64,000 nucleotides of DNA from contig NZ_CAUDZA010000001.1 in assembly GCF_958453765.1 (NCBI RefSeq), forward strand, positions 150,675 through 214,674. Reading direction: 5' to 3'. Each line of letters starts with the position of its first letter. Position 1 is the first letter of the stretch. A program made the position numbers and the translations under genes. Under the pieces are notes generated by a model. That model did not search any database. It had not been told where the DNA came from and worked only from the letters and a program-made list of their open reading frames with translations. Shown piece after piece: positions 1-64,000 of this stretch. The stretch comes from Phascolarctobacterium succinatutens. Its GTDB lineage: Bacteria > Bacillota > Negativicutes > Acidaminococcales > Acidaminococcaceae.

Positions 1-1029
1 CAGGATAGCCTCACGGCCCTTCAGATCAGGCAGCTCAACCGGAATACGGCGGTCAAAGCGTCCTGGACGCAAAAGCGCCTTATCCAAGGATTCCGGACGG
101 TTGGTAGCCGCCAAAATTACTACGCCCTTGCTGCCATCAAAGCCGTCCATCTCACTCAGCAGCTGATTCAAAGTCTGCTCGCGTTCATCATTGCCGCCGA
201 ACTGACCGTTATCACGACGTTTGCCGATGGCATCGATTTCATCGATAAATACTATGCAAGGCGCCTTTTCCTGCGCCTGCTTAAACAAATCGCGCACACG
301 GGCAGCACCCATGCCGACAAACATTTCTACAAATTCACTGCCGCTGATACTGAAGAACGGCACCTTGGCTTCGCCTGCTACCGCACGCGCCAGCAAGGTT
401 TTACCCGTACCGGGAGGGCCTACCAGCAATGCACCCTTCGGCATGTTAGCACCGATATCCTTGTACTTGCCGGGATTATGCAGAAAATCCACCAGCTCCA
501 TCAGTGCCTCCTTAGCCTCGTCCTGACCTGCTACATCGGCAAAGCTTTTGCCTGTCTGCGCTTCCACATAGACCTTGGCATTACTCTTGCCGAAGCTCAT
601 GGCGTTGCCGCCCATGCGCTTGCCCATAAAGTACATAAACAGCTGTCCAAGTCCAAAGAAAATCAGAATAGGCAGTACCCAATTGGTGAAAAAGGTTACA
701 AGCGGACTTTGTTCCTTGGGCACAACCTGCGTAAATTCTACCTTACTTTTCATCAGGCGGTTAGCCAGCTCCGGGTCCTCCACTCTGCCGGTAACATAAA
801 TTTCCTTTTCGTTGTTCTTATCAACCGCAGCCAGACGCTTATCGGTAATTTCTACCTTAGATACCTTGCCTTCATCCACCATCTGAAGAAAATTATTATA
901 GGAAACCTCCTTCATTTTCGGGTTGAAGAACATTGGCATGATTACGGAATTGAATACCAGAATCAAAACCAGCATCAGCATATAATAATACGTCAATGGC
1001 CGTTTTTTATCATTGTTATCGTTCATCAT
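1..1029 (-). CDS. ftsH: ATP-dependent zinc metalloprotease FtsH, N-terminal 343 codons (runs off window start)
   Basis: Minus-strand translation from the ATG at 1029 gives [12 protein letters not shown]..., a TM region, an AAA Walker A (GPPGTGKT), Walker B (IVFIDEIDA) and second region of homology; RBS GAGGAG sits upstream; the plus-strand ORFs here are antisense artefacts. Confidence 0.9.
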
Positions 1030-1252
1030 TTCATCTCCTCGCTATGCTTTATAAGTATTATTGTATACCTATTTATAGCAATAAACAAACGAAAAAAATG
1101 TGAAGCTGATTGTATCGTCAACACAAAAAGTGTTAAAAAATCACACTCTCCCAGTCCCCTGCAAGAATACTTGTATACATGCGTCCTATCCCTTGAATTT
1201 ACATGCCGTTTTCTATACAATTAGCATGTAACTATCTAAGGAGGTCAAACTT

Positions 1253-4200
1253 ATGCCTAAAATTAATACAGTTTTAGTTGCTAACCGCGGCGAAATCGCC
1301 ATCCGCGTTTTCCGCGCCTGCAACGAATTAGGAATCCGTACTGTTGCTATATATTCCAAGGAGGACACCCTGTCCCTGCATCGCAACAAAGCCGACGAGG
1401 CCTACATGGTAGGCGAAGGCAAAAGTCCGACCGACGCTTATCTTGATATCGAAGACATTCTGCGCGTAGCCAAGGAGCATGACGTAGATGCCATCCATCC
1501 CGGTTATGGCTTTTTATCTGAAAACAGCAATTTAGCTCGCCGCTGTGCTGAGGAAGGACTGATTTTCATAGGCCCTCGCCTGGAACACCTGGTAATGTTC
1601 GGCGACAAAATAAACGCCCGTAAGCAAGCCGAGCTGGCAGGCATCCCCATGATTCCCGGCAGCAAGGGCACGGTAAACAGCCTCGATGAGGTACTGGCCT
1701 TTGGTGAAAAATGCGGCTATCCTATCATCATTAAAGCAGTCAACGGCGGCGGCGGCCGCGGTATGCGCGTTGTTCACAGCGCCGAAGAAGCCATAACTGC
1801 CTACGACATGGCTAAAAGCGAAGCTAAAAAAGCCTTTGGCAATGATGAAATATATCTGGAAAAATATCTGCAAAATCCGAAACACATCGAAGTACAGATT
1901 ATCGGCGATACCCACGGCAATTTAATGCATCTGTTTGAGCGCGACTGCTCCGTACAGCGCCGCCACCAGAAGCTGGTTGAAATTGCTCCGGCCTTCGCTC
2001 TGCCTATAGAACAACGCAAAGCTATCTGCGACGCTGCTGTCAAGCTGATGAAAAATGTTGACTACATCAGCGCCGGCACCGTAGAATTTTTGGCTACTCC
2101 CGACGGCAAGTTCTACTTCATCGAGGTTAACCCCCGCATTCAGGTTGAGCACACCGTTACCGAGCAAATTACCGGTATCGACATTGTACAGACACAAATC
2201 AAGATTGCCGAGGGCTACAACCTGCACGGCCCGGAAATCGCCCTGCCGCAGCAGGATGAGCTGACAACCATCGGCCACGCTATCCAATGCCGTATTACCA
2301 CTGAGGACCCGTCCAATAACTTTATGCCCGATACCGGCAAGCTGATTACCTACCGCAGCGGCGGCGGCTTCGGCATCCGTCTGGACGGCGGCAACGCCTT
2401 CACCGGCTCCGTCATCACTCCGTATTACGATTCTCTGCTGGTTAAGGCTACCACCTGGGGCCTCACTCACCAGATTGCAATTACCAAGATGCTGCGCTGC
2501 TTAAAAGAATTCCGTATCCGCGGCGTCAAAACCAATATCCAGTTTTTGGAAAATGTACTGCAGAACCCGCACTTCATCAAGGGCGATTACACAACCGACT
2601 TTGTTGATAATACACCGGAGCTGTTTGTCTTCCAAAAAACCTTGGACCGTGGCAACAAGCTGCTGAACTATATTGCTGACATTACTGTCAACGGTTATTC
2701 CAACGTCGGCGTACAGCCGAAGCCGGACTTTGCACCGCTGAATATGCCCAAGCCCTACAACGGCATTCTGGCACTGGGTGCCAAGCACGTTCTTGATACC
2801 CGCGGACCTGAAGGTCTGGCTGAATGGGTACTGGCACAGCAGGAGGTTCTGCTCACCGACACCACCTTCCGTGATGCGCATCAGTCCCTCTTCGCAACCC
2901 GCCTGCGTACTGCCGATATGCTGCGCGTTATGCGCGACACCGCCGGTAAACTGCCCGGACTCTTCTCCTTTGAATGCTGGGGCGGCGCTACCTTTGACGT
3001 AGCCTATCGCTTCCTCGATGAAAGCCCCTGGCAACGTCTGGCACAGTTCCGTCAGGCTGCTCCGAACATTCTCTTCCAGATGCTGCTGCGCGGTGCCAAC
3101 GCCGTAGGCTACACCAGCTATCCGGATAATGTTGTTAAGCAGTTCATCAAGCTGGCAGCCAAGAACGGTATCGACGTTTTCCGTATCTTCGACAGCCTCA
3201 ACGGTCTGGACAATATGCGCCTGTCCATTGACACCGTCCGCGAATGCGGTAAGGTAGCAGAAGCAGCACTGTGCTACACCGGTGATATTCTCGCCCCCAA
3301 CCGCGATAAATACGATTTGCATTACTACATCAATATGGCTAAGGAGCTGGAAAAAGCCGGCGCCAACATCATCGCCATCAAGGATATGGCAGGCCTGTTG
3401 AAACCGGAAGCAGCTTACCGCCTTGTAAGCAGCCTCAAATCCTATGTCAACGTACCTATCCATCTGCACACCCACGAGGGCAGCGGCAACGCTATCTACA
3501 CCTACGCGCGTGCTATTGATGCCGGCGTTGATATCGTAGATACTGCTATGAGCGCCATGAGCAACGGTACCTCCCAACCCAGCGGCAGCAGCCTGTACTA
3601 CGCACTCAGCGGTCATCCGCGTCAACCGCGTCTTGACGTAGACGCTATGAACGAGCTGTCCCGTTATTGGGAAACCGTGCGCCCCTACTACAAGGCTGCC
3701 GACAGAACCGAAAACTTCCCCAACCCCGAGGTTTACGTACACGAAATGCCCGGCGGACAATATACCAACCTCAAACAGCAGGCACAGGCTCTGGGCCTCA
3801 TCCATCGCTGGGAGGAAATCAAGGATATGTATCACCGCGTATCCATGATGTTCGGCGATTTAATCAAGGTTACTCCGTCCTCCAAGGTTGTCGGTGATAT
3901 GGCACTCTTCATGGTGCAGAATGAGCTGACGGAAGAGGATGTTTACGCTAAGGGCGATATTCTGGACTTCCCGGCCTCCGTTGTGGAATTCTTCGAAGGA
4001 CGCATCGGCACTCCGTACCAGGGCTTCCCCGAAAAACTGCAGAAGCTGGTGCTCAAAGGACGCGCACCTATCAGCGAGCGTCCGGGCGCTGTACTGCCTC
4101 CGGTAGATTTTGAGGATGTACGCGCTAAGCTCAAGGAACTGGATGCACCTACTACGGACGAAGCAGTCAGTGCTTACTGCCTCTATCCTAAGGTATTCAT

Positions 4201-4693
4201 CGACTGGGTAAACCGTTACAACCAATTCGGCGATGTATCCGTTCTCGATACTCCTACCTTCTTCTTCGGCATGACGCCGGGCGAGGTTATCAAGGTTGAA
4301 ATTGAACAAGGCAAAGTGCTCGTTATCAAGCTGGACCACATCTCCGAAGCCAATGCTGCCGGTATGCGTACCGTATTCTTCGAATTCAACGGCTTGCCGC
4401 GTGAAATCGAAATCAAGGACCGCAACGCCAAGACCACCACTGTTACACGCAAGAAAGCAGAAAAAGGCAACATGGGTGAAATCGGCGCTTCCCTTTCAGG
4501 CTCCGTTGTCAAGGTTCTGGTAGAAAAAGGCCAGTCCGTTACCAAGGGCACTCCGCTGATTGTTACCGAAGCTATGAAGATGGAAACCACGCTTTCGGCA
4601 CCGATTTCCGGCATCGTCAGCGCTATCCATGTAGCTGCAGGCGAACGCGTAGAAAGCGGCGACTGCCTCCTGGAAATCAAAACTCAAATGTAA
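1253..4693 (+). CDS. pyc: pyruvate carboxylase (biotin carboxylase + carboxyltransferase + biotinyl domain)
   Basis: 1146 aa; ATP-grasp biotin carboxylase N-terminus, a central TIM-barrel carboxyltransferase and a C-terminal biotinyl motif EAMKME; RBS AAGGAGG before the ATG. Confidence 0.95.
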   Translation: MPKINTVLVANRGEIAIRVFRACNELGIRTVAIYSKEDTLSLHRNKADEAYMVGEGKSPTDAYLDIEDILRVAKEHDVDAIHPGYGFLSENSNLARRCAEEGLIFIGPRLEHLVMFGDKINARKQAELAGIPMIPGSKGTVNSLDEVLAFGEKCGYPIIIKAVNGGGGRGMRVVHSAEEAITAYDMAKSEAKKAFGNDEIYLEKYLQNPKHIEVQIIGDTHGNLMHLFERDCSVQRRHQKLVEIAPAFALPIEQRKAICDAAVKLMKNVDYISAGTVEFLATPDGKFYFIEVNPRIQVEHTVTEQITGIDIVQTQIKIAEGYNLHGPEIALPQQDELTTIGHAIQCRITTEDPSNNFMPDTGKLITYRSGGGFGIRLDGGNAFTGSVITPYYDSLLVKATTWGLTHQIAITKMLRCLKEFRIRGVKTNIQFLENVLQNPHFIKGDYTTDFVDNTPELFVFQKTLDRGNKLLNYIADITVNGYSNVGVQPKPDFAPLNMPKPYNGILALGAKHVLDTRGPEGLAEWVLAQQEVLLTDTTFRDAHQSLFATRLRTADMLRVMRDTAGKLPGLFSFECWGGATFDVAYRFLDESPWQRLAQFRQAAPNILFQMLLRGANAVGYTSYPDNVVKQFIKLAAKNGIDVFRIFDSLNGLDNMRLSIDTVRECGKVAEAALCYTGDILAPNRDKYDLHYYINMAKELEKAGANIIAIKDMAGLLKPEAAYRLVSSLKSYVNVPIHLHTHEGSGNAIYTYARAIDAGVDIVDTAMSAMSNGTSQPSGSSLYYALSGHPRQPRLDVDAMNELSRYWETVRPYYKAADRTENFPNPEVYVHEMPGGQYTNLKQQAQALGLIHRWEEIKDMYHRVSMMFGDLIKVTPSSKVVGDMALFMVQNELTEEDVYAKGDILDFPASVVEFFEGRIGTPYQGFPEKLQKLVLKGRAPISERPGAVLPPVDFEDVRAKLKELDAPTTDEAVSAYCLYPKVFIDWVNRYNQFGDVSVLDTPTFFFGMTPGEVIKVEIEQGKVLVIKLDHISEANAAGMRTVFFEFNGLPREIEIKDRNAKTTTVTRKKAEKGNMGEIGASLSGSVVKVLVEKGQSVTKGTPLIVTEAMKMETTLSAPISGIVSAIHVAAGERVESGDCLLEIKTQM

Positions 4694-4712
4694 ATTACAT
4701 ACGCTTAAACTT

Positions 4713-4763
4713 AAGGCTGCTGCCGTGGCGGATTTCCGCTGCTACAGCAGCCTTACTTTTTTT
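4713..4763 (+). terminator. Rho-independent terminator after pyc
   Basis: GC-rich inverted repeat aaggctgctg...cagcagcctt followed by a run of seven T. Confidence 0.7.
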
Positions 4764-4865
4764 GCTGGTCATTATTTTTCCTCTATGTTATGATATAGTT
4801 ACTCTTTGCTTTTTTAAAAACAGCATTATTTGCTGCAATACATATTTTTATTACGAGGTGAGCAC

Positions 4866-6395
4866 ATGAAGCAGACAATCTATCAATATGTAAACAGCCA
4901 TCTGGACGAGCATGGCCGCTTTACTGCTACCAATCTGTGCGATGACCGCTACGCCACCATTCCCCGTCCCCTTGGCTCCGAGGATGCCTTTCACTATACA
5001 ATGGGCAACCTGCCCAATCCCAAATCCGCCAGCATACTGCTGAAGCTGCTGCAGGCTTATCTGAAGGAACCTACCACCAAGCAGCGCAGCAAACTGTACA
5101 ATGAACTGAAGGGCATGGCCTTTGCGGAATATTGCGATCCCTTTATTGAAGCCTTAGACCAAAATGATATCAACAGTGTTGCCTTTGATCTGGCGCGACG
5201 CTTTTTCTACAACGCCGACGGACGTGAGCAGGTAAAATTCGCCCTGCTGCTTTTCGGCATGTACGGCATGGAAAAAATTTGTCAGCAGGAGCCGGAGCTG
5301 TGGCAGGATTTGCTGCGCATAGCACACTGCGAGGAATTTACCTTCGCCTTTTTATATTCCTGCCGCGTAACTAATTTCAACCCGCAAAACGCTATCTGGG
5401 AGCTTATCCGCTGCACCAGCGGCTGGGGCAAGGTTTTCAGCATTACCGACTGCCACTGCCGTGATGAGGAGGAACGCCTCTGGCTGCTGCAAAACGGTCC
5501 CGATATCGACGTAGAATATCCGCCGCTGTCCGTCAAATTCATCAGAGAAACACATTTAGAGGAACAGCTGGCACATCCGCTTAACTACGCACAGTATAAA
5601 AGCGCTGTCATCATCGTGGGCAATTATCTGATTATGCTCAACCATTTCCCGGCAGAGGTAATCGAAGAGCAGTTCAACATCAGCGATATCCATCTGAACA
5701 AGCTGCTTACATGTCTGCTCAAGCAGGCGGAAGTACATGTCAGCAAACCGGAGGATGTACTGGACTTAATCAGCTACGTTACAGCGCTGCAGCAGCTTTG
5801 CGATGAGCAGAACCATATGCAGCTCACGCTTAACCAATGCCATGAGCAGATTGCCGCCTGCGAAAAAATCATCTACCGCAAGGACTGGCAGCCTGAAATA
5901 GAAAATAATTTAATCAAGGATGATAAGCTCGATTACCAGCTGTGCAACCTGGCAGTGGAGCTTGATATAGACATTTGGCCGCGGCTTTTCGATTTTTGGC
6001 TGGCGCATCCGGACGAAACACCGCTGTTCCCGTACCTGCTTTCCTACGAAGGCGAGCAGCGCTCCGAACGCGTGCTACGTCAAATAGAATCAGACCTGCC
6101 CCGCTACTGCGTAGAACAAAACGACCTGCTGGTACCGCTGCGTTATCTCAACACACATCCAGGTGAAAGCGATGCTATTATCTGCGCTGCCCTGGAATCT
6201 ATCTTCGATTTGCCGCGCGGCATCGCCTGCGGCATTGTCGATGACTGGGGACAGGAATTTATCACGCCTGCCATCCGCCGCTCGCTGATTAAAGCACGTC
6301 AGCTCAGCAATAACGATGTAGTTACCGCGCGTATCGACTGCCTGCTGGCAGGCAAGCATTTCGAAATCGGCAAGTTCCTCAACAAACGCAAATAA
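4866..6395 (+). CDS. hypothetical cytoplasmic protein (about 510 aa, Cys-rich, no recognisable domain)
   Basis: Long ORF with RBS GAGGTG 7 nt before the ATG at 4866; bounded by terminators on both sides and apparently carrying its own promoter; I see no TM segment and no motif I recognise. Confidence 0.6.
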   Translation: MKQTIYQYVNSHLDEHGRFTATNLCDDRYATIPRPLGSEDAFHYTMGNLPNPKSASILLKLLQAYLKEPTTKQRSKLYNELKGMAFAEYCDPFIEALDQNDINSVAFDLARRFFYNADGREQVKFALLLFGMYGMEKICQQEPELWQDLLRIAHCEEFTFAFLYSCRVTNFNPQNAIWELIRCTSGWGKVFSITDCHCRDEEERLWLLQNGPDIDVEYPPLSVKFIRETHLEEQLAHPLNYAQYKSAVIIVGNYLIMLNHFPAEVIEEQFNISDIHLNKLLTCLLKQAEVHVSKPEDVLDLISYVTALQQLCDEQNHMQLTLNQCHEQIAACEKIIYRKDWQPEIENNLIKDDKLDYQLCNLAVELDIDIWPRLFDFWLAHPDETPLFPYLLSYEGEQRSERVLRQIESDLPRYCVEQNDLLVPLRYLNTHPGESDAIICAALESIFDLPRGIACGIVDDWGQEFITPAIRRSLIKARQLSNNDVVTARIDCLLAGKHFEIGKFLNKRK

Positions 6396-6466
6396 GCAGA
6401 CTGCTATGCAATGTTATTGCTTAGCTTAGACAGTTATTGCTAAGAAAAGCTTTCTCAACACATAAC

Positions 6467-6513
6467 AAAACCGGTTTCCCTATCGGCTTAAAAGCCTGGG
6501 AAACCGGTTTTTT
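6467..6513. terminator. bidirectional terminator between the hypothetical gene and galE
   Basis: 13-bp inverted repeat aaaccggtttccc / gggaaaccggttt with a T-run on the plus strand and an A-run on the other. Confidence 0.7.
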
Positions 6514-6532
6514 AGTATGCACTTATTTACTT

Positions 6533-7522
6533 TTAGCCGCAATAGCCATGCGGATGGCCCTTATGCCACTTCCACGCAGTGCTGATAACCTCATCTACAC
6601 TGCTGTGCTGCGGCTCCCAGCCCAGCTCTTCACGAATTTTAGCCGAAGAAGCAATGAGCACTGCGGGATCACCGGCACGACGCGCCTCCTCCACAACGGG
6701 GAAGTCAACACCGGTAACCTTTTTGGCACTGTCAATCATCTGGCGCACACTGAAGCCGTTTTCACTGCCCAGATTATACACCCGGCTGCTGCCGCCGCTC
6801 AAAAGATGCTTGAGCGCCAGCACATGCGCCTTCGCCAAATCGCAGACATGAATATAATCACGCACACAGGTACCGTCAGCCGTCGGATAATCGGTACCGA
6901 AGATAGAAACCTGCTTGCGCACGCCCTGCGCCGTTTTCAGAATCAGCGGAATGAGATGGCTTTCCGGGCTGTGATCCTCGCCGATATCACGCGTAGGAGA
7001 AGCACCGGCAGCGTTAAAATAACGCAAAGCTACATAACGCATATCATAGGCATGATCATAATCCGCCAGCATGCCTTCAATTGCCAGCTTAGTACGGCCG
7101 TAAACGTTGGTCGGTGCCAGACGGCTGTCCTCGGTAATAGGTACTGCTTCCGGCTCACCGTAAACAGCTGCGGTAGAAGAAAATACCATGCGGTCCACAC
7201 CGGCACCACGCATAGCCTCTAAAAGATGCAGGCTGCCTTCAACATTATTAAAATAATATTTCGCCGGGTCGGTCATAGATTCACCTACCAGACTGCTGGC
7301 AGCAAAATGAATCACCGCATCAATTTTAAACTGCTCCATAATGTGCTTGGCAAAGCGTACATCATGGATATCGCCTTCTACCAGCTGTACCTCGTCAGGC
7401 ACTGCCGCCTCATGGCCGGTAGAAAAATTATCATAAACAATAGGAGTAAAGCCGCTCTTTTGCAGCTCCTCCACTACATGGGAGCCAATATAACCTGCTC
7501 CGCCGGTAACAAGGATATTCAT
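6533..7522 (-). CDS. galE: UDP-glucose 4-epimerase
   Basis: MNILVTGGAGYIGSHVV... Rossmann GxxGxxG motif and YxxxK; 329 aa. Confidence 0.92.
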   Translation of the reverse strand: MNILVTGGAGYIGSHVVEELQKSGFTPIVYDNFSTGHEAAVPDEVQLVEGDIHDVRFAKHIMEQFKIDAVIHFAASSLVGESMTDPAKYYFNNVEGSLHLLEAMRGAGVDRMVFSSTAAVYGEPEAVPITEDSRLAPTNVYGRTKLAIEGMLADYDHAYDMRYVALRYFNAAGASPTRDIGEDHSPESHLIPLILKTAQGVRKQVSIFGTDYPTADGTCVRDYIHVCDLAKAHVLALKHLLSGGSSRVYNLGSENGFSVRQMIDSAKKVTGVDFPVVEEARRAGDPAVLIASSAKIREELGWEPQHSSVDEVISTAWKWHKGHPHGYCG

Positions 7523-7525
7523 TAA

Positions 7526-8407
7526 TTATTTGCTATCCTTTGCAACGATTCCCTGCAGATAGGTCAGGAACTTGTCACGCAGCTCAGGACGCTTCAGCGC
7601 CATTTCTACAGTTGCCTCCAGGAAGCCCTGCTTATCACCTACGTCATAGCGACGGCCTACAAAATCATAAGCATACATCGGCTGCTCCTTGGCCAATACC
7701 TTAAGCGCATCGGTAAGCTGGATTTCATTACCACGGCCGGGCTGAGTTTGCTCCAGAATCGGGAAAATTTCCGGTGTAATTACATAACGGCCCAAAACCG
7801 CCAGACGAGAGGGCGCTTCTTCTACCGCAGGCTTTTCTACCATATCATTTACCTTGACAGTGCGTGCTTCACCAGTCGGTTCACCGGCAACAATGCCATA
7901 AGCAGATACCTTCTCCTGCGGCACCTCCTGCACACCTAAAACGCTGGCACCGGTTTTATCATAGACATCGATCAGCTGCTTCAGCGCAGGCACCTGGCTG
8001 TCAACAACGTCGTCACCCAGCAATACAGCAAAGGGTTCATCGCCCACAAAATGCTTAGCGCACAAAATAGCATGGCCAAGTCCACGCGGTTCCTTTTGGC
8101 GGATATAGTGAATGCGGATATCAGAAATTTTGCGAACCAGCTCCAGCTCCTTGGTTTTGCCGCTGGCCTCCAGGTTCAGCTCCAGCTCGATGCTGCGGTC
8201 GAAATGATCTTCAATGGCACGCTTGCTGCGGCCGGTAATAATCAGGATATCCTCAATGCCGGAAGCAAGAGCCTCTTCGATAATATATTGGATGGTCGGT
8301 TTATCAACAATAGGCAGCATCTCCTTCGGAGTTGCTTTGGTAGCAGGCAAAAAGCGTGTGCCCAGGCCTGCTGCCGGAATAACGGCTTTACGTACAGGTT
8401 TAAACAT
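7526..8407 (-). CDS. galU: UTP--glucose-1-phosphate uridylyltransferase
   Basis: MFKPVRKAVIPAAGLGTRFLPATKATPKEMLPIVDKP signature; 293 aa. Confidence 0.92.
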   Translation of the reverse strand: MFKPVRKAVIPAAGLGTRFLPATKATPKEMLPIVDKPTIQYIIEEALASGIEDILIITGRSKRAIEDHFDRSIELELNLEASGKTKELELVRKISDIRIHYIRQKEPRGLGHAILCAKHFVGDEPFAVLLGDDVVDSQVPALKQLIDVYDKTGASVLGVQEVPQEKVSAYGIVAGEPTGEARTVKVNDMVEKPAVEEAPSRLAVLGRYVITPEIFPILEQTQPGRGNEIQLTDALKVLAKEQPMYAYDFVGRRYDVGDKQGFLEATVEMALKRPELRDKFLTYLQGIVAKDSK

Positions 8408-8502
8408 TTAATCTTATCTCCTTTACAGACTCAAATGAAATATATGCATAGCAGCAACGCTGCAGACAGTGCTTTACGAAAAAACACGGATACTCAGGAA
8501 AG

Positions 8503-9873
8503 TTAAGCTTCTTCGCCGCCAATAACTTCCAATAATTCTGCTGTCTTCGCAGCAAGCAGCTCCTTATCACCCTTAGTTTCTACGTTCAGGCGCATTACAG
8601 GCTCCGTATTGGATACACGCACATTAAAGCGCCAGTTATCATAAGCAACGCTCAGGCCGTCCAGGTGATCCTGCTCGCCGTCAGCATATTTTTTGCCCAG
8701 CTCTGCCAGTACTGCTGCGGAATCAGCAACCTTGCGGTTGATTTCACCGCTGCAGGGATACATAGCAACGCGCTCGCCTACCAGCTCGCTTAGCTTTTTG
8801 CCGCTGCGGCACATCAGCTCGGTAACCAGCAGCCAGGGAATCATGCCGCTGTCGCAGCAGGAGAAATCGCGGAAATAATGATGCGCACTCATCTCGCCGC
8901 CGTACAGCACGTCATTGTTGCGCATGCATTCCTTCATAAAGGCATGGCCGCTCTTGCAGCGCACAGGCACACCGCCGTCACGCTGCAAAATAGCTTCCGT
9001 ATTCCAGGTCAGGCGCGGGTCGAACATAATCTTCGCACCCGGCTCCTTGTGCAGGAAAACCTCCGCCAGCAGGCCGACAATGTAATAGCCTTCGATAAAA
9101 TCTGCCTTCTCGTCAAAAAGGAAGCAGCGGTCGAAATCACCATCCCAAGCAATACCCAGATCAGCACCACTCTCGCGCACAACCTTGGCCGTAGCCTCAC
9201 GATTTGGCAGCAGCAGCGGGTTAGGCACACCATTGGGGAAGGTGCCGTCAGGCGTTTCGTTCAGCGTAATAAACTCAAACGGCAAATGCTTAGCCAGCTC
9301 CTTCAAAATCGGGCCAGCACCACCATTGCCGGGGTTAGCAACAATCTTCATCGGTTTGAGCACACTCGTATCAACGTAAGTCAGTAAATGCTCAATATAA
9401 GCAGGCATAATATCCAGCTGCTCCAAGGCACCCATAGTCTTGCCTGCTACCACCTGATGTGCAAACGGCTTTGTAGTAGCAACCATCTCACCAATTTCCT
9501 TCAGACCGGTATCGCTGGAAATAGGACGCGCATCACGACGCACCAGCTTCATGCCATTGTATTCCTTAGGATTATGGCTGGCAGTAACCATAATACCGCC
9601 ATCTGCTTTCAGATGCGCGGTAGCAAAATAAATCATTTCTGTACCACACTGGCCGATATCAATAACCTTGGTACCGCCATGGCGCAGTCCCTCTGTCAGC
9701 GCATCTACCAATGCTCTGCCGCTCAGGCGGATATCGTGTCCGACAACAACAGTTTCCGCAGCGAACATTGCTGAAAAAATGCGTCCTATACGGTAAGCCA
9801 TTTCCTCGTTAACTTCTGTGGGATAAACGCCGCGTACATCGTAGGCCTTAAAAGCCTTGTTCGTAACTTGCAT
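8503..9873 (-). CDS. phosphomannomutase / phosphoglucomutase
   Basis: Alpha-D-phosphohexomutase active-site motif TASHNP and the start MQVTNKAFKAYDVRG; forms a manB-galU-galE operon on the minus strand. Confidence 0.9.
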   Translation of the reverse strand: MQVTNKAFKAYDVRGVYPTEVNEEMAYRIGRIFSAMFAAETVVVGHDIRLSGRALVDALTEGLRHGGTKVIDIGQCGTEMIYFATAHLKADGGIMVTASHNPKEYNGMKLVRRDARPISSDTGLKEIGEMVATTKPFAHQVVAGKTMGALEQLDIMPAYIEHLLTYVDTSVLKPMKIVANPGNGGAGPILKELAKHLPFEFITLNETPDGTFPNGVPNPLLLPNREATAKVVRESGADLGIAWDGDFDRCFLFDEKADFIEGYYIVGLLAEVFLHKEPGAKIMFDPRLTWNTEAILQRDGGVPVRCKSGHAFMKECMRNNDVLYGGEMSAHHYFRDFSCCDSGMIPWLLVTELMCRSGKKLSELVGERVAMYPCSGEINRKVADSAAVLAELGKKYADGEQDHLDGLSVAYDNWRFNVRVSNTEPVMRLNVETKGDKELLAAKTAELLEVIGGEEA

Positions 9874-9948
9874 TTCTCTATTCTCCTTTTTTTATAGTGT
9901 ATTTAGCAAAATTTCATTGTTCAAGAACCATTTTATATTATTCTTCAT

Positions 9949-9985
9949 CAAACAAAAAAATCCTGCCTGCATTGCAGACAGGATT
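9949..9985 (-). terminator. terminator after the HNH gene (minus strand)
   Basis: Hairpin atcctgcctgc...gcagacaggat followed by a U-run on the minus-strand transcript. Confidence 0.6.
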
Positions 9986-9991
9986 TAAATG

Positions 9992-10771
9992 CTACAGCTT
10001 TGCTCCGCTCGAACGGATAACTTCTTCCGCTGCCTCACCCAGATACCAACGGATAACGGAAAAGAACGGCAGCGTCACGCCATTATAATCAGGCACCAGA
10101 CAGATGGTCGCCAGCATTTCCAGAACTTCATCCAGCTCACGGCCCTTACTAAGCTCATCACTTATCTGGTCCTCCAGCGTATGGATTACCTCTCGGCGCA
10201 TACGCATCAGCCGCGGCGCATTCAGATTCAGCTCGTGGATAGTGCTGCGCGCCTTCCCCTGCAAATCTTTGGGGCAGGTATCTTCGTCTACATACATCCG
10301 CCCGCTATGCTCGGCATAGCGGAACAGGCGGATTTTGCCGGGAATCTTCAGCGGATTGAGAATATAGTTTGTAATTTCACGCCCACCCTTCGGCACATCA
10401 CAGCTACGGTCCCGCTTCTGGCTGGAATAGCGCCACTCGGGATCAGGCACATACGGCTGACTGCCGCCGTGGCATACGCCCAACAGATTGCGCCAATCCA
10501 GATGATAGTTGTGCCCATGCTCCTGCGTAGCATTTTTCGGATAAAAATGCTCCACGCGGAAGTCGTCAACCTCGCCTTCCTCCTCCGCCAGCTTAATGCC
10601 TACCTCACAATAGGCGCAAAGGCCGTGCTGGTCACGCAAAATTGCTTCCCGCACCTGTTTATAACCCCTGCGGCAGCGACGGCGGAAATGCTCCCAGGTT
10701 TCCTCGGGATTATGCAGCCTGTACTGCCTGAGAAGCTCAGGTTCTTCCTTGCTTTTATAAACACGTTTCAT
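9992..10771 (-). CDS. HNH-family nuclease, PtuB-like (Septu candidate, TIGR02646-like)
   Basis: About 260 aa starting MKRVYKSKEEP; HNH core CAYCE...VDDFRVEHFYPK...HNYHLDWRNLLGVCHGG; its ATG overlaps the stop of the upstream ATPase (ATGA), so the two are translationally coupled; the longer upstream ORF extension in the track is not used. Confidence 0.7.
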   Translation of the reverse strand: MKRVYKSKEEPELLRQYRLHNPEETWEHFRRRCRRGYKQVREAILRDQHGLCAYCEVGIKLAEEEGEVDDFRVEHFYPKNATQEHGHNYHLDWRNLLGVCHGGSQPYVPDPEWRYSSQKRDRSCDVPKGGREITNYILNPLKIPGKIRLFRYAEHSGRMYVDEDTCPKDLQGKARSTIHELNLNAPRLMRMRREVIHTLEDQISDELSKGRELDEVLEMLATICLVPDYNGVTLPFFSVIRWYLGEAAEEVIRSSGAKL

Positions 10772-12084
10772 GAGCGCCTCCTGCGGAACTGACGCATACG
10801 GATATCCATATCCGCACGCAGCAGAGCAGGCTCCTTGCCCTTGGACCATTTATCCAGCTTTTTGCGCAGCTCCAGCGCCTCCGGCGTATCCCAGGCATCC
10901 TCGCTCACCAGCTGCAGATAACGCTTTAAATCCTGCACAATCGGCAGAGCTTGCGGACGTGGGCTCACATTCTGAATATCCTGCAGCAGCTGATAGCTGT
11001 TGGCACCCAAGGAAAAATCTACGTGGCGCACGCCTTCGAACTGCTTGCCCCAGGCCAATACACGTATGCTCTCTGCCGGCACGCTGCTAAGCACCTGCGC
11101 ACTATGCGTAGTCACTACAAACTGTACCATCGGGAAGGTTTTCTGTAAATCCAGCAGTACCGTCTGCTGCCACAGCGGGTGCAGATGCATTTCTACCTCA
11201 TCAATCAATACAAGCCCCGGAGTCTTGGTTACCGCATCCTCACGCAGCTGCGGATTCAGACGCGCCATGCGATAGGCCAGGTCAGCCACCATGCTGATAA
11301 TACTGCGGAAGCCGTCGCTCAATTCATCTACCACCATTTCACCCATATCGGGATGACTGACAACAAAGCATTTCAGGCGATAATTATAATACAAATCACG
11401 CAGGCCGGTACTTTCCAGACACACGTCTACAGCGTTCTGAATCGCATTCTTCAGCATCACATTGCGCTTCACCTCTGCGCTGTACTGCTGCTCTGACTGC
11501 GCACACTTGGTAACGTACTCAAACCATTTTCCGAAGGTGCTGTAGGAAGAAGACGGCTCCAGACATTCCTCGTAGCCTACATTGCGTTCCATCAGCGATT
11601 TATGAAAATTTGTCATCAGCTTGCTGTCTACCCAAATGCGCTGAGTACCGTAATAGGCCAGCACCGGCAGCAGCCTGTTGCCGTTCTCCTTGGCATCGTG
11701 CGCCAATGCACAGCCACGTTCGCACAGCTCATCAGCATCATCCTCAGGCACATTACACTCCAGCAGGCGGCGGGTACAGGTAAGCTTTTTGCCGTAAACC
11801 TCACCCTCCAGCTTAATTTCTACCGGATAATGGCATTCCATACCATCAATATGACGCATATCCTTTTTATAAACAGGCACACGTCGCACATCCTGGGGAG
11901 TAATTTGCCGGCCACTGGCATCAAAGCTGCGCAGATAGGGCTCCAGAGCAATTGCCAGCGCATCAAAAATCGCCGTCTTGCCCTTGCCGTTTTCACCTAC
12001 AATAACTGTCAGCCTAGGTTCAAAATCAATATCAAGCTCATCGTAACAACGGAAATTCTTCAGCCTTAATCTTTCTATCTGCAT
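10768..12084 (-). CDS. AAA_21/ABC-type ATPase, PtuA-like (Septu candidate)
   Basis: 438 aa; N-terminal RecF/SMC-like start MQIERLRLKNFRCY with Walker A GENGKGKT; Walker B and H-loop LVLIDEVEMHLHP; VVTTHS near the C-terminus; promoter-like TGcTATAAT and RBS GGAGG upstream. Confidence 0.7.
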   Translation of the reverse strand: MQIERLRLKNFRCYDELDIDFEPRLTVIVGENGKGKTAIFDALAIALEPYLRSFDASGRQITPQDVRRVPVYKKDMRHIDGMECHYPVEIKLEGEVYGKKLTCTRRLLECNVPEDDADELCERGCALAHDAKENGNRLLPVLAYYGTQRIWVDSKLMTNFHKSLMERNVGYEECLEPSSSYSTFGKWFEYVTKCAQSEQQYSAEVKRNVMLKNAIQNAVDVCLESTGLRDLYYNYRLKCFVVSHPDMGEMVVDELSDGFRSIISMVADLAYRMARLNPQLREDAVTKTPGLVLIDEVEMHLHPLWQQTVLLDLQKTFPMVQFVVTTHSAQVLSSVPAESIRVLAWGKQFEGVRHVDFSLGANSYQLLQDIQNVSPRPQALPIVQDLKRYLQLVSEDAWDTPEALELRKKLDKWSKGKEPALLRADMDIRMRQFRRRRS

Positions 12085-12259
12085 AATCTGACCTCCGTTT
12101 CTGTATCTCTGCTTACATTATAGCATTATTTACATCCCATACTAAGATTTTTTACAGTTTTATTATGATTTTTTTGTGGCAGGGTGTATAATAAATAAAC
12201 ATCATCAGCAATTACTTGGTACTTGCCAACAATTACGCAATCGAAAGGAAAAACTGTTT

Positions 12260-13471
12260 ATGAATATATTTCTTCTGCTTACAATCGCCATGCTCATGAT
12301 TATCCTCATGCTGCGGCGTCACATCCCCATCGGCCCCTGTATGCTCACCAGCGGTATTTTTATCTGGCTGATGAAAGCACCGGAGCTGCCGTATCTGGTG
12401 CAGGCATTACGCGAAACCTTAACAATGCCGCGCACCTATGATATTCTTTTTGCCCTTTATTTTGTCATGTGCCTGGAAATCGAGCTGCGCACCAGCGGTG
12501 CATTGGCAGGTATGGTGCAGGCGCTGCAGCGCATCTTTTCCAGCGCTAAGGTAACCCTGGCCGTGATGCCTGCCTTCTTAGGACTGCTGCCGTCGTTGGG
12601 CGGCGCACGCTTCTCGGCTCCCATTGTAGAGGAAGCCAGCAAAAATCTGCCTATCGAACAAGACCACAAGGCAGCCATCAACTTCTGGTTCCGCCACATC
12701 TTTGAATTTTCCAGCCCGATTATCCCCGGTATGATTATGGCCTGCAACATCGCCGGTGTCAGCTACGGTGAATTTATTCTGCATCTGGCCTGGCTCACCG
12801 TCCTGGCCTTCGCCGCCGGCTGGTTTGTCCTCATCCGCCCCATTAAAGCAGATAATAACCGTACCGAAACCATTGCCAATGACAGTCAGTGTACACAGGA
12901 TTTATGGTTGGCGCTCTCGCCTGTCATTATCACCTTTATTCTCGTAGTATTCTGCAGCTTTAATGCCTCCGCCGGCATGGGCCTGGTCACAGCCTGCCTG
13001 TTTCTGGTCCTGCGCTTTACTAAGCGTGAGGTCGGTCTCAAGGATGTTGTTATCGGTGCGCTGGACATCAAAATGTTTCTCAATGTGCTCTGCATCCTCT
13101 ACTTCATTCAGATCTTGACCGTCACCCACGTGCTGCAGGAAATCGTCGCAGCCTTCCAAAGCTCTCCGCTGCCGGTGCCTGTTATCATCGCCTGCGTCAG
13201 CTTCATCATCGGCGTGCTTACAGGTATGTCGCAAGGACACGTGGCCATCGTTATGCCCATTGTCGCCGCTATGCAGACAGGCAGCCTGAACCTGGCCGGC
13301 GTTGCCATGGCCTTCGGTATTGCCGGACAAATGCTTACCCCGACGCATATGTGTCTTGTTATCACCGTCGATTATTTTAAAGCCAACTTTTTCAAAACGC
13401 TTAAGCCAGTCCTGCTTTGCGAAATCATCATTCTGACTCTCTTTACAGCTTATACATATTTCACATGGTAA
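12260..13471 (+). CDS. polytopic membrane protein, putative permease (DUF401-like)
   Basis: About 403 aa, highly hydrophobic with more than 10 predicted TM segments; start MNIFLLLTIAML with RBS AAAGGA; family assignment is from memory and weak. Confidence 0.5.
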   Translation: MNIFLLLTIAMLMIILMLRRHIPIGPCMLTSGIFIWLMKAPELPYLVQALRETLTMPRTYDILFALYFVMCLEIELRTSGALAGMVQALQRIFSSAKVTLAVMPAFLGLLPSLGGARFSAPIVEEASKNLPIEQDHKAAINFWFRHIFEFSSPIIPGMIMACNIAGVSYGEFILHLAWLTVLAFAAGWFVLIRPIKADNNRTETIANDSQCTQDLWLALSPVIITFILVVFCSFNASAGMGLVTACLFLVLRFTKREVGLKDVVIGALDIKMFLNVLCILYFIQILTVTHVLQEIVAAFQSSPLPVPVIIACVSFIIGVLTGMSQGHVAIVMPIVAAMQTGSLNLAGVAMAFGIAGQMLTPTHMCLVITVDYFKANFFKTLKPVLLCEIIILTLFTAYTYFTW

Positions 13472-13622
13472 ACTTTCAGTGCTTAATCAGCAGCAAGCAG
13501 TGTTCGGATTAGTCCTCAAAACACTGTCCGCCGCAGATTAAGCACTTTATTTTTATTATTTGCTTGCAGTAGCACAAAGATTAAGTGTATAATAATGTTA
13601 TCTATTCTTAAATTTTGGAGGG

Positions 13623-15083
13623 GTGTTTGTGAATTATACAGAAATGGTAGTATTCATTATCTACCTGTTGTTCATGCTATCAATCGGCATCTGGTTCTTC
13701 TATAAAAATCGTCAGGGTGGTGAAAAAACCTACTTTCTCGGCGGCCGTCAGATGGGACCGTGGGTAACCGCGCTTTCTGCCGGTGCTTCTGATATGAGTG
13801 CCTGGGTGCTCATGGGCTTGCCGACATCTATCTACGCTCTCGGCCTCGGTCAGGCCTGGATCAGTATCGGCCTGCTCACCGGCTATTCCTTAAGCTGGAT
13901 TTTCCAGGCTCCGCGCCTGCGTCGTTTTTCCATCGTGGCCAACGATGCCATCACTATTCCGCAGTACCTCAGCAACCGCTTTTTATCTAAGTCCCACGTG
14001 CTGCAGGTAATCTGTGCAATTGTTTTTCTGATTGCCTACACTATTTATTCCGCATCCAGCATCAAGGCTTGCGGTACTCTGTTCAACACCGTTATCGGCA
14101 TTGATCAGACCTACACCATGTATGTGGCAGCCTTTATCATCATCGGCTACACCTTCTTAGGCGGCTTCTCCGCTGTTTGCTGGACCGACTTCTACCAAGG
14201 CCTGATGATTTTAGGTTCTCTGCTGATTGCACCTATCTTCGCAGTATCCTTAATCAATCCACAGGCTGTTGCCGGCATTCCGCCCGATTACTGGAATCCG
14301 GTTGCCAAAACCTCTGATATTATCTCCGGCTTCGGCTGGGGTCTCGGCTACTTCGGTATGCCGCATATCATCATCCGCTTCATGTCCCTCAAATCCCAAA
14401 AGGAAATGAAGAAATCCGCTGTTATCGCTATCAGCTGGACCGCCCTCATCTGCTTCTTCGCTACCATGGTAGGCGTTGTTGGCCGTATGTATCTGGGCCT
14501 GGATGAAAACATCAACCAAAACTCTCTGGTATTCATCGCCATGGTTCGCAGCATTTTCCCGGCTCTGATGAGCGGTATCCTGCTCTCCGGCGTATTGGCA
14601 GCTTCCATGAGTACTGCTTCCAGTCAGCTGCTCGCTTCCGCTTCTGCCTTTGCCAGCGACGTTTATAAGCCTGTAATCCGTAAATACCAGTCCGGTGACA
14701 AGGAAATGCTTTGGGCTGGCCGCATCGTCGTACTCGTTATCTCCTTCGTTGCGCTGCTTATTGCCGATTCCCCGCGTGCAGGCAGCATTATGGAGCTGGT
14801 TGCCAACGCCTGGGGCGTATTCGGTGCAGCCTTCGGCTCTGCTATCATGCTCAGCCTTTTCTGGCGCGGCTTCACCTTCCAGGGTGCTGTAGCCTGCATC
14901 ATCGTCGGTGCTGTTGTCGATATCGGCTGGTACCTGACTATGGCAGCCTCCACCGGCATCTACGAAATTATCCCCGGCTTTTTTGCCAGCCTTATAGCAG
15001 GCGTCATTGTTTCCCTGCTCAGCGGCGGTCCTTCCAAGGATGTTGCTGAACTTTATGATAAAGCCAACAATTACGTTGAGTAA
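13623..15083 (+). CDS. sodium:solute symporter family transporter (PutP-like Na+/proline symporter)
   Basis: 486 aa; an SSS-family N-terminus ...GGRQMGPWVTALSAGASDMSAWVLMGLP and many TM segments; exact start uncertain (GTG 13623 or ATG 13647). Confidence 0.8.
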   Translation: MFVNYTEMVVFIIYLLFMLSIGIWFFYKNRQGGEKTYFLGGRQMGPWVTALSAGASDMSAWVLMGLPTSIYALGLGQAWISIGLLTGYSLSWIFQAPRLRRFSIVANDAITIPQYLSNRFLSKSHVLQVICAIVFLIAYTIYSASSIKACGTLFNTVIGIDQTYTMYVAAFIIIGYTFLGGFSAVCWTDFYQGLMILGSLLIAPIFAVSLINPQAVAGIPPDYWNPVAKTSDIISGFGWGLGYFGMPHIIIRFMSLKSQKEMKKSAVIAISWTALICFFATMVGVVGRMYLGLDENINQNSLVFIAMVRSIFPALMSGILLSGVLAASMSTASSQLLASASAFASDVYKPVIRKYQSGDKEMLWAGRIVVLVISFVALLIADSPRAGSIMELVANAWGVFGAAFGSAIMLSLFWRGFTFQGAVACIIVGAVVDIGWYLTMAASTGIYEIIPGFFASLIAGVIVSLLSGGPSKDVAELYDKANNYVE

Positions 15084-15115
15084 TAATGGTAAAGCTAAAA
15101 AAATCAGCCAAATAA

Positions 15116-15156
15116 GAAAGTCCGATTTGTCAGAACAGACGAATCGGACTTTTTAT
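15116..15156 (+). terminator. terminator after the SSS transporter
   Basis: Hairpin aagtccgatt...aatcggactt followed by TTTTT. Confidence 0.65.
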
Positions 15157-15294
15157 ATTCTCAGCAAAAATTCAAGCTAATTTTACTCAACGAAGCAAAA
15201 GCATAGCATTTTCACCGCACTCATATTATAATAAAAGTGAGCACTAAACTATCAACAAGCATTTGCTGAATACATTATATGAGGAGGTTCTGCT

Positions 15295-15888
15295 ATGCGT
15301 ACTTTTCTGCCATTAGCCTTTTGGTACTGGCTCTATAATCAGCTCTTCTTCTTTTTGGGGGCATTAGGATTTTTTGTAATTCATTTTCTTGTTGCTTTCA
15401 TTGGCTTCGGCGGCATGGATACACTTGCCAGCGGCATTTTGATAACACTTTATGCCTTAATCCTCTATAAGCTCTTCGGGCGTTTTCTCTGGCGCAGCAG
15501 GCTGCAGCAATATAATCCCGGCAACACACAGCTGCTTTGCGCCTCACTGTTGCCGCTGATTTTAGGCAGCGTTGTTCTCACCGCCAGCTTTGCCATAGCA
15601 GACGGCAAAATCTACAACACTATGACTGCCATGCCTGTGCTCGCAGCCATCAATCTCAGCCTTTCCTACCTGCCGCTCGCCAAAAGCGTCTGGACTATGC
15701 TCATTTTAGGCAGCATTTTCAACATCTTCACCATCACCTGCTTCTGGCGCTACTGCCGCAAGTATCTGCAGCAGGAAATTCCCTGGCTGAAGCTGTTCAC
15801 AATAATAGCTATCTGTCTGGCAGTCTGCACCATCATTATTTACAGCATAACCATTATGTATCTGCCTGATGACAAAGTAGGAGGATGA
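15295..15888 (+). CDS. hypothetical small integral membrane protein
   Basis: 197 aa, about 5 hydrophobic segments; RBS GAGGAGG before the ATG; followed by a terminator hairpin (ggagtattg...caatactcc + T-run) at about 16013-16050. Confidence 0.55.
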   Translation: MRTFLPLAFWYWLYNQLFFFLGALGFFVIHFLVAFIGFGGMDTLASGILITLYALILYKLFGRFLWRSRLQQYNPGNTQLLCASLLPLILGSVVLTASFAIADGKIYNTMTAMPVLAAINLSLSYLPLAKSVWTMLILGSIFNIFTITCFWRYCRKYLQQEIPWLKLFTIIAICLAVCTIIIYSITIMYLPDDKVGG

Positions 15889-16117
15889 GATAGTCAAAAT
15901 TTTATCATCATTAATCCAAACATCTTATGAAATTTTTGCAAATATACCTCTAACCATATTTTCTATGATATAATAAGTCTAACATACAAATTTAATACTG
16001 TTGTCGTTCTCTTAGGAGTATTGTAGTACCAACTGCAATACTCCTTTTTTAATAGCATCATCAATACGTATTGTTTTTATACGTGTTAAATGATACAATT
16101 ATGAAAGGAGCAATATC

Positions 16118-16312
16118 ATGAAATTTAAAGAACTGGAAAAGCTACTGAAAAAAGCCGGTTGGACATTATATTCGACCAGAGGCTCCCACTTTTATTACGT
16201 ACATCCACGCCAGTCTAATAAAGTAACTGTTCCTAACCATAAGGGAGATATTCCCATAGGCACAGTTAAAGCTATTTTCAAACAAGCCGGTTTAGATTTT
16301 CAGAAAGGGTGA
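16118..16312 (+). CDS. hicA: type II toxin HicA (mRNA interferase)
   Basis: 64 aa; MKFKELEKLLKKAGWTLYSTRGSHFYYVHPRQSNKVTVPNHKG is a typical HicA/YcfA-like dsRBD-fold toxin with the conserved His; RBS AAAGGAG; extended -10 TGaTACAAT upstream. Confidence 0.85.
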   Translation: MKFKELEKLLKKAGWTLYSTRGSHFYYVHPRQSNKVTVPNHKGDIPIGTVKAIFKQAGLDFQKG

Positions 16313-16316
16313 TTTT

Positions 16317-16730
16317 ATGTTATCAATGTATCCTGCGTGCTTTTATAAAGAAAAAGACGGACAATACACCGTAATTTTCCCAGACCTTAACCACCTGGCA
16401 ACCTGTGGTACGGATTTACAAGATGCTATGAAAATGGCAACAGACTGCCTTGCCGGCTTTCTTTACGAAGCAAAGCTCAGCAATGAAGCTGTTCCGGCAC
16501 CATCTGAATTAAACACTATTGACGTTAACGAAGAATATAGCGATTACGCAGAAGCCTTTGTTAATATAGTAAGTGTTGATGTAGAAGCATATGCCAAAGA
16601 GCACTTTACCAAAGCAGTCAAAAAAACTCTCACCATCCCCAAATGGTTAAATGATGCGGCAATTGCCAAAAAGCTGAACTTCTCCAAAATTTTACAGGAT
16701 GCTCTCAAGCACGAGCTCAATATCGGATAA
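16317..16730 (+). CDS. hicB: type II antitoxin HicB
   Basis: 137 aa; ...YPACFYKEKDGQYTVIFPDLNHLATCGTDLQDAMKMATDCL is a HicB/UPF0150 N-terminal fold; starts 4 nt after the hicA stop. Confidence 0.8.
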   Translation: MLSMYPACFYKEKDGQYTVIFPDLNHLATCGTDLQDAMKMATDCLAGFLYEAKLSNEAVPAPSELNTIDVNEEYSDYAEAFVNIVSVDVEAYAKEHFTKAVKKTLTIPKWLNDAAIAKKLNFSKILQDALKHELNIG

Positions 16731-16792
16731 AGCAAAAATCACAACCGGTTATATTATTAACCGATTGTGATTTTTTATTATAGCTTCAATAT

Positions 16793-17677
16793 TTACTTAC
16801 CGGCAATTTTGCCGTAGCATTCAGGTCTGCGATCGCGGAACAGGCCCCAGCTCAGTCTGTCCTCAGCCAAAGCTGCCAAATCATACTCCGCATAAAGAAT
16901 TTCTTCCTGATCACGCGATGCATCCTGTACAAGCTCACCGGTACCGTCGGTCATAAAGGAAGAGCCGTAGAACAGCAAGGAGGACTGTTGGCCCGCATTG
17001 CCTTCGCAGGGCTCCACAGTTTCCAAACCGATGCGGTTTGCGGCTACCACAGGCATCAGATTGGCTGCGCTATGGCCTTGCATAACACGACGCCAATGCG
17101 GCATGCTGTCGCAGTCTAAGATAGGCTCGGAACCGATTGCCGTAGGATAGAACAAAAGCTCTGCTCCGTTCAGCGCCAGGCAGCGTGCTGTCTCAGGGAA
17201 CCATTGGTCCCAGCAGATACCGATACCGACACGGCCATACTTGGTATTGAAAACCGTAAAGCCGCTGTTACCGGGTTTAAAGTAAAATTTTTCCTGATAA
17301 AAATGATCGTCAGGAATATGTGTTTTGCGATAAACGCCTAAAATCTCACCGTCAGCATCAATGCAGGCGATGGAATTATATAATTCGTTGACATCACGCT
17401 CAAAAAAGCTGATAGGCAGAACGATATTCAGCTCCTTTGCCAAACGCTTGCCCATCTGCACCGCAGGATTTTCTTCCGTAGGCAGTGCATATTGATAGAA
17501 ATCATAGCGGCGCTGCTGGCAGAAATACGGACGCTCCCACAGCTCCGGCAGCAGAATAATCTGCGCACCGTTCGCTGCAGCTTCGCGCACCAGCGCTTCA
17601 GCGTGCTGCAAATTTTCTTCTACGGTCGGCGCACAGCGCATCTGCACTGCTGCCACCTTTACCTTGCTCATAAGCAC
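16793..17677 (-). CDS. aguB: N-carbamoylputrescine amidase (carbon-nitrogen hydrolase)
   Basis: 294 aa nitrilase-superfamily protein (VAAVQM...LLPELW..., catalytic Cys in the GICWDQWFPE context); follows agmatine deiminase with a 10-nt overlap. Confidence 0.85.
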   Translation of the reverse strand: MLMSKVKVAAVQMRCAPTVEENLQHAEALVREAAANGAQIILLPELWERPYFCQQRRYDFYQYALPTEENPAVQMGKRLAKELNIVLPISFFERDVNELYNSIACIDADGEILGVYRKTHIPDDHFYQEKFYFKPGNSGFTVFNTKYGRVGIGICWDQWFPETARCLALNGAELLFYPTAIGSEPILDCDSMPHWRRVMQGHSAANLMPVVAANRIGLETVEPCEGNAGQQSSLLFYGSSFMTDGTGELVQDASRDQEEILYAEYDLAALAEDRLSWGLFRDRRPECYGKIAGK

Positions 17678-18801
17678 ACTCCCTTCGGAATTTGCTGTGT
17701 AATGCAGTGAATATTGCCGCCACCGGTCAAAATTGCCCGCGCCGGTATCTGCACTACCTTACGCTCCGGACAGAGCTTGGCAAGAATTTCCGCCGCCAAC
17801 GTATCGCTAGCCGCATTCTCACCGCCAAAGGCAGGCACTACAACACTGTCATTACTGAAATAAAAGTTTACATACGAAGCCGCCAGACGTTCACCTGCCT
17901 CGCGCATATCCTCACCCTCGACAAAGTCGAAGCCTGCTACCTCGTCCTCGGTAATGCACACAGGCACCGCAGGCACGGGCAGCTTATGCACGATGATTTT
18001 GCGTCCCTTGGCATCCGTCAGCTGCTCCAAAGCATCCAGGCTTGCCTTGCTCAAGGCATACTGCGGATCAGCTTCGTTATCTGTCCACGCCAGCACCACC
18101 TCACCGGGGCGGATAAAGGCACAGACATTATCTACATGCTCGTTTGTTTCATCGTTATAAATACCGCGCGGAATCCACAAAACCTTTTCCACGCCCAGGT
18201 AAGTCTTAAGCTTTTGCTCAATCTGCTCTTTGGAAAGGTCGGGATTGCGTCCTGCGCTCAGCAGGCAGGCCTCCGTTACGAGTGCCGTGCCCTCGCCGTC
18301 ACAGTGAATAGAACCGCCCTCCAGCACGAAGGGAACAGCATCATACAGGGCAGCACCATAATGCTCGGCAAACTTTTCCGCAAAAGCATCGTCCTGCTCA
18401 TAATCGGGATACAGGCCGTCTACCTCGCCGCCCCAGGCATTGAAGCGCCAGTTCACACCGCGCAGCTCACGTCCCTGTGCGCCGTCGCGTACAACAAAAG
18501 TCGGGCCGATGTCACGCGCCCAGCTGTCATCCGTTTCCATAGCAACCAGCTCAACATTGGCGACACCTGCAAGATATTTCTGCGCCACAGCAAAGTGCTT
18601 AGCACCGCAGATAACATAAACCTTTTCGCTCGCCGCAATCGCCTTAATCACAGCCGTAAACGCTTCGCAGGCCGCAACTGCGCCAAAGCTCCAGGAGCCC
18701 GGACGCTGCGGCCACACGATAATGCAGCCGTCATGCGGTTCGTATTCGCCTGGCATGTGAAAGCCGTCAGCAGCGGGAGTAAAGTTTTTCTCTAACATCA
18801 T
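17668..18801 (-). CDS. aguA: agmatine deiminase
   Basis: 377 aa; porphyromonas-type peptidyl-arginine deiminase fold with the motif ...WIPRGIYNDETNEHVDNVCAF...GGNIHCITQQ. Confidence 0.85.
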   Translation of the reverse strand: MMLEKNFTPAADGFHMPGEYEPHDGCIIVWPQRPGSWSFGAVAACEAFTAVIKAIAASEKVYVICGAKHFAVAQKYLAGVANVELVAMETDDSWARDIGPTFVVRDGAQGRELRGVNWRFNAWGGEVDGLYPDYEQDDAFAEKFAEHYGAALYDAVPFVLEGGSIHCDGEGTALVTEACLLSAGRNPDLSKEQIEQKLKTYLGVEKVLWIPRGIYNDETNEHVDNVCAFIRPGEVVLAWTDNEADPQYALSKASLDALEQLTDAKGRKIIVHKLPVPAVPVCITEDEVAGFDFVEGEDMREAGERLAASYVNFYFSNDSVVVPAFGGENAASDTLAAEILAKLCPERKVVQIPARAILTGGGNIHCITQQIPKGVCL

Positions 18802-20036
18802 GACAAACGTCCTTTAAAATCTTCATAACCGAAACGGCGTACCAGCTCTGTAGTACCGTCCTTGTGCAGCAGCACAATATCAGGCAGCGGAATGCCGTTA
18901 AAGGTATTATTTTTAACCATGGAATAAATCGCCATATCCTCAAAAATCAGCTTATCGCCAACCTTGATTTCCTTGTCAAAGCTGTAATCGCCAATCACGT
19001 CACCGGCCAGACAGGTCATCGAGGATAAACGGTATTTATATTGCTTTTCGTCAGCCTCATAACCGCCGCGCAGAGGCGGACGGTAAGGCATCTCCAGCAC
19101 ATCAGGCATATGGCAGGCAGCCGAGGCATCAAGGATAAGAATATCCAGACCGTTATGCACAATATCCAACACCTCGGTCACAAGATAACCGGCATTGAGC
19201 GCCACAGCCTCACCGGGCTCCAGATATACCTCAACATGATAGGTATTACGAATATATTTTACTAAATCAATCAGCGCTTCCACATCATAATCACTGCGCG
19301 TAATATGATGGCCGCCGCCCAGATTCAACCATTTAAGCTGCTTAAAGTACTTGCTGAACTTCGCTTCGAAAGCCTTCCAGGTAGTCAGCAGATCATCAGC
19401 ATTCTGCTCACACAGCGTATGGAAATGCAGGCCTTCGATTTCCGGCGGCAAAACCTCCGGAAAGTTCGCCAGCGTTACGCCCAGACGTGAGCCATAGGCA
19501 CATGGGTCATAAATTGCATGCTCACCCTCCTGCGTCGAGCATTCCGGGTTCACGCGGATACCAACGCTCACACCGGCCTGAGCGCAGACAGCCTTATGCT
19601 TTTCAAACTGCGCAAAGCTGTTGAAAATGATATGGTCGCAGATTTGCACCAGCTCCTGCATATCCTGCTCCTTAAAAGCAGGTGCAAAAACATGGTTCTC
19701 CTTGCCCATCTCCTCATGACCGAGGCGCGCTTCATAAATGCCGCTTGCCGTCGTGCCTGCCAAATATTCGCCCATCAGCGGATACAGGCGGAACATAGAA
19801 AAGCATTTCTGTGCCAGCAGAATATGCGCACCGCTTTCGCGCTGCACATGCTGCAAAAGACGCAGATTATTCAGCAGCTTAGCCTCATCAACCACATAGC
19901 AGGGAGTCGGCAGCGCCTTCAGCGCCGCCTCCTCACGCTCTGCGCGCAAATTCTTCTGCAAATCAGCCAGACGGGAAGCACCCTCAGCCTTGTCGACAAC
20001 ATATGCCGGCATTACAGTTTTCTTGGCGTCCGTCAT
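18798..20036 (-). CDS. nspC: carboxynorspermidine/carboxyspermidine decarboxylase
   Basis: 412 aa alanine-racemase-fold PLP decarboxylase (...LNLGGGHHIT...EPGEAV...), sitting next to the CANSDH gene. Confidence 0.8.
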   Translation of the reverse strand: MTDAKKTVMPAYVVDKAEGASRLADLQKNLRAEREEAALKALPTPCYVVDEAKLLNNLRLLQHVQRESGAHILLAQKCFSMFRLYPLMGEYLAGTTASGIYEARLGHEEMGKENHVFAPAFKEQDMQELVQICDHIIFNSFAQFEKHKAVCAQAGVSVGIRVNPECSTQEGEHAIYDPCAYGSRLGVTLANFPEVLPPEIEGLHFHTLCEQNADDLLTTWKAFEAKFSKYFKQLKWLNLGGGHHITRSDYDVEALIDLVKYIRNTYHVEVYLEPGEAVALNAGYLVTEVLDIVHNGLDILILDASAACHMPDVLEMPYRPPLRGGYEADEKQYKYRLSSMTCLAGDVIGDYSFDKEIKVGDKLIFEDMAIYSMVKNNTFNGIPLPDIVLLHKDGTTELVRRFGYEDFKGRLS

Positions 20037-20037
20037 C

Positions 20038-21297
20038 TTATTCTACCGTAGCCGGGTTTTCGTCAACAACCCAAGGCAGGCCGAACTTATTCAGCATATC
20101 CATGTACGGATCCGGATCGAATTCTTCCACATTGAATACGCCTTTGCCCTGCCATTGCTTAGTAATAACCAGAGCAGTACCGATCATTGCAGGAACGCCG
20201 GTGGTGTAGCTGATAGCCTGAGAGCCGACCTCTTTGTAGCATTCCTGATGGTCGCAGATATTATAAATATAAATGGTCTTTTTCTTGCCATCTTTGGTAC
20301 CGGTGAAGATACAGCCGATGTTGGTTTTGCCTACGGTGCGAGGACCGAGGGAAGCAGGATCCGGCAGCAGCGCTTTAAGGAACTGAATAGGAACGATTTC
20401 CTTGCCTTCATAGTTAATCGGCTTGGTGGACAGCATGCCAACGTTCTCCAGGCACTTCATATGTGTCAGATAGCTTTGGCCGAAGGTCATGAAGAAGCGG
20501 ATGCGTTTTACTCCGGGGATATTCTTCGCCAGAGATTCAATTTCCTCATGGTGCAGCAGATACATATCCTTCATGCCAACCTCAGGGAAATCATACTCGC
20601 GTTTAATAGCCATAGCCGGGATTTCTACCCAATGGCCGTTTTCCCAATAGGAGCCGGGAGCAGAAACCTCACGCAGATTAATTTCGGGGTTGAAGTTGGT
20701 AGCAAACGGATAACCGTGATCGCCGCCGTTGCAGTCCAGAATATCAATAGTTTCGATTTCATCAAAATAATGCTTCAGTGCATAAGCAGAGAATACACTG
20801 GTAACACCGGGGTCAAAGCCGGTGCCGAGCAGAGCCATGATGCCGGCCTGCTCAAATTTTTCTTTATAAGCCCATTGCCAGGAATAATCGAAGTAAGCAG
20901 AGAAGCCCTCTTCCTTGCAGCGCTTGTCATAAACTGCACGCCATGCAGGATCGTCAATGTTTTCCGGCTCATAGTTAGCGGTATCGATGTAATCAACCTT
21001 GCATTCCAGGCAGGCATCCATAATAGTCAGGTCCTGATAAGGCAGAGCAACATTTAGCACTGCGTCTGGCTGGTAAGCCTTAATCAGCTGTACAAGCTGT
21101 TCCTTGCTGTCAGCGTCAACCTGTGCTGTAGTAATCACAGTAGAGGTCGTGGGCTGCAGCTTTTCTTTAACTGCGTCACATTTGGACTTCGTACGGCTGG
21201 CAATACACAGCTCGGTGAAAACATTACTGTTTTGGCAGCATTTTGCGATAGCTACGCCGGCAACACCGCCGCAGCCGATTACTAATAATTTACTCAT
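20038..21297 (-). CDS. carboxynorspermidine/carboxyspermidine dehydrogenase (saccharopine dehydrogenase family)
   Basis: 419 aa; N-terminal NAD(P) Rossmann start MSKLLVIGCGGVAGVAI; a saccharopine-dehydrogenase-like C-terminal domain. Confidence 0.8.
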   Translation of the reverse strand: MSKLLVIGCGGVAGVAIAKCCQNSNVFTELCIASRTKSKCDAVKEKLQPTTSTVITTAQVDADSKEQLVQLIKAYQPDAVLNVALPYQDLTIMDACLECKVDYIDTANYEPENIDDPAWRAVYDKRCKEEGFSAYFDYSWQWAYKEKFEQAGIMALLGTGFDPGVTSVFSAYALKHYFDEIETIDILDCNGGDHGYPFATNFNPEINLREVSAPGSYWENGHWVEIPAMAIKREYDFPEVGMKDMYLLHHEEIESLAKNIPGVKRIRFFMTFGQSYLTHMKCLENVGMLSTKPINYEGKEIVPIQFLKALLPDPASLGPRTVGKTNIGCIFTGTKDGKKKTIYIYNICDHQECYKEVGSQAISYTTGVPAMIGTALVITKQWQGKGVFNVEEFDPDPYMDMLNKFGLPWVVDENPATVE

Positions 21298-21332
21298 AAT
21301 TCAAATCATCTCCTGTTCATAAATTAAATAAA

Positions 21333-22187
21333 TTATCTCTCTTCTTCCTCAAGCATATCTTCAACATACTTAGGCAGCATAAACGCTCCCTTATGCAGAT
21401 GCTCGGAATAATACCATGTTTTAATACCACGCTCCAGCCACTTCTTGGCATCAAAATCCTTCAGCGGATGATATTTCTTAGAAGCGAAGCCAAACAGCCA
21501 GTAGCCGGAAGGACAGGTCGGAATGTGCGCCTGATATACACGGCTGATGGGAAAGCTGTGGCTGGCCTTGCGGTGCATGGCGCGGCAGGTTTCCTCGTCC
21601 TCATCGTAGAAGGGACTGCCATGCTGATAAACCATGATGCCGTCCTCTTTGAGCGCACGGAAGCAGTTACCGTAGAATTCCTTGGTAAACAGGCCCGCTG
21701 CATGACCTAAGGGATCGATAGCATCGCTGATAATCAGATCGTATTCATCAACCTTGGTACGCAAAAAGCGCAGACCGTTAGCGTTGAAAACAGTTACGCG
21801 CGGGTCATCAAGACCGCAGGCGTTATCCGGAAAATAGTCACGGCAGACATCGATAAAAACATGGTCCGTTTCTACTACGTCGATTTCCTCTATTTCATCA
21901 TAATGCGTCAGCTCGCGCGCTACACCGCCGTCGCCGCCGCCGATTACCAGTACCTTGCGCACATGCGGATGCACTGCCATAGGCACATGAACAATCATTT
22001 CGTCATAAACAAATTCGTCCTTTTCTGAAAAGACTATGGTACCGTCACAGCTGATAAAGCGGCCGAATTCCTTAGATTCAAAAACGTCTATTCTTTGGAA
22101 ATCCGTATCCGCACCGAAAAGCTGCTTTTCGATTTTGATATCCAGCTTCACATCTTCTGTATGATAGTCAGAAAACCATAGCTCCAT
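21333..22187 (-). CDS. speE: spermidine synthase / polyamine aminopropyltransferase
   Basis: 284 aa; signature VLVIGGGDGGVARE...DVVETD...DAIDP of spermidine synthases. Confidence 0.85.
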   Translation of the reverse strand: MELWFSDYHTEDVKLDIKIEKQLFGADTDFQRIDVFESKEFGRFISCDGTIVFSEKDEFVYDEMIVHVPMAVHPHVRKVLVIGGGDGGVARELTHYDEIEEIDVVETDHVFIDVCRDYFPDNACGLDDPRVTVFNANGLRFLRTKVDEYDLIISDAIDPLGHAAGLFTKEFYGNCFRALKEDGIMVYQHGSPFYDEDEETCRAMHRKASHSFPISRVYQAHIPTCPSGYWLFGFASKKYHPLKDFDAKKWLERGIKTWYYSEHLHKGAFMLPKYVEDMLEEEER

Positions 22188-22200
22188 TTAATCACGTCCT

Positions 22201-23651
22201 TTATACTAATACATTGATATTATTAACATCCGGATCCTCAGGTCCCTGCATTGAGCAACCCTTTTCCTTAGCGTAAATAATATAATCGATAATATCCTTG
22301 GTAATAACCTCACCCGGCGCCAAAATAGGAATTCCCGGCGGGTAGCACATTACAAACTCACTGCAGATGCGTCCCGCAGTTTCGCGTATAGGCAAAGATT
22401 CGTCCTTGGCATAAAAAGCCTTCTGCGGCGAAACAACAACCTTAGGCGCGATATATTCGGTATTGAGCATTTGCGACGGGTCCTTGGAATACAGGCGCTT
22501 GATATCCGCCAAAGCACCTACAAGACGTTCAATATCCTGAATACGATCACCGATAGAAATATAAGCAAGAATATTGGCGATATCACCGAACTCAATCTGG
22601 ATATCATATTCATCGCGCAGCAAATCATAAACCTCGATGCCTGCAAGACCAATATCACGCGTATAGACCGAAAGCTTGGTAACATCAAAATCATAAATAC
22701 TACTGCCGTTTTTCAGCTCGCGTCCGTAAGCATAAAAGCCGCCGATAGAATTAATTTCCTCGCGGGCATACTCCGCCATCTCCTGCACCTTGCCGAAGGA
22801 TTCCTCGCCGCGCATATACAGGTTACGGCGTGAAATATCCAGGCTGGAAAGCAGAAGATACGAAGCACTGGTAGTCTGCGTCAGATTAATAATCTGGCTT
22901 ACATACTCCCAGTTAACATTCGGGCCCGTCAGCAAAAGGCTGCTCTGCGTCAGGCTGCCGCCTGATTTGTGCATGGAAACAGATGCCATGTCAGCACCGG
23001 CCGCCATCGCATTAACAGGCATATTTTTTCCGAAATAAAAATGTGTACCGTGCGCCTCGTCTACCAGGCAGAGCATGTTATGCTCATGCGCCAGCTTGAC
23101 GATAGAACGCAAATCCGAACAGATACCATAATAAGTAGGATTGTTTACGAGCACTGCCGTAGCATCGGGATTTGCCTTAATCGCCTTAGCTACCTCGCCG
23201 ATCTCCATCCCCAGAGAAATTCCCAGCTTACTGTCAACCTGCGGATTGATATAAACCGGAATCGCGCCATTAAGTACGAGCGCGTTAATCACACTTTTGT
23301 GTACATTGCGCGGCAGGATAATTTTATCGCCTGCCTTACAAGAGGACAACACCATGCTTTGCACGGACGAGGTCGTACCCCCTACCATAAAGAATGCGTG
23401 TGCCGCACCGAAAGCCTCTGCTGCCAGCTCCTCTGCGTCACGGATTACCGAAACAGGGTGGCAGAGATTATCAAGAGGCTTCATAGAGTTGACATCCAGG
23501 TTTACGCATTTTTCTCCCAGCAGCTCGCGAAGCTCCGGGTTGCCACGACCGCGCTTATGACCTGGTACATCAAATGGTACAACGCGTTTTTTACGAAAAC
23601 GCTCCAGTGCCTCGTACACCGGAGCAGAAGTTTGTGATAAATTTCCCATTT
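22201..23651 (-). CDS. speA: arginine (Orn/Lys/Arg-family) decarboxylase, PLP fold type I
   Basis: About 483 aa from MGNLSQTSAPVYEALERF (RBS GGAGAAG); PLP-lysine motif SMHKSGGSLTQSS; the track's longer 5' extension is rejected. Confidence 0.8.
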
Positions 23652-23772
23652 TCTTCTCCAAAGCATAAAAAAATAAAAGGACAGATGATATTTTCTTCTG
23701 TCCCTTTATCGTAACATTTTTAACCTGTTTCAGCAAGAGTTTTAAGAGTAACTAAGCAAAATCTTAGCCAAT

Positions 23773-25434
23773 TCAGTTTATCTCATCGTTAGCGAATTTT
23801 ACAAAATCATTAATTCCCAGTCCCGGAGCTACCATCGGGAGCACCATATTTTTAGGATTAACGCAAACCTCTATAAGATAAGGCTTCCTGCATTCCCACG
23901 CCTTGGCCACTGCCTGAGCCAAAGCCTCCGGCGTATCCGCATGCTCACCTTCAATTCCGAAGGCAGCAGCATATTTTACAAAGTCAACATAGCCCGGCAG
24001 CTCGCAGGCCGTAAAGCGTTTGGCAAACTGCACCGTCTGCAGCTGGCGTATCATTCCCAGTCCGCTGTTATTGAACACTATAGCGATAACAGGCACATTA
24101 TTGCTTGCAATAGTAAAAAGCTCGCTGCCTGTCATCTTAAAGCCGCCGTCACCGCTTATACTGATGACACGGCTCTGCGGACGCGCCATCTGTGCGCCTA
24201 ACGCAGCAGGCAGACCGAATCCCATCGTTCCCAATCCGCCGCTTGTCAGCCACTGGCGGGCAAACTGTATCTTCAAATGCTGCGCTGCCCACATCTGATG
24301 CTGGCCTACGTCCGTAGTAATAATATAATCCTTGTCCTTGAGCACCGGATTCAATGCTTTAAAAAACTTGGGCGCCTCCTCGTTTCCAAAATCATCGTCC
24401 ATCCCCGGCCAGGAGTTTATTTTGTCCCACCACGAGCTCAAATCGTGCGGCTGCGCTGCCTTTTTCAACGCATTCAGCGTTGCCACCATATCTCCAGTGA
24501 TGCCTATGCCCGAATCAATATTTTTATCTACCTCAGCAGGGTCAATATCCAAATGGATAATAAGCTTGTTGGCACTATAGCTGCTGCGCTCGCCCGTAAC
24601 GCGGTCATTAAAGCGGCTGCCGACAGCCAAAATCAGGTCAGCTTCCTTAACGGCATTATTGGCACGTTCATGTCCATGCAGGCCTGTCATTCCCAAAAAC
24701 AGCTGTCGGTAGGCACTAATCGCACCAAGCCCCATCAACGTGCTGACAACCGGAATATGCAGCTTTTCACACAAATGCATGGCATCATATTCTGCATTGG
24801 CATTGATAACGCCACCGCCGACCAGCATTACCGGGCGCTGTGCCTTGTTGATAGCCGCTGCGGCCGCTGCCACACGCTCAGCATCAGGCTCCAACGGCTG
24901 CAGCTCCGCCAGACTGGCTTCCTCAAAATCTATCAGCGCCGTCTGCACATCGCGCGGCACGTCTACCAACACCGGTCCCGGGCGTCCTTCACGCGCCAGC
25001 TGGAAGGCAAGTCGCAATGTCTGCGCCAGGTTTTCCGGCTTTTTAACTAAAAAATTATGCTTGGTAATAGGCATTGTAATACCGGTGATATCTACCTCCT
25101 GGAACGCGTCATGGCCGATAAGCGCCCTGTTTACCTGACCTGTAACGGCCACCACCGGTACGGAATCCAAAAATGCCGTTGCCAGGCCTGTGACCAGGTT
25201 GGTTGCACCGGGACCTGATGTAGCTATACACACGCCCACCTTACCTGAAGCACGCGCAAAGCCGTCTGCCGCATGCGCAGCACCCTGCTCATGCGCCGTT
25301 AATATATGTTGTATCGGACTTTGCCGTAATGCATCATAAAAAGGGAGAATCGCACCCCCGGGATATCCGAAAACCGTTGTTACCCCTTCTTCTGCCAGTA
25401 TTCTGCACATAATCTCTGCGCCGCTTAACTGCAT
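23773..25434 (-). CDS. ilvB: acetolactate synthase large subunit
   Basis: 553 aa ThDP enzyme with an N-terminus MQLSGAEIMCRILAEEGVTTVFGYPGGAILPFYDAL and the TPP-binding motif GDGGF. Confidence 0.92.
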   Translation of the reverse strand: MQLSGAEIMCRILAEEGVTTVFGYPGGAILPFYDALRQSPIQHILTAHEQGAAHAADGFARASGKVGVCIATSGPGATNLVTGLATAFLDSVPVVAVTGQVNRALIGHDAFQEVDITGITMPITKHNFLVKKPENLAQTLRLAFQLAREGRPGPVLVDVPRDVQTALIDFEEASLAELQPLEPDAERVAAAAAAINKAQRPVMLVGGGVINANAEYDAMHLCEKLHIPVVSTLMGLGAISAYRQLFLGMTGLHGHERANNAVKEADLILAVGSRFNDRVTGERSSYSANKLIIHLDIDPAEVDKNIDSGIGITGDMVATLNALKKAAQPHDLSSWWDKINSWPGMDDDFGNEEAPKFFKALNPVLKDKDYIITTDVGQHQMWAAQHLKIQFARQWLTSGGLGTMGFGLPAALGAQMARPQSRVISISGDGGFKMTGSELFTIASNNVPVIAIVFNNSGLGMIRQLQTVQFAKRFTACELPGYVDFVKYAAAFGIEGEHADTPEALAQAVAKAWECRKPYLIEVCVNPKNMVLPMVAPGLGINDFVKFANDEIN

Positions 25435-25463
25435 ACGCTCACTTCCTTCCGCAAATCTATCTC

Positions 25464-26003
25464 TTATATTGCCGCATGACCATCATCCAGCGGCGGCCAT
25501 TCAAAACGTGATTTCTCCACAGCCAGCGACGTATCACCGCGCTCTAAAGCAACAAGGCCGGTCTGTACCATTTCGGTTACGCCGTACGGGCGCATGACAT
25601 CAACAAAAGCCCGCAGCTTTCCTTCATCACCTGTAGCAACAAATATCAGTGACTCACCGGTTACATCCACAGCATGCGCACGGAACACTTCCGCCAGCTG
25701 CAACAGCTCCGGACGCTTATTTCCGGCCTTTACCTTAACCAGAATCATGCTGCGGGTAGCACTGGATTTAGGAGGCAGTACCTTGACACGTTCTACCTCA
25801 ACCAGCTTCGCCAGCTGTTTGGTAACCTGGATAATGGTCGGCTCGTCAGCCTCCATCGTCACTGTCATACGTGAGAACTCCGGATTTTGCGTCGTGCCTA
25901 CAGCCAAGCTGTCAATATTGAAGCCACGACGTGAAAACATGCCTGCTACACGCATCAGTACGCCAGGCTGATTACGTACAACAATCGATAAAATCTGCTC
26001 CAT
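25464..26003 (-). CDS. ilvN: acetolactate synthase small (regulatory) subunit
   Basis: 179 aa; ACT domain start MEQILSIVVRNQPGVLMRVAGMFSRRGFNIDSLAVG; lies upstream of ilvB. Confidence 0.9.
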   Translation of the reverse strand: MEQILSIVVRNQPGVLMRVAGMFSRRGFNIDSLAVGTTQNPEFSRMTVTMEADEPTIIQVTKQLAKLVEVERVKVLPPKSSATRSMILVKVKAGNKRPELLQLAEVFRAHAVDVTGESLIFVATGDEGKLRAFVDVMRPYGVTEMVQTGLVALERGDTSLAVEKSRFEWPPLDDGHAAI

Positions 26004-26196
26004 ATCTTTCCCTCCTGCAATAACATGTCTACAGTTCTGATGCTCTTACAAATCTGTCAGGCTTGCCGGCATCATCTAATCAGTGTTTTTTTATTATTTC
26101 AGCAAGCAGTTTTTTTGTCAACAGAAAGTGTAATATTTGTAAATTATTTTTCGATTGCAGCTTATTAGTGTAAACACTATTACAGATTTCAGTGTA

Positions 26197-26229
26197 CAAA
26201 AAAGCTCACGCAGCTATTGCTACGTGAGC
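26197..26229 (-). terminator. terminator 1 downstream of tRNA-Leu (minus strand)
   Basis: Hairpin gctcacg...cgtgagc with a U-run on the minus transcript. Confidence 0.6.
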
Positions 26230-26278
26230 AGTAAAACCTCCAACAGCATTCTTTTGTTTAACAGTTGAAGCATATAAT

Positions 26279-26309
26279 CAAAAAGCTCACGTGACCATTC
26301 CACGTGAGC
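26279..26309 (-). terminator. terminator 2 downstream of tRNA-Leu (minus strand)
   Basis: Hairpin gctcacgtg...cacgtgagc with a U-run; tandem with terminator 1. Confidence 0.6.
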
Positions 26310-26323
26310 CTGATTTATAAGGT

Positions 26324-26408
26324 TGGTGCGAGTGACAGGAATCGAACCTGCACGCCGAAAGGCGCTAGATCCTAAGTCTAGTGCGTCTGCCAGTTCCGCC
26401 ACACTCGC
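26324..26408 (-). tRNA. tRNA-Leu (anticodon TAG)
   Basis: 85-nt cloverleaf by hand folding: GCGAGTG acceptor stem, long variable arm, T-loop GGTTCGATTCC, anticodon loop CTTAGGA, 3' CCA encoded. Confidence 0.85.
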
Positions 26409-26500
26409 ATATAAAATATTATATCATAACAAGAACATCTATGGCAACTGTCCATGTAAACAAAAAGCCGTCCTTCTTTCGAAGAACGGCCTTAAATTCG

Positions 26501-26576
26501 TGGTGATCCACCCGAGACTCGAACTCGGGACACCCTGATTAAAAGTCAGGTGCTCTACCAACTGAGCTAGTGGATC
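26501..26576 (-). tRNA. tRNA-Lys (anticodon TTT)
   Basis: 76 nt; GATCCAC/GTGGATC acceptor stem, anticodon loop CTTTTAA, T-loop GGTTCGAGTCC, CCA encoded. Confidence 0.85.
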
Positions 26577-26578
26577 AT

Positions 26579-26654
26579 TGGCTGGGGCGGCTGGACTCGA
26601 ACCAACGCATGCGGGAGTCAAAGTCCCGTGCCTTACCGACTTGGCTACGCCCCA
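26579..26654 (-). tRNA. tRNA-Gln (anticodon TTG)
   Basis: 76 nt; TGGGGCG/CGCCCCA acceptor stem, anticodon loop CTTTGAC, T-loop GGTTCGAGTCC, CCA encoded; lies 2 nt from tRNA-Lys. Confidence 0.8.
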
Positions 26655-26696
26655 AGCTTATTAGTGGTTATTCAGATTCATCCAAATCTGAAAAGG

Positions 26697-26773
26697 TGGG
26701 GTGACTGGTGGGAGTCGAACCCACGCGTAACGGAGCCACAATCCGCCGTGTTAACCACTTCACCACAGCCACC
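26697..26773 (-). tRNA. tRNA-His (anticodon GTG) with an encoded G-1
   Basis: 77 nt; extra 5' G paired to the discriminator C, anticodon loop TTGTGGC, CCA encoded. Confidence 0.85.
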
Positions 26774-26811
26774 ATCTTGTTTCCAAGCTGAATAGCTTGG
26801 CGACGAATAGT

Positions 26812-26840
26812 ATTATACTATATTCCCGGCACTGCGTCAA
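26812..26840 (-). promoter_or_regulatory. sigma-70-type promoter of the tRNA His-Gln-Lys(-Leu) cluster
   Basis: Minus strand TTGACG - 17 nt - TATAAT, about 35 nt upstream of the tRNA-His 5' end. Confidence 0.65.
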
Positions 26841-26915
26841 TAGGAAAATTTAATTTTTATAAAAAATTTTACGGCAATCACCGGACATAGTCAAAAATTG
26901 CTTCGCAGCAGTTAA

Positions 26916-27290
26916 TCAGCGGCGGGCAATAACTTCAATTTCTACATGAGCGCCTTTAGGCAGAGCTGCTACCTGTACAAATGAGCGTGCCGGCGGCTCA
27001 ATCTTAAAGGTTTTTGCATAAACAGCATTAATAGCATCAAAATTCTTGATGTCATCTACAAAAATAGTAGTTTTTACAACATCCATGAATCTGAAGCGTG
27101 CTTCCGTCAGGATAGCCTCAATATTGTCTAAAACCTGCTGAGTTTCAGCTTCGATAGAGCTTTGAACCATTTCACCTGTTTCCGGATTGATAGCAATCTG
27201 ACCGGATACAAACAGAATAGAACCTGCTAATACAGCTTGAGAATAAGGACCTAAAGCTTTGGGTGCATTTGTTGTTGCAATAACTTCCAT
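26916..27290 (-). CDS. ridA: RidA family reactive-enamine/imine deaminase
   Basis: About 124 aa from MEVIATTNAPKALGPYSQAV...; a YjgF/chorismate-mutase-like fold; RBS AAGGAGA. Confidence 0.85.
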   Translation of the reverse strand: MEVIATTNAPKALGPYSQAVLAGSILFVSGQIAINPETGEMVQSSIEAETQQVLDNIEAILTEARFRFMDVVKTTIFVDDIKNFDAINAVYAKTFKIEPPARSFVQVAALPKGAHVEIEVIARR

Positions 27291-27315
27291 GATTAAAGTC
27301 TCCTTTGCTACTTTT

Positions 27316-28203
27316 TTATTTACGGGCAAAGTATTTTTTCGCCCACTCTATAGCCGAAGGCGTTGCGGCCATACCGCCGCCTGCGGTTTCCTTCAAAGCA
27401 CAGGGAAGCGCATCCCCCACGCTCTTCATGGCATCAATTGCTTCATCAGCGTTTATAAAGCTGCTGATTCCGGCCAACGCCAGCTCTGCTGCCAACAGCG
27501 CCTGCAAAGCACAGGCTCCGTTACGTTTAATGCAGGGTACTTCTACCAGGCCTGCCACAGGATCGCAGACAAGGCCCAGCACGTTTTTAAAAACAACTGC
27601 TACTGCTGTACCAACCTGCTGCGGTGTGCCACCCAGCATAGAAACCGCAGCACCTGCTGCCATAGCCGCAGCACTGCCGCATTCTGCCTGACAGCCACCC
27701 ATAGCACCTGCCAGAGAAGCGCGCTCGTTGATTACCATACCAATACTGCCGGCAACCACCATACCACGCTGCAAGGTTGCATCGTCCAGTCCGCAGTGCT
27801 TTTTCAGGGTGAAGAACACTCCCGGAAGTACGCCGCTGGCACCTGCGGTAGGAGCAGCAACTATACGGCCCATAGCCGCGTTGCATTCACCAACTGCTGT
27901 AGCATAGATAACTGCATCCAAAGCCTTCTCGCCCAAAAGATTGACAAAGCCTTCGGCGCCTGCAGCTGCAGCCAGCTTTTTGGCATCGCCGCCGGTCAGA
28001 CCGCTATGCGAGCGGACACCGGTTAACCCATGCTCTACTGATTTCTCCATAACGTCCAGCATTTCCTGCATCTTCGCCAGTAAATCTTCCTGACTGCATT
28101 CCAACTCGCGCATATTGTAGTCTATGAGAAATTCGTCTAACGGCTGCTGCCATTCAGCAGCCTCTTTAATCCAGCTGTTCAAAGACAGCATTTCTTTTTT
28201 CAT
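27316..28203 (-). CDS. sdaAA: L-serine dehydratase, iron-sulfur-dependent, alpha subunit
   Basis: About 295 aa from MKKEMLSLNSW...; SDH_alpha domain (GxxGGxAE-like Gly-rich core, catalytic Cys-containing segments). Confidence 0.85.
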   Translation of the reverse strand: MKKEMLSLNSWIKEAAEWQQPLDEFLIDYNMRELECSQEDLLAKMQEMLDVMEKSVEHGLTGVRSHSGLTGGDAKKLAAAAGAEGFVNLLGEKALDAVIYATAVGECNAAMGRIVAAPTAGASGVLPGVFFTLKKHCGLDDATLQRGMVVAGSIGMVINERASLAGAMGGCQAECGSAAAMAAGAAVSMLGGTPQQVGTAVAVVFKNVLGLVCDPVAGLVEVPCIKRNGACALQALLAAELALAGISSFINADEAIDAMKSVGDALPCALKETAGGGMAATPSAIEWAKKYFARK

Positions 28204-28213
28204 GCTGCACCCC

Positions 28214-28879
28214 TTACAAAACACTGGCGATAAAACGCACCGATTCTATCTGCTGCAGCGCACTGATAAGATTGATAATCTCCTGCGGCACTGCCTCATC
28301 ACATTCAATAACCATAGATGCCATACCGCCCTTGTCGCTGCGGAACAAGCGCATTGTAGCGATATTTACGCCGACATTGGCCAAGGTACTGGTAACCAGC
28401 GCAATAACACCTCTTGTATCAATATGCACTGTCAAAATAGCAGGCAGGCGTCCAGTAAGCTCTACAGGGAACCCGTCAATTTCCGTAACCTGTACCTGAC
28501 CGCCGCCAACAGAAGAACCGACGATATCACAACGGGCACCATTTTCTGCAGTCAGCTTAAAAAGCACAGTGTTGGGATGAGCCTTATTGCCCAAATCAAT
28601 TTTATGATAGGAATATTCCAAGCCGTTTTTCTCCGCAAAGCTGTCAGCCTGCGGAATGCGTTCATCATCCGGCAGCCAGCCCATCAGGCCAGCAAGCAGC
28701 GCCATATCCGTGCCGTGTCCCTTATAGGTTTCGGCAAAAGAACCATGCAGATAAATTTCTGCCTTTACCGGTTTAGAGCCAAGAATACTGGCGGCCAAAA
28801 GTCCCAGACGAACAGCACCGGCAGTATGCGAGCTGGAGGGACCAATCATCACCGGTCCGATAATATCCAAAATACTCAT
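28214..28879 (-). CDS. sdaAB: L-serine dehydratase, iron-sulfur-dependent, beta subunit
   Basis: 221 aa; start MSILDIIGPVMIGPSSSHTAGAVRLG plus a C-terminal ACT-like domain. Confidence 0.85.
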   Translation of the reverse strand: MSILDIIGPVMIGPSSSHTAGAVRLGLLAASILGSKPVKAEIYLHGSFAETYKGHGTDMALLAGLMGWLPDDERIPQADSFAEKNGLEYSYHKIDLGNKAHPNTVLFKLTAENGARCDIVGSSVGGGQVQVTEIDGFPVELTGRLPAILTVHIDTRGVIALVTSTLANVGVNIATMRLFRSDKGGMASMVIECDEAVPQEIINLISALQQIESVRFIASVL

Positions 28880-28888
28880 AAAGCACCT

Positions 28889-29329
28889 CTATTCATCACT
28901 GGCCAGCGAACGATGTGCCAGTCCGACACACAGCTCATTGAGATTCAGCACGCCAACGCCCATATAAATAGCAACACAAAGATGCTCTCCGGCGCGAGCA
29001 ATACCTATTTTGCCGCCGACGTTGAAGCCAAAGGCCTTAACCTTCACCTGTTCCAACGCTTCGTGCGCCGCTCCGGCCACAGCACCGGCACCTACATGAG
29101 ATTCGGTTACCAGTCCCTGACGCTGCGCGGCAACTACAGCGCGCTCGACAATTTTTACAATAGAAGGAATAAATTCACCGCCGAAATCAACAGCTGTCGA
29201 ACGGATACCATGCTCCGCTAAGCGTTCCTTTACCTTCGTTTCCTCCATGCGACTGGAGGTAAGTGCAATACGCAAGGCAGCACGGCCGATTTCGATGCTG
29301 TTGATGCAGCTTTTACTACATTCATGCAT
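28889..29329 (-). CDS. HutP-family RNA-binding regulatory protein (paralog)
   Basis: 146 aa from MHECSK...; aligns by eye to B. subtilis HutP along its length (IGR...; ...ESH...HEAL...; G-E-H-L-x-V-A-I-Y-x-G-V-G; NELCVGLAHR vs HETFGVGINH). Confidence 0.6.
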   Translation of the reverse strand: MHECSKSCINSIEIGRAALRIALTSSRMEETKVKERLAEHGIRSTAVDFGGEFIPSIVKIVERAVVAAQRQGLVTESHVGAGAVAGAAHEALEQVKVKAFGFNVGGKIGIARAGEHLCVAIYMGVGVLNLNELCVGLAHRSLASDE

Positions 29330-29378
29330 GTTAGTCACACCCCTCACAAAACTATTTTTATATCAGCAGGCGCAAAGA

Positions 29379-30821
29379 TTACTCGTCCTCTTCAGGAACC
29401 TCTACAACCTCTTTGATTTTATTTTTATCCAGCATTGCTACCAACAGGAAGGTAATAATGCAGATAGGCCATTCAAAGTAAATTACTTCGTTGGCAAAAA
29501 GCGGTTTGATGCCTGCCAGCGGGCTGCCGGGAACAAACCAGAGAGCGATGCCGATAAGGCTCACCAATGTAGTCCAGAAAGCAGAGCTGCGACGGCACAG
29601 GCCGGGAGCGAACATCGTAAAGAAGAACACACAGGTCAGGCCGCAGGTCATAGACAAACCGGCAATCATTGTCTTAACAATGCCTGCCGCATTGAAGGCA
29701 AACCACAGAGTAATCAGGCCGACAGCAAAAACAGACAGACGATTGATGATGACAAATTTATTTTCCGCAACAGCAGGATTAATAAAGCGTTTGTAAATAT
29801 CATTACTGAAGAGCGTAGCCGCACCCAGCAGAATAGTGCAGGCAGTAGATACATCCGCAGCCCACAAAGCAGCCAGAGTTACACCGCCGGCAAGAGGATC
29901 CAGAGTCATAACAACCTTGGGCATAGCAAGTGCAGCCTGTGCCACCGGCATTTCCGGATACATAGCCTTGCAGACAACGCCCAACACAGCGCAGATGAAG
30001 CCAACCGGGAAAATCATCAGGCCGGCCAGAACATAACCGTTGCGGGCAGCCTTGGCATTTTTCGCACCGCAGGCAATCTGTACAGGGCCCTGCGCAGTAA
30101 TAGTCTGGGTAATCATAACGATAATCCAGCCAAGAATAGTAGCAAAAGCCAGGCCTGCTACCGGACTGCCCATAACCTCGGGGTTAGGCAGCTTACTGAG
30201 CACTGCATCCCAACCGCCTACGTTGGATACAGATTGGATTGCAGAGTAGATAATACCGATATAAATCAAGGTAACGCTGACGATATTTGCCAGACCGCTG
30301 GACCAAAGACCGCCAATCAAGGTGATACCGATAAATACCACGGCACTCATAATCATACCGCCATGGAAGGAGAAAATCTCCGGCAACAGCGAGGATAAAA
30401 TCGCACCGCCTGCCATATACTGCAAAGCAGTAATAACGCACATAATGATAACCAGACCAATCGCAGCGATGGCACGGCCTTTAGTATCATAATAGAACTC
30501 AAAGAATTCCGGGATAGTAGAAACCTTCATGGAACGCAGCTTACCTGCTGCCAAAAGGCCCATAACAATAGCACCGATAGACCAGGCACCGTTATACCAG
30601 CCTGCTGCCAGACCAACACTGAAAGCACGCTGAGCTACACCTACGGTAGAAGCGGCACCGACTGCCAGACCGGTAACATTGACAGCTACCAGAATCGTGT
30701 TCAGCTTACGTCCGGCCAGCAAAAACGCTGTTGAACCCGAATCAGCCTTGTGCTTAACCCACAAGCTGATGCCAAAAAGCAACGCGATGTACACTACGAC
30801 AATTACCAACTGAATAGACAT
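29379..30821 (-). CDS. sodium:solute symporter (SSS) family transporter, first gene of the serine-dehydratase operon
   Basis: About 480 aa from MSIQLVIVVVYIALLFG; polytopic; SSS-family N-terminal architecture; the track's 5' extension is rejected. Confidence 0.75.
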   Translation of the reverse strand: MSIQLVIVVVYIALLFGISLWVKHKADSGSTAFLLAGRKLNTILVAVNVTGLAVGAASTVGVAQRAFSVGLAAGWYNGAWSIGAIVMGLLAAGKLRSMKVSTIPEFFEFYYDTKGRAIAAIGLVIIMCVITALQYMAGGAILSSLLPEIFSFHGGMIMSAVVFIGITLIGGLWSSGLANIVSVTLIYIGIIYSAIQSVSNVGGWDAVLSKLPNPEVMGSPVAGLAFATILGWIIVMITQTITAQGPVQIACGAKNAKAARNGYVLAGLMIFPVGFICAVLGVVCKAMYPEMPVAQAALAMPKVVMTLDPLAGGVTLAALWAADVSTACTILLGAATLFSNDIYKRFINPAVAENKFVIINRLSVFAVGLITLWFAFNAAGIVKTMIAGLSMTCGLTCVFFFTMFAPGLCRRSSAFWTTLVSLIGIALWFVPGSPLAGIKPLFANEVIYFEWPICIITFLLVAMLDKNKIKEVVEVPEEDE

Positions 30822-31096
30822 AAAAATTACACTACCTTTCTTCCATGCTACAAAAGCATAATACTTGTGCTGTAAGAATATAAACCATGCTACCATCCTA
30901 CAACGTACAATAATTTGTCTTATATTATACCAACTTTTTTTAGTAAATTAAAGCTCCCGCCAAAACTTTTCTGCAGCGGGAAATTTTTGAAATAAAATTT
31001 ACGTAAAATCTTTCTTGCGCAAGCGTAAGAAAAAGGATTTTATTTATTTTTGTCGAATTGTTTAATGTATGTTGTGATACAATGGAGGAAAGAAAT

Positions 31097-31336
31097 ATGT
31101 TTACTTATAAAACTAGCGGAGTCTGCTCCCGCGAGATTCATTTTGATATAGTTGACAGCAAGCTGCACAATGTAAGCTTTGACGGCGGCTGCCCTGGAAA
31201 TCTGGCTGCTATCGGCAAGCTGGTAGAAGGCAAGGACGCTAAAGCAGTTGCCGATTTGCTCAAAGGCAATGACTGCCGCGGCCGCGGCACAAGCTGCGCC
31301 GACCAATTAGCAAAAGCCATCGAAGAGCATCTGTAA
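31097..31336 (+). CDS. TSCPD-domain small protein (TIGR03905-like)
   Basis: 79 aa; MFTYKTSGVCSREIHFDIVD...VSFDGGCPGNLAAIGKLVEG...CRGRGTSCADQLAKAIEE matches the conserved TSCPD motif pattern; RBS GGAGGA. Confidence 0.7.
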   Translation: MFTYKTSGVCSREIHFDIVDSKLHNVSFDGGCPGNLAAIGKLVEGKDAKAVADLLKGNDCRGRGTSCADQLAKAIEEHL

Positions 31337-31521
31337 GCGCAGCTATTGCGACGCAGACGGTGCTTTATCGCAGTGCCAAACTTATATAGGCGTGGGAGAA
31401 AGTGCCGGATGCTAGGCAATGGCGACGACGGCGTACTTCTTGTACGTCTAGGAGCCGTTGTGACGCAGACGGTGCTTTATCGCACGTCTACATAAAGGAA
31501 GAGGAAAGGAGGAACCCTACT

Positions 31522-32472
31522 ATGTACAAAATTTTAAAAAGTACCGACCAAGGACTGGACGAGCTGGAGCTGGAACATCTGGAAAAGGGCTACTGGCTTG
31601 ACATAGTGGCTCCTTCTGTAGAAGAGCTGCAGGAAATAGCGGCAGCGACAAAAATCCAGATGGATTTTTTGAGTGCCGCACTGGACGAAGAAGAAAAATC
31701 GCGTATTGAAGTAGAAGATGACCAGATTCTGATCTTGGTCGACATCCCTTTTTTACGCAGCAATAAAGATTATGACACCCTGCCTTTAGGTATCGTAGTA
31801 ACCGAAGAAGGTATTGCCACTATCTGTTTGGAACCTAACGCCGTAACTGCAGACTTTGGCACGCACAACAGTAAAATGTTCAGCACCTTCAAAAAAACGC
31901 GCTTTTTGTTCCAGATTCTTTATAAATCCGCTACTCTCTATCTGAAATATATCCGTATCATCATCCGCCGTACGGATGAACTGGAAATTCACCTGCGCCA
32001 GTCCATGGAAAACAGCGAGCTCTTCAACCTGCTTGATCTGCAGAAGTCCTTGACCTATTTTTCCACCTCTCTGCGCAGTAATTCCATTGTACTGGAAAGA
32101 TTGCTGCGTCTGCGTAATGCGACGCAGTCCCAGCATCTTATAAAAGTATACGAAGAAGATGAGGATTTGCTGGACGATGTTATCATCGAATATAAGCAGG
32201 CTGTAGAAATGGTTGAAATGTACAGCCACATTCTTAACAGCATGATGGAAGTTTTTGCCAGCATCATCAGCAACAACCTGAACCTAGTCATGAAATTTTT
32301 GGCATCCGTCACCATTATTTTGGCGATTCCTACACTCATCAGCGGTTTGTGGGGCATGAACGTACCTGTCCCCTTTGCGGAAAACCCCTTCGGTTTCCTT
32401 ATCGTCATCAGTCTGGCGGCATGTATTGCCATCGGCACTGCCTTCCTGCTGTGGAAGAAGAGAATGTTCTGA
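31522..32472 (+). CDS. corA: CorA-family magnesium/cobalt transporter
   Basis: About 316 aa from MYKILKSTDQ (RBS GGAGG); C-terminal two TM helices carrying the GMN signature (LWGMNVPVPF). Confidence 0.85.
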   Translation: MYKILKSTDQGLDELELEHLEKGYWLDIVAPSVEELQEIAAATKIQMDFLSAALDEEEKSRIEVEDDQILILVDIPFLRSNKDYDTLPLGIVVTEEGIATICLEPNAVTADFGTHNSKMFSTFKKTRFLFQILYKSATLYLKYIRIIIRRTDELEIHLRQSMENSELFNLLDLQKSLTYFSTSLRSNSIVLERLLRLRNATQSQHLIKVYEEDEDLLDDVIIEYKQAVEMVEMYSHILNSMMEVFASIISNNLNLVMKFLASVTIILAIPTLISGLWGMNVPVPFAENPFGFLIVISLAACIAIGTAFLLWKKRMF

Positions 32473-32481
32473 GGTTAGAAA

Positions 32482-32712
32482 ATGTCTAAAGTTACGCAAG
32501 AAAAACTGCTCGCCGGAATTATTTTCGGCGACAATGATAACGAAGAATATATTTACCTGCCCGGTGGAGAGGTTGGCAGCGAAGCGCCTCTTTGCGTGCT
32601 GGAACGCGGCGGCAGCCGTGAGGACCTGCCTCTTGAAGAAGCGGCACAGCAGGTTCATCGTCTTGCGCTGCGCCCCTGTACCCATCCTCTTTGGGGCAAG
32701 CGTTCATACTAA
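32482..32712 (+). CDS. hypothetical small acidic protein (76 aa)
   Basis: ORF immediately after corA with a weak GAGG RBS; nothing supports it beyond ORF length and position. Confidence 0.3.
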   Translation: MSKVTQEKLLAGIIFGDNDNEEYIYLPGGEVGSEAPLCVLERGGSREDLPLEEAAQQVHRLALRPCTHPLWGKRSY

Positions 32713-32740
32713 ATCATAATACCGCAAGGAGGATTGCAAG

Positions 32741-34333
32741 ATGTATATCCCTAAACTGCATAAAATCTGGCTTTGTCAAAACGACAAGGGCGGTATCTAT
32801 ATGTATCCCAAAATGGCAAATCGTCACGGCCTGATTGCCGGTGCTACCGGTACAGGCAAAACCGTTACGCTCAAGGTGCTGGCAGAAAGCTTCAGTGAAA
32901 TGGGCGTACCTGTTTTTCTGGCTGATATCAAGGGCGACGTTTCCGGTATGTGCCTACCCGGTGAGGACAGCGAAGGCTTCCGCAAGCGCTTAAGAAACAA
33001 GCTGGGTCTGGAAACGGAATGGAAATTCGCCGGTTATCCGGTACGCTTCTGGGACGTTTACGGCAAGGGAGGCATTCCCGTACGCGCTACCGTTTCGGAA
33101 ATGGGACCTGATCTGCTCAGCCGTCTGCTGGAGCTGAACGAAACTCAAAGCGGTGTAATGAATATTGTTTTCCGCGTAGCAGATGACCAAGGCCTGCTGC
33201 TGTTGGATTTCAAGGATTTGCGCAGCATGGTGCAATACGTCGGTGATAACGCAGCCCAGTTCAAGACCAGCTACGGCAATATCACTCCCGCCAGCATCGG
33301 TGCTATCCAAAGAGCTTTGCTGCGTCTGGAGGATCAGGGTGCGGATATTTTCTTCGGCGAACCGGCACTTGATATCAAGGACTGGTTTGCTACGGCAGAA
33401 GACGGCCGCGGCGTTATCAATCTGCTGCACGCTACAGAACTGTTCCAACGCCCGCTGCTCTACTCCACCTTCTTGCTGTGGATGCTTTCCGAGCTCTACG
33501 AAATGATGCCGGAAGCAGGCGATTTGGATAAACCCAAGATGGTCTTCTTCTTCGACGAAGCACATCTGATTTTTAAGGATGCACCGCAATCCCTTTTGGA
33601 TAAGATTGAACAGATTGTCCGCCTCATCCGTTCCAAGGGCATCGGTATTTACTTTATCACCCAACAGCCTACAGACGTACCCGAAAGTGTACTGGCACAG
33701 CTCGGCAACAAGCTGCAGCATGCACTGCGCGCCTACACTCCCAAGGAACGCAAGAGCCTTAAAGCTACCGCACAATCCTTCCGCGAAAACCCGGCATTAG
33801 ATGCCGAAGCAGCCTTAGGCGAGCTTGGTACAGGCGAGGTGCTTGTTTCTATGCTGGACCCCGAAGGTATTCCTTCTATCGTACAGCGTGCCTATGTAAT
33901 GCCGCCGCGCAGCTATCTTGGCGTGTGCGACGATAATAAACGCCAGCAACTGATTAAGGACTGCCCGCTCTACAGCAAATATGCAGAAGCTGTTGACCGT
34001 GAATCCGCCTACGAGCTGCTGACACAAAAGGCAGAAGAGGCACATGCGGAAGCCGAAGCGGCAGCGAAGGCTGAAGCTGAAGCGAAGGAAGCAGCGCTGA
34101 GAGAAAAAGAAGAAGCTAAGCAGGCCAAGGAAGCAGAACGTGCTGCCAAAGCTGCGGAACGTGAGCGCATTGCAGCAGAACGTGCTGCTCAAAGAAGCAG
34201 CGGCCGCCAAACCAAGAGCGTGTTGGACAAGGTATTTGACAGCGCCGTTAATTCCGCTACCCGCACAGTCGGCAGCCAAATCGGCAGCAAGCTGGTACGC
34301 GGTATTTTAGGAAGTCTTTTTAAAGGTAAATAA
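32741..34333 (+). CDS. DUF853-family NTPase (YjgR/HerA-like P-loop ATPase) with a C-terminal Lys/Ala/Glu-rich coiled tail
   Basis: 530 aa; Walker A GATGTGKT near the N-terminus; Walker B/DE ([11 protein letters not shown]); C-terminus [34 protein letters not shown]; RBS AAGGAGGA. Confidence 0.7.
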
Positions 34334-34397
34334 AAAAATTCAGGACTGACGCACAGCCAAGGCGTCAGTCCTTTTAGTTTAGACATAAAAGCTATAA

Positions 34398-34745
34398 TTA
34401 TTTTTTGATTACCAGAGCCTGCAGCAGCAAATCCTCGGCAGCATCTGCCGGATTACCGATAGCATGGCCTTCACCGCTGGGACAGTGCACCTTGTCACCT
34501 GCGTGCAGCGTTATTGCCTTACCGTTATCATTGTACTCGGCAGTTCCCTGCAGCACTACGATAGTTTCACTGTTGCCGTCATGGATATGATAGCCAAGGC
34601 TGCAGCCCGGTTTAAGAATTACCTTAGCGTACATTACTACGCTGTCATTAAGCATGCTTTCGTCAAGATAATGTTCAATAATTACGTCACCATTTCCACC
34701 GAAGCGGTTGGCACAGATATCTGTTTTGCTGTTTGTTATTTTCAT
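34398..34745 (-). CDS. cupin-domain protein
   Basis: About 115 aa from MKITNSK; cupin motifs G(x)5HxH(x)4E...G(x)5PxG(x)2H (GYHIHDGNSETIVVLQG...HCPSGEGHA). Confidence 0.7.
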   Translation of the reverse strand: MKITNSKTDICANRFGGNGDVIIEHYLDESMLNDSVVMYAKVILKPGCSLGYHIHDGNSETIVVLQGTAEYNDNGKAITLHAGDKVHCPSGEGHAIGNPADAAEDLLLQALVIKK

Positions 34746-34838
34746 AAGCAAAGCCCCCTCTTTTTTTACTGCTTCCATTATATGCCTATTTCGTGCTGCA
34801 GGCAAATATTTCTCTGCCAGCATATATAAGTTATCTCC

Positions 34839-34867
34839 TTGACACTTACTGACAAAAACATTATACT
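34839..34867 (+). promoter_or_regulatory. promoter of the thiSFGHE operon
   Basis: TTGACA - 17 nt - TATACT. Confidence 0.6.
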
Positions 34868-34913
34868 TATGCTAACAACTTCATTAACAAAGCTTAGAGT
34901 GAGTCTGAAATTT

Positions 34914-34967
34914 AGCTCATGAAGGGGTACACCACCACGGGTGTAGCTTTTTCATGAGCTTTTTTTA
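34914..34967 (+). promoter_or_regulatory. terminator-like leader hairpin (putative attenuator) before thiS
   Basis: 10-bp stem agctcatgaa/ttcatgagct enclosing a nested ggtgtac-type stem, followed by TTTTTTT, only about 20 nt before the thiS RBS. Confidence 0.5.
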
Positions 34968-34987
34968 TTACCCGAAAGGAGAAAATC

Positions 34988-35182
34988 ATGCTTATCAACG
35001 GAGAAGAAAAGGCCTTAGGCTGCCCCATCGCTCTCAGCGAGCTGCTTACGCAGCTCGGCTATCGCACTGCGTTTGTTGCCGTAGAACTTAACGGCAATAT
35101 CATCAAGCAGGCGGATTTTGGCAGTACAACAATTACCGACGCCGATAAATTGGAAATTGTCAGCTTTGTAGGAGGTGGCTGA
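34988..35182 (+). CDS. thiS: sulfur carrier protein ThiS
   Basis: 64 aa ubiquitin-like protein ending in GG. Confidence 0.85.
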   Translation: MLINGEEKALGCPIALSELLTQLGYRTAFVAVELNGNIIKQADFGSTTITDADKLEIVSFVGGG

Positions 35183-35812
35183 ATGATTAGCAAGGAGGAA
35201 ATAAACGCAGCACTTGGCAAAGGACTGACACAGGCGCAGCTTGACGCTCTGCATAACGCGCGCGTTGCTGTCGTCGGCCTCGGCGGACTCGGCAGCAATA
35301 TAGCAGTCGCCTTAACACGTCTTGGCATAGCTCAGCTTTATCTTTATGATTTCGACAAGGTAGAGCTTTCCAATCTCAACCGTCAATATTATTTTCTTGA
35401 TGATATAGGGCAATACAAAGCAGACGCCCTTGTGAAGCATTTGCGCCAGATAAACCCCTACGCAGCTTTGCATTCGCAGGTAGTCAAGGTAACTCAGGAA
35501 AATATCCCCACGCTTTTAGGTGACTGTGACATCATCTGCGAAGCGCTTGATGATGCTGCCGGCAAGGCTATGCTCGTGAGCACTGTATTGAGTACCTGGA
35601 GCGATAAAAAGGTTATCGCCGGCAGCGGCATTGCAGGCTTCGGCAAAGCAGAAGAAATCACCAGTAAAAAAATCACAAAAAATCTTTATCTTTGCGGCGA
35701 CGGCAGCAGCGATTTTCACGATTTACCGCTCTGCGGTGCGCGCGTCGCGCTCTGCGCCATGCAGCAGGCACTGCTTGCTGCACGCATTATTTTAAACTTG
35801 GAGGAGAATTAA
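35183..35812 (+). CDS. thiF: ThiS adenylyltransferase ThiF
   Basis: 209 aa E1-like protein; [21 protein letters not shown] Rossmann motif. Confidence 0.85.
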
Positions 35813-35813
35813 A

Positions 35814-36581
35814 ATGACTAACGATACATGGACTTTAGGCGGACACGAATTTCATTCCCGTTTTATTTTAGGCAGCGGCAAATATTCGCTGGACTTAATC
35901 AAAGCAGCCGTAGAGCAGGCCGGTGCGGAAATCCTTACGCTCGCTCTGCGCCGCGCCAACAGCGGCGCTCTTGCCAACATTCTTGATTACGTGCCGGAAA
36001 ACGTCACCTTGCTGCCCAACACCAGTGGTGCACGCAACGCCGAAGAAGCAGTGCGCATCGCCCGCCTCGCACGCGAGCTTTGCCACACCGACTTTGTAAA
36101 AATCGAAGTAATCAAAGACAGCAAATACCTGCTTCCCGACAACCATGAAACCCTCAAGGCAACAGAAATTCTTGCCAAAGAAGGCTTCATCGTTATGCCC
36201 TATATGTACCCTGATCTGCAAAGTGCACGTGACATGCGTGACGCCGGTGCTGCCTGCATCATGCCGCTGGGTGCACCGATTGGCAGCAACAAGGGCCTTT
36301 GCACCAAGGACTTTATCCAAATCTTAATCAACGAAATCTACCTGCCGATTATTGTCGACGCAGGCATCGGCAAACCGTCACAGGCCTGCGAAGCTATGGA
36401 AATGGGCGCAGCGGCTATCATGGCGAACACCGCGATTGCCAGCGCCGGCAACCTGCCGCTCATGGCCAGTGCCTTCCGCGATGCCATCAACGCCGGCCGC
36501 AAGGCTTATCTTGCAGGCTGCGGCAGTGTCCGTGATGCAGCCTGCGCCAGCTCCCCGCTGACAGGCTTTTTGCATGATTGA
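35814..36581 (+). CDS. thiG: thiazole synthase
   Basis: 255 aa TIM-barrel; ...[10 protein letters not shown]...VMPY...DAGIG... Confidence 0.9.
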
Positions 36582-36590
36582 GGTGACAGC

Positions 36591-37808
36591 ATGAAGAACG
36601 AAGATAAATTTTTTAACAACAGTATTTATGATGAGCAGGCAGCAGCCTTCAGCGAAAAACAGCTGACCGATCCGATGCAGTATCAGGAAGGCATGGAAAT
36701 TATCGACTCCGATATTTTTGACAAGGTGCAGACTGCCCGTGCTACTTACGATTACAACCAATACACTGAAGCAGACGTGCTTGCAGCCCTCGCTCACAGC
36801 GAGCGTACGCCCGATGACTTCGCGGCCCTGCTTTCGCCTGCTGCTCTGCCTCTTTTAGAGGAAATTGCCCACGCCGCACAAATTGAGCGCCAGCGTTACT
36901 TCGGCAATAACGTTACCTTTTTCACCCCGCTGTACATTGCCAACTACTGCGAAAACTACTGCATCTACTGCGGCTTCAACAGTCACAATAAAATTCAGCG
37001 CGCCTGCCTGAGCAGCGAGCAGATTGCTGCCGAAATGCAGGCCATCGCCGCCACCGGCCAGCAGGAAATCCTTATTCTTACCGGCGAAAGCCGCAAGATG
37101 AGCGACGTGCATTACATCGGTGAAGCCTGCAAGCAAGCCCGCCAATACTTTAAGGTTGTCGGCGTAGAGATTTATCCGCTCAACAGCGATGAATATGCTT
37201 ACCTGCATGAATGCGGCGTGGATTACGTAACTGTTTTCCAGGAAACATATAACAAGGATAAATACGCACAACTGCATCTGGCAGGTCATAAGCGCATCTT
37301 CCCATACCGCTTTTACGCACAGGAGCGTGCACTGCGCGGCAAGATGCGTGGCGTCGGCTTCGCCGCTCTGCTCGGCCTCGACGACTTCCGTCGCGACGCC
37401 ATCGCTACCGGCCTGCATGCCTACCTGCTGCAAAAGAAATATCCGCATGCGGAAATCGCCTTCTCCTGCCCCCGCCTGCGCCCCATCATCAACAATGACA
37501 AGATTAAACCGATGGACGTGCACGAACGTCAGCTGCTGCAGGTTGTCTGTGCCTACCGCCTGTTCATGCCCTTCGCCTCGATTACCGTTTCCAGCCGCGA
37601 ATGCGCGCGCGTACGTGATAACCTGATGCTCATTGCCGCCAACAAGATTTCCGCCGGCGTCAACACAGGCATCGGTGCGCACAGTAAAAAGCAGGAGCTT
37701 GGTGACGAGCAGTTTGAGATTGATGACAGCAGAAGCCTGCAGGAAATCTACGATGCCCTGCTGAAAATCGGCCTGCAGCCTGTAATGTCGGAGTACGTTT
37801 ATGTCTGA
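36591..37808 (+). CDS. thiH: 2-iminoacetate synthase (radical SAM tyrosine lyase)
   Basis: 405 aa; radical SAM CxxxCxxC (CENYCIYCGF). Confidence 0.85.
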   Translation: MKNEDKFFNNSIYDEQAAAFSEKQLTDPMQYQEGMEIIDSDIFDKVQTARATYDYNQYTEADVLAALAHSERTPDDFAALLSPAALPLLEEIAHAAQIERQRYFGNNVTFFTPLYIANYCENYCIYCGFNSHNKIQRACLSSEQIAAEMQAIAATGQQEILILTGESRKMSDVHYIGEACKQARQYFKVVGVEIYPLNSDEYAYLHECGVDYVTVFQETYNKDKYAQLHLAGHKRIFPYRFYAQERALRGKMRGVGFAALLGLDDFRRDAIATGLHAYLLQKKYPHAEIAFSCPRLRPIINNDKIKPMDVHERQLLQVVCAYRLFMPFASITVSSRECARVRDNLMLIAANKISAGVNTGIGAHSKKQELGDEQFEIDDSRSLQEIYDALLKIGLQPVMSEYVYV

Positions 37809-38379
37809 GCTGCCGCTGATTGCCGTTACGGACAGCGCCAGCTGTCCCCGTCCGCTAGCTGAGCAAATAGAGCGTCTGACAAAGCTGACGGAGCTGCGTC
37901 CGCAGGCTGTCATCCTGCGTGCGAAGTCTTTAGATAAAGCAGCCTATTGCACGCTTGCGCTGCAAGCACAGCAAAGCTGCGAAGCTGCAGGTATACCGCT
38001 CATTTTGCACAGCGATTGGCAGCTGGCACGCGAGCTTGGCATAAGCATGCTGCATCTGCCGCTGGCACTTCTGCGACAAATATCGGAGTACGAGCGTGCG
38101 TATTTCACCTGGCTCTCCACCTCCGTTCACAGCGTAGGTGAAGCGCAGGAAGCGCAGGCGTTAGGCGCCACCATGCTTATCGCCGGGCACATCTACACTA
38201 CTCAGTGCAAGGCAGGTCTTGCACCGCGCGGACTTGGCTTTCTGCGGGCTGTCTGCAGCACTGTAAACTTGCCGGTTTACGCTATCGGCGGCATCAGTTT
38301 CGATGCTTCGCAGCACGCCGAACTTCAAGCTAATGGAGCACGCGGAGCGTGCGTAATGAGTGCTTATATGAGGATATAA
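37801..38379 (+). CDS. thiE: thiamine-phosphate synthase
   Basis: 192 aa TMP-TENI fold protein at the end of the thi operon. Confidence 0.8.
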   Translation: MSELPLIAVTDSASCPRPLAEQIERLTKLTELRPQAVILRAKSLDKAAYCTLALQAQQSCEAAGIPLILHSDWQLARELGISMLHLPLALLRQISEYERAYFTWLSTSVHSVGEAQEAQALGATMLIAGHIYTTQCKAGLAPRGLGFLRAVCSTVNLPVYAIGGISFDASQHAELQANGARGACVMSAYMRI

Positions 38380-38419
38380 TAATGCTTGGTAAAAGTTGTG
38401 CAAAATCATCCTGCAAAAT

Positions 38420-38448
38420 TTGACATCGGCCTCCATAACATCTATGAT
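38420..38448 (+). promoter_or_regulatory. promoter of ppa
   Basis: TTGACA - 17 nt - TATGAT. Confidence 0.55.
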
Positions 38449-38514
38449 TAAGAGAGGAATTTGTAAGCAACATATTTATTTCTGTCCCAAAACACAAGAG
38501 GAGGCAAACACGAA

Positions 38515-39048
38515 ATGACTATGAATATCTGGCATGACATTGACCCCAAACGTATCTCTCCTGACGATTTTATTGCAGTTATCGAAATTCCCAAAGGCTG
38601 CAAGGTAAAGTACGAGCTGGACAAGGAAACCGGCCTGCTCAAAATGGACCGCATCCTGTACACCGCAACTCACTATCCTGCAAACTACGGCTTTATTCCC
38701 CGTACCTATGCAGCAGATAACGACCCGCTGGACGTATTGGTTTTATGCTCCGAAAACGTTGTACCGATGACCTTGATGCGCTGCTACCCCATCGGCGTTA
38801 TCATCATGGAGGACAGTGGTGATATGGACGAAAAAATCATTGCGATCCCCTTCGGCGACCCGATGTATAATTCCTACAAATCCATCAGCGAGCTGCCGCA
38901 GCATATCAGCGATGAAATGATTCACTTCTTCAGCGTGTATAAATCACTTGAAGGCAAAAGCACCGCTCTTGAAGAGGCGCATGACGTAGACAAAGCAAAG
39001 GAAATTATCAAGCAGTGCCAACAGCGCTATAAAGATACCTTTTGCTGA
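38515..39048 (+). CDS. ppa: inorganic pyrophosphatase (family I)
   Basis: 177 aa; ...[19 protein letters not shown]...DPLDVLVL... family-I PPase signature. Confidence 0.92.
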
Positions 39049-39156
39049 AAATTAAAAGCATAAAAAAGGACTGCCTTTCGCAAATGCGTCCAGCAGCCAT
39101 AAAATAAGGGAAAGCGTATTTAGTTAAGAAGCAGCGGCTCACGCCAATGCTTCTTT

Positions 39157-40275
39157 TTAGTTGCCGCGTACATACTCGCGCGGCACACGCGGGCTCACGT
39201 CGCAGATAATTTCATAGCAGATAGTATCCGCCCATTCCGCAACCAGCTCCATTGGCAGCTCACGGCCGCCAAACACGATAACCTCACTGCCCAGCTTAAC
39301 GTCCGGAATATCCGTCACGTCCAGCATCGTCTGGTCCATGCACACGCGTCCGATAATCGGCGCCTTCATGCCGTTAACCAGCATATACCCGCGGTTAGAC
39401 AAGCGGCGGCTTACGCCATCGGCATAACCGATAGGCACAGTAGCGATAACACTGGGTCTCGTCAATGTATAGGTTCTGCCATAGCCGATGGTTTCACCGG
39501 GCGGCAGTGTTTTCACAAAAGCAACCTGCGTCTTCACAGTCATAACAGGCTCAAAATCCTTGTAGCAGTCAATCATATGCGCCGGGTGCAGGCCATACAG
39601 GGTAATTCCCTGACGCACCATATCCAGCTGATATTCCTGCAGCTCCGTCAGCGCAGCACTGTTGGCGATATGACGTATAGGAATATGCACTCCCTCCGCT
39701 TCAATCAGGCGCAGCGCCTCCTGAAAGCGTTCAAACTGATAGGCAGCATACTGCTTATCATCAGCGTCGGCAGTCGCAAAGTGACTGAATACGCCCTCAA
39801 TATAAATACCGGGCAAGGACGCTGCCAGCTTGGCAAACCTGCCGGCATCACGCACATGCACACCGATACGGTGCATACCTGTATCAATCTTAATATGTAT
39901 TTTAGCCTTCGTATGCAGCTTCAAAGCCGCCGCATTCAAAGCATATAAGCGTTCTTCATCAAATACTGCATGGCTGATATCATAGCGCACGCAGATTTCC
40001 GCAACCTCCGGCAGCATTGAGCCAAGCACCAGAATTGGTGTTTCAATACCGGCCTCTCGCAGCTTCACGCCCTCCTGCAGGAGAGCTACCGCAAAAAAGT
40101 CTGCACCGTTACGCGCTGCTTCCTGCGCTACGCGCACAGCGCCATGACCATAGGCATCTGCCTTGACGACAGCACATAATTTGGTTGTCGGCTTCAGATT
40201 GGCCTTAGCCATCTGCACGTTATGTGCAACTGCATCTAAATTTATTTCTGCCCACGCACCACGTTGAATATGCAC
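39157..40275 (-). CDS. alr: alanine racemase
   Basis: 372 aa; PLP motif AVVKADAYGHG near the N-terminus. Confidence 0.92.
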   Translation of the reverse strand: MHIQRGAWAEINLDAVAHNVQMAKANLKPTTKLCAVVKADAYGHGAVRVAQEAARNGADFFAVALLQEGVKLREAGIETPILVLGSMLPEVAEICVRYDISHAVFDEERLYALNAAALKLHTKAKIHIKIDTGMHRIGVHVRDAGRFAKLAASLPGIYIEGVFSHFATADADDKQYAAYQFERFQEALRLIEAEGVHIPIRHIANSAALTELQEYQLDMVRQGITLYGLHPAHMIDCYKDFEPVMTVKTQVAFVKTLPPGETIGYGRTYTLTRPSVIATVPIGYADGVSRRLSNRGYMLVNGMKAPIIGRVCMDQTMLDVTDIPDVKLGSEVIVFGGRELPMELVAEWADTICYEIICDVSPRVPREYVRGN

Positions 40276-40432
40276 AATGGCATCCTCCTAAGCTTATCGT
40301 CCATAAAATAAGCCGCAGGCAAAGCATCGTTGCCGCGGCATCAAACTTACCCAAGAATTTTGTATAGCATACATTCATATTTTACAAAACTCTAATATTA
40401 GCATATAACCAACAAGGGATTTTGTCAACATT

Positions 40433-40576
40433 TTATTTTTTTATCGAGGTACAGTTTTTAGCATGCGGACAGCCGGAACAGCCGTTGCACCCGCCGCGAT
40501 ACTTTTTACCAAAATAACTGCGCACTGCCAAAATCACCAATATTGTTAACAAACCCGCAATAATATATGTTGCCAT
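40433..40576 (-). CDS. small Cys-rich membrane peptide (47 aa; FeoB-associated Cys-rich membrane protein type)
   Basis: Not in the ORF track (under 60 aa). MATYIIAGLLTILVILAVRSYFGKKYRGGCNGCSGCPHAKNCTSIKK has one TM helix followed by a GGCxGCxGC Cys cluster, which is the hallmark of that family. Confidence 0.5.
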   Translation of the reverse strand: MATYIIAGLLTILVILAVRSYFGKKYRGGCNGCSGCPHAKNCTSIKK

Positions 40577-40839
40577 CAGTCTGCCTCACTTTACAATTAT
40601 CATCATTCACCATATTAACCAAGAATTCTAGCTATAGTGTAAATCAAAACAATACTTTTGACAAATGAATTCTTTGTGAAAGAGTGACACGAAAAATTTT
40701 TCTGAGAGGAACAATATACTGCTTGCAACATTTTATTTAACTCACCGTATATTCCTATAGCAAAAGCGTTTTCCCTATTGCTAAAATCACGGTGGTATAC
40801 TACAATAAGTCTAAATTAAAACAGAAAGCAGGGTTCACT

Positions 40840-41478
40840 ATGCAATTACCGGAAAAAAAATATATTGCCTCCTTTGATATTGACGCACAAAACACCTTCA
40901 CCCCGGTCTGCCCCGATGAGCTGCCGGTTGCCGAAGGCGACACCATCGCTCCCGAGCTGAACGCCCAGGCACAGTTCGCCATCCTGCGCCTCGCTTCCCG
41001 CGACGCGCACAGCCGTTGCGCGCTCTGGATCAGCGACGCCGAGCACGCTCCGCTCACTCCCATCAGCGGCTATCCTGATCTTGATATCCGTTGGCCGGCA
41101 CATGCCATTATCGGCACCAAAGGCTTTGACTTTATCGACGGCCTTGATGAAGCTGCCTATGATTATCAGGTATTCAAAGGCATTGAAGCAGATAAGCATC
41201 CCTACGGTGCCTGCTACCATGACTTGAAGGACACTCTTTCCACCGGTGCCATCGAATATCTGCGTTGCCACGGTATCACCACCGTTATCTGCGGCGGTCT
41301 GGCAACCGATTACTGTGTAAAAAACACTGTACTGCAGCTGAAGGCTGCAGGCTTCGACGTTATCCTGAACAAGGCTGCCTGCCGCGGCATTGCTCCCGAA
41401 ACCATCGCAAGCGCTATGCAGGAAATGGCTGCTGCCGGAGTAAAATTCGTAGAGTGCGCCAAGGAATTAGCTGAATAA
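40840..41478 (+). CDS. isochorismatase-family cysteine hydrolase (nicotinamidase-like)
   Basis: About 212 aa from MQLPEKKYIASFDIDAQNTF...; catalytic Cys in the ICGGLATDYCV context. Confidence 0.75.
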   Translation: MQLPEKKYIASFDIDAQNTFTPVCPDELPVAEGDTIAPELNAQAQFAILRLASRDAHSRCALWISDAEHAPLTPISGYPDLDIRWPAHAIIGTKGFDFIDGLDEAAYDYQVFKGIEADKHPYGACYHDLKDTLSTGAIEYLRCHGITTVICGGLATDYCVKNTVLQLKAAGFDVILNKAACRGIAPETIASAMQEMAAAGVKFVECAKELAE

Positions 41479-41538
41479 GACTATTACTGAAAAATGCTGC
41501 AGGCTTTGCGCCCGCAGCATTTTTGTTGTACTGTACTA

Positions 41539-42765
41539 CTATTCAATTTCACGCAATGCGTGTGAGCGTCCTGTCAGTGAACGTGCGCCCTTTTCCGTAA
41601 CCACATAGGTATTTTCCGTACCTACCAAGCCTAAACCCGGCAAAGCAATTTTAGGCTCTACGGCAAAGGTCATACCGAGCTCTAGCGGCTGCTTAAAGCC
41701 CTTTGCTATAGCCGGCGCTTCATCCATCACCAGACCAATGCTGTGACCCAGGAATTTACCGCCGTTCATAAACGCATCACCGTAAACATTCTCGAACTTT
41801 TCCATAGTGCGCAGATACAGGTTTTCAATCGGCTCACCCGGAACCATCATGGATACTACCTCCTGCTCCAGCTCCAGGCAGCGCTGCTGTGCCGCCAACA
41901 GTCTTGCGCATTGCTCGTCCTTTTGCAGACTGCCGAAATAATATACAACCGTCTTATCTGTATGATAGCCGTCAAAACCGCAGGGAACATCAAGATAAAC
42001 CAATCGACCGGACTTCAGCTTGCGGAAGGCATTGCCTATGGATTGCACTGCTATACAGGTGCCGCCGGTACCGCCGGGGCCGTCAAAGCCGGTGCGTACT
42101 AAACCGCTCTTGCCAAAGGAAGCAATACCTATAACCTCCTCGCCCAAGGCCTGGTTAAAGCGCGCTGTTCCGTGCGAGCCGCGCTGCACCATCTCGCTGT
42201 AAAGCTCGATAGCAAGCTGAGCCTCGCTGATACCCGCATGAATCAGCTTCGGTGCAATAACATCCAGCACTGTTTCGTGAATAGCGCCGGAGTGTTCCAT
42301 CTGCTGCAGCTCATAAGCACTCTTGCGCAGACGCAGCTCCTGCAGTACCGCATCAAAGGAGCCAACCTCTTCGAAGGCAAAATACTTATGCAGCATACGC
42401 TCCCAGTCCAAGGTAGCCTTCTTCGTTTCTACATACATAATGCGCGGCGCACTGCCATAATAGGCAGCAGCCTCACGAAAGCTGTGCATCGGACGGATAT
42501 CGCTGAAATGCGATTCGTTTACTGCGCGCTCATAATTGCGGTGCACCCAGAAAACAGCATCCTGCGGACGAATCAGCAGTACACCATCCTGCATCGTACC
42601 CGTGAAATAATACATTGCAACCTTATGATTGACTGCAGCCATCTCCCAACCGGGATGCATTTCATCCATCAGGCGGCGAAACTTCTCCAGACGCGCCTCC
42701 AGCTCACTCGCAGGCACCGGGCGAATAGCATCAGTCAATACAGCAGTCTGCTCCAAAACAGCCAT
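41539..42765 (-). CDS. M24-family Xaa-Pro aminopeptidase/dipeptidase
   Basis: 408 aa with creatinase N-terminal and pita-bread C-terminal domains (HSIGLVMDE motif). Confidence 0.8.
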   Translation of the reverse strand: MAVLEQTAVLTDAIRPVPASELEARLEKFRRLMDEMHPGWEMAAVNHKVAMYYFTGTMQDGVLLIRPQDAVFWVHRNYERAVNESHFSDIRPMHSFREAAAYYGSAPRIMYVETKKATLDWERMLHKYFAFEEVGSFDAVLQELRLRKSAYELQQMEHSGAIHETVLDVIAPKLIHAGISEAQLAIELYSEMVQRGSHGTARFNQALGEEVIGIASFGKSGLVRTGFDGPGGTGGTCIAVQSIGNAFRKLKSGRLVYLDVPCGFDGYHTDKTVVYYFGSLQKDEQCARLLAAQQRCLELEQEVVSMMVPGEPIENLYLRTMEKFENVYGDAFMNGGKFLGHSIGLVMDEAPAIAKGFKQPLELGMTFAVEPKIALPGLGLVGTENTYVVTEKGARSLTGRSHALREIE

Positions 42766-42808
42766 AGCAATACTCCTTTCATTATCAAGACAAAATATTT
42801 ATCCGTTA

Positions 42809-43618
42809 TTAACCAAGATATTGCAGAATTTCCTTAGCATGCGGTAAAATAATATCCGGCTTAATAGAACCGTTTTCCACATCTTCCATGGTTGCTTCAC
42901 CTGTCAGCACCATCACAGAAAGAATGTCATTGTTTAGGCCAAAGGCAATATCAGTTGCCAGGCGGTCACCCACCATAGCAATTTCCTCTTTTTTATAACC
43001 GGTTTTGTCCAAAACCACATCCACCATATACTTGTAAGGCTTGCCGAAAATCAGCTGTGGCTTTTTGCCGGTAGCAGTTTTAATCAGCTCCAGCATTGCA
43101 CCGGTATCAGGAATGAATTCGCCGCCTTCAATCGGGCAGCGCACATCAGGATGCGTAGCAACGTACGGCACACCCTTGTCAATCAGGCGGCAGGCGGTAG
43201 TAAGGCGGTCATAGGTAAGTGTTTGGTCAAAGCCGACAACTACATAATCAGCGCCCTCCTCTAATGTATTTGTCAGCGTAAAGCCTGCTTTCTCAATTGT
43301 TGCCAACAGCTGCGGCGTTCCCAGCACAAACAGCTTCGCACCGGGTTTGTTCTTCTGCATCCAGTTGGTCAACGCATCTGATGAAATCAAGATATTCTCA
43401 CGTGTAACAGGTACGCCCAGTCCGTTCATCTTCTGCACATAATGCTCGTGGCTACGGGAAGAATTATTTGTCAGCAGATAATATTCCTTGCCTGCTGCCT
43501 TCAATTTATCAAAAAAGCCCTCCATACCCGGAATCAGTTCGTTACCCAGGTTAATGGTTCCGTCCATATCAAAAAGAAAACACTTAATTTTCGCTAAGCG
43601 AGCGTAATCATAAGTCAT
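42809..43618 (-). CDS. HAD-IIA family phosphatase (NagD-like)
   Basis: 269 aa; DMDGT motif I and HAD-IIA architecture. Confidence 0.8.
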   Translation of the reverse strand: MTYDYARLAKIKCFLFDMDGTINLGNELIPGMEGFFDKLKAAGKEYYLLTNNSSRSHEHYVQKMNGLGVPVTRENILISSDALTNWMQKNKPGAKLFVLGTPQLLATIEKAGFTLTNTLEEGADYVVVGFDQTLTYDRLTTACRLIDKGVPYVATHPDVRCPIEGGEFIPDTGAMLELIKTATGKKPQLIFGKPYKYMVDVVLDKTGYKKEEIAMVGDRLATDIAFGLNNDILSVMVLTGEATMEDVENGSIKPDIILPHAKEILQYLG

Positions 43619-43722
43619 GCTCTATCCTCCATACTTAAAATATAACAATATTATAAAGCATTTGCCTTATTTGTGCTACAATAGACGAGGAAGAAAATCT
43701 GAAGTTCAAAAGGAGATTAATC

Positions 43723-44370
43723 ATGAAATATACAACCATTATTTTTGATCTTGACGGTACCTTACTCAACACATTGGCAGATTTGGCTGCCGCTACCAAC
43801 CATGCTTTAGCAGAGCACAAGCTGCCTCAACGCACCACAGACGAAGTACGCCTGTTTGTCGGCAACGGCATTCACAAGCTGATTGAGCGTGCGGTACCGG
43901 CTGACACGCCTGCAGAACTGCAGGAGGAAGTCTTTGCAAGCTTCAACAAATACTACAAGCAGCACTGTGCCGACAGCACCCGCCCCTACGAAGGTGTACC
44001 GCAGCTTTTGCAGCAGCTGCATGCTGCAGGCTGCCGTACAGCCATTGTTTCCAACAAAGCGGATTACGGCGTACAGGCGCTGGCTAAGCAATACTTTGAC
44101 GGACAGCTCGACGCTGCCTGCGGCGAGCGCGCCGGTATAGCCAAAAAGCCTGCGCCAGATATGCTGTTGGCAATCATGCAGCAATTAAAGGCTGAGCCCG
44201 CAAGCACTATCTATATCGGTGATTCGGATACCGACCTCGACACCGCCCGCAATGCAGGCGTTGCCTGCATCGGTGCATGCTGGGGCTTCCGAGGACGCGC
44301 CTTTTTGGAAGCACACGGCGCTAAGCTGCTGGCTGAAAATGTGGGCGATATTTGGGAGATTATAAAGTAA
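43723..44370 (+). CDS. HAD-IA family hydrolase (phosphoglycolate phosphatase-like)
   Basis: 215 aa; FDLDGTL motif I ... GDSDTD motif IV. Confidence 0.8.
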   Translation: MKYTTIIFDLDGTLLNTLADLAAATNHALAEHKLPQRTTDEVRLFVGNGIHKLIERAVPADTPAELQEEVFASFNKYYKQHCADSTRPYEGVPQLLQQLHAAGCRTAIVSNKADYGVQALAKQYFDGQLDAACGERAGIAKKPAPDMLLAIMQQLKAEPASTIYIGDSDTDLDTARNAGVACIGACWGFRGRAFLEAHGAKLLAENVGDIWEIIK

Positions 44371-44412
44371 AAGAGACTGCCTTATGGCAGTCCCTTTTAC
44401 TTTATAACTATA

Positions 44413-45339
44413 TTAAGCTAAGCAATCGTCCATAAATTTAATCAGACCGGCTTCAACTTCATCACGCAAGCAAAGCTCATTGTGAATTTCGTGACGGAAA
44501 CCAGGATACGGCTTTACGGAAACCTTATGTCCTGTTTTGGCAAGCAGATTTGCTACATGATACAAGCCCTCACCGTAATTACCGCAAGGATCCTGGTCAC
44601 CGGCAATCAGATAGCTGGGAATATTTTGCGGCACCTTGGCAGCCCACTCATCATTTTCAATATAATGATATAACTGCACGAAATCATAGCACAGCTCCAG
44701 CGTAGTATCGAAGGTATTGAACATATCGCCTGCATGATCCTCAACAATGCGCGGATCTGTTGCAATCCAGTCTGCCGGACTGTTGGGATTTTCCACTCTG
44801 TCCGTCATGCCGCAGAAAACACGCTCAAACCAAACGCCGCATGGCTGATACGGATCTGCCTCATAAGCAGCCTTGAATTCTGCATTAACATAGGCATCCT
44901 CACAGCCCTGCCACTGCGAGCAGACACCGCACAGCATCATACCTTTGATATCCTCACCGTAGATTGACGCATAAGCACGCGCCAGCATAGAACCCCAGCT
45001 ATGGCCGAAAACGAAATACGGCAGCTCAGGATAAGCCTCTTTAGCAATATCATGCAAAGCCTTTTCATCCTTCAGATAGGTCATATAGCCGCCGGAATGC
45101 GGGTCTCCCAAGGTGCCTCCGTCATAGCCGGTTTTACCGTGACCGAGATGGTCATCAGCAAAAACTACAAAGCCTGCTTCATTGAACTTGCTGATCATAT
45201 GCAGATAGCGGCGTGAATGCTCACCGTAGCCGTGAATCAGCTGTACAATAGCTTTCGGTTTGCCTAAAGGACTGTAGGACCAGGCCTTGATGGTATCTCT
45301 GCCGTTGGCAGAAGGGAAGGAAATTTCTCTGATGGACAT
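44413..45339 (-). CDS. alpha/beta hydrolase (lysophospholipase/monoacylglycerol lipase-like)
   Basis: 308 aa; nucleophile elbow GHSWGS and an HGxGEH-type N-terminal motif. Confidence 0.8.
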   Translation of the reverse strand: MSIREISFPSANGRDTIKAWSYSPLGKPKAIVQLIHGYGEHSRRYLHMISKFNEAGFVVFADDHLGHGKTGYDGGTLGDPHSGGYMTYLKDEKALHDIAKEAYPELPYFVFGHSWGSMLARAYASIYGEDIKGMMLCGVCSQWQGCEDAYVNAEFKAAYEADPYQPCGVWFERVFCGMTDRVENPNSPADWIATDPRIVEDHAGDMFNTFDTTLELCYDFVQLYHYIENDEWAAKVPQNIPSYLIAGDQDPCGNYGEGLYHVANLLAKTGHKVSVKPYPGFRHEIHNELCLRDEVEAGLIKFMDDCLA

Positions 45340-45610
45340 AATGCGGACCTCCTCGCCTGTAATTATTTATAATATTAAGATAATGATAACACCTGCATTT
45401 CCTGCTGTAAAGCAATAATAGCGCTCCAAAGAATGTTTTACGTATTTTTTACACTAAATCCATCTCTGCATATCTCTCATAATTTCTGACCAAGGCATAC
45501 AAAAACCACTACAACAAATTTGTCATAGTGGCTTGCAAAATCTATTTTTAATTTTAACGGTCAGCTTAGCACTGAACTGTTTTACCGCTTATATTGATAT
45601 ACCGCAGTCT

Positions 45611-46549
45611 TTATTTATTTTTCAGCACATAGAACGGATCGATATTCTGTCCGTCAGCCAACACCTCATAATGAATATGCGGACCTGTACTGTAGCCTGT
45701 ACTGCCTACAAAGCCGATAATCTCACCCTTGATAACCTTCTGCCCTGCAGCAACGGCAATGCCGCTCATGTGGCCATAGGCTGTTTCGTAGCCATTGCCA
45801 TGATTTATACGCACATAGCGTCCATAGCCGCCGTTCCAGCCTGCCTGTTCAATCGTACCGGCAGCCGTAGCATAAACCGGTGCGCCAAAGTCAACCGCTA
45901 TATCCAGACCGGGATGCCAGTCATAACCGCCCTCAATCGGACCAGTACGCACACCGTAATTACTGCTGATAGTGCCACCGTCTGTAGGCCATTTATCCGG
46001 GAAGGACGCCATGCCGCCACCGGAGCCTTCAACCTCACTTAAGAGCTCGCTGACAGATTTTTTGGTACTATCAAGCATCTTTTTGATATTGGCATTTTGC
46101 GCAGTCAGCACTGCCATAGTCCCAGTGATATCCATTTTAGCAGGCCCGCCCTTGCCCGTATAGGATGTATTCGCAGAACTTTCCTTTGCCGTTGTTGAAT
46201 CCACCATACTCGTGCCTTCACCCAGCTTGCTGCTGTCTACATCACGGATAACGGCACGGCGCAGTTTTTTCTCCAGATTAGAGATTTCCGCCATGTCACG
46301 CAGCATTCTTTCGTTATCCTGCAACAGCTTCTGCAGCTTTGTCTGCTGCTCAGCCTTATTTTGCTTATAAGCAGCATAATCAGTTGCTTCACTGCGATAA
46401 TCCGCCAGCTGATGATATAAATAGCCGGCTCCGCCGACTGCTCCTACAAGCACCAGGGCAGTAACAGCAATGCCTGCCTTGAGCTTAGCATACGAAAACT
46501 TTACTACCTTGCCATTAGGCAAGCGCAGCTCACATTTCCTTTCCTCCAT
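45611..46549 (-). CDS. M23-family peptidase with an N-terminal coiled coil (EnvC-like murein hydrolase activator)
   Basis: LytM-domain motifs HPGLDIA...GxxxHxHYEV at the C-terminus; start taken at the ATG (MEERK...) with RBS, the track's TTG extension is rejected. Confidence 0.75.
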   Translation of the reverse strand: MEERKCELRLPNGKVVKFSYAKLKAGIAVTALVLVGAVGGAGYLYHQLADYRSEATDYAAYKQNKAEQQTKLQKLLQDNERMLRDMAEISNLEKKLRRAVIRDVDSSKLGEGTSMVDSTTAKESSANTSYTGKGGPAKMDITGTMAVLTAQNANIKKMLDSTKKSVSELLSEVEGSGGGMASFPDKWPTDGGTISSNYGVRTGPIEGGYDWHPGLDIAVDFGAPVYATAAGTIEQAGWNGGYGRYVRINHGNGYETAYGHMSGIAVAAGQKVIKGEIIGFVGSTGYSTGPHIHYEVLADGQNIDPFYVLKNK

Positions 46550-46562
46550 TATTTTAATTACC

Positions 46563-48173
46563 TCACTTGAAAAGACCAAAGCGTTGGCCTACTGCCAACA
46601 ATCTGCGTCCCACAAAGGGCACGTTGTCCAAATCCTCTTTATTCAGACCACCGCAAGCCAGCAGCGCCAATGCATAGACAGGAACAGATGCCGCCATAGC
46701 AAACAGCACACACCACATACCCATGCTTTCCGTAAGCATCAGCACGCCGTAAATCGCCGCGCCCATAACACCGGAAGCAAAGCAGGGACGGATAATGCTG
46801 CCCACAGAGAAGCTATAGCCTGTCAGCTTGTAAATAAAGCCCATATTGATAATCGCTGCCACGGCAAAATCTGCTACCGTCGCCATCGACGCACCACGGA
46901 TGCCCAGCTCCGGCACCGCAGTAAGATACCAGCTCATAACGATTTTTACAATGCAGGCAATAATCATATTGATTACAGGGATTGCCGTGCGGCCAAGGCC
47001 TTGCAGAATACCTGTACTGATCTGATGCATACCTAAAAACAGAATACCGATGCTCATTGTCTGAATCGCAGGCGCCGCACCGGGAGCGTTATACACAAGC
47101 GCCGCAACCTTTTCTGCCAGACAATAGAGGCCCATAAAGCACGGGAAGGTGATAATCATTGCCACACGGAAGGCAATGCGGATTTTATCGCGAATCGCTT
47201 CAAAGCTGCTCAGCGCACGCGATTCGGAAATAGACGGCACCAAGCTGATAGTCATTGCCGCCGTAAAAATTGTTGCCAGATTAACCAACGGTACAGCCAT
47301 ACCTGTCAGATAACCGAACAGCTCGGTCGCATGATGAATATTAAAACCGGCTGCTTCCAGACGCTGCGGCACAATCAAAAGGTCCAGATTTGCACCTATC
47401 GGCAGCATCAGACTGGTCAGCGAAACAGGCAGAGCCAGCTTCAGCAGACGCTTGATGATATGTCCGGCACTTTCTACCGGCGCACTGTCATCCTGCTCTG
47501 CCATTTCCTTTTGCAGACGCTGCTTAAGACGGCGATAGAACCACATCAGCACCAAAAGTGCGCAGAACGCACCTACGCCGGCGCCCATGCTGGCACCGCC
47601 TGCAGCGAACGCCAAACCGTACGGCATAAAGAGGTCGGCAAAAACGAGCATGGTAATAACACGCGTCAGCTGCTCAACAATCTCACTGACCGCCGTCGGC
47701 GTCATAATCTGCCAGCCCTGCAGATAACCACGGAAGCTGGCCAGAAAGGTTACGAAGAAAACCGCAGGCGCCAGAGCGATAATAGAATAATACGCACGGC
47801 TGTCGCGGATGATATGGTTATTAACCAGCCAGTCCGCACCAAAAAACAGTGAGGACGAAAACAAAAGGCCCGTCAACAGCAGCACTCGCAGCGAAACATT
47901 AAAGACTCGCTTGGCTCCGCGATAATCCTTATTCGCCAGCTTTTCGGAGGTAATAATAGATATTGCCACCGGTACGCCGGCACTTGATACGGTTATTGCC
48001 ATCAGATAGATTGGAAAGCCCATCTGATACAGACCGATACCTTCGCCACCCAATACACGTGATAAAATAATCCAGTTCAGAGAACCGATAACCTTGACCA
48101 CAATACTGGAGGCCGTAAGGATTAAGGTTCCCTTTAAAAATTTGCTATTCGAAGCTTTAGAATCTGCGCTCAT
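46563..48173 (-). CDS. MOP-superfamily polysaccharide/lipid-II flippase (MurJ/SpoVB/Wzx-like)
   Basis: 536 aa with about 14 predicted TM segments; N-terminus characteristic of polysaccharide-biosynthesis/MurJ family proteins. Confidence 0.75.
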   Translation of the reverse strand: MSADSKASNSKFLKGTLILTASSIVVKVIGSLNWIILSRVLGGEGIGLYQMGFPIYLMAITVSSAGVPVAISIITSEKLANKDYRGAKRVFNVSLRVLLLTGLLFSSSLFFGADWLVNNHIIRDSRAYYSIIALAPAVFFVTFLASFRGYLQGWQIMTPTAVSEIVEQLTRVITMLVFADLFMPYGLAFAAGGASMGAGVGAFCALLVLMWFYRRLKQRLQKEMAEQDDSAPVESAGHIIKRLLKLALPVSLTSLMLPIGANLDLLIVPQRLEAAGFNIHHATELFGYLTGMAVPLVNLATIFTAAMTISLVPSISESRALSSFEAIRDKIRIAFRVAMIITFPCFMGLYCLAEKVAALVYNAPGAAPAIQTMSIGILFLGMHQISTGILQGLGRTAIPVINMIIACIVKIVMSWYLTAVPELGIRGASMATVADFAVAAIINMGFIYKLTGYSFSVGSIIRPCFASGVMGAAIYGVLMLTESMGMWCVLFAMAASVPVYALALLACGGLNKEDLDNVPFVGRRLLAVGQRFGLFK

Positions 48174-48350
48174 AAAATCCCCTTGTTTATAGATAGATAT
48201 ACATTATAATTATCCTCTTTTCCGCGTGATTTTACAAGTACTTTTAACACATTTGTCATAAACACATCACTGCTTTTTGCTTGCATAACTGTCTTTATAT
48301 GCTAAAATTAAGTTAAGATCAAAATTATGTTGTAAAAGGAGCGATGCAAA

Positions 48351-48962
48351 ATGAAATCCACACATGCTTTATTAGCTTTCGGTGCAGCAATCTGCCTTGC
48401 AACCACCTGCAGCCTGAGCGCCTATGCTTCTCCGCTGAAGAATTATGACGCAGGCAAGGTTGCTATTGATGCAGGCATTACTCTGCCATCCAGTCTTAAA
48501 GGTGACAACTATAAATTCAGCAAATCCAACAGCACCTATCTTGGCGCAACTGTCGGCATCGGCCAAAAAACTGCTTTAAACTACAAATGGAATAATTACA
48601 AAGCAGACGAAGCCAAAACCCGCGCCCAACAATTCAATATTATGTATAAAGTTCTGCCTGGTATTTCCGCTTACGCAGGTTATCTGAACGCTGATACCTC
48701 CGGTGACTTTGGCGGTAAAACCAAAAACTCCGGTCAAATCGGTCTGCAGGCTGCCTATGATATTCCCGCACTCTTCACTGTTTGGGGAAATGTTGGCTAC
48801 GGCAACAGAAACAGCGGCTATGAAATCGGCATCAGCAAACCTATTCTGAACAACCTGGAAGTTAACGCTTCTTACTACAATCAGACATTTGATGATGCTT
48901 TTGGCGAAGACCTCGACATGAAGGCTAAAGGCGTTAATCTGGGCTTAACTCTCAAATTTTAA
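48351..48962 (+). CDS. small beta-barrel outer-membrane protein (porin/OmpW-like family)
   Basis: 203 aa; signal peptide (MKSTHALLAFGAAICLA); alternating amphipathic beta-strand pattern; terminal ...LGLTLKF with the C-terminal Phe typical of BAM substrates. Confidence 0.65.
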   Translation: MKSTHALLAFGAAICLATTCSLSAYASPLKNYDAGKVAIDAGITLPSSLKGDNYKFSKSNSTYLGATVGIGQKTALNYKWNNYKADEAKTRAQQFNIMYKVLPGISAYAGYLNADTSGDFGGKTKNSGQIGLQAAYDIPALFTVWGNVGYGNRNSGYEIGISKPILNNLEVNASYYNQTFDDAFGEDLDMKAKGVNLGLTLKF

Positions 48963-49014
48963 TTTGTCAGCTACAGCTAACTAAATTAAAACGAAAACTA
49001 ACGGATAATTATTA

Positions 49015-49069
49015 TTGACAACTCTTGCAGCTTGTGTTATTATATAAGTGTCAAGGGCACACAAGCTGT
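49015..49069 (+). promoter_or_regulatory. promoter of the reverse-rubrerythrin gene with an overlapping palindromic operator
   Basis: TTGACA - 17 nt - TATTAT; a perfect 10-bp inverted repeat cagcttgtgt (49028-49037) / acacaagctg (49060-69) brackets the -10 element. Confidence 0.5.
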
Positions 49070-49123
49070 GCAAATCAAAAATAAAATTAAGCAATGCAAT
49101 ATAAAAACATGGAGGGAACTAAT

Positions 49124-49669
49124 ATGAAAAAATTTGTATGTCAAGTATGTGGTTATGTATATGAAGGTGAAGCTGCTCCGGCAAAATGCCCGCAATGCGG
49201 CGCTCCCGCTTCCAAATTCCAGGAAATGGCTGCTGAAATGGGCTGGGCTGCCGAGCACGTTGTAGGCATCGCTTCCGACGTTCCTGAAGATATCAAAGCT
49301 GACCTGCGCGCTAACTTCAACGGCGAATGCTCCGAAGTTGGTATGTACCTGGCAATGAGCCGCGTAGCTTTCCGCGAAGGCTATCCGGAAATCGGCCTGT
49401 ACTGGGAAAAAGCTGCTTTTGAAGAAGCTGAACATGCTGCTAAATTCGCAGAACTGCTGGGCGAAGTTGTAACCGACTCCACCAAAAAGAACCTGGAAAT
49501 GCGTGTAGAAGCTGAAAACGGTGCAACCGCAGGTAAAACCGACCTGGCTAAACGTGCCAAGGCTCTGAACCTGGATGCTATCCATGACACCGTTCACGAA
49601 ATGGCTCGTGACGAAGCTCGCCATGGCAAAGCTTTCGCAGGCCTGCTGAAAAGATATTTCGGCAAATAA
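49124..49669 (+). CDS. reverse rubrerythrin (N-terminal rubredoxin-like domain + C-terminal ferritin-like diiron domain)
   Basis: About 181 aa from [27 protein letters not shown] (CxxC...CxxC) followed by ExxH diiron motifs; RBS GGAGGG. Confidence 0.8.
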
Positions 49670-49936
49670 TTAACCAATAAAAATTAATAAGACTTAATAA
49701 GGCTCCCGCTGAGCAATCTTAACGGATTACAGCGGGAGTTTTTAGTTTTCAACGAACATTTTCAGCGTTTTTGGGAATCATTCCGCCAATCTTCTTATTT
49801 CAGGCACTTTCTTATGTTTTTCACACTTAAAAAGCCTTCAATATCTTTATAAATTGCTTCAGATATGATATTATATAAAGGTTAGGAAACATATTTAATG
49901 ACACTCATTATCACGTTCCTATAGGTGGTTAATTAT

Positions 49937-50599
49937 ATGCTTATTAAAACTAATTTTCATTATCCTGCTATGCTGCGTGTAGCAGGCAAAAACTGCGCAA
50001 TCATCGGCGGCGGTGCTGTTGCTGCCCGTAAACTGGCAACACTGCTGGCTGCCGAAGCTAAAGTAACAGTTGTTGCCCCACTTTTCTGTGACGAGGTGCA
50101 AAAGCTCGCCTCAGCGCAGGGATGCACGCTCATCAAGGATTACTACAAACCGGAATATCTGCAGAATGCATTTGTGGTTATTGCCGCCACAGATAATAAG
50201 GCTGTAAATAGGCAGATTTCAGAGGCTGCGCCCTGCCTCGTCAATAATATTACCGAACCTGAGCTGAGCAATTTCACTGTCCCCTCAGCCATCAGCGAAG
50301 GTGATATTACTATTGCGTTAGCAACAGGCGGCATGCCTGCTTTTACACGCCTGCTGAAAAAACAGCTGGAACACATTCTGACACCCGAGCTGGCTGACTT
50401 CAACAGCTTTCTGCTGCTGCAGAGGGAAGCTGTCAAAAACATCGAAAGTACGCCGCAGGAGCGGACGCAATTCTGGCGCAGTGTTTTGAAACAGGATTTA
50501 CTAAATTTAGTTATGGCAGGTAAGGCTGCTCAAGCAAAGGAGAAGGTATTAGATGCAGTTAACAGTTTTAGGACTCAATCACAGGACCGCCCCCGTTGA
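49937..50599 (+). CDS. precorrin-2 dehydrogenase / sirohydrochlorin ferrochelatase (SirC/CysG N-domain-like)
   Basis: About 220 aa; NAD-binding IIGGGAVAARK near the N-terminus; heads the hem operon; its 3' end overlaps hemA by 47 nt. Confidence 0.75.
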   Translation: MLIKTNFHYPAMLRVAGKNCAIIGGGAVAARKLATLLAAEAKVTVVAPLFCDEVQKLASAQGCTLIKDYYKPEYLQNAFVVIAATDNKAVNRQISEAAPCLVNNITEPELSNFTVPSAISEGDITIALATGGMPAFTRLLKKQLEHILTPELADFNSFLLLQREAVKNIESTPQERTQFWRSVLKQDLLNLVMAGKAAQAKEKVLDAVNSFRTQSQDRPR

Positions 50600-51857
50600 G
50601 ATCCGTGAACGTTTTAATTTTTCCAATGACAGGGTGGCAAGTATTCTGCGCCGCCTGCGCAATTACGATAACATTCCCGAAGCCATGCTGCTTTCCACCT
50701 GCAACCGCACAGAGCTGTACATGGTTATCGAAAATCCGCATGAAGCAATTCCTTTTATCAAATCATTGCTCAAGCATTTAGCAGGTGAACATTACCAAAG
50801 CGATTATTTTTACAATCTGAACGGAACAAATTGCGTCAAGCATCTGTTCCGTGTAGCCTCCAGTCTTGATTCACTGATTGTCGGCGAAGGCCAGATTCTC
50901 AGCCAGATTAAAAATGCTTATCAGATTGCCCGCAATAACGGTATGACAGATACAATTCTCAATACCATCATGAATAAGGCAATTGCTGTCGGCAAACGTG
51001 TGCGTACCGAAACAAAAATTGCTTACAGCAGTGTATCTGTTTCCAGCGCCGCTGTTGACTTGGCCATCAAAATTTTAGGCGACCTGAGCAAGTCACAGAT
51101 TTTGGTAGTCGGTGCCGGTCATATGAGCGAGCTCACCGCACAGCATCTGTTGGACAAGGGCGCGCAAACCATCTGCGTCAGCAACCGTCACTATGAAAGA
51201 GCTCAGGATTTGGCAGACAAATTCCATGGTACAGCCATTCCCTACCGTGCCATGTTCGAGCATGCCGCTGATGCCGATATTATCATTACCTCTACCGGTG
51301 CGCCGCATTACGTGCTTACTGTAGAAAATTTAGGACCGCTGCTGCCCAAGCGCAACGGCAGACCGCTGATTCTGATTGATATTGCCGTTCCGCGTGACGT
51401 CGACCCCAGACTGGCCGATGTTGCCGGCGTAACTATTTATAACATTGATGATCTGGAAGGCGTTGTTGATACCAACAAAAACTTCCGTGAAAAAGAAGCT
51501 CACGTTGCCGAGCAGATTATCAGCGAAGAGATTGGTGCCCTCAAGGAGCGCCTGCGTTATTACACCATGCGCCCTGTTATGGTACAGTTGCATGATAAAA
51601 TGAATTTCCTGCGCCAGAAGGTTTTAAAGAAGGCCTTCATTAAAATGCCAGAGCTTACCGACCATGAAAAGCGCATTATCGACCTGATGACTCAACGCCT
51701 GGAGCATAAATTTCTGCGCGAGCCTATGAAGGCTATGAATGCTGTAGCAGGTACTTCTGAGGAAGAACGCTATAAAAAAATGATGTGTGATTTATTTTTA
51801 TTAAATGAAACCGGAGAGGAGTTTGGTGATGAAAGCAAAATTGACGATTGGGACTAG
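50553..51857 (+). CDS. hemA: glutamyl-tRNA reductase
   Basis: 434 aa; MQLTVLGLNHRTAPVEIRERF N-terminus and a catalytic Cys region. Confidence 0.9.
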   Translation: MQLTVLGLNHRTAPVEIRERFNFSNDRVASILRRLRNYDNIPEAMLLSTCNRTELYMVIENPHEAIPFIKSLLKHLAGEHYQSDYFYNLNGTNCVKHLFRVASSLDSLIVGEGQILSQIKNAYQIARNNGMTDTILNTIMNKAIAVGKRVRTETKIAYSSVSVSSAAVDLAIKILGDLSKSQILVVGAGHMSELTAQHLLDKGAQTICVSNRHYERAQDLADKFHGTAIPYRAMFEHAADADIIITSTGAPHYVLTVENLGPLLPKRNGRPLILIDIAVPRDVDPRLADVAGVTIYNIDDLEGVVDTNKNFREKEAHVAEQIISEEIGALKERLRYYTMRPVMVQLHDKMNFLRQKVLKKAFIKMPELTDHEKRIIDLMTQRLEHKFLREPMKAMNAVAGTSEEERYKKMMCDLFLLNETGEEFGDESKIDDWD

Positions 51858-52749
51858 ACAAAGTCTTTTAGCGCTTTGGCAAAGTAATCATATTGCAGCC
51901 TTACTGCGTAAGGAGTATCCTGAATGTGAGGTTGTACTGAAAAAAATTGTCACCAAAGGCGACCGTATTTTAGACGTACCCCTAGCGCAAATCGGCGGCA
52001 AGGGTTTATTTACCAAGGAAATTGAAGAAGATCTTTTAAACGGTACTGTTGACCTGGCTGTGCATAGCCTGAAGGATATGCCTACCATTCTGCCGGAAGG
52101 CCTGTGCCTGACTGCAATTACCGAGCGTGCCAACGTCGGCGATGCTTTTGTCAGCAACAAATATGGCAGCTTCGAAGAGCTGCCGCTCGGTGCTGTAGTC
52201 GGCACCAGCAGCCTGCGCCGCAAGGCACAACTGTTAGCTAAGCGTCCGGATCTGGAAATCCGCGACCTGCGCGGCAACGTTGATACCCGTCTGCGTAAGC
52301 TGGACGAGGAACTGTACGATGCTATTATTCTGGCAGCTGCAGGCTTAGAGCGTCTAGGTCACGGTGACCGCATCTCCAGCCTGATTCCTGCTGATGTCTG
52401 CCTGCCGGCTGTAGGCCAGGGAGCATTGGCAATCGAAGCGCGTACCGAGGATAAAGAAGTACGCGATATGCTGAGCTTCCTAAACGACCTGAACACCAAA
52501 CAAGCTACCGATGCCGAGCGTGCCTTCTTGGGCTTACTGGAAGGCGGCTGTCAGGTTCCTATCGGTGTACATGCCGACGTTGAAGGTGAAAACATTCGCA
52601 TTGAAGCAATCATTGCTGCCTTGGACGGCAGCACTATTCTGCGTGATACAATAAACGGCAAGGCTGATGACGCTGTCAGCCTCGGTCAACAGCTTGGCAA
52701 AAAAATGTTGGCTGCCGGCGGTCAGGAAATTCTGGCCTCAATTCTTTAA
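51829..52749 (+). CDS. hemC: hydroxymethylbilane synthase (porphobilinogen deaminase)
   Basis: About 306 aa from MKAKLTIGTRQSLLALWQ...; dipyrromethane cofactor Cys region. Confidence 0.9.
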   Translation: MKAKLTIGTRQSLLALWQSNHIAALLRKEYPECEVVLKKIVTKGDRILDVPLAQIGGKGLFTKEIEEDLLNGTVDLAVHSLKDMPTILPEGLCLTAITERANVGDAFVSNKYGSFEELPLGAVVGTSSLRRKAQLLAKRPDLEIRDLRGNVDTRLRKLDEELYDAIILAAAGLERLGHGDRISSLIPADVCLPAVGQGALAIEARTEDKEVRDMLSFLNDLNTKQATDAERAFLGLLEGGCQVPIGVHADVEGENIRIEAIIAALDGSTILRDTINGKADDAVSLGQQLGKKMLAAGGQEILASIL

Positions 52750-52762
52750 GGAGAGTGACATT

Positions 52763-54280
52763 ATGACGAAACAAGGTAAAGTATATTTAATCGGTGCAGG
52801 CCCCGGCGACCCGGGACTTTTGGGACTCAAAGCTAAGGAATGTCTGCAGACTGCAGACGCTGTTGTTTATGACCGTCTGGCAGATCCGCGTATCCTGGCC
52901 TTCGCCCGCAAGGATGCAGAAATGGTTTACGTTGGTAAGGCCAGCGCTAACCACACCATGCGCCAGCCTGATATCAACAAGCTGTTGGTAAAACTGGCTG
53001 CCGAAGGTAAGGTTGTAGCACGTTTGAAGGGCGGCGACCCCTTTGTATTCGGCCGCGGCGGCGAAGAAGCCATCGAGCTGCGTGAAGCAGGCCTGCCGTT
53101 TGAGTTCGTTCCCGGCGTAACCAGTGCTATTGCCGTTGCCGAATATGCCGGTATCCCTGTTACCCATCGTCATGTAGCAACCTCCTTTGCCGTTATTACC
53201 GGTCACGAGGATCCTACTAAAGGCGAATCCACCATCCATTGGAAGGGTCTGGCAACCTCTGTTGACACTCTCGTTTTCCTCATGGGTGTAGAAAATATTG
53301 AAAAAATCAGCCGCGAGCTCATCGCTAACGGCCGCAGCGCCGACTGCCCGGCTGCCGTTATCCGCTGGGGCACTCATCCCGAACAGCGCACACTGATTAC
53401 CACCCTCGGCAAAGCTGCCGCTGACGTTAAGGCAACCGGCATGAAGCCGCCTGCTATCTTCCTCGTCGGTGAGGTTGTACGCCTGCGTGAGCAGCTGCAA
53501 TGGTTCGATAACAAGCCTCTCTTCGGCAAAACCGTTATCGTTACCCGCGCACGTGCACAGGCAAGCGCTCTCACCAAAAAGCTGGAAGCACAGGGTGCCA
53601 AGGTTATCGAAGCTCCGGCTATCAAAATTGTTCCGGCAGCAGATTACGCTCCGCTGGACAACGCTATTGCCAATATCAATGACTACAAATGGCTTGTCTT
53701 CACCAGCGCTAACGGCGTAGATTACTTCTTCGAGCGTTTGGGCGCAGCTAAGAAGGATGCCCGCGCCCTGGCTAACGTTAAGCTTGCCGCTATCGGCAGC
53801 GCCACCGCCAAGGCTCTGGCAGAGCACGGCCTCACCGCCGACCTCATTCCTTCTGCTTACAAAGCAGAGGAGCTGGCTGAAGCACTGGCTGGCGAAATCA
53901 CCGCCGGTGACAAAATCCTGCTGGCACGTGCTAAGGTTGCACGCGAAGTATTGCCCGAATCCCTGCGCAAAATCGGCGCTATCGTTGACGTCGTAACTGC
54001 TTACGAAACCGTTGCCGACTGCGAAAACAAGGATGAGCTCATCGAAGCCCTCGAAAGCGGCGAAGCAAGCATCGTAACCTTCACCAGCAGCAGCACCGTA
54101 ACCAACCTGCTGGAGGTTCTCGGCGATAAGAAGGAACTGCTGAACAAGGCTGCTCTGGCTGCCATCGGCCCTGTTACTGCCGATACCCTGAAAAAGCATG
54201 TCTATACTCCGGCTATCAATGCCGCTGAATATACAATCGACGGCCTCATGACCGCTATCACAAATTTTTATAATAAATAA
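52763..54280 (+). CDS. uroporphyrinogen-III C-methyltransferase / uroporphyrinogen-III synthase fusion
   Basis: About 505 aa from [20 protein letters not shown] (SUMT domain), then an HemD-like C-terminal half; RBS AAGGAGAG. Confidence 0.85.
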
Positions 54281-54294
54281 GGAAGTGTATCAAG

Positions 54295-55284
54295 ATGAGT
54301 ATTACCGGTTTTCCTGTATACCGTCCGCGCCGCACACGCGCTACTGAAAATCTGCGTGCAATGATCCGTGAAACCGATGTTTCCGTAAAGGACTTAATCT
54401 ATCCGCTTTTCGTCGTTCCCGGCGAAAACGTTAAACATGAAATCGAATCTCTGCCCGGCAACTACCACTGGTCCATCGACCGCGTTATGGAATGTGTTGA
54501 CGAAGTTGTTGAGCTGGGTATTCCCGCTGTCCTGCTCTTCGGCGTACCGTCCTACAAGGATGCTGTCGGCAGCAGCGGCTGGGACATGAACGAGCCTGTA
54601 CAGCAAGCCTGCAAGCTGATTAAAGAAAAATATCCTGAGCTGGTTATCATTACCGACGTCTGCCTGTGCGAATACACCGAACATGGTCATTGCGGCGTAC
54701 TGCAAAACGGCTGCACCGTAAACAACGATGAAACTTTGCCGCTCCTGGCTAAGGTTGCCGTTTCCCATGCTCAGGCCGGTGCTGACATGATTGCTCCTTC
54801 CAATATGATGGACGGTTATGTTAAGGCTATCCGCGAAGCACTGGATGCAGCAGGCTTCAACCATATTCCTATTATGGCTTATTCCGCAAAATTTGCTTCC
54901 GCATATTACGGTCCATTCCGCGCCGCAGCAGACTCCGCTCCGTCCGCAGGCGACCGCAAGGGTTACCAGATGGACCCTGCCAACAGCGACGAGGCTCTGC
55001 GTGAGGTTGCTCTGGATATTGAAGAAGGCGCTGACATCGTTATGGTTAAACCGGCTCTGGCCTTCCTCGACGTTGTACAACGTGTACACGAAACATTTAA
55101 CCGTCCGCTGTGTGTTTATAATGTCAGCGGCGAATACGCTATGGTTAAAGCTGCAGCTGAAAAAGGCTGGATTGACGAAAAACGTATCGTTATGGAAACC
55201 ATGCTGGGCTTCAAGCGTGCCGGTGCCAAAATGATTATTACCTACCATGCGCTTGATGTAGCAAAATGGCTGCAAGGCAAATAA
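54295..55284 (+). CDS. hemB: porphobilinogen synthase (ALA dehydratase)
   Basis: 329 aa; ...[18 protein letters not shown]... and active-site Lys region; Cys-rich Zn site ([14 protein letters not shown]). Confidence 0.92.
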
Positions 55285-55296
55285 GGAGATATAACA

Positions 55297-56595
55297 ATGG
55301 AACATACAAAATCTCAGGCTGCTTTTGAGGAAGCACGCCAATATATCCCCGGCGGCGTTAACAGCCCCGTGCGCTCCTTCCGCAGTGTCGGCGGTGTACC
55401 GCCGTTCATCTCCGGCGGCAAGGGCAGCAAAATCTATGACATCGACGGCAACGAATACATCGACTACGTTATGTCCTACGGTCCGCTGCTCATGGGCCAT
55501 GTACCCGACTGTGTAACCGACGCTATCAAGGCTGCTGCTGAAAAGGGCACCTCTTACGGCGCTCCGACTGTTGCCGAAACCGAGCTGGCAAAATTAATCT
55601 GCCACCTTGTTCCGTCCATGGATATGGTCCGCATGGTCAACAGCGGTACCGAAGCAACCATGAGCGCTCTGCGCTTAGCACGCGCCTACACCGGCCGTGA
55701 CTGCATCATTAAATTCATCGGCTGCTACCATGGTCACCATGACAGCCTGCTTGTAAAAGCAGGCAGCGGCGGAGCTACCTTCGGCGTACCTGACAGCCCG
55801 GGCGTCCCCAAGGCAGTAGCAGCAACCACTATTACCGTACCGTTCAACGATCTTCCTGCTCTGGAAAAGGTTTTTGCCGAGCGTGGCGAAGAAATCGCCT
55901 GCGTTATCATGGAGCCTACTCCGGGCAACATGGGCCTGGTTCTTCCGCACGAAGGCTTTCTGGAAGGCGTGCGTGCGATCACTAAAAAGTATGGTGCTCT
56001 ACTTATCTGTGATGAGGTTATGAGCGGCTTCCGCAGCGCTCAGGGCGGCAGCCAGTCCCTTTATGACATCGACCCCGATATCACCTGCCTCGGCAAGGTA
56101 ATCGGCGGCGGTCTGCCTGTTGCTGCTTACGGCGGCAAGCGTGAAATCATGCAAATGGTTTCTCCTGCTGGCCCGATGTATCAGGCAGGCACCTTAAGCG
56201 GTAACCCGCTGGCTATGGCTGCAGGCATTGCCGCACTCACCTACATGGAGCAGAACGATGTCTGCAACCGCGCAGAAAGCCTTTGCGCTATTCTGACTGG
56301 CGGTTTGGAAAAGGCCGCAGCTAAGGCTGGTGTGCCTGTACAGATTCACCGTCTCGGCAGCATGTTTACCGTCTTCTTCAGCGATAAACCGGTAACTGAT
56401 TTTGACAGCGCTGCAGCCAGCGATTTGGAAGCCTTCAAAATTTACTTCCACTCCATGCTGGAGCAGGGCATCTATCTGCCTCCTTCCCAATTCGAAACAA
56501 ACTTCGTTTCCGTTGCTCACAGTCCCGAGGATTTACAAAAGACTATCGACGCAGCAGAAGTTGCCTTCGCTGAGGTTGCCAAAGCAAGAAAATAA
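55297..56595 (+). CDS. hemL: glutamate-1-semialdehyde 2,1-aminomutase
   Basis: 432 aa class-III aminotransferase; ...[10 protein letters not shown]... Confidence 0.92.
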
Positions 56596-56694
56596 TAGAT
56601 AAAGCATTATAAAAAAAGCGTGCAGGCTTGCACAAGCTGACATCAGTCAGCAGTAAGCCTGCACGCTTTTAATTTTAAATTTTAAAATCTCATC

Positions 56695-57252
56695 TTAGCC
56701 ACGAATCAGCTTGATAGAAGGCACCGCCGCTCTGACAAATTTCCACAGCAGCACGGAAATACTGCAATCCATAACCGAATGCAAAACTGTACCCGCACCC
56801 ACCAGCACGATAACGCTCATCACAAAGCCGTTAGATAACTGTTCCGGTGTAAACATATAACCGCTGAAGAAGAAAGGCGCTACCACAAGCACCTCACCCA
56901 GAGCATGCAATACAGCAAGTCCCAGATTCAGACCGATACCGGCCACGAAGCTCTCCATAATATTCGGATAGCGCTTAATAATTAATGCACCGACCAGAGC
57001 GAAAATGATATGCGTTGCTGCACGCGCAGCGATAATCAGGGGTGTGGTTACGAAAAAGCCCATCGTTGTACCAAGGCAGACAGCAGCTGCCACCTTAGGC
57101 GAAATAAACATTGCCAAAAAAATTGCCACATGCGCACCCAAAGTAAAGGACATCGGTCCGATAATCACCTTCGGCATAACCATAGGTACAACCAAACCTA
57201 TAGCGCACAATACGCCTGCGAGAACAAGTTGATAAATATTTTTATGTTCCAA
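56695..57252 (-). CDS. small polytopic membrane protein, ECF-transporter S-component-like
   Basis: 185 aa with about 6 TM segments; size and topology fit an ECF S component, substrate unknown. Confidence 0.45.
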   Translation of the reverse strand: MEHKNIYQLVLAGVLCAIGLVVPMVMPKVIIGPMSFTLGAHVAIFLAMFISPKVAAAVCLGTTMGFFVTTPLIIAARAATHIIFALVGALIIKRYPNIMESFVAGIGLNLGLAVLHALGEVLVVAPFFFSGYMFTPEQLSNGFVMSVIVLVGAGTVLHSVMDCSISVLLWKFVRAAVPSIKLIRG

Positions 57253-57360
57253 GACTATTTCCTCCCAATCAAGTATTAGCTAGTGATTATAGCACTATTT
57301 GAGATAACTTGCAAGTACTATGTAAAAATGATTTTTTTTAAATTAGGTTATTCACTTCTC

Positions 57361-57455
57361 CCGGTGGATTTATCCCGATAATTTCCCACTTATCCCCAGT
57401 TTTTCACAAAAGTTATCCACAGTGTGCATAACTTTTGTGGATTGGTGGATAAAAG
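57361..57455. promoter_or_regulatory. cluster of DnaA-box-like 9-mers in a divergent intergenic region
   Basis: Perfect TTATCCACA at 57413-57421; 1-mismatch boxes TTATCCCCA (57391-99) and, inverted, TTATCCACC (57445-53); weaker TTATCCCGA (57371-79), AAATCCACC (57363-71, inverted) and CAATCCACA (57436-44, inverted); an AT-rich stretch lies just upstream (57320-57360). Confidence 0.5.
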
Positions 57456-57619
57456 CTGTGCATTCTCTTTATAAAAATCTGCCTTACAATAAACTCTTCT
57501 GTCTTCTGCTTATTATTCCGCTAACCAAACCTTCTCGATTTGACTTATTATCCATAATAGCATATAATTTAAGTAGGTTTATAGATAATTACCGAGTTTA
57601 ACTCAAAGGTGGAGAATCA

Positions 57620-58057
57620 ATGAAAATATCAACTAAAGGACGCTATGCCCTGCGCATGATGCTGGATCTGGCTGAGCATCAGCAGGATGGCTTCGTTGCC
57701 CTCAAGGACATTGCGGCAAGACAAAACATTTCCAAAAAATACTTGGAGCAGATTGTGCCTATTCTGAATAAATCCAACTTTCTGCAGGCTAACCGTGGCT
57801 TTCAGGGCGGTTACCGTCTGGTAAACGCACCGCGTGAGTATACTGTAGGCAGCATCCTGCGCCTTACAGAAGGCAACCTTACACCGGTAGCCTGTCTGGA
57901 CTTTAACCCTGTAGGCTGCGAGCGCCGCAACGAATGCATTACCTTACCGCTGTGGCAGGGACTGAACAAGGTTATTGCGGACTATCTGGACAATATCACC
58001 CTGCAGGATATTCTCGATAATTATAAAGCTCGCAGCATTGATAATTATTCAATTTAA
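57620..58057 (+). CDS. Rrf2-family transcriptional regulator (IscR/CymR-like)
   Basis: 145 aa; wHTH start MKISTKGRYALRMMLDLA and three Cys (C-x6-C-x5-C) typical of Fe-S-binding Rrf2 regulators. Confidence 0.85.
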   Translation: MKISTKGRYALRMMLDLAEHQQDGFVALKDIAARQNISKKYLEQIVPILNKSNFLQANRGFQGGYRLVNAPREYTVGSILRLTEGNLTPVACLDFNPVGCERRNECITLPLWQGLNKVIADYLDNITLQDILDNYKARSIDNYSI

Positions 58058-58062
58058 TGCTT

Positions 58063-58094
58063 AACCGCCGGTTACATAAAGCCGGCGGTTTTTT
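58063..58094 (+). terminator. terminator after the Rrf2 regulator
   Basis: Hairpin aaccgccgg...ccggcggtt + TTTTT; a second palindromic hairpin at 58107-58141 probably terminates cysK. Confidence 0.7.
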
Positions 58095-58175
58095 GCGCTC
58101 TAAATTAAAGAAAGCAGTCCGCGCGGACTGCTTTCTTTTGGTTAGGAAATGGGATGTGATATGTATTTTATCTGC

Positions 58176-59105
58176 TTATTCAGCAAATAACGGAGTGGAG
58201 AGATAACGCTCGCCGGTATCAGGCAGCAGCGCTACGATAACCTTGCCCTTGTTTTCCGGACGTTTTGCCAGCACAGTTGCCGCATATACAGCAGCACCGG
58301 AGGAAATGCCTATGAGCACGCCCTCCTTATGGGCAATAGCACGACCGGTTTTGAAGGCATCCTCGTTTTCAACAGCGATGATTTCATCATAAACCTTGGT
58401 ATCCAAAGTGTCAGGTACAAAGCCTGCGCCAATGCCCTGAATTTTATGCGGACCGGCAACACCTTTGGAAAGTACCGGAGAACCTGCAGGCTCTACAGCA
58501 ACAACCTTCACATTGGGATTTTGGGATTTCAGGTATCCGCCTACACCGGAAAGAGTACCGCCGGTACCTACGCCGGCAACAAAGATATCAACCTTTCCTT
58601 CGGTATCCTGCCAGATTTCCGGACCGGTAGATGCTCTGTGAGTTGCAGGGTTAGCAGGATTGGTGAACTGGCTGGGGATAAAGCTGTTTGGAGTGCTTTC
58701 TGCCAGCTCCTGAGCTTTGGCAATCGCACCTTTCATACCCTTAGCACCGTCAGTCAGTACCAGCTGTGCGCCATAAGCCTTCAGCAGATTGCGGCGTTCA
58801 ACGCTCATGGTTTCAGGCATAGTCAAAATAATTTTGTAACCGCGGGCAGCAGCTACGGATGCCAGACCGATACCGGTGTTGCCGCTGGTAGGCTCAATAA
58901 TAGTAGCCCCCGGCTTAAGAACACCCTTAGCCTCTGCATCATCAATCATTGCTTTAGCAATTCTATCTTTGACGCTGCCGGCGGGATTGAAATATTCCAG
59001 CTTGCCCAGAATCTTTGCTTCCAGCTTGTTTTCAGCTTCGTAGTTTTTCAGCTCCAGCAGCGGAGTGCCGCCAATCAAATCAGTAATGCTAGTATAAATT
59101 GCCAT
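58176..59105 (-). CDS. cysK: cysteine synthase A (O-acetylserine sulfhydrylase)
   Basis: 309 aa; PLP-Lys motif [15 protein letters not shown] loop. Confidence 0.92.
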
Positions 59106-59507
59106 AATAAATCGCTCCTTTATCTTTCTATAATCAGTAATTTTCTTCGTTTAGTTTTTGCTCTATATCAACAGGTAACCAAAGTCAACATCGTGTATTA
59201 AAATGTAAGCTCCTCATCGGTAAAATCCCTCATTTCCTCTGTTTATAATCTCTAGTAATCATAGTTGATTTATAGGTATTATTATACTGATTTTTTTCTT
59301 ACTGTCAACAAAAAGAATTAAAATTTTCTTCTCTTGACAAAAAAAGCTCTGTAATGTACCATATGAAACATATTGATACAGTAGGAATTGAATTTTACTC
59401 AAAATACGCCGCAAAAAGACGCTGACTCTGTAAATCTAACGCCGGTAAGCGTATAATATAAAAGTAAAAGCAGGATTTCCGCTATTGAAGGAGAATGTTT
59501 TACTATT

Positions 59508-60653
59508 ATGGAAAAGCAATTTATCTATGCAGATAATGCAGCTACAACAAAAATGAGCGACGTTGCCGTTAAAGCAATGCTGCCCTATCTTCAGGAAATA
59601 TATGCCAATGCTTCCAGCGTGCACCTTTTAGGTCAGCGCAGTGCAGCAGCTTTGTTTAGCGCACGGCAGCAGGTGGCACAGGTACTTAACTGTGCTCCGA
59701 AGGAAGTTTTCTTTACCTCCGGCGGCAGCGAAGCAGATAACCAGGCGCTTATCAGCGCTGCGGCCCTCGGCAAAAAGCAGGGCAAATGCCATATCGTTTC
59801 CACTGCCATGGAGCATCATGCTATTTTGCACACGCTCGAAGCTTTGCAAGCGGAAGGCTTTACCGTAACACTGCTGCGTCCGCAGGCTGACGGCATCGTC
59901 ACCGCCACGCAGGTAGCAGAAGCTATTACAGATACCACCTGCCTGGTTTCCGTCATGTACGCCAACAACGAAACAGGTGCCATCCAGCCTATACGCGAAA
60001 TCGGTGCTCTCTGCCGCAAGCGCGGCGTGCTTTTCCATACCGACGCCGTGCAGGCCGCAGGACATCTTACTATTGACGTACAGCGCGATAACATCGATAT
60101 GCTTTCGCTTTCCGCGCACAAATTCCATGGACCGAAGGGCATCGGCCTTTTATTCGCCAAGAGCAATCTTCAGCTTACAAGTCTTATCCGCGGCGGCGGT
60201 CAGGAGCGCGGCAAGCGTGCCGGTACTGAAAACCTTCCCGGCATCATCGGACTTGCCGCAGCGCTTAAAGATGCACAGGAAAATATGCAGCAAAATACTG
60301 CTTATATCACAGGTCTGCGCGATGCTCTGCGCAACGGTTTAGATAAAATTGACGGCGCCAGTTTCAACGGCAGCCGTGAGCATTGCCTGCCCGGTACTGT
60401 CAACTACAGCTTTCAGGGAGTAAACGGCGAAACACTGCTTTCGCTGCTTTCCAACGAAGGTATCTGCTGCTCGTCCGGCTCTGCCTGCTCCGCAGGCTCG
60501 CTAGAGCCCAGTCATGTACTGCTGGCTCTCGGCCTGAGCCACGAAACAGCTCAAAGCGCCCTGCGCTTTTCGCTGTGCGAATACAATACAATGGACGAAG
60601 TCCAAACAATTATAACTAAGGTTACAGAAGCGGTAAACCGCTTACGGAGGTAA
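59508..60653 (+). CDS. cysteine desulfurase (NifS/IscS/YrvO-like, class V aminotransferase)
   Basis: 381 aa; ...SAHKFHGPKGIG... PLP-Lys and C-terminal active-site Cys (SSGSACS). Confidence 0.88.
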   Translation: MEKQFIYADNAATTKMSDVAVKAMLPYLQEIYANASSVHLLGQRSAAALFSARQQVAQVLNCAPKEVFFTSGGSEADNQALISAAALGKKQGKCHIVSTAMEHHAILHTLEALQAEGFTVTLLRPQADGIVTATQVAEAITDTTCLVSVMYANNETGAIQPIREIGALCRKRGVLFHTDAVQAAGHLTIDVQRDNIDMLSLSAHKFHGPKGIGLLFAKSNLQLTSLIRGGGQERGKRAGTENLPGIIGLAAALKDAQENMQQNTAYITGLRDALRNGLDKIDGASFNGSREHCLPGTVNYSFQGVNGETLLSLLSNEGICCSSGSACSAGSLEPSHVLLALGLSHETAQSALRFSLCEYNTMDEVQTIITKVTEAVNRLRR

Positions 60654-60657
60654 AATT

Positions 60658-61737
60658 ATGCTGTCAACAGCTGCCAATTTAATAAAAAAGCTCGCCTGTG
60701 AGCATAATCTGAGCGACGCAGAGCTGTTGACGCTGATAACAAGCACTGAACCTGACACCAACAAGCTGCTCGCCTGCGAAGCGGATAAACTCCGCCGTAA
60801 ATATTACGATGACAAGGTCTATATCCGTGGTCTGATTGAATTCACCAATTACTGCAAAAACAACTGCTACTACTGCGGTATCCGCGCCGGCAACAGCCTT
60901 GCGGAACGCTACCGCCTTACACAGGAGGAAATTCTTGCCTGCTGTGCCGAAGGCTATAGGCTCGGTTTCCGTACCTTCGTGCTACAGGGTGGTGAGGATG
61001 CGTATTATACGGATGACAAAATCTGCGCTATCGTCAGCGCCATTCGCAAGCAGCATCCGGACTGCGCCATTACACTTTCCATCGGCGAAAAAAGCCGTGC
61101 CAGCTATCAGGCATACTTCAATGCAGGCGCCAACCGTTATCTGCTGCGCCACGAAACAGCGGATGCAGAGCATTACGCCAAGCTGCATCCTGCCAGTATG
61201 AGCCTGGAAAAACGTAAGCGCTGCCTATTTGACCTCAAGGAAATCGGTTATCAGGTTGGTTCTGGCTTCATGGTAGGCTCCCCCTACCAGACACCGCAAA
61301 ACCTTGTCAGCGACCTGCGCTTTCTGCAAAAGCTGCAGCCTGATATGATTGGCATAGGTCCTTATATTACACACGAGCACACGCCGTTTAAGGATATGCC
61401 AAGCGGTACTTTAGAGCAGACGTTGCGCCTGCTGTCTATCCTGCGACTGCTCTTCCCTTACGCGCTGCTGCCTTCGACAACAGCCCTTGGTACCATCCAT
61501 CCCAATGGACGCGAGTTGGGACTGCAGGCCGGTGGCAACGTCGTAATGCCTAACCTTTCGCCTGTAGGGGTACGCAAAAAATACGAGCTGTACGCCAACA
61601 AAATCTGTACCGGCGAGGAGGCAGCCCAATGCCGTGGCTGTCTGGAGGCACGCGTAAAAATAGCAGGCTATAACATAGTAACCGACAGAGGCGATGTATG
61701 CCGCACTTTAGATAAATCAGAAGGAGAAAAATTATGA
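60658..61737 (+). CDS. HydE-like radical SAM enzyme ([FeFe]-hydrogenase maturase HydE / BioB-like family)
   Basis: 359 aa; CKNNCYYCGIRAGN (Cx3Cx2C), RYLLRHETA, GFMVGSPYQT, DMIGIGPYITHEHTP, GGNVVMPNLSP blocks align with Thermotoga HydE from memory; sits 5 nt after nifS and overlaps mnmA by 4 nt. Confidence 0.65.
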   Translation: MLSTAANLIKKLACEHNLSDAELLTLITSTEPDTNKLLACEADKLRRKYYDDKVYIRGLIEFTNYCKNNCYYCGIRAGNSLAERYRLTQEEILACCAEGYRLGFRTFVLQGGEDAYYTDDKICAIVSAIRKQHPDCAITLSIGEKSRASYQAYFNAGANRYLLRHETADAEHYAKLHPASMSLEKRKRCLFDLKEIGYQVGSGFMVGSPYQTPQNLVSDLRFLQKLQPDMIGIGPYITHEHTPFKDMPSGTLEQTLRLLSILRLLFPYALLPSTTALGTIHPNGRELGLQAGGNVVMPNLSPVGVRKKYELYANKICTGEEAAQCRGCLEARVKIAGYNIVTDRGDVCRTLDKSEGEKL

Positions 61738-62807
61738 ACAAAAAAGCACTAATCGCTATGAGCGGCGGCGTTGATTCCAGCGTTTCCGCATTGATGATGC
61801 TAGAGCAGGGCTACGAATGCACCGGCGTAACCATGAAGCTTTTTGCCAACGAGGATATCGGCGTTTCCAAAGCCAACAGCTGCTGCTCTATCGATGACGT
61901 AGCAGATGCCCGCAGCGTAGCAACCAGCCTTGGCATGCCTTACTACGTTTTCAACTTTGCCGACCGCTTTGAACGCGACGTTATCGACCGCTTTGTTGAC
62001 GCTTACGTTAACGGCAGAACACCTAACCCCTGCATTGACTGCAACCGCTATCTGAAATTCGACCAGCTCTTCGTGCGTGCACAGGAGCTTGGCTGTGACT
62101 ATGTTGTCACCGGCCACTATGCGCAAATCAGCTATGATGAAGCCAAAGGCCGTTACCTGTTGCGTAAGGCAATTGATCCTTTGAAGGACCAAAGCTACGT
62201 GCTTTATTCCCTCACGCAGGAGCAGCTGGCACACGCTATGTTCCCACTCGGCGGCCTGCATAAGACACAGGTGCGCGAAATTGCCGAAAAGCATGGCTTC
62301 GTCAACGCTCAAAAGCATGACAGTCAGGATATCTGCTTTATCCAGACCGGCACCTACGCTGATTTTATCGAAGCACGCTTGGGCAGGAAATTCAAGCCCG
62401 GCAACTTCGTAGATGAGGCAGGCAACGTGCTTGGCAGACATAAAGGCATTATCCATTACACCGTCGGCCAACGCAAAGGCCTGGGCTTAGCGCTGCCGCA
62501 GCCTATGTACGTTAAAGAGATTGACACCAAGAACAACGCTGTTATCCTCACAACAAACGAGGGACTGTTCACCAAGAACGTTACAGCAAAGAACATTAAC
62601 CTTATCGACTGCGACGCTATCACCGAACCGCGTCGTGTGAAAGCACGCATCCGCTACCATCAGCAGGAGCAATGGGCAACTGTTACCCAGCCTGATGCAG
62701 ATACGTTGCAGCTCGTTTTTGACGAGCCTCAGCGCGCCATTACCAAAGGACAATCCGTGGTAATGTATGACGGTGACGTAGTTGTCGGCGGCGGCACAAT
62801 CGTATAA
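61734..62807 (+). CDS. mnmA: tRNA-specific 2-thiouridylase
   Basis: 357 aa; PP-loop SGGVDSS plus catalytic cysteines; start MNKKALIAMSGGVDSSV. Confidence 0.92.
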   Translation: MNKKALIAMSGGVDSSVSALMMLEQGYECTGVTMKLFANEDIGVSKANSCCSIDDVADARSVATSLGMPYYVFNFADRFERDVIDRFVDAYVNGRTPNPCIDCNRYLKFDQLFVRAQELGCDYVVTGHYAQISYDEAKGRYLLRKAIDPLKDQSYVLYSLTQEQLAHAMFPLGGLHKTQVREIAEKHGFVNAQKHDSQDICFIQTGTYADFIEARLGRKFKPGNFVDEAGNVLGRHKGIIHYTVGQRKGLGLALPQPMYVKEIDTKNNAVILTTNEGLFTKNVTAKNINLIDCDAITEPRRVKARIRYHQQEQWATVTQPDADTLQLVFDEPQRAITKGQSVVMYDGDVVVGGGTIV

Positions 62808-62823
62808 TACCCTGCAAATTAAA

Positions 62824-62867
62824 AGCATCAGTTGCTACAATAATTGTAGCAACTGATGCTCTTTTAT
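62824..62867 (+). terminator. terminator after mnmA
   Basis: 16-bp stem agcatcagttgctaca/tgtagcaactgatgct followed by a T-run. Confidence 0.75.
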
Positions 62868-63058
62868 TATACTCGTTCTGAATGAGTAATAATTTTACCA
62901 GTTGTCAGCAAAACCTTTTTAAGCATGATTAATATTTTCTTTATATATACATTGTTAACACTGACTCTATATGATAGAATATCAACAGGCAGATATAAAG
63001 CGAAACAATATTTTTATACCGCTCTAAAATAAGTTTGCCAGAAGTAAGGAGGAATAAT

Positions 63059-63598
63059 ATGAAATCATTAAAAGGCACCAAAACCGAAAAGAACCTGTTG
63101 GAGGCATTTGCTGGCGAATCCATGGCACGCAACAAATACACCTGGTTTGGTATTGTAGCCCGCAAAGCAGGCTATGATCAAATCGCTGAATTATTTGAGA
63201 AAACCGCTAATAATGAAAAAGCTCACGCTTATATGTGGTTCAAGGAATTAGACCAGTTAGGCGATACTGCAGCTAACCTTTTAGCAGCAGCTGAAGGCGA
63301 AAACCATGAATGGACCGATATGTATGTAAAAATGGCACAAGAAGCTGAGGAAGAAGGTTTCCCTGAAATCGCAGCAAAAATGCGCGGTGTTGCAGCTATC
63401 GAAAAACGTCATGAAGAACGCTATCGTAAACTCTTACAAAACATCGAAGAAATGAAGGTTTTCAGCAAAGACAGCGGCCTGACCATTTGGGAATGCCGCA
63501 ACTGTGGTCATATTGTAGTCGGCCCCAGCGCTCCGGAAGTTTGCCCTGTCTGCGCTCATCCGCAAGGTTTCTTTGAAGTACATATGGATAACTTCTAA
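63059..63598 (+). CDS. rbr: rubrerythrin (N-terminal diiron ferritin-like + C-terminal rubredoxin-like domain)
   Basis: About 179 aa from [27 protein letters not shown]; C-terminal CRNCG...CPVCAHP; RBS AAGGAGG. Confidence 0.88.
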
Positions 63599-63736
63599 GC
63601 TTATACATTTCCCCAAATGCATAAGAGAAAGTAGAAAAGTGTAGCGTAAAATTTACGTTGCACTTTTTCTTTATTTCCGTTTCAAAACCAATACGCAAAT
63701 GAAACGCAAATTTTTACGTTTCATTTCTGTTGCAAC

Positions 63737-63770
63737 AAAAAAGAGCCGTGCCTGCGCACGACTCTTTTTT
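63737..63770. terminator. bidirectional terminator between rbr and rlmH
   Basis: Stem agagccgtgc/gcacgactct flanked by an A-run and a T-run. Confidence 0.6.
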
Positions 63771-63787
63771 ACTGCTTATTCAGCTTA

Positions 63788-64000
63788 ACTTACCAATGAT
63801 ACTTTTCGCCTCTGCTGATTTTAAAAGCACGGTAAATCTGCTCAATCAGCAATAAACGTATCATCTGATGCGTAAAGGTCATTTTAGAAAAGCTCAGCGC
63901 CAAATCAGCACGCTTACGCAACGCATCAGTATAGCCAAAGGCACCGCCAATCACGAAGGTGATATGGCTGTTGCCGGCAAGCGCCAGCTCGTCGAGCTTT
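63788..64000 (-). CDS. rlmH: 23S rRNA (pseudouridine1915-N3)-methyltransferase RlmH, C-terminal part (runs off window end)
   Basis: Minus-strand translation ...[58 protein letters not shown] matches the SPOUT RlmH C-terminus. Confidence 0.8.

What the first reader, a model, noticed from the sequence alone, without database searches (positions are those of the whole stretch)
9949..12180. Translationally coupled AAA_21 ATPase + HNH nuclease operon: a Septu-like (PtuA/PtuB) anti-phage candidate inserted between core sugar-nucleotide genes and a permease
Two minus-strand genes are arranged ATPase then nuclease, with the ATPase stop and nuclease start overlapping (ATGA). The ATPase has a RecF/SMC-like N-terminal Walker A (GENGKGKT), a Walker B/H-loop (LIDEVEMHLHP) and TTHS. 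The partner is an HNH protein with CAYCE ... EHFYPK ... HNYH ... WRNLLGVCHGG (TIGR02646-like). That architecture is the one described for Septu. The pair has its own promoter and terminator and is flanked by unrelated housekeeping genes (manB-galU-galE on one side, a permease on the other), as expected for a small defense-gene insertion. Together with the nearby HicAB module it suggests a modest defense islet. The ATPase is shorter than many PtuA proteins, so the family assignment is not certain.
Basis: partly seen in the sequence, partly recalled or inferred. Interest (0 to 1): 0.6.

Follow-up and report, generated by a model that had tools for sequence, protein, structure and literature searches.

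The report
Vertically inherited Septu (PtuAB) defence operon
These two overlapping genes are a clear member of the known Septu anti-phage system (PtuA ATPase plus PtuB HNH nuclease), but they are an old, vertically inherited fixture of the gut genus Phascolarctobacterium and its nearest relatives, not a recently inserted defence islet.

Summary
Two minus-strand genes, ptuA (10768..12084, 438 aa) and ptuB (9992..10771, 259 aa), overlap by ATGA. They have their own conserved -10 box and a strong terminator.

The Septu assignment holds. PADLOC PtuA1 and PtuB1 models match full length (E 5.8e-141 and 1e-105). PtuA aligns end to end with E. coli Septu PtuA (PDB 8EE4, E 2.4e-70). PtuB passes TIGR02646, and its AlphaFold model matches only PtuB structures. 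No reverse transcriptase or msr/msd RNA is present, and PtuA lacks the retron-type N-terminal extension. It is therefore stand-alone Septu, not a type I-A retron.

The "small defence insertion / islet" reading does not hold. GC content equals the flanks. All 10 distinct same-species contigs carry the pair. Ten other species, out to Ca. Avacidaminococcus (manB 65% identical), have intact orthologues; nine keep the DUF401 | ptuA-ptuB-manB order and one has the block inverted. PtuA, PtuB and manB trees share 8/8 splits. omega is about 0.05-0.14.

HicAB, 4 kb away, is the real variable insertion.

Verdict: an ordinary new member of a known family with an unusual evolutionary history. The mechanism (ATP-gated PtuA6:PtuB2 nuclease complex causing abortive infection) is inferred from homologues, not shown.

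The parts
10768..12084 (-). ptuA: Septu ABC/SMC-type ATPase, 438 aa. Walker A is G30-T37 (K36). The signature is LSDGFRS. Walker B is LVLIDE followed by MHLHP, and the H-loop is TTHS. A fast-evolving insert covers res 51-143 and 193-235. The conserved C-terminal region is res ~346-438.
   Evidence: PADLOC PtuA1 PDLC00278, E 5.8e-141, covering 1-436 of 438. Pfam AAA_15, AAA_23 and AAA_21. PDB 8ee4_A PtuA, E 2.4e-70, over res 1-431. Motifs invariant in 11 species. omega 0.045-0.14. Region-specific rates.
9992..10771 (-). ptuB: Septu HNH nuclease (TIGR02646 family), 259 aa. It carries CAYC (C52, C55), the catalytic-type VEH75F, HNYHLDWRN95LLGVCH101GG, DRSCDVPK, and a helical C-terminal domain.
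   Evidence: PADLOC PtuB1 PDLC00349, E 1e-105, covering 1-256. TIGR02646 scores 95.6 bits against a cutoff of 52.15. PDB retron Ec83 HNH E 3.3e-23, and E. coli Septu PtuB 8ee7_C E 2.8e-5. The AF2 model has pLDDT 84, and the top 11 Foldseek PDB hits are all PtuB. Length is exactly 259 aa in all 11 species.
10768..10771 (-). ATGA stop/start overlap (translational coupling of ptuA and ptuB). The ptuB Shine-Dalgarno AGGAGG lies at 10782..10777, inside the 3' end of ptuA.
   Evidence: Sequence read. The 4-nt overlap is conserved in 10 of 11 orthologous loci. RBS-like GGAG motifs lie upstream of ptuB in most orthologues.
12092..12125 (-). Likely ptuA promoter -10 element (TGcTATAAT, 12125..12117) and ptuA Shine-Dalgarno GGAGG (12096..12092).
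   Evidence: Sequence. A TATAAT-like -10 hexamer about 30-35 nt upstream of the ATG is present in all 11 species, in an otherwise diverged spacer. It was not reported by the consensus scan because no good -35 is present. The transcription start is inferred, not shown.
9948..9986 (-). Intrinsic terminator of the ptuAB operon. A 13-bp stem (AAATCCTGTCTGC / GCAGGCAGGATTT) with a 3-nt loop is followed by TTTTTGTTT. It separates ptuB from manB.
   Evidence: Hairpins with the same CCTGC...GCAGG stem and a T-run follow ptuB in most of the other species.

Best explanation
This is a stand-alone (type I) Septu system, a bicistronic, translationally coupled ptuA-ptuB operon.

By homology to E. coli Septu, PtuA (an ABC/SMC-family ATPase) is expected to oligomerise and to dock PtuB (an HNH nuclease) through its conserved C-terminal region. 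This would form a PtuA6:PtuB2-type complex that is held inactive while ATP is bound. Phage infection (a phage protein cue and/or a fall in ATP) would release the HNH activity. The nuclease would then nick or cut DNA, or deplete tRNA-Tyr as shown for other Septu and retron PtuAB systems. The result is stalled phage replication by growth arrest or abortive infection.

Shown here:
- Family membership and operon anatomy.
- Intact catalytic motifs.
- Absence of retron parts.
- Purifying selection.
- Strict vertical co-divergence with the host across the Phascolarctobacterium / Ca. Avacidaminococcus clade.
- A fast-evolving insert in PtuA between the two ATPase lobes, which is a candidate sensing surface.

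Inferred, not shown: complex stoichiometry, ATP gating, the trigger, the substrate, and the anti-phage phenotype itself.
For: Family membership:
- Full-length PADLOC PtuA1 and PtuB1 matches, E 5.8e-141 and 1e-105.
- AAA_15/AAA_21/AAA_23 on the ATPase.
- TIGR02646 above its curated cutoff.
- End-to-end alignment to E. coli Septu PtuA 8ee4 at E 2.4e-70, with Walker A, signature, Walker B and H-loop aligned.
- The PtuB model matches Ec83 PtuB (E 1.7e-10, TM 0.68/0.70) and E. coli Septu PtuB 8eea_G (E 6.5e-9, TM 0.67/0.74). All top 11 hits are PtuB.

No retron parts:
- No Rfam hit in the operon, and only four tRNAs in the whole window.
- No RT domain among the called neighbours.
- PtuA residue 3 aligns to residue 66 of Ec78 PtuA, so the retron-specific N-terminal extension is missing.
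- The signature motif LSDGFR lacks the Gln that Ec78 PtuA has (Q361). It resembles stand-alone EcSeptu, which has LSDGLR (PMC12819146).

The genes are functional:
- Intact in 11 species, with PtuB always 259 aa.
- Catalytic motifs are invariant.
- omega is 0.045-0.14.
- The C-terminal region of PtuA is conserved, with 0.72-0.74 mean identity. The equivalent part of PtuA docks PtuB in solved complexes (PMC12819146).

Literature on the mechanism of homologues:
- 6:2 complex, DNA nicking, ATP inhibition (PMC12640716 and PMC12819146, summarising Li et al. 2024).
- tRNA-Tyr variable-loop cleavage, and loss of defence in Walker A/B and H-N-H mutants (PMC13096335).

Arms-race-like signature:
- dN is 2-4 times that of manB/galE.
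- omega reaches about 0.6 in PtuA res 51-143, against <=0.11 in the ATPase core.
Against: - No experiment on this or any Negativicutes Septu was found in the library.
- The genomic context gives no support for defence. The pair is not in a variable island, has no neighbouring PADLOC hits, shows no compositional anomaly, and is fixed and vertically inherited. That is atypical for abortive-infection systems and would also fit a cellular role.
- The retron-specific NCBIfam equivalogs PtuA and PtuB are below their cutoffs: 272 bits against a cutoff of 500, and 139.8 against 150. This is expected for a non-retron Septu.
- Pfam HNH models do not hit PtuB.
- The substrates of PtuAB homologues differ between systems (DNA nicking, ssDNA, tRNA-Tyr), so the substrate here cannot be inferred.
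- Li et al. 2024 could not be read directly.
Confidence: 0.78

Rival explanations
1. Domesticated PtuAB: the pair descends from Septu but now serves a host (housekeeping or dual) function in this clade. Examples would be DNA-damage or replication-fork processing, tRNA quality control, or policing of resident mobile elements. On this reading that role explains why it is fixed and co-diverges with the genome.
For: - Intact in all 11 informative species, and next to manB in 10 of them, across manB divergence down to 65% identity.
- No empty site in 10 distinct conspecific contigs.
- PtuA, PtuB and manB NJ trees share 8/8 splits.
- GC content equals the flanks.
- Constitutive-looking conserved promoter.
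- No close relative on IMG/VR viral contigs.
- The PtuA N-terminus resembles RecF/Rad50/SbcC heads.
Against: - The closest characterised relatives by far are defence proteins.
- The nearest relatives outside the clade sit in unrelated, island-like contexts, for example beside a DruE-like helicase or next to Fic and RNA-ligase genes.
- The pair evolves 2-4 times faster than its neighbours, and one domain reaches omega about 0.6. This fits conflict better than housekeeping.
- The pair is absent next to manB in Acidaminococcus, Selenomonas and Pelosinus, so it is not a general Negativicutes core function.
Confidence: 0.12
2. One reading: a recently acquired, mobile mini defence islet (Septu plus HicAB) dropped between housekeeping genes.
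For: - The pair is a self-contained unit with its own promoter and terminator.
- It is flanked by unrelated genes.
- A HicAB module lies 4 kb away.
Against: - Vertical co-divergence with manB, with identical tree topology.
- Present in every related species and strain examined.
- No GC anomaly.
- No repeats, integrase or tRNA at the borders. The only tRNAs in the window are at 26.3-26.8 kb.
- HicAB is separated from the pair by DUF401, an SSF symporter and a membrane protein. It has its own low-GC signature and is missing from L009, so the two modules have independent histories.
Confidence: 0.03
3. Effector half of a type I-A retron ("type II Septu", as in Ec78/Ec83), controlled by an RT-msDNA antitoxin.
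For: - NCBI names the PtuB orthologues "retron system putative HNH endonuclease".
- The best PDB sequence hit of PtuB is the retron Ec83 HNH protein, E 3.3e-23.
- The PADLOC retron models ATPase_I-A and HNH_I-A also hit, at 2.3e-82 and 7.4e-45.
Against: - No RT ORF within +/-10 kb.
- No msr/msd or any Rfam hit in 9800..12400, even at E<=1.
- The upstream spacer is only 172 nt and holds two divergent promoters.
- PtuA lacks the roughly 63-aa N-terminal extension and is 438 aa against 550 aa.
- The retron equivalog HMMs are below cutoff and cover mainly the C-terminal half of PtuA.
- Stand-alone PtuA1/PtuB1 models score far higher.
Confidence: 0.02
4. A different ABC-ATPase/nuclease defence system of similar outline (Gabija GajA/OLD, PARIS AriAB, AbiEii-like AAA_21).
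For: - Shared ABC ATPase head.
- Pfam AAA_21 is described as "putative AbiEii toxin".
- An OLD-family protein, 6p74, hits the first 55 residues at E 4.7e-8.
Against: - These hits cover only the P-loop head.
- No TOPRIM or DUF4435 domain was detected.
- The partner is an HNH protein of the TIGR02646 family.
- The 25 best PADLOC hits for the ATPase are 24 PtuA models plus the retron I-A ATPase.
Confidence: 0.02

Closest known systems
E. coli stand-alone Septu PtuAB (PDB 8EE4/8EE7/8EEA; Li et al. 2024, as summarised in PMC12819146 and PMC12640716)
   Same: - Same two-gene order, ATPase then HNH.
- PtuA aligns over its full length (E 2.4e-70) with identical Walker A, signature, Walker B and H-loop layout. 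Both lack the signature-motif Gln (LSDGFR here, LSDGLR there).
- The PtuB fold matches 8eea_G with TM 0.67/0.74.
- No retron parts.
   Different: - Overall sequence similarity to 8EE4 PtuA is modest outside the ATPase motifs.
- PtuB sequence similarity to EcSeptu PtuB is weak (E 2.8e-5). It is closer in sequence to Ec83 PtuB.
- The host is a Negativicute.
- The locus is clade-core and vertically inherited.
- The 6:2 assembly, ATP inhibition and DNA nicking are untested here.
Septu Ec-B88 (PMC13096335)
   Same: PtuA/PtuB architecture. The Walker A/B and H-N-H residues that are essential there have invariant counterparts here: K36, D295/E296, and PtuB H75/N95.
   Different: That system cleaves the tRNA-Tyr variable loop on T6 infection. 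The substrate and trigger here are unknown.
Type I-A retrons Ec78 (Eco7) and Ec83 (Eco4), also called "type II Septu"
   Same: - Homologous PtuA and PtuB.
- Ec83 PtuB is the best PDB sequence match of this PtuB (E 3.3e-23).
- The conserved PtuA C-terminal extension and PtuB C-terminal domain form the docking interface (PMC12819146).
   Different: - No RT, ncRNA or msDNA.
- PtuA lacks the N-terminal extension and is about 110 aa shorter.
- Retron PtuAB is constitutively toxic and is neutralised by RT-msDNA. A stand-alone PtuAB must be self-restrained.
Gabija GajA / OLD-family nucleases and Rad50/SbcC/RecF ABC ATPases
   Same: ABC ATPase head with an insertion between the Walker A and Walker B lobes. 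Nucleotide-regulated nuclease logic, with GajAB inhibited by ATP (PMC12819146).
   Different: Similarity is limited to the first 50-65 residues or so. The nuclease here is a separate HNH protein, not a fused TOPRIM or an Mre11/SbcD partner.

Membership tests
Septu (stand-alone, type I; PtuA + PtuB) | PtuA: ABC/SMC-type P-loop ATPase (AAA_15/AAA_21) that matches PtuA profiles over its full length | tested here: met
   PADLOC PtuA1 at 5.8e-141, covering 1-436 of 438. Pfam AAA_15, AAA_23 and AAA_21 above cutoffs. 8ee4 PtuA at 2.4e-70.
Septu (stand-alone, type I; PtuA + PtuB) | PtuB: HNH nuclease of the TIGR02646 family with an intact catalytic His/Asn | tested here: met
   PADLOC PtuB1 at 1e-105. 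TIGR02646 scores 95.6 bits against a cutoff of 52.15. H75, N95 and H101 are invariant in 39 homologues and in the 11 orthologues. Fold matches to PtuB structures only. Pfam HNH models themselves do not hit.
Septu (stand-alone, type I; PtuA + PtuB) | Adjacent, co-oriented ptuA then ptuB in one operon | tested here: met
   ATGA overlap, conserved in 10 of 11 species. One -10 box upstream and one terminator downstream.
Septu (stand-alone, type I; PtuA + PtuB) | No associated reverse transcriptase or msr-msd (distinguishes it from retron I-A / type II Septu) | tested here: met
Septu (stand-alone, type I; PtuA + PtuB) | PtuA6:PtuB2 assembly with ATP-inhibited nuclease activity | not testable with these tools
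   Indirect only. The PtuA C-terminal region and the PtuB helical C-terminal domain are conserved.
Septu (stand-alone, type I; PtuA + PtuB) | Confers phage resistance | not testable with these tools
   Needs an experiment. No paper on Phascolarctobacterium Septu was found.
Septu (stand-alone, type I; PtuA + PtuB) | Typical (not defining) context: variable defence island, patchy distribution | tested here: not met
   Intact in every related species and strain examined and co-diverging with manB. No PADLOC hits in the neighbours.
Type I-A retron (Ec78/Ec83) | Retron reverse transcriptase gene in the locus | tested here: not met
   No RVT-type protein among the called genes within +/-10 kb.
Type I-A retron (Ec78/Ec83) | msr-msd non-coding RNA | tested here: not met
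   Rfam at gathering threshold on the whole window, and at E<=1 on 9800..12400, gave no retron RNA. A novel msr not in Rfam cannot be formally excluded, but the 172-nt spacer is occupied by two promoters.
Type I-A retron (Ec78/Ec83) | PtuA with an N-terminal extension and msDNA-binding elements; passes the NCBIfam NF041760 equivalog | tested here: not met
   Residue 3 aligns to residue 66 of Ec78 PtuA. NF041760 scores 272 bits against a cutoff of 500.
Gabija / OLD family | TOPRIM nuclease domain fused to the ABC ATPase | tested here: not met
   No TOPRIM hit in Pfam. The OLD structure 6p74 matches only res 3-55.

The most novel reading that the evidence does not exclude
Septu has been fixed for the whole history of the Phascolarctobacterium / Ca. 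Avacidaminococcus lineage because it has taken on a cellular role there (or a dual role), rather than being retained purely as an anti-phage abortive-infection module. Possible roles are a constitutive ATP-sensing nuclease acting on damaged DNA, on tRNA, or on resident mobile elements. A weaker version: it is a rare case of a defence system kept by vertical descent over family-level divergence. That would imply a very long-lived phage pressure, tracked by the fast-evolving PtuA insert.
Probability: 0.12. Interest if true: 0.6.

Novelty: new member of a known kind. Interest (0 to 1): 0.27.

Why it matters
As a gene call it adds little. PADLOC or DefenseFinder would label it Septu automatically, and NCBI already names the nuclease a TIGR02646/"retron system" HNH protein.

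Two points are worth keeping:
- It corrects the context argument. This defence-type operon is not an insertion but a clade-core, co-diverging locus, while the neighbouring HicAB is the mobile piece. Small self-contained units flanked by housekeeping genes should not be read as recent insertions without comparative evidence.
- It gives a clean natural series of 11 or more orthologous Septu pairs of graded divergence from an abundant human-gut genus. The ATPase core and the PtuB-docking tail are conserved, and one PtuA insert evolves fast. This is useful for mapping the still poorly defined sensing surface of stand-alone Septu, and for asking why some lineages keep an abortive-infection system permanently.

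Tried and rejected
- **Retron hypothesis.** Rfam at gathering threshold on the whole window and at E-value threshold on the locus, plus Pfam annotation of all neighbours, found no RT or msr/msd. Rejected.
- **Compositional island test**. No GC deviation for ptuAB. The deviation lies at HicAB instead.
- **Search for empty sites.** Look-up of contigs carrying the identical manB and of related species via manB found none within the clade. A look-up with my DUF401 ORF failed because the public gene call starts one codon later.
- **Mobility test.** A scan of IMG/VR with PtuA found only a 42-residue P-loop match.
- **Other defence genes nearby.** PADLOC and NCBIfam on the two unannotated neighbours (the 509-aa ORF and the 197-aa membrane protein) and on eight other window ORFs gave no defence hit except weak HerA/mad8 matches. 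Those matches belong to a HerA_C/DUF853 ATPase 20 kb away.
- **Apparent truncated PtuA.** The 259-aa members of the PtuA cluster turned out to be PtuB sequences, a clustering artefact.
- **Primary paper.** Li et al. 2024 (PMC12318543) is not held. Its results are cited only as summarised by later papers.
- **Literature search** for Phascolarctobacterium plus Septu returned only irrelevant "septum"-type matches.
- **dS saturation.** dS is saturated for most inter-species pairs, so omega is reported only where dS is below about 2. No formal site-model test for positive selection was possible.
Full report
**1. The observation**

The region holds two minus-strand ORFs.
- ptuA runs 12084..10768 and encodes 438 aa. 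Its ATG is preceded by GGAGG at 12096..12092.
- The longest downstream ORF starts at 10849. Comparison with ten other species shows the real start is the ATG at 10771..10769. Every orthologue begins MKR/MKK there, and every one is exactly 259 aa.
- That ATG overlaps the ptuA stop (ATGA, 10771..10768) and is preceded by AGGAGG at 10782..10777.
- The 4-nt overlap is kept in 10 of 11 loci, which fits translational coupling.
- A 13-bp-stem, T-tailed hairpin at 9986..9958 follows ptuB. Similar CCTGC...GCAGG hairpins follow ptuB in most of the other species.
- Upstream of ptuA, the element that recurs at the same position in the diverged 106-187-nt spacer is a TATAAT-like -10 hexamer (window 12122..12117, with TG at 12125..12124). 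It lies about 32 nt before the ATG (L013 reads TATACT).

**2. What it is**

PADLOC gives full-length matches to the Septu models:
- PtuA1 PDLC00278, E 5.8e-141, covering residues 1-436.
- PtuB1 PDLC00349, E 1e-105, covering residues 1-256.

Other family evidence:
- Pfam finds AAA_15, AAA_23, AAA_21 and SMC_N on the ATPase, and nothing on the nuclease.
- NCBIfam places the nuclease in TIGR02646, at 95.6 bits against a cutoff of 52.15.
- The retron-specific equivalogs PtuA (272 bits against a cutoff of 500; the best-scoring stretch lies in the C-terminal half) and PtuB (139.8 against 150) fall below their cutoffs.

Against the PDB:
- PtuA aligns end to end with E. coli stand-alone Septu PtuA (8ee4, E 2.4e-70). 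It aligns only in two pieces with the 550-aa retron PtuAs.
- PtuB's best sequence hit is retron Ec83 PtuB (E 3.3e-23), followed by E. coli Septu PtuB (E 2.8e-5).
- An AlphaFold2 model of PtuB (39-sequence alignment, pLDDT 84, pTM 0.84) retrieves only PtuB chains as its top 11 Foldseek hits. These include 9e8z_B (E 1.7e-10) and 8eea_G of E. coli Septu (E 6.5e-9, TM 0.67/0.74).

The 438-aa length is normal. Most of the 150 listed relatives, among 1,679 representatives at 50% identity that match at E<=1e-30, are 430-470 aa long.

**3. Not a retron**

Type I-A retrons reuse PtuAB, so this had to be excluded.
- Rfam finds only four tRNAs in the whole window, and nothing in 9800..12400 even at E<=1.
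- None of the genes within +/-10 kb is a reverse transcriptase.
- PtuA starts where Ec78 PtuA is already at residue about 64-66, so the RT/ncRNA-binding N-terminal extension is missing.
- The ABC signature reads LSDGFR, without the Gln found in Ec78 PtuA (Q361). Stand-alone E. coli Septu has Leu at this position (PMC12819146).

**4. Context and history**

- The organism is a Phascolarctobacterium. The exact PtuA is WP_210685078.1 of strain Marseille-Q4147 (chromosome CP072874.1), and it occurs in many human-gut assemblies.
- GC content of the pair (0.51-0.55) equals that of the flanks.
- All 10 distinct contigs that carry the identical manB also carry the 438-aa and 259-aa genes upstream, as do the 8 places found through PtuA.

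I used manB to fetch one genome per related species and ran tblastn with the window's proteins.
- The order DUF401(-) | ptuA ptuB manB (galU) galE is found in L009, L013-L017, L019 and L020. L010's contig ends inside ptuA but shows ptuA-ptuB-manB-galU-galE.
- L012 has lost DUF401.
- In L011 the DUF401-ptuAB block is inverted about 3.7 kb from manB.
- The series reaches Ca. Avacidaminococcus (family Acidaminococcaceae), where manB is 65% identical.
- The pair is absent within 10 kb of manB in Acidaminococcus, Selenomonas and Pelosinus.

Identities fall in step along the series. PtuA goes from 97% to 46% as manB goes from 99% to 65%. Neighbour-joining trees of PtuA, PtuB and manB share all 8 of 8 internal splits. 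This is vertical co-divergence, not repeated insertion into a hotspot.

The genes are under purifying selection. omega is 0.045-0.14 for PtuA and 0.066-0.115 for PtuB where dS is unsaturated. They still accumulate amino-acid changes 2-4 times faster than manB/galE.

Divergence is concentrated in PtuA residues 51-143 and 193-235, with mean identity 0.24-0.38 and omega up to about 0.6. This is the insert between the Walker A lobe and the signature/Walker B lobe. The ATPase core and the C-terminal 90 residues stay at 0.72-0.83.

Outside the clade the nearest relatives (45% and 40% identical) lie in unrelated, island-like settings. One sits next to Fic and RNA-ligase genes. Another sits beside an 1,841-aa DEAD/Helicase_C/MZB (DruE-like) protein. 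No close relative is on IMG/VR viral contigs.

**5. The "islet"**

- The neighbours are polyamine biosynthesis genes, an SSF symporter, DUF401, sugar-nucleotide genes and pyruvate carboxylase.
- The two unannotated neighbours have no PADLOC or NCBIfam hit.
- HicAB is real (Pfam). It lies 4 kb away in a low-GC stretch (0.35-0.40) and is missing from the closest other species, L009.
- HicAB is therefore an independent, recent insertion. ptuAB is ancient.

**6. Mechanism (inferred)**

From the literature on homologues:
- Stand-alone E. coli PtuAB forms a 6:2 "inflammasome-like" complex whose DNA-nicking activity falls with rising ATP. It is thought to be triggered by phage proteins (PMC12819146 and PMC12640716, summarising Li et al. 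2024, which I could not read).
- PtuB docks through a helical bundle with the PtuA C-terminal extension (PMC12819146).

Here every corresponding motif is intact and invariant:
- PtuA: K36, D295/E296, MHLHP, TTHS.
- PtuB: C52/C55, H75, N95, H101.
- Both docking regions are conserved.

I therefore take the most likely mechanism to be an ATP-restrained PtuA oligomer that holds PtuB. On infection it would release or activate the HNH nuclease against DNA and/or tRNA. The fast-evolving PtuA insert is the candidate sensor. None of these steps is shown for this locus.

**7. Rivals**

- The main live alternative is domestication to a cellular role (about 0.12). The core, co-diverging status favours it. 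The elevated evolutionary rate, the defence-island context of outgroup relatives, and the absence from sister genera count against it.
- The retron, Gabija/OLD/PARIS and "recent islet" readings are each contradicted by specific tests (sections 3-5).

**8. Verdict**

This is a confident, ordinary new member of the Septu family that automatic defence annotators would find. Its one less ordinary aspect is long-term vertical inheritance at a fixed locus across a genus-plus clade of gut Negativicutes. Interest is low to moderate.

Noticed in passing
window 16118..16730 (+): HicA (64 aa) and HicB (137 aa) toxin-antitoxin pair in a low-GC stretch (0.35-0.40). It is absent from the closest other species L009, where the flanking membrane-protein and CN-hydrolase genes are only 188 bp apart. 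One conspecific contig (L005) lacks a hicA call. This module, not ptuAB, is the variable insertion.
   Followed up: partly
window 4866..6395 (+): 509-aa ORF convergent with galE, with no Pfam, NCBIfam or PADLOC hit. It is present in conspecific contigs and in L009 (93%), but tblastn does not detect it in L010-L020. It is a lineage-specific orphan of unknown function.
   Followed up: partly
window 11104..11124 (-), PtuA residues ~325-331: The window's PtuA reads TTHSAQV just after the H-loop, while all ten other species have TTHSPQV. This is a lineage-specific Pro-to-Ala change next to a catalytic motif. The same Ala appears in the conspecific fragments P0034 and P0086.
   Followed up: no
window 12181..12200 (intergenic, both strands): The conserved motif TTATTATACAC (minus strand) reads TATAAT on the plus strand at 12187..12192. 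It is present in most orthologous spacers and is probably the -10 box of the divergent DUF401 gene. The 172-nt spacer would then hold two back-to-back conserved promoters.
   Followed up: partly
L011 2778..6247 and L012 6132..9881: These are the only rearrangements of the locus in the clade. In L011 the DUF401-ptuA-ptuB block is inverted and lies about 3.7 kb from manB, and galU is missing after manB. In L012 DUF401 is lost and the SSF symporter abuts ptuA.
   Followed up: no
window 32741..34333 (+): 530-aa HerA_C/DUF853-type ATPase (Pfam PF05872, E 1.7e-212), with weak PADLOC hits to mad8 and HerA models only. It lies next to a CorA-like transporter gene and thiamine biosynthesis genes. No partner nuclease was seen.
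   Followed up: partly
proteins P0244, P0254, P0350: Proteins of about 1,270-1,300 aa that carry a PtuA-like module (37-40% identical) at their C-terminus. These are apparent fusions of PtuA to a large N-terminal region.
   Followed up: no
L093 279..7967: A 40%-identical PtuA with a 254-aa downstream gene sits directly upstream of an 1,841-aa DEAD/Helicase_C/MZB protein (DruE-like). This is a typical defence-island setting and contrasts with the window's locus.
   Followed up: no
L089 7229..8865 and L090 1062..2698: The closest PtuA outside the clade (45% identical) is followed by only a 97-aa ORF where ptuB should be. This may be a truncated or decayed partner.
   Followed up: no
protein cluster of P0001: The 90%-identity cluster holding PtuA also lists 259-aa sequences that are in fact PtuB. 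This is a clustering artefact that could mislead counts of truncated PtuA. P0034 (298 aa, 7 members) is an N-terminally shortened PtuA call on a 26-kb contig. It may be a frameshifted allele or an assembly error.
   Followed up: partly
window 26324..26772 (-): Cluster of four tRNA genes (Leu-TAG, Lys-TTT, Gln-TTG, His-GTG). These are the only Rfam gathering-threshold hits in the window. No tRNA-Tyr gene is in the window.
   Followed up: no

Follow-up and report, generated by a model that had tools for sequence, protein, structure and literature searches.

A divergent HutP-family protein and repeated GGUAG units in a symporter leader point to an undescribed branch of the HutP regulator family in Negativicutes

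In this work, we have analysed an operon of Phascolarctobacterium succinatutens in which a HutP-like protein is encoded next to a sodium:solute symporter. Our results show that what is conserved at this locus and its relatives is the symporter together with its leader, usually adjoined by the HutP-like gene, and not serine catabolism. The leader carries two clusters of 8-nt GGUAG-type units, one of which lies on the ribosome-binding site. By analogy with HutP, we consider it probable that a HutP-fold regulator, with a different ligand or none, controls translation of the symporter at this site, most likely by repression. Taken as a whole, the locus points to an undescribed branch of the HutP regulator family.

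The operon and the anatomy of its leader

The five genes, all on the minus strand of the window (the whole 64-kb stretch of DNA that was analysed), follow each other in the order SSS symporter, HutP-like, sdaAB, sdaAA and ridA, without hut genes. ORFs, Pfam and NCBIfam bear out this order, with a HutP paralog as second gene, as an earlier note on this DNA had given it. The first gene (29379..30821), directly 3' of the motif, codes for an SSS-family sodium:solute symporter of 480 aa (Pfam PF00474, 84.3 bits); its score is below every NCBIfam equivalog cut-off, its closest solved relative is vSGLT (E=8e-14), and its orthologues across different Negativicutes families share 61-74% identity. The HutP-family protein of 146 aa, presumed to be an RNA-binding regulator (28889..29329; Pfam PF09021), has its own Shine-Dalgarno, GAGGGG, about 10 nt upstream of its gene. 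There follow sdaAB (28214..28879; L-serine ammonia-lyase beta subunit plus ACT domain; TIGR00719, 217 bits, above cut-off; Pfam SDH_beta and ACT), sdaAA (27316..28224; alpha subunit; TIGR00718, 289 bits; Pfam SDH_alpha, 247 bits), whose coordinates are those of the longest ORF and whose start is likely the ATG at 28203, and the final gene, ridA (26916..27290; enamine/imine deaminase; TIGR00004, 167 bits; Pfam Ribonuc_L-PSP). Each of hutP-like, sdaAB, sdaAA and ridA has a separate ribosome-binding site.

The TGgTATAAT promoter claimed upstream of the operon was found at 30932..30924 on the minus strand by reading the sequence, as an extended -10 box that a consensus promoter scan misses because its -35 is poor; all 19 Phascolarctobacterium leaders that were aligned share its TATAAT. 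By eye, the transcript starts with a small 5'-terminal stem-loop, ACAA-AUUA-UUGU (30907..30918, minus strand), with counterparts CACAA-AUUA-UUGUG in locus L011 and, for the majority of the other Phascolarctobacterium leaders, GGUAA-UUUA-UUACC. The leader had been put at roughly 120 nt, with four UAG triplets and a duplicated gguagcaugg; it runs from 30918 to 30822 and is about 97 nt long, and the four UAGs (30900, 30892, 30850 and 30834) and the duplication are present, GUAGCAUGG occurring in two exact copies (30893-30885 and 30851-30843).

The leader UAGs sit in 8-nt units, (G)GUAG-N-A-W-GG, that form two clusters on the minus strand. Site I (30885..30901), which lies about 20 nt from the transcript 5' end and matches GTAGNANGGTAGNANGG exactly, consists of two units, G-UAGGAUGG-UAGCAUGG. 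It is separated by an unconserved linker without a terminator (30852..30884) from site II (30832..30851), G-UAGCAUGG-AAGAAAGG-UAG, with three NAG triplets in the 8-nt register and the sole TAGNNNGGNAGNNNGGTAG match in the 64 kb. The Shine-Dalgarno core AGAAAGG (30841..30835), which we take to be complementary to the 16S 3' tail CCUUUCU, lies between the second and third triplets of site II, which thus sandwich it, in agreement with the earlier description of the last UAGs as flanking the ribosome-binding site. The start codon of the symporter is ATG 30821; the in-frame ATG 30896 of the ORF finder falls within site I, an annotation pitfall that can lengthen the symporter ORF by 25 codons. Site II also contains a short MEER* frame (an AUG...UAG pair). 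A leader-peptide reading of such AUG...UAG pairs was discarded, as the MEER* frame is not conserved in Sporomusaceae.

Dinucleotide-preserving shuffles of the window leader showed that four UAGs are not unusual in it (P=0.43); their spacing of 8/16 nt is unusual (P=0.014). TAGNNNGGNAGNNNGGTAG and GTAGNANGGTAGNANGG are absent elsewhere in the 64 kb, with 0.01 and 0.04 matches expected. The decisive support for the motif is its conservation in orthologous leaders.

Conservation of the units and their partner genes

The earlier note had named a lack of conservation of the UAG motifs in orthologous leaders as refuting its reading; they are conserved in Phascolarctobacterium, other Acidaminococcales, Pelosinus, Sporomusa and Propionispira, although the conserved element is an 8-nt GGUAG-type unit and not the bare UAG, and departs from the 7-nt register seen in B. 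subtilis. The UAG-UAG distances in 37 dereplicated leaders were 8 nt in 53 cases (6.1 expected), 16 nt in 21 (5.8 expected) and 7 nt in two (6.3 expected), while UAGNNNGG was found 88 times (12.5 expected) and UAGNNNGGNAGNNNGG 36 times (0.14 expected); the loci are phylogenetically related, so that these counts are not independent events. The logo of 170 units has a G before UAG in 97% and ends in GG. Most of the 37 leaders have an equivalent of site I, with two or three units, 57-130 nt upstream of the start codon, and site II lies 10-30 nt upstream of it in essentially all leaders, its position in this set being -18 to -30; among 67 dereplicated leaders, 63 contain NAGNNNGGUAG at most 45 nt from the start. 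AGCAUGGAAGAAAGGUAGU is nearly invariant across 19 Phascolarctobacterium leaders, and GUAGAAAGGUAGGAUGG across 10 leaders of Sporomusaceae. The conservation of AAAGG in site II is partly due to its Shine-Dalgarno role. In the first site II triplet of the Phascolarctobacterium leaders the first base is U, A, C or G and AG is fixed, which matches the NAG rule of HutP, where AG is needed and the first base is free (PMC2425495, PMC12591593).

What genes does the motif accompany? The two-unit pattern has 76 matches across 826 kb of related loci, of which 74 fall within symporter leaders, and one further match lies over the Shine-Dalgarno of a stand-alone hutP-like gene (L080). At L069 the symporter has been lost and two GGUAG units are retained over the hutP-like ribosome-binding site; apart from these two, most stand-alone hutP-like genes have no upstream motif. 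Fifteen of the 68 genome loci with a symporter and HutP-like pair show no sda genes (at two of them, L074 and L076, the contig stops just past the HutP-like gene), and in Sporomusaceae the pair occurs without sda. The view of the HutP-like protein as a regulator of serine catabolism is not sustained by these loci, the conserved partner being the symporter. No repeat pattern emerged near distant HutP-family paralogues (40-48% identity), whose contexts are malic enzyme with an ABC transporter, RpiR and FtsH/HAD. Five metagenomic symporter loci with downstream room keep the motif with no adjacent hutP-like gene, and the association of the motif with the symporter is at least as tight as that with the regulator. 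The link between motif and protein therefore rests on their frequent adjacency and on the HutP precedent.

These last loci also suit a reading in which the GGUAG units are not targets of the HutP-like protein, and serve translation directly (as Shine-Dalgarno-like or standby sites) or another factor, the protein being, for example, a ligand-binding partner of the symporter. In its favour, the units are rich in purines, resemble Shine-Dalgarno sequences (AAAGG, AGGAUGG) and often include an AUG; the symporter stop and the hutP-like start are often overlapping or almost adjacent, an arrangement known from protein complexes; and the ligand-activation residues of HutP are missing. We consider this quite improbable, since site I is too far from the start to be a ribosome-binding site, yet has the identical unit and register, and since an invariant AG with a free first base is the rule of HutP and not of Shine-Dalgarno pairing. 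Moreover, the Phascolarctobacterium units (GCAUGG, GUAUGG) lack the GGA-in-loop form of CsrA sites, the stand-alone hutP-like genes fit a trans-acting regulator, and the predicted fold is shared with a protein known to bind single-stranded RNA.

The conservation is found in short repeats of single-stranded type, and the intervening leader sequence varies freely. RNAalifold of 19 aligned leaders gave -0.5 kcal/mol, none of the six predicted pairs being compensatory, and found no consensus structure; it lent no support to the hairpins seen by eye, namely the 5'-terminal stem-loop and AUGCU/AGCAU directly 5' of site II. No leader matched Rfam, even at E<=10, and the window leader folds no better than shuffles (z-score -1.36). 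Sequence blocks of the leader are conserved across several bacterial families, some of which also show a terminator, and this could suggest a riboswitch or another self-sufficient structured RNA, to which the HutP-like gene would be a coincidental neighbour, but with conservation limited to such repeats and these searches of structure empty we find that reading hardly credible.

The HutP-like protein and its ligand pocket

The HMM check named beforehand for family membership gave a strong, end-to-end match of the 146-aa protein to PF09021 (146.6 bits, E=6e-43, cut-off 25, profile positions 1-128 of 128). No NCBIfam model matched it, and its close relatives are named 'HutP family protein' by NCBI. 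The earlier note had judged the protein alignable to B. subtilis HutP along its length, which is not plainly so: phmmer against the PDB returned no match, solved HutP included, and therefore profiles and a structure model were needed. Profile comparisons with B. subtilis HutP gave E=0.014 and E=8.4e-6. The AF2 model of the single chain (pLDDT 90.3, pTM 0.84) had as its 11 best Foldseek matches in the PDB only HutP chains (TM 0.68-0.73, rmsd 2.7-3.6 A, about 145 columns), and the matches after these had E>=0.02. Compared with B. subtilis and Geobacillus HutP (PDB 1VEA, 1WMQ, 4OK9), the protein belongs to the same Pfam family and is similar in size, with the same fold in the model (TM about 0.72), but its identity is just 17-26%. 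On this model, it is a divergent family member with the predicted HutP alpha/beta fold.

In HutP, we take His73, His77, His138, Arg88 and Arg98 to form the L-histidine/Mg2+ site, the roles of the residues in histidine and Mg2+ binding being those reportedly described by Kumarevel et al. in 2005. In the global profile alignment (E=8.4e-6, moderate confidence), His73 corresponds to Gly82, His77 to Gly86, Arg88 to Val97 and Arg98 to Phe102, His138 falls in a deletion, and Glu81 is retained as Glu90. The HutP-like protein also lacks the loop of 8 residues that joins strands 2 and 3 in B. subtilis HutP. With these residues replaced or deleted, canonical histidine/Mg2+ effector binding would appear to be absent from the protein, and the earlier guess of a different ligand fits the alignment. 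The neighbouring genes point to L-serine as a candidate effector.

Proposed mode of action and relation to known regulators

In the searchable literature, the only regulon described for HutP is hut, in Bacillus and its close relatives, and the protein has been treated as a one-off antiterminator; a search of the papers available to us for HutP with serine dehydratase, in Negativicutes or as a regulon gave nothing relevant. The canonical HutP target has UAGNNNNUAGNNNNUAG in two copies, with NAG triplets in a 7-nt register, and the presumed target in the leader described here likewise has two NAG clusters and a linker. It differs in that the repeat is GGUAG-N3 in an 8-nt register with an added conserved GG, instead of UAG-N4 in 7 nt, and in that the clusters have 2-3 units, instead of 3+3. 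Like HutP, the regulator is encoded in the operon that it appears to control. However, HutP is the first gene of the hut operon, upstream of the terminator that it overrides, whereas here the gene is second and 3' of the site, site II lies on the ribosome-binding site and not in a terminator, and the operon encodes a symporter, accompanied or not by serine dehydratase, and no hut genes.

We propose that, by analogy with HutP, the 146-aa protein would form a hexamer and bind the leader of the preceding symporter, contacting the two clusters of units at 8 nt, and not at the 7 nt of B. subtilis. Occupancy of site II would hold NAG triplets on either side of AGAAAGG. Since the Phascolarctobacterium leader has no terminator, binding would affect translation initiation, and the most likely effect would be that the 30S subunit is kept off the symporter start. 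With ribosome-binding sites of their own, hutP-like, sdaAB, sdaAA and ridA would not need to be shut off together with the symporter. Action at the ribosome-binding site, which the earlier note had thought possible, fits the anatomy, with site II just before the start and AGAAAGG as the Shine-Dalgarno. That note was accurate as an observation of the locus, and its interpretation survives in part: the site at the ribosome-binding site and a ligand other than histidine fit, and the focus on serine catabolism and on bare UAG triplets does not.

The terminator scan found no intrinsic terminator in the window leader, as the earlier note had said, and other Phascolarctobacterium species have a G+C-rich linker hairpin without a U-tract; this does not extend to the Sporomusaceae relatives, in which a terminator often lies between both sites. 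A true intrinsic terminator is present between the sites in 12 of the 31 loci that are without sda or whose downstream region is out of view. In Sporomusaceae it lies 5-16 nt past block B, and in 5 of 7 leaders the free RNA is predicted to form it with P>=0.93. Folding prediction showed no evident RNA antiterminator in these seven leaders. There, as a possible TRAP-like RNA antiterminator, UAGGA can pair with UCCUA of the terminator 5' arm before the 3' arm is made, but this pairing is predicted to lose once the whole terminator is present, and forcing the GGUAG units single-stranded changes the terminator prediction little.

This predicted default terminator, 5-16 nt past block B and with no competing RNA structure, implies that read-through would need a factor, and argues for a positive, antiterminating protein over a repressor. 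The same protein and sites could then act in positive control, the ligand-loaded hexamer turning the operon on by antitermination (Sporomusaceae) or by remodelling or stabilising the leader (Phascolarctobacterium). Canonical HutP is itself a ligand-activated positive regulator of a catabolic operon, and with sda genes in the operon substrate induction is the natural logic; repression induced by the substrate would be hard to reconcile with the presence of catabolic genes in this operon, unless it affected the symporter alone. Still, we hold positive control to be rather unlikely. Site II, being downstream of the terminator, has no part in antitermination and covers the Shine-Dalgarno in essentially all leaders; no anti-Shine-Dalgarno or sequestering fold is conserved (z-score -1.36; alifold -0.5 kcal/mol); and in L080 and L069 the regulator gene itself has a two-unit motif over its ribosome-binding site, which resembles negative autoregulation.

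Translational control at the symporter start has parallels in other RNA-binding regulators. TRAP (MtrB) of B. subtilis is a ring-shaped protein that recognises (G/U)AG repeats in single-stranded RNA; by covering the ribosome-binding sites of trpG, trpP and ycbK it prevents their translation, one of these targets being a transporter of its own ligand, so that it combines attenuation and translational control. The parallel between HutP and TRAP has been drawn before (PMC2425495). TRAP differs in being an 11-mer beta-wheel, whereas the fold search here gave only the alpha/beta fold of HutP, in reading 9-11 triplets with spacers of 2-3 nt, against 2-3 units per cluster with 5-nt spacers, and in using an RNA antiterminator, of which none is evident here. 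CsrA/RsmA, likewise small and RNA-binding, has sites overlapping the Shine-Dalgarno and a further one upstream on the leader, as is predicted for binding here; in contrast, CsrA recognises GGA within hairpin loops, GGA is absent from the Phascolarctobacterium units UAGCAUGG and UAGUAUGG, which are not in conserved hairpins, and the folds differ.

We can envisage, with some hesitation, a HutP-fold ring whose histidine/Mg2+ site has been lost and which responds to another metabolite, maybe the symporter substrate (e.g. L-serine), and clamps the Shine-Dalgarno between two GGUAG units, with the 5' cluster on its opposite face: a TRAP-like feedback on a Negativicutes transporter, acting on initiation and not on termination. 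If so, the symporter alone would be throttled in Phascolarctobacterium, the serine dehydratase on the shared mRNA would stay on, and the locus would be the founding member of a Negativicutes-wide feedback system for the transporter.

The finding would represent a second, well-conserved use of the HutP fold, with a different RNA unit and register, a location at the ribosome-binding site, an altered ligand pocket and other genes. It offers a concrete protein-RNA pair of which nature provides several versions (2-4 units in a cluster, a terminator present or absent, the regulator adjacent or elsewhere in the genome), suggests a function for the 'HutP family protein' genes of Negativicutes, and carries a warning for annotation, as the name HutP does not imply histidine utilisation. 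For Phascolarctobacterium, a common genus of the human gut, it may provide a handle on amino-acid uptake and breakdown.

An 8-nt RNA unit in the symporter leader

The Phascolarctobacterium succinatutens operon lies on the minus strand and comprises a sodium:solute symporter (30821–29379, PF00474), the HutP-family protein of 146 aa (29329–28889; PF09021, 146.6 bits, full length), sdaAB (28879–28214), sdaAA (28224–27316) and ridA (27290–26916), behind an extended −10 box, TGgTATAAT, at 30932–30924. The symporter start was set at ATG 30821 because every orthologue begins with MSIQ or MNIQ at that point, and the in-frame ATG 30896 picked by the ORF finder was rejected. The latter codon is part of site I (GGAUGG, minus strand) and is followed by no stop up to 30821, so that the longest symporter ORF reaches 505 aa in place of 480 aa, an N-terminal over-extension of 25 codons that gene callers could make. 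Within the leader (about 97 nt) are four UAGs, GUAGCAUGG is present there twice, and no terminator was found. The earlier note had described the operon, the leader with its UAGs and the missing terminator correctly, since the genes, the −10 box, the triplets, the repeat copies and the terminator-free leader were all confirmed; only small coordinate details were off.

We examined 80 genome loci carrying the HutP-like protein and 80 metagenome loci carrying the symporter. All their symporter leaders contain the unit (G)GUAG-N-A-W-GG, repeated head-to-tail with a period of 8 nt. A logo of 170 such units has G before UAG in 97% and the U of that triplet in 79%, and the terminal GG stands at 69% and 86%. 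When 37 dereplicated 150-nt leaders were counted against a first-order Markov control, UAG–UAG distances of 8 nt were observed 53 times (6.1 expected), those of 16 nt 21 times (5.8 expected) and those of 7 nt, the B. subtilis register, twice (6.3 expected), while UAGNNNGG occurred 88 times (12.5 expected) and UAGNNNGGNAGNNNGG 36 times (0.14 expected); the orthologous loci are kin by descent, and these counts are not independent events. The window leader has no significant excess of UAGs (P=0.43), but their spacing is significant (P=0.014). We take the weight of the motif argument to rest on conservation across loci. The leader sequence between the blocks diverges freely, and the blocks are retained.

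In the orthologous leaders the units are grouped in two clusters. Site I is found 57–130 nt upstream of the start codon (in the window 30901–30885, minus strand, G-UAGGAUGG-UAGCAUGG), and site II 18–30 nt before it in the leaders examined (30851–30832, minus strand, G-UAGCAUGG-AAGAAAGG-UAG), with NAGNNNGGUAG at most 45 nt from the start in 63 of 67 dereplicated leaders. They are the sole matches to two search patterns in the 64-kb window. Scanning both strands of 826 kb of genome loci with TAGNNNGG[TAC]AGNNNGG gave 76 matches, 74 of them on the coding strand within 200 nt upstream of a symporter start; one more covers the Shine-Dalgarno sequence of a stand-alone hutP-like gene (locus L080), and the last lies elsewhere, which is about the chance expectation. 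At another locus without the symporter (L069, hutP-like/sdaAB/sdaAA), two GGUAG units lie over the hutP-like ribosome-binding site.

Across the aligned Phascolarctobacterium leaders, the first triplet of site II has an invariant AG behind a base that may be U, A, C or G; this is the NAG rule reported for HutP (PMC2425495; PMC12591593). A core, AGAAAGG, is located between the second and third triplets of this site. As the core can base-pair with the 3' tail of Firmicutes 16S rRNA, the Shine-Dalgarno sequence is sandwiched by two putative protein contacts. The metagenomic locus L111 (2470–2500) carries a run of four units at its start codon, UAGAAUGG-UAGGAAGG-UAGAGUGG-UAGAGU AUG, so that the units per cluster range from 2 to 4. 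Site II also contains a four-codon mini-ORF, AUG GAA GAA AGG UAG (MEER*; 30846–30832, minus strand), ending 10 nt ahead of the symporter start; its invariance in Phascolarctobacterium merely reflects that of the motif, and Sporomusaceae do not keep the frame.

The leader is not a structured RNA. RNAalifold gave −0.5 kcal/mol and no compensatory pairs for 19 leaders, the window leader is not more stable than its shuffles (z=−1.36), and Rfam 15 had no match in the window or in ten related loci, nor in a Pelosinus leader even at E<=10. That the leader is a riboswitch, or that the units serve translation or another factor, are readings to which we jointly leave a small residual probability. A short stem-loop just past the presumed transcription start (30907–30918), which RNAalifold does not call, recurs at the same position in loci L011 and L016–L043, with both arms differing from species to species (ACAA/UUGU, CACAA/UUGUG, GGUAA/UUACC). 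It might stabilise the 5' end; the UUACC arm, on its 3' side, is complementary to the GGUAG units.

Predicted fold and ligand pocket of the HutP-like protein

The protein, found at 98–99% identity in ten public loci, had no phmmer match among all PDB sequences, and a 14-sequence profile reached Geobacillus HutP at E=0.014 only. Global profile–profile alignment to B. subtilis and Geobacillus HutP gave E=8.4e-6 (residues 6–140 against 1–148), and the eleven best PDB matches of the AlphaFold2 model (pLDDT 90.3) are all HutP chains (TM 0.68–0.73, rmsd 2.7–3.6 Å, 17–26% identity), the next ones being insignificant. Because the profile alignment agrees with a confident model whose top matches are HutP only, membership of the HutP fold is predicted with assurance; the strong Pfam score notwithstanding, the protein is distant from the HutP proteins studied so far.

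Kumarevel et al. 2005 are said to have identified His73, His77, His138, Arg88 and Arg98 as the residues of B. subtilis HutP that bind Mg2+ and the histidine ligand. In our profile alignment the positions of His73 and His77 are taken by Gly82 and Gly86, both part of a conserved GAVAGA helix, that of His138 lies within a deletion, Arg88 and Arg98 become Val97 and Phe102, and Glu81 (Glu90) and Glu55 (Glu62) are kept. Since these ligand residues are not retained, we infer that this clade does not use histidine and Mg2+ in the canonical way. Relatives at 40–48% identity occur in other operons (L081, 2819–7603; L083; L085), in the contexts malic enzyme/HutP/ABC transporter/isochorismatase, RpiR-type regulator/HutP and FtsH/HutP/HAD hydrolase; no recognisable repeat was seen near them. 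The HutP family may hold several further undescribed regulons.

Gene association and distribution

The symporter stands immediately upstream of hutP-like in 68 of the 80 genome loci. Its protein is unusually conserved (61–74% identity between families) and could not be assigned to any characterised subfamily. In 53 of these 68 loci, all from Phascolarctobacterium or other Acidaminococcales, sdaAB and sdaAA follow, usually with ridA; the other 15 (Pelosinus, Sporomusa, Propionispira and others) show no sda genes, though the contigs of L074 and L076 end just past hutP-like. One of the 15, a Phascolarctobacterium MAG (L060, 3242–4074), has symporter/hutP-like/ridA without the two sda genes in between. 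The serine genes are a lineage-specific addition. About ten loci have hutP-like without the symporter, in varied surroundings, and five metagenomic symporter loci with enough downstream room lack an adjacent hutP-like gene and have UAGAAAGGUAGGAUGG at the start. Because the motif is retained at such symporters, the conserved unit consists of the leader and the symporter; the regulator is as a rule their neighbour, and in some cases it is apparently encoded at another place in the genome. At L032 and L034, the region about 150–260 nt upstream of the stand-alone hutP-like gene resembles the 5' part of the L111 symporter leader, with the same −10 box, then UAGaugccuuauuugagga..., and a UAG cluster; apparently the symporter gene has been lost, and a remnant of its leader now precedes the regulator.

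Upstream, on the plus strand, lies a TSCPD/CorA (Mg2+ channel) pair (31058–32472), syntenic with the operon throughout Phascolarctobacterium and in most Acidaminococcales loci. The gap separating the TSCPD gene from the divergently transcribed symporter gene contains, just upstream of the symporter promoter (~30950–30985, minus strand), an inverted repeat rich in G+C (cccgc-N15-gcggg) with agctttaattt behind it, kept within the species; it scores as terminator-like at −131 in L008, with no obvious gene for it to terminate. Directly after ridA come the four tRNA genes His-GTG, Gln-TTG, Lys-TTT and Leu-TAG (26324–26772, minus strand), and the operon is followed by this block at other Phascolarctobacterium loci too; the window has promoter-like sites at 26894–26866 and 26840–26812 and no predicted terminator separating ridA from tRNA-His. 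The operon recurs at 90–99% identity to P. succinatutens in L005, L007, L011, L012, L014 and L015, a single 'cleanbin' series titled Bacteroides sp., Escherichia coli, Bacteroidaceae, Segatella copri, Ruminococcus intestinalis and Duodenibacillus; these taxon labels look wrong.

Proposed mode of action and candidate regulated genes

Once charged with histidine and Mg2+, the B. subtilis HutP hexamer recognises NAG triplets in two clusters of three (motif UAGNNNNUAGNNNNUAG, clusters 12–20 nt apart), one per hexamer face, and binding melts a terminator (PMC2425495; PMC12591593). The system described here has the two-cluster logic in common with it and differs in its 8-nt register, in a longer linker (about 30–45 nt in Phascolarctobacterium) and in a second cluster placed on the ribosome-binding site. 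Since neither a terminator nor a sequestering fold was found in the window species' leader, we propose as the simplest effect that a ring of roughly 100 kDa at −30 to −10 would exclude the 30S subunit, as TRAP does at trpG, trpP and ycbK. Repression of symporter translation by the HutP-like protein is the reading we favour, with moderate confidence.

The main alternative is positive control by an antiterminator, as in Bacillus. A clear intrinsic terminator with the conserved stem CACUCC/GGAGUG lies between the sites in 12 of the 31 loci in which the sda genes are lacking or the downstream region is unseen, and in 5 of 7 folded leaders it is the predicted default structure, without a competing RNA fold, which points to a positively acting antiterminator and speaks against repression; we hold positive control to be rather unlikely. 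Terminator stems usually drift, whereas CACUCC...GG(A/G)GUG is common across genera (L057, L065, L066, L070, L072, L074, L076, L095, L097, L098, L103 and L104), located between site I and site II and in several cases with UAG in the loop.

Repression would be compatible with catabolic genes in the operon if it acted on the symporter only. As hutP-like and sdaAB are each preceded by a strong Shine-Dalgarno sequence (GAGGGG and AGAGGUG), control may be confined to the symporter and spare the breakdown genes, so that uptake would be subject to feedback while breakdown continued. Full-text literature searches found no paper on HutP with serine dehydratase, in Negativicutes or with a non-hut regulon, and a 2025 review gives HutP only for hutPHUIGM of Bacillus. 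The HutP fold and the triplet-repeat logic are familiar; judged by the literature searched, the RNA unit and its register, the putative site of action, the predicted ligand pocket, the candidate regulated genes and the phylogenetic range are new.
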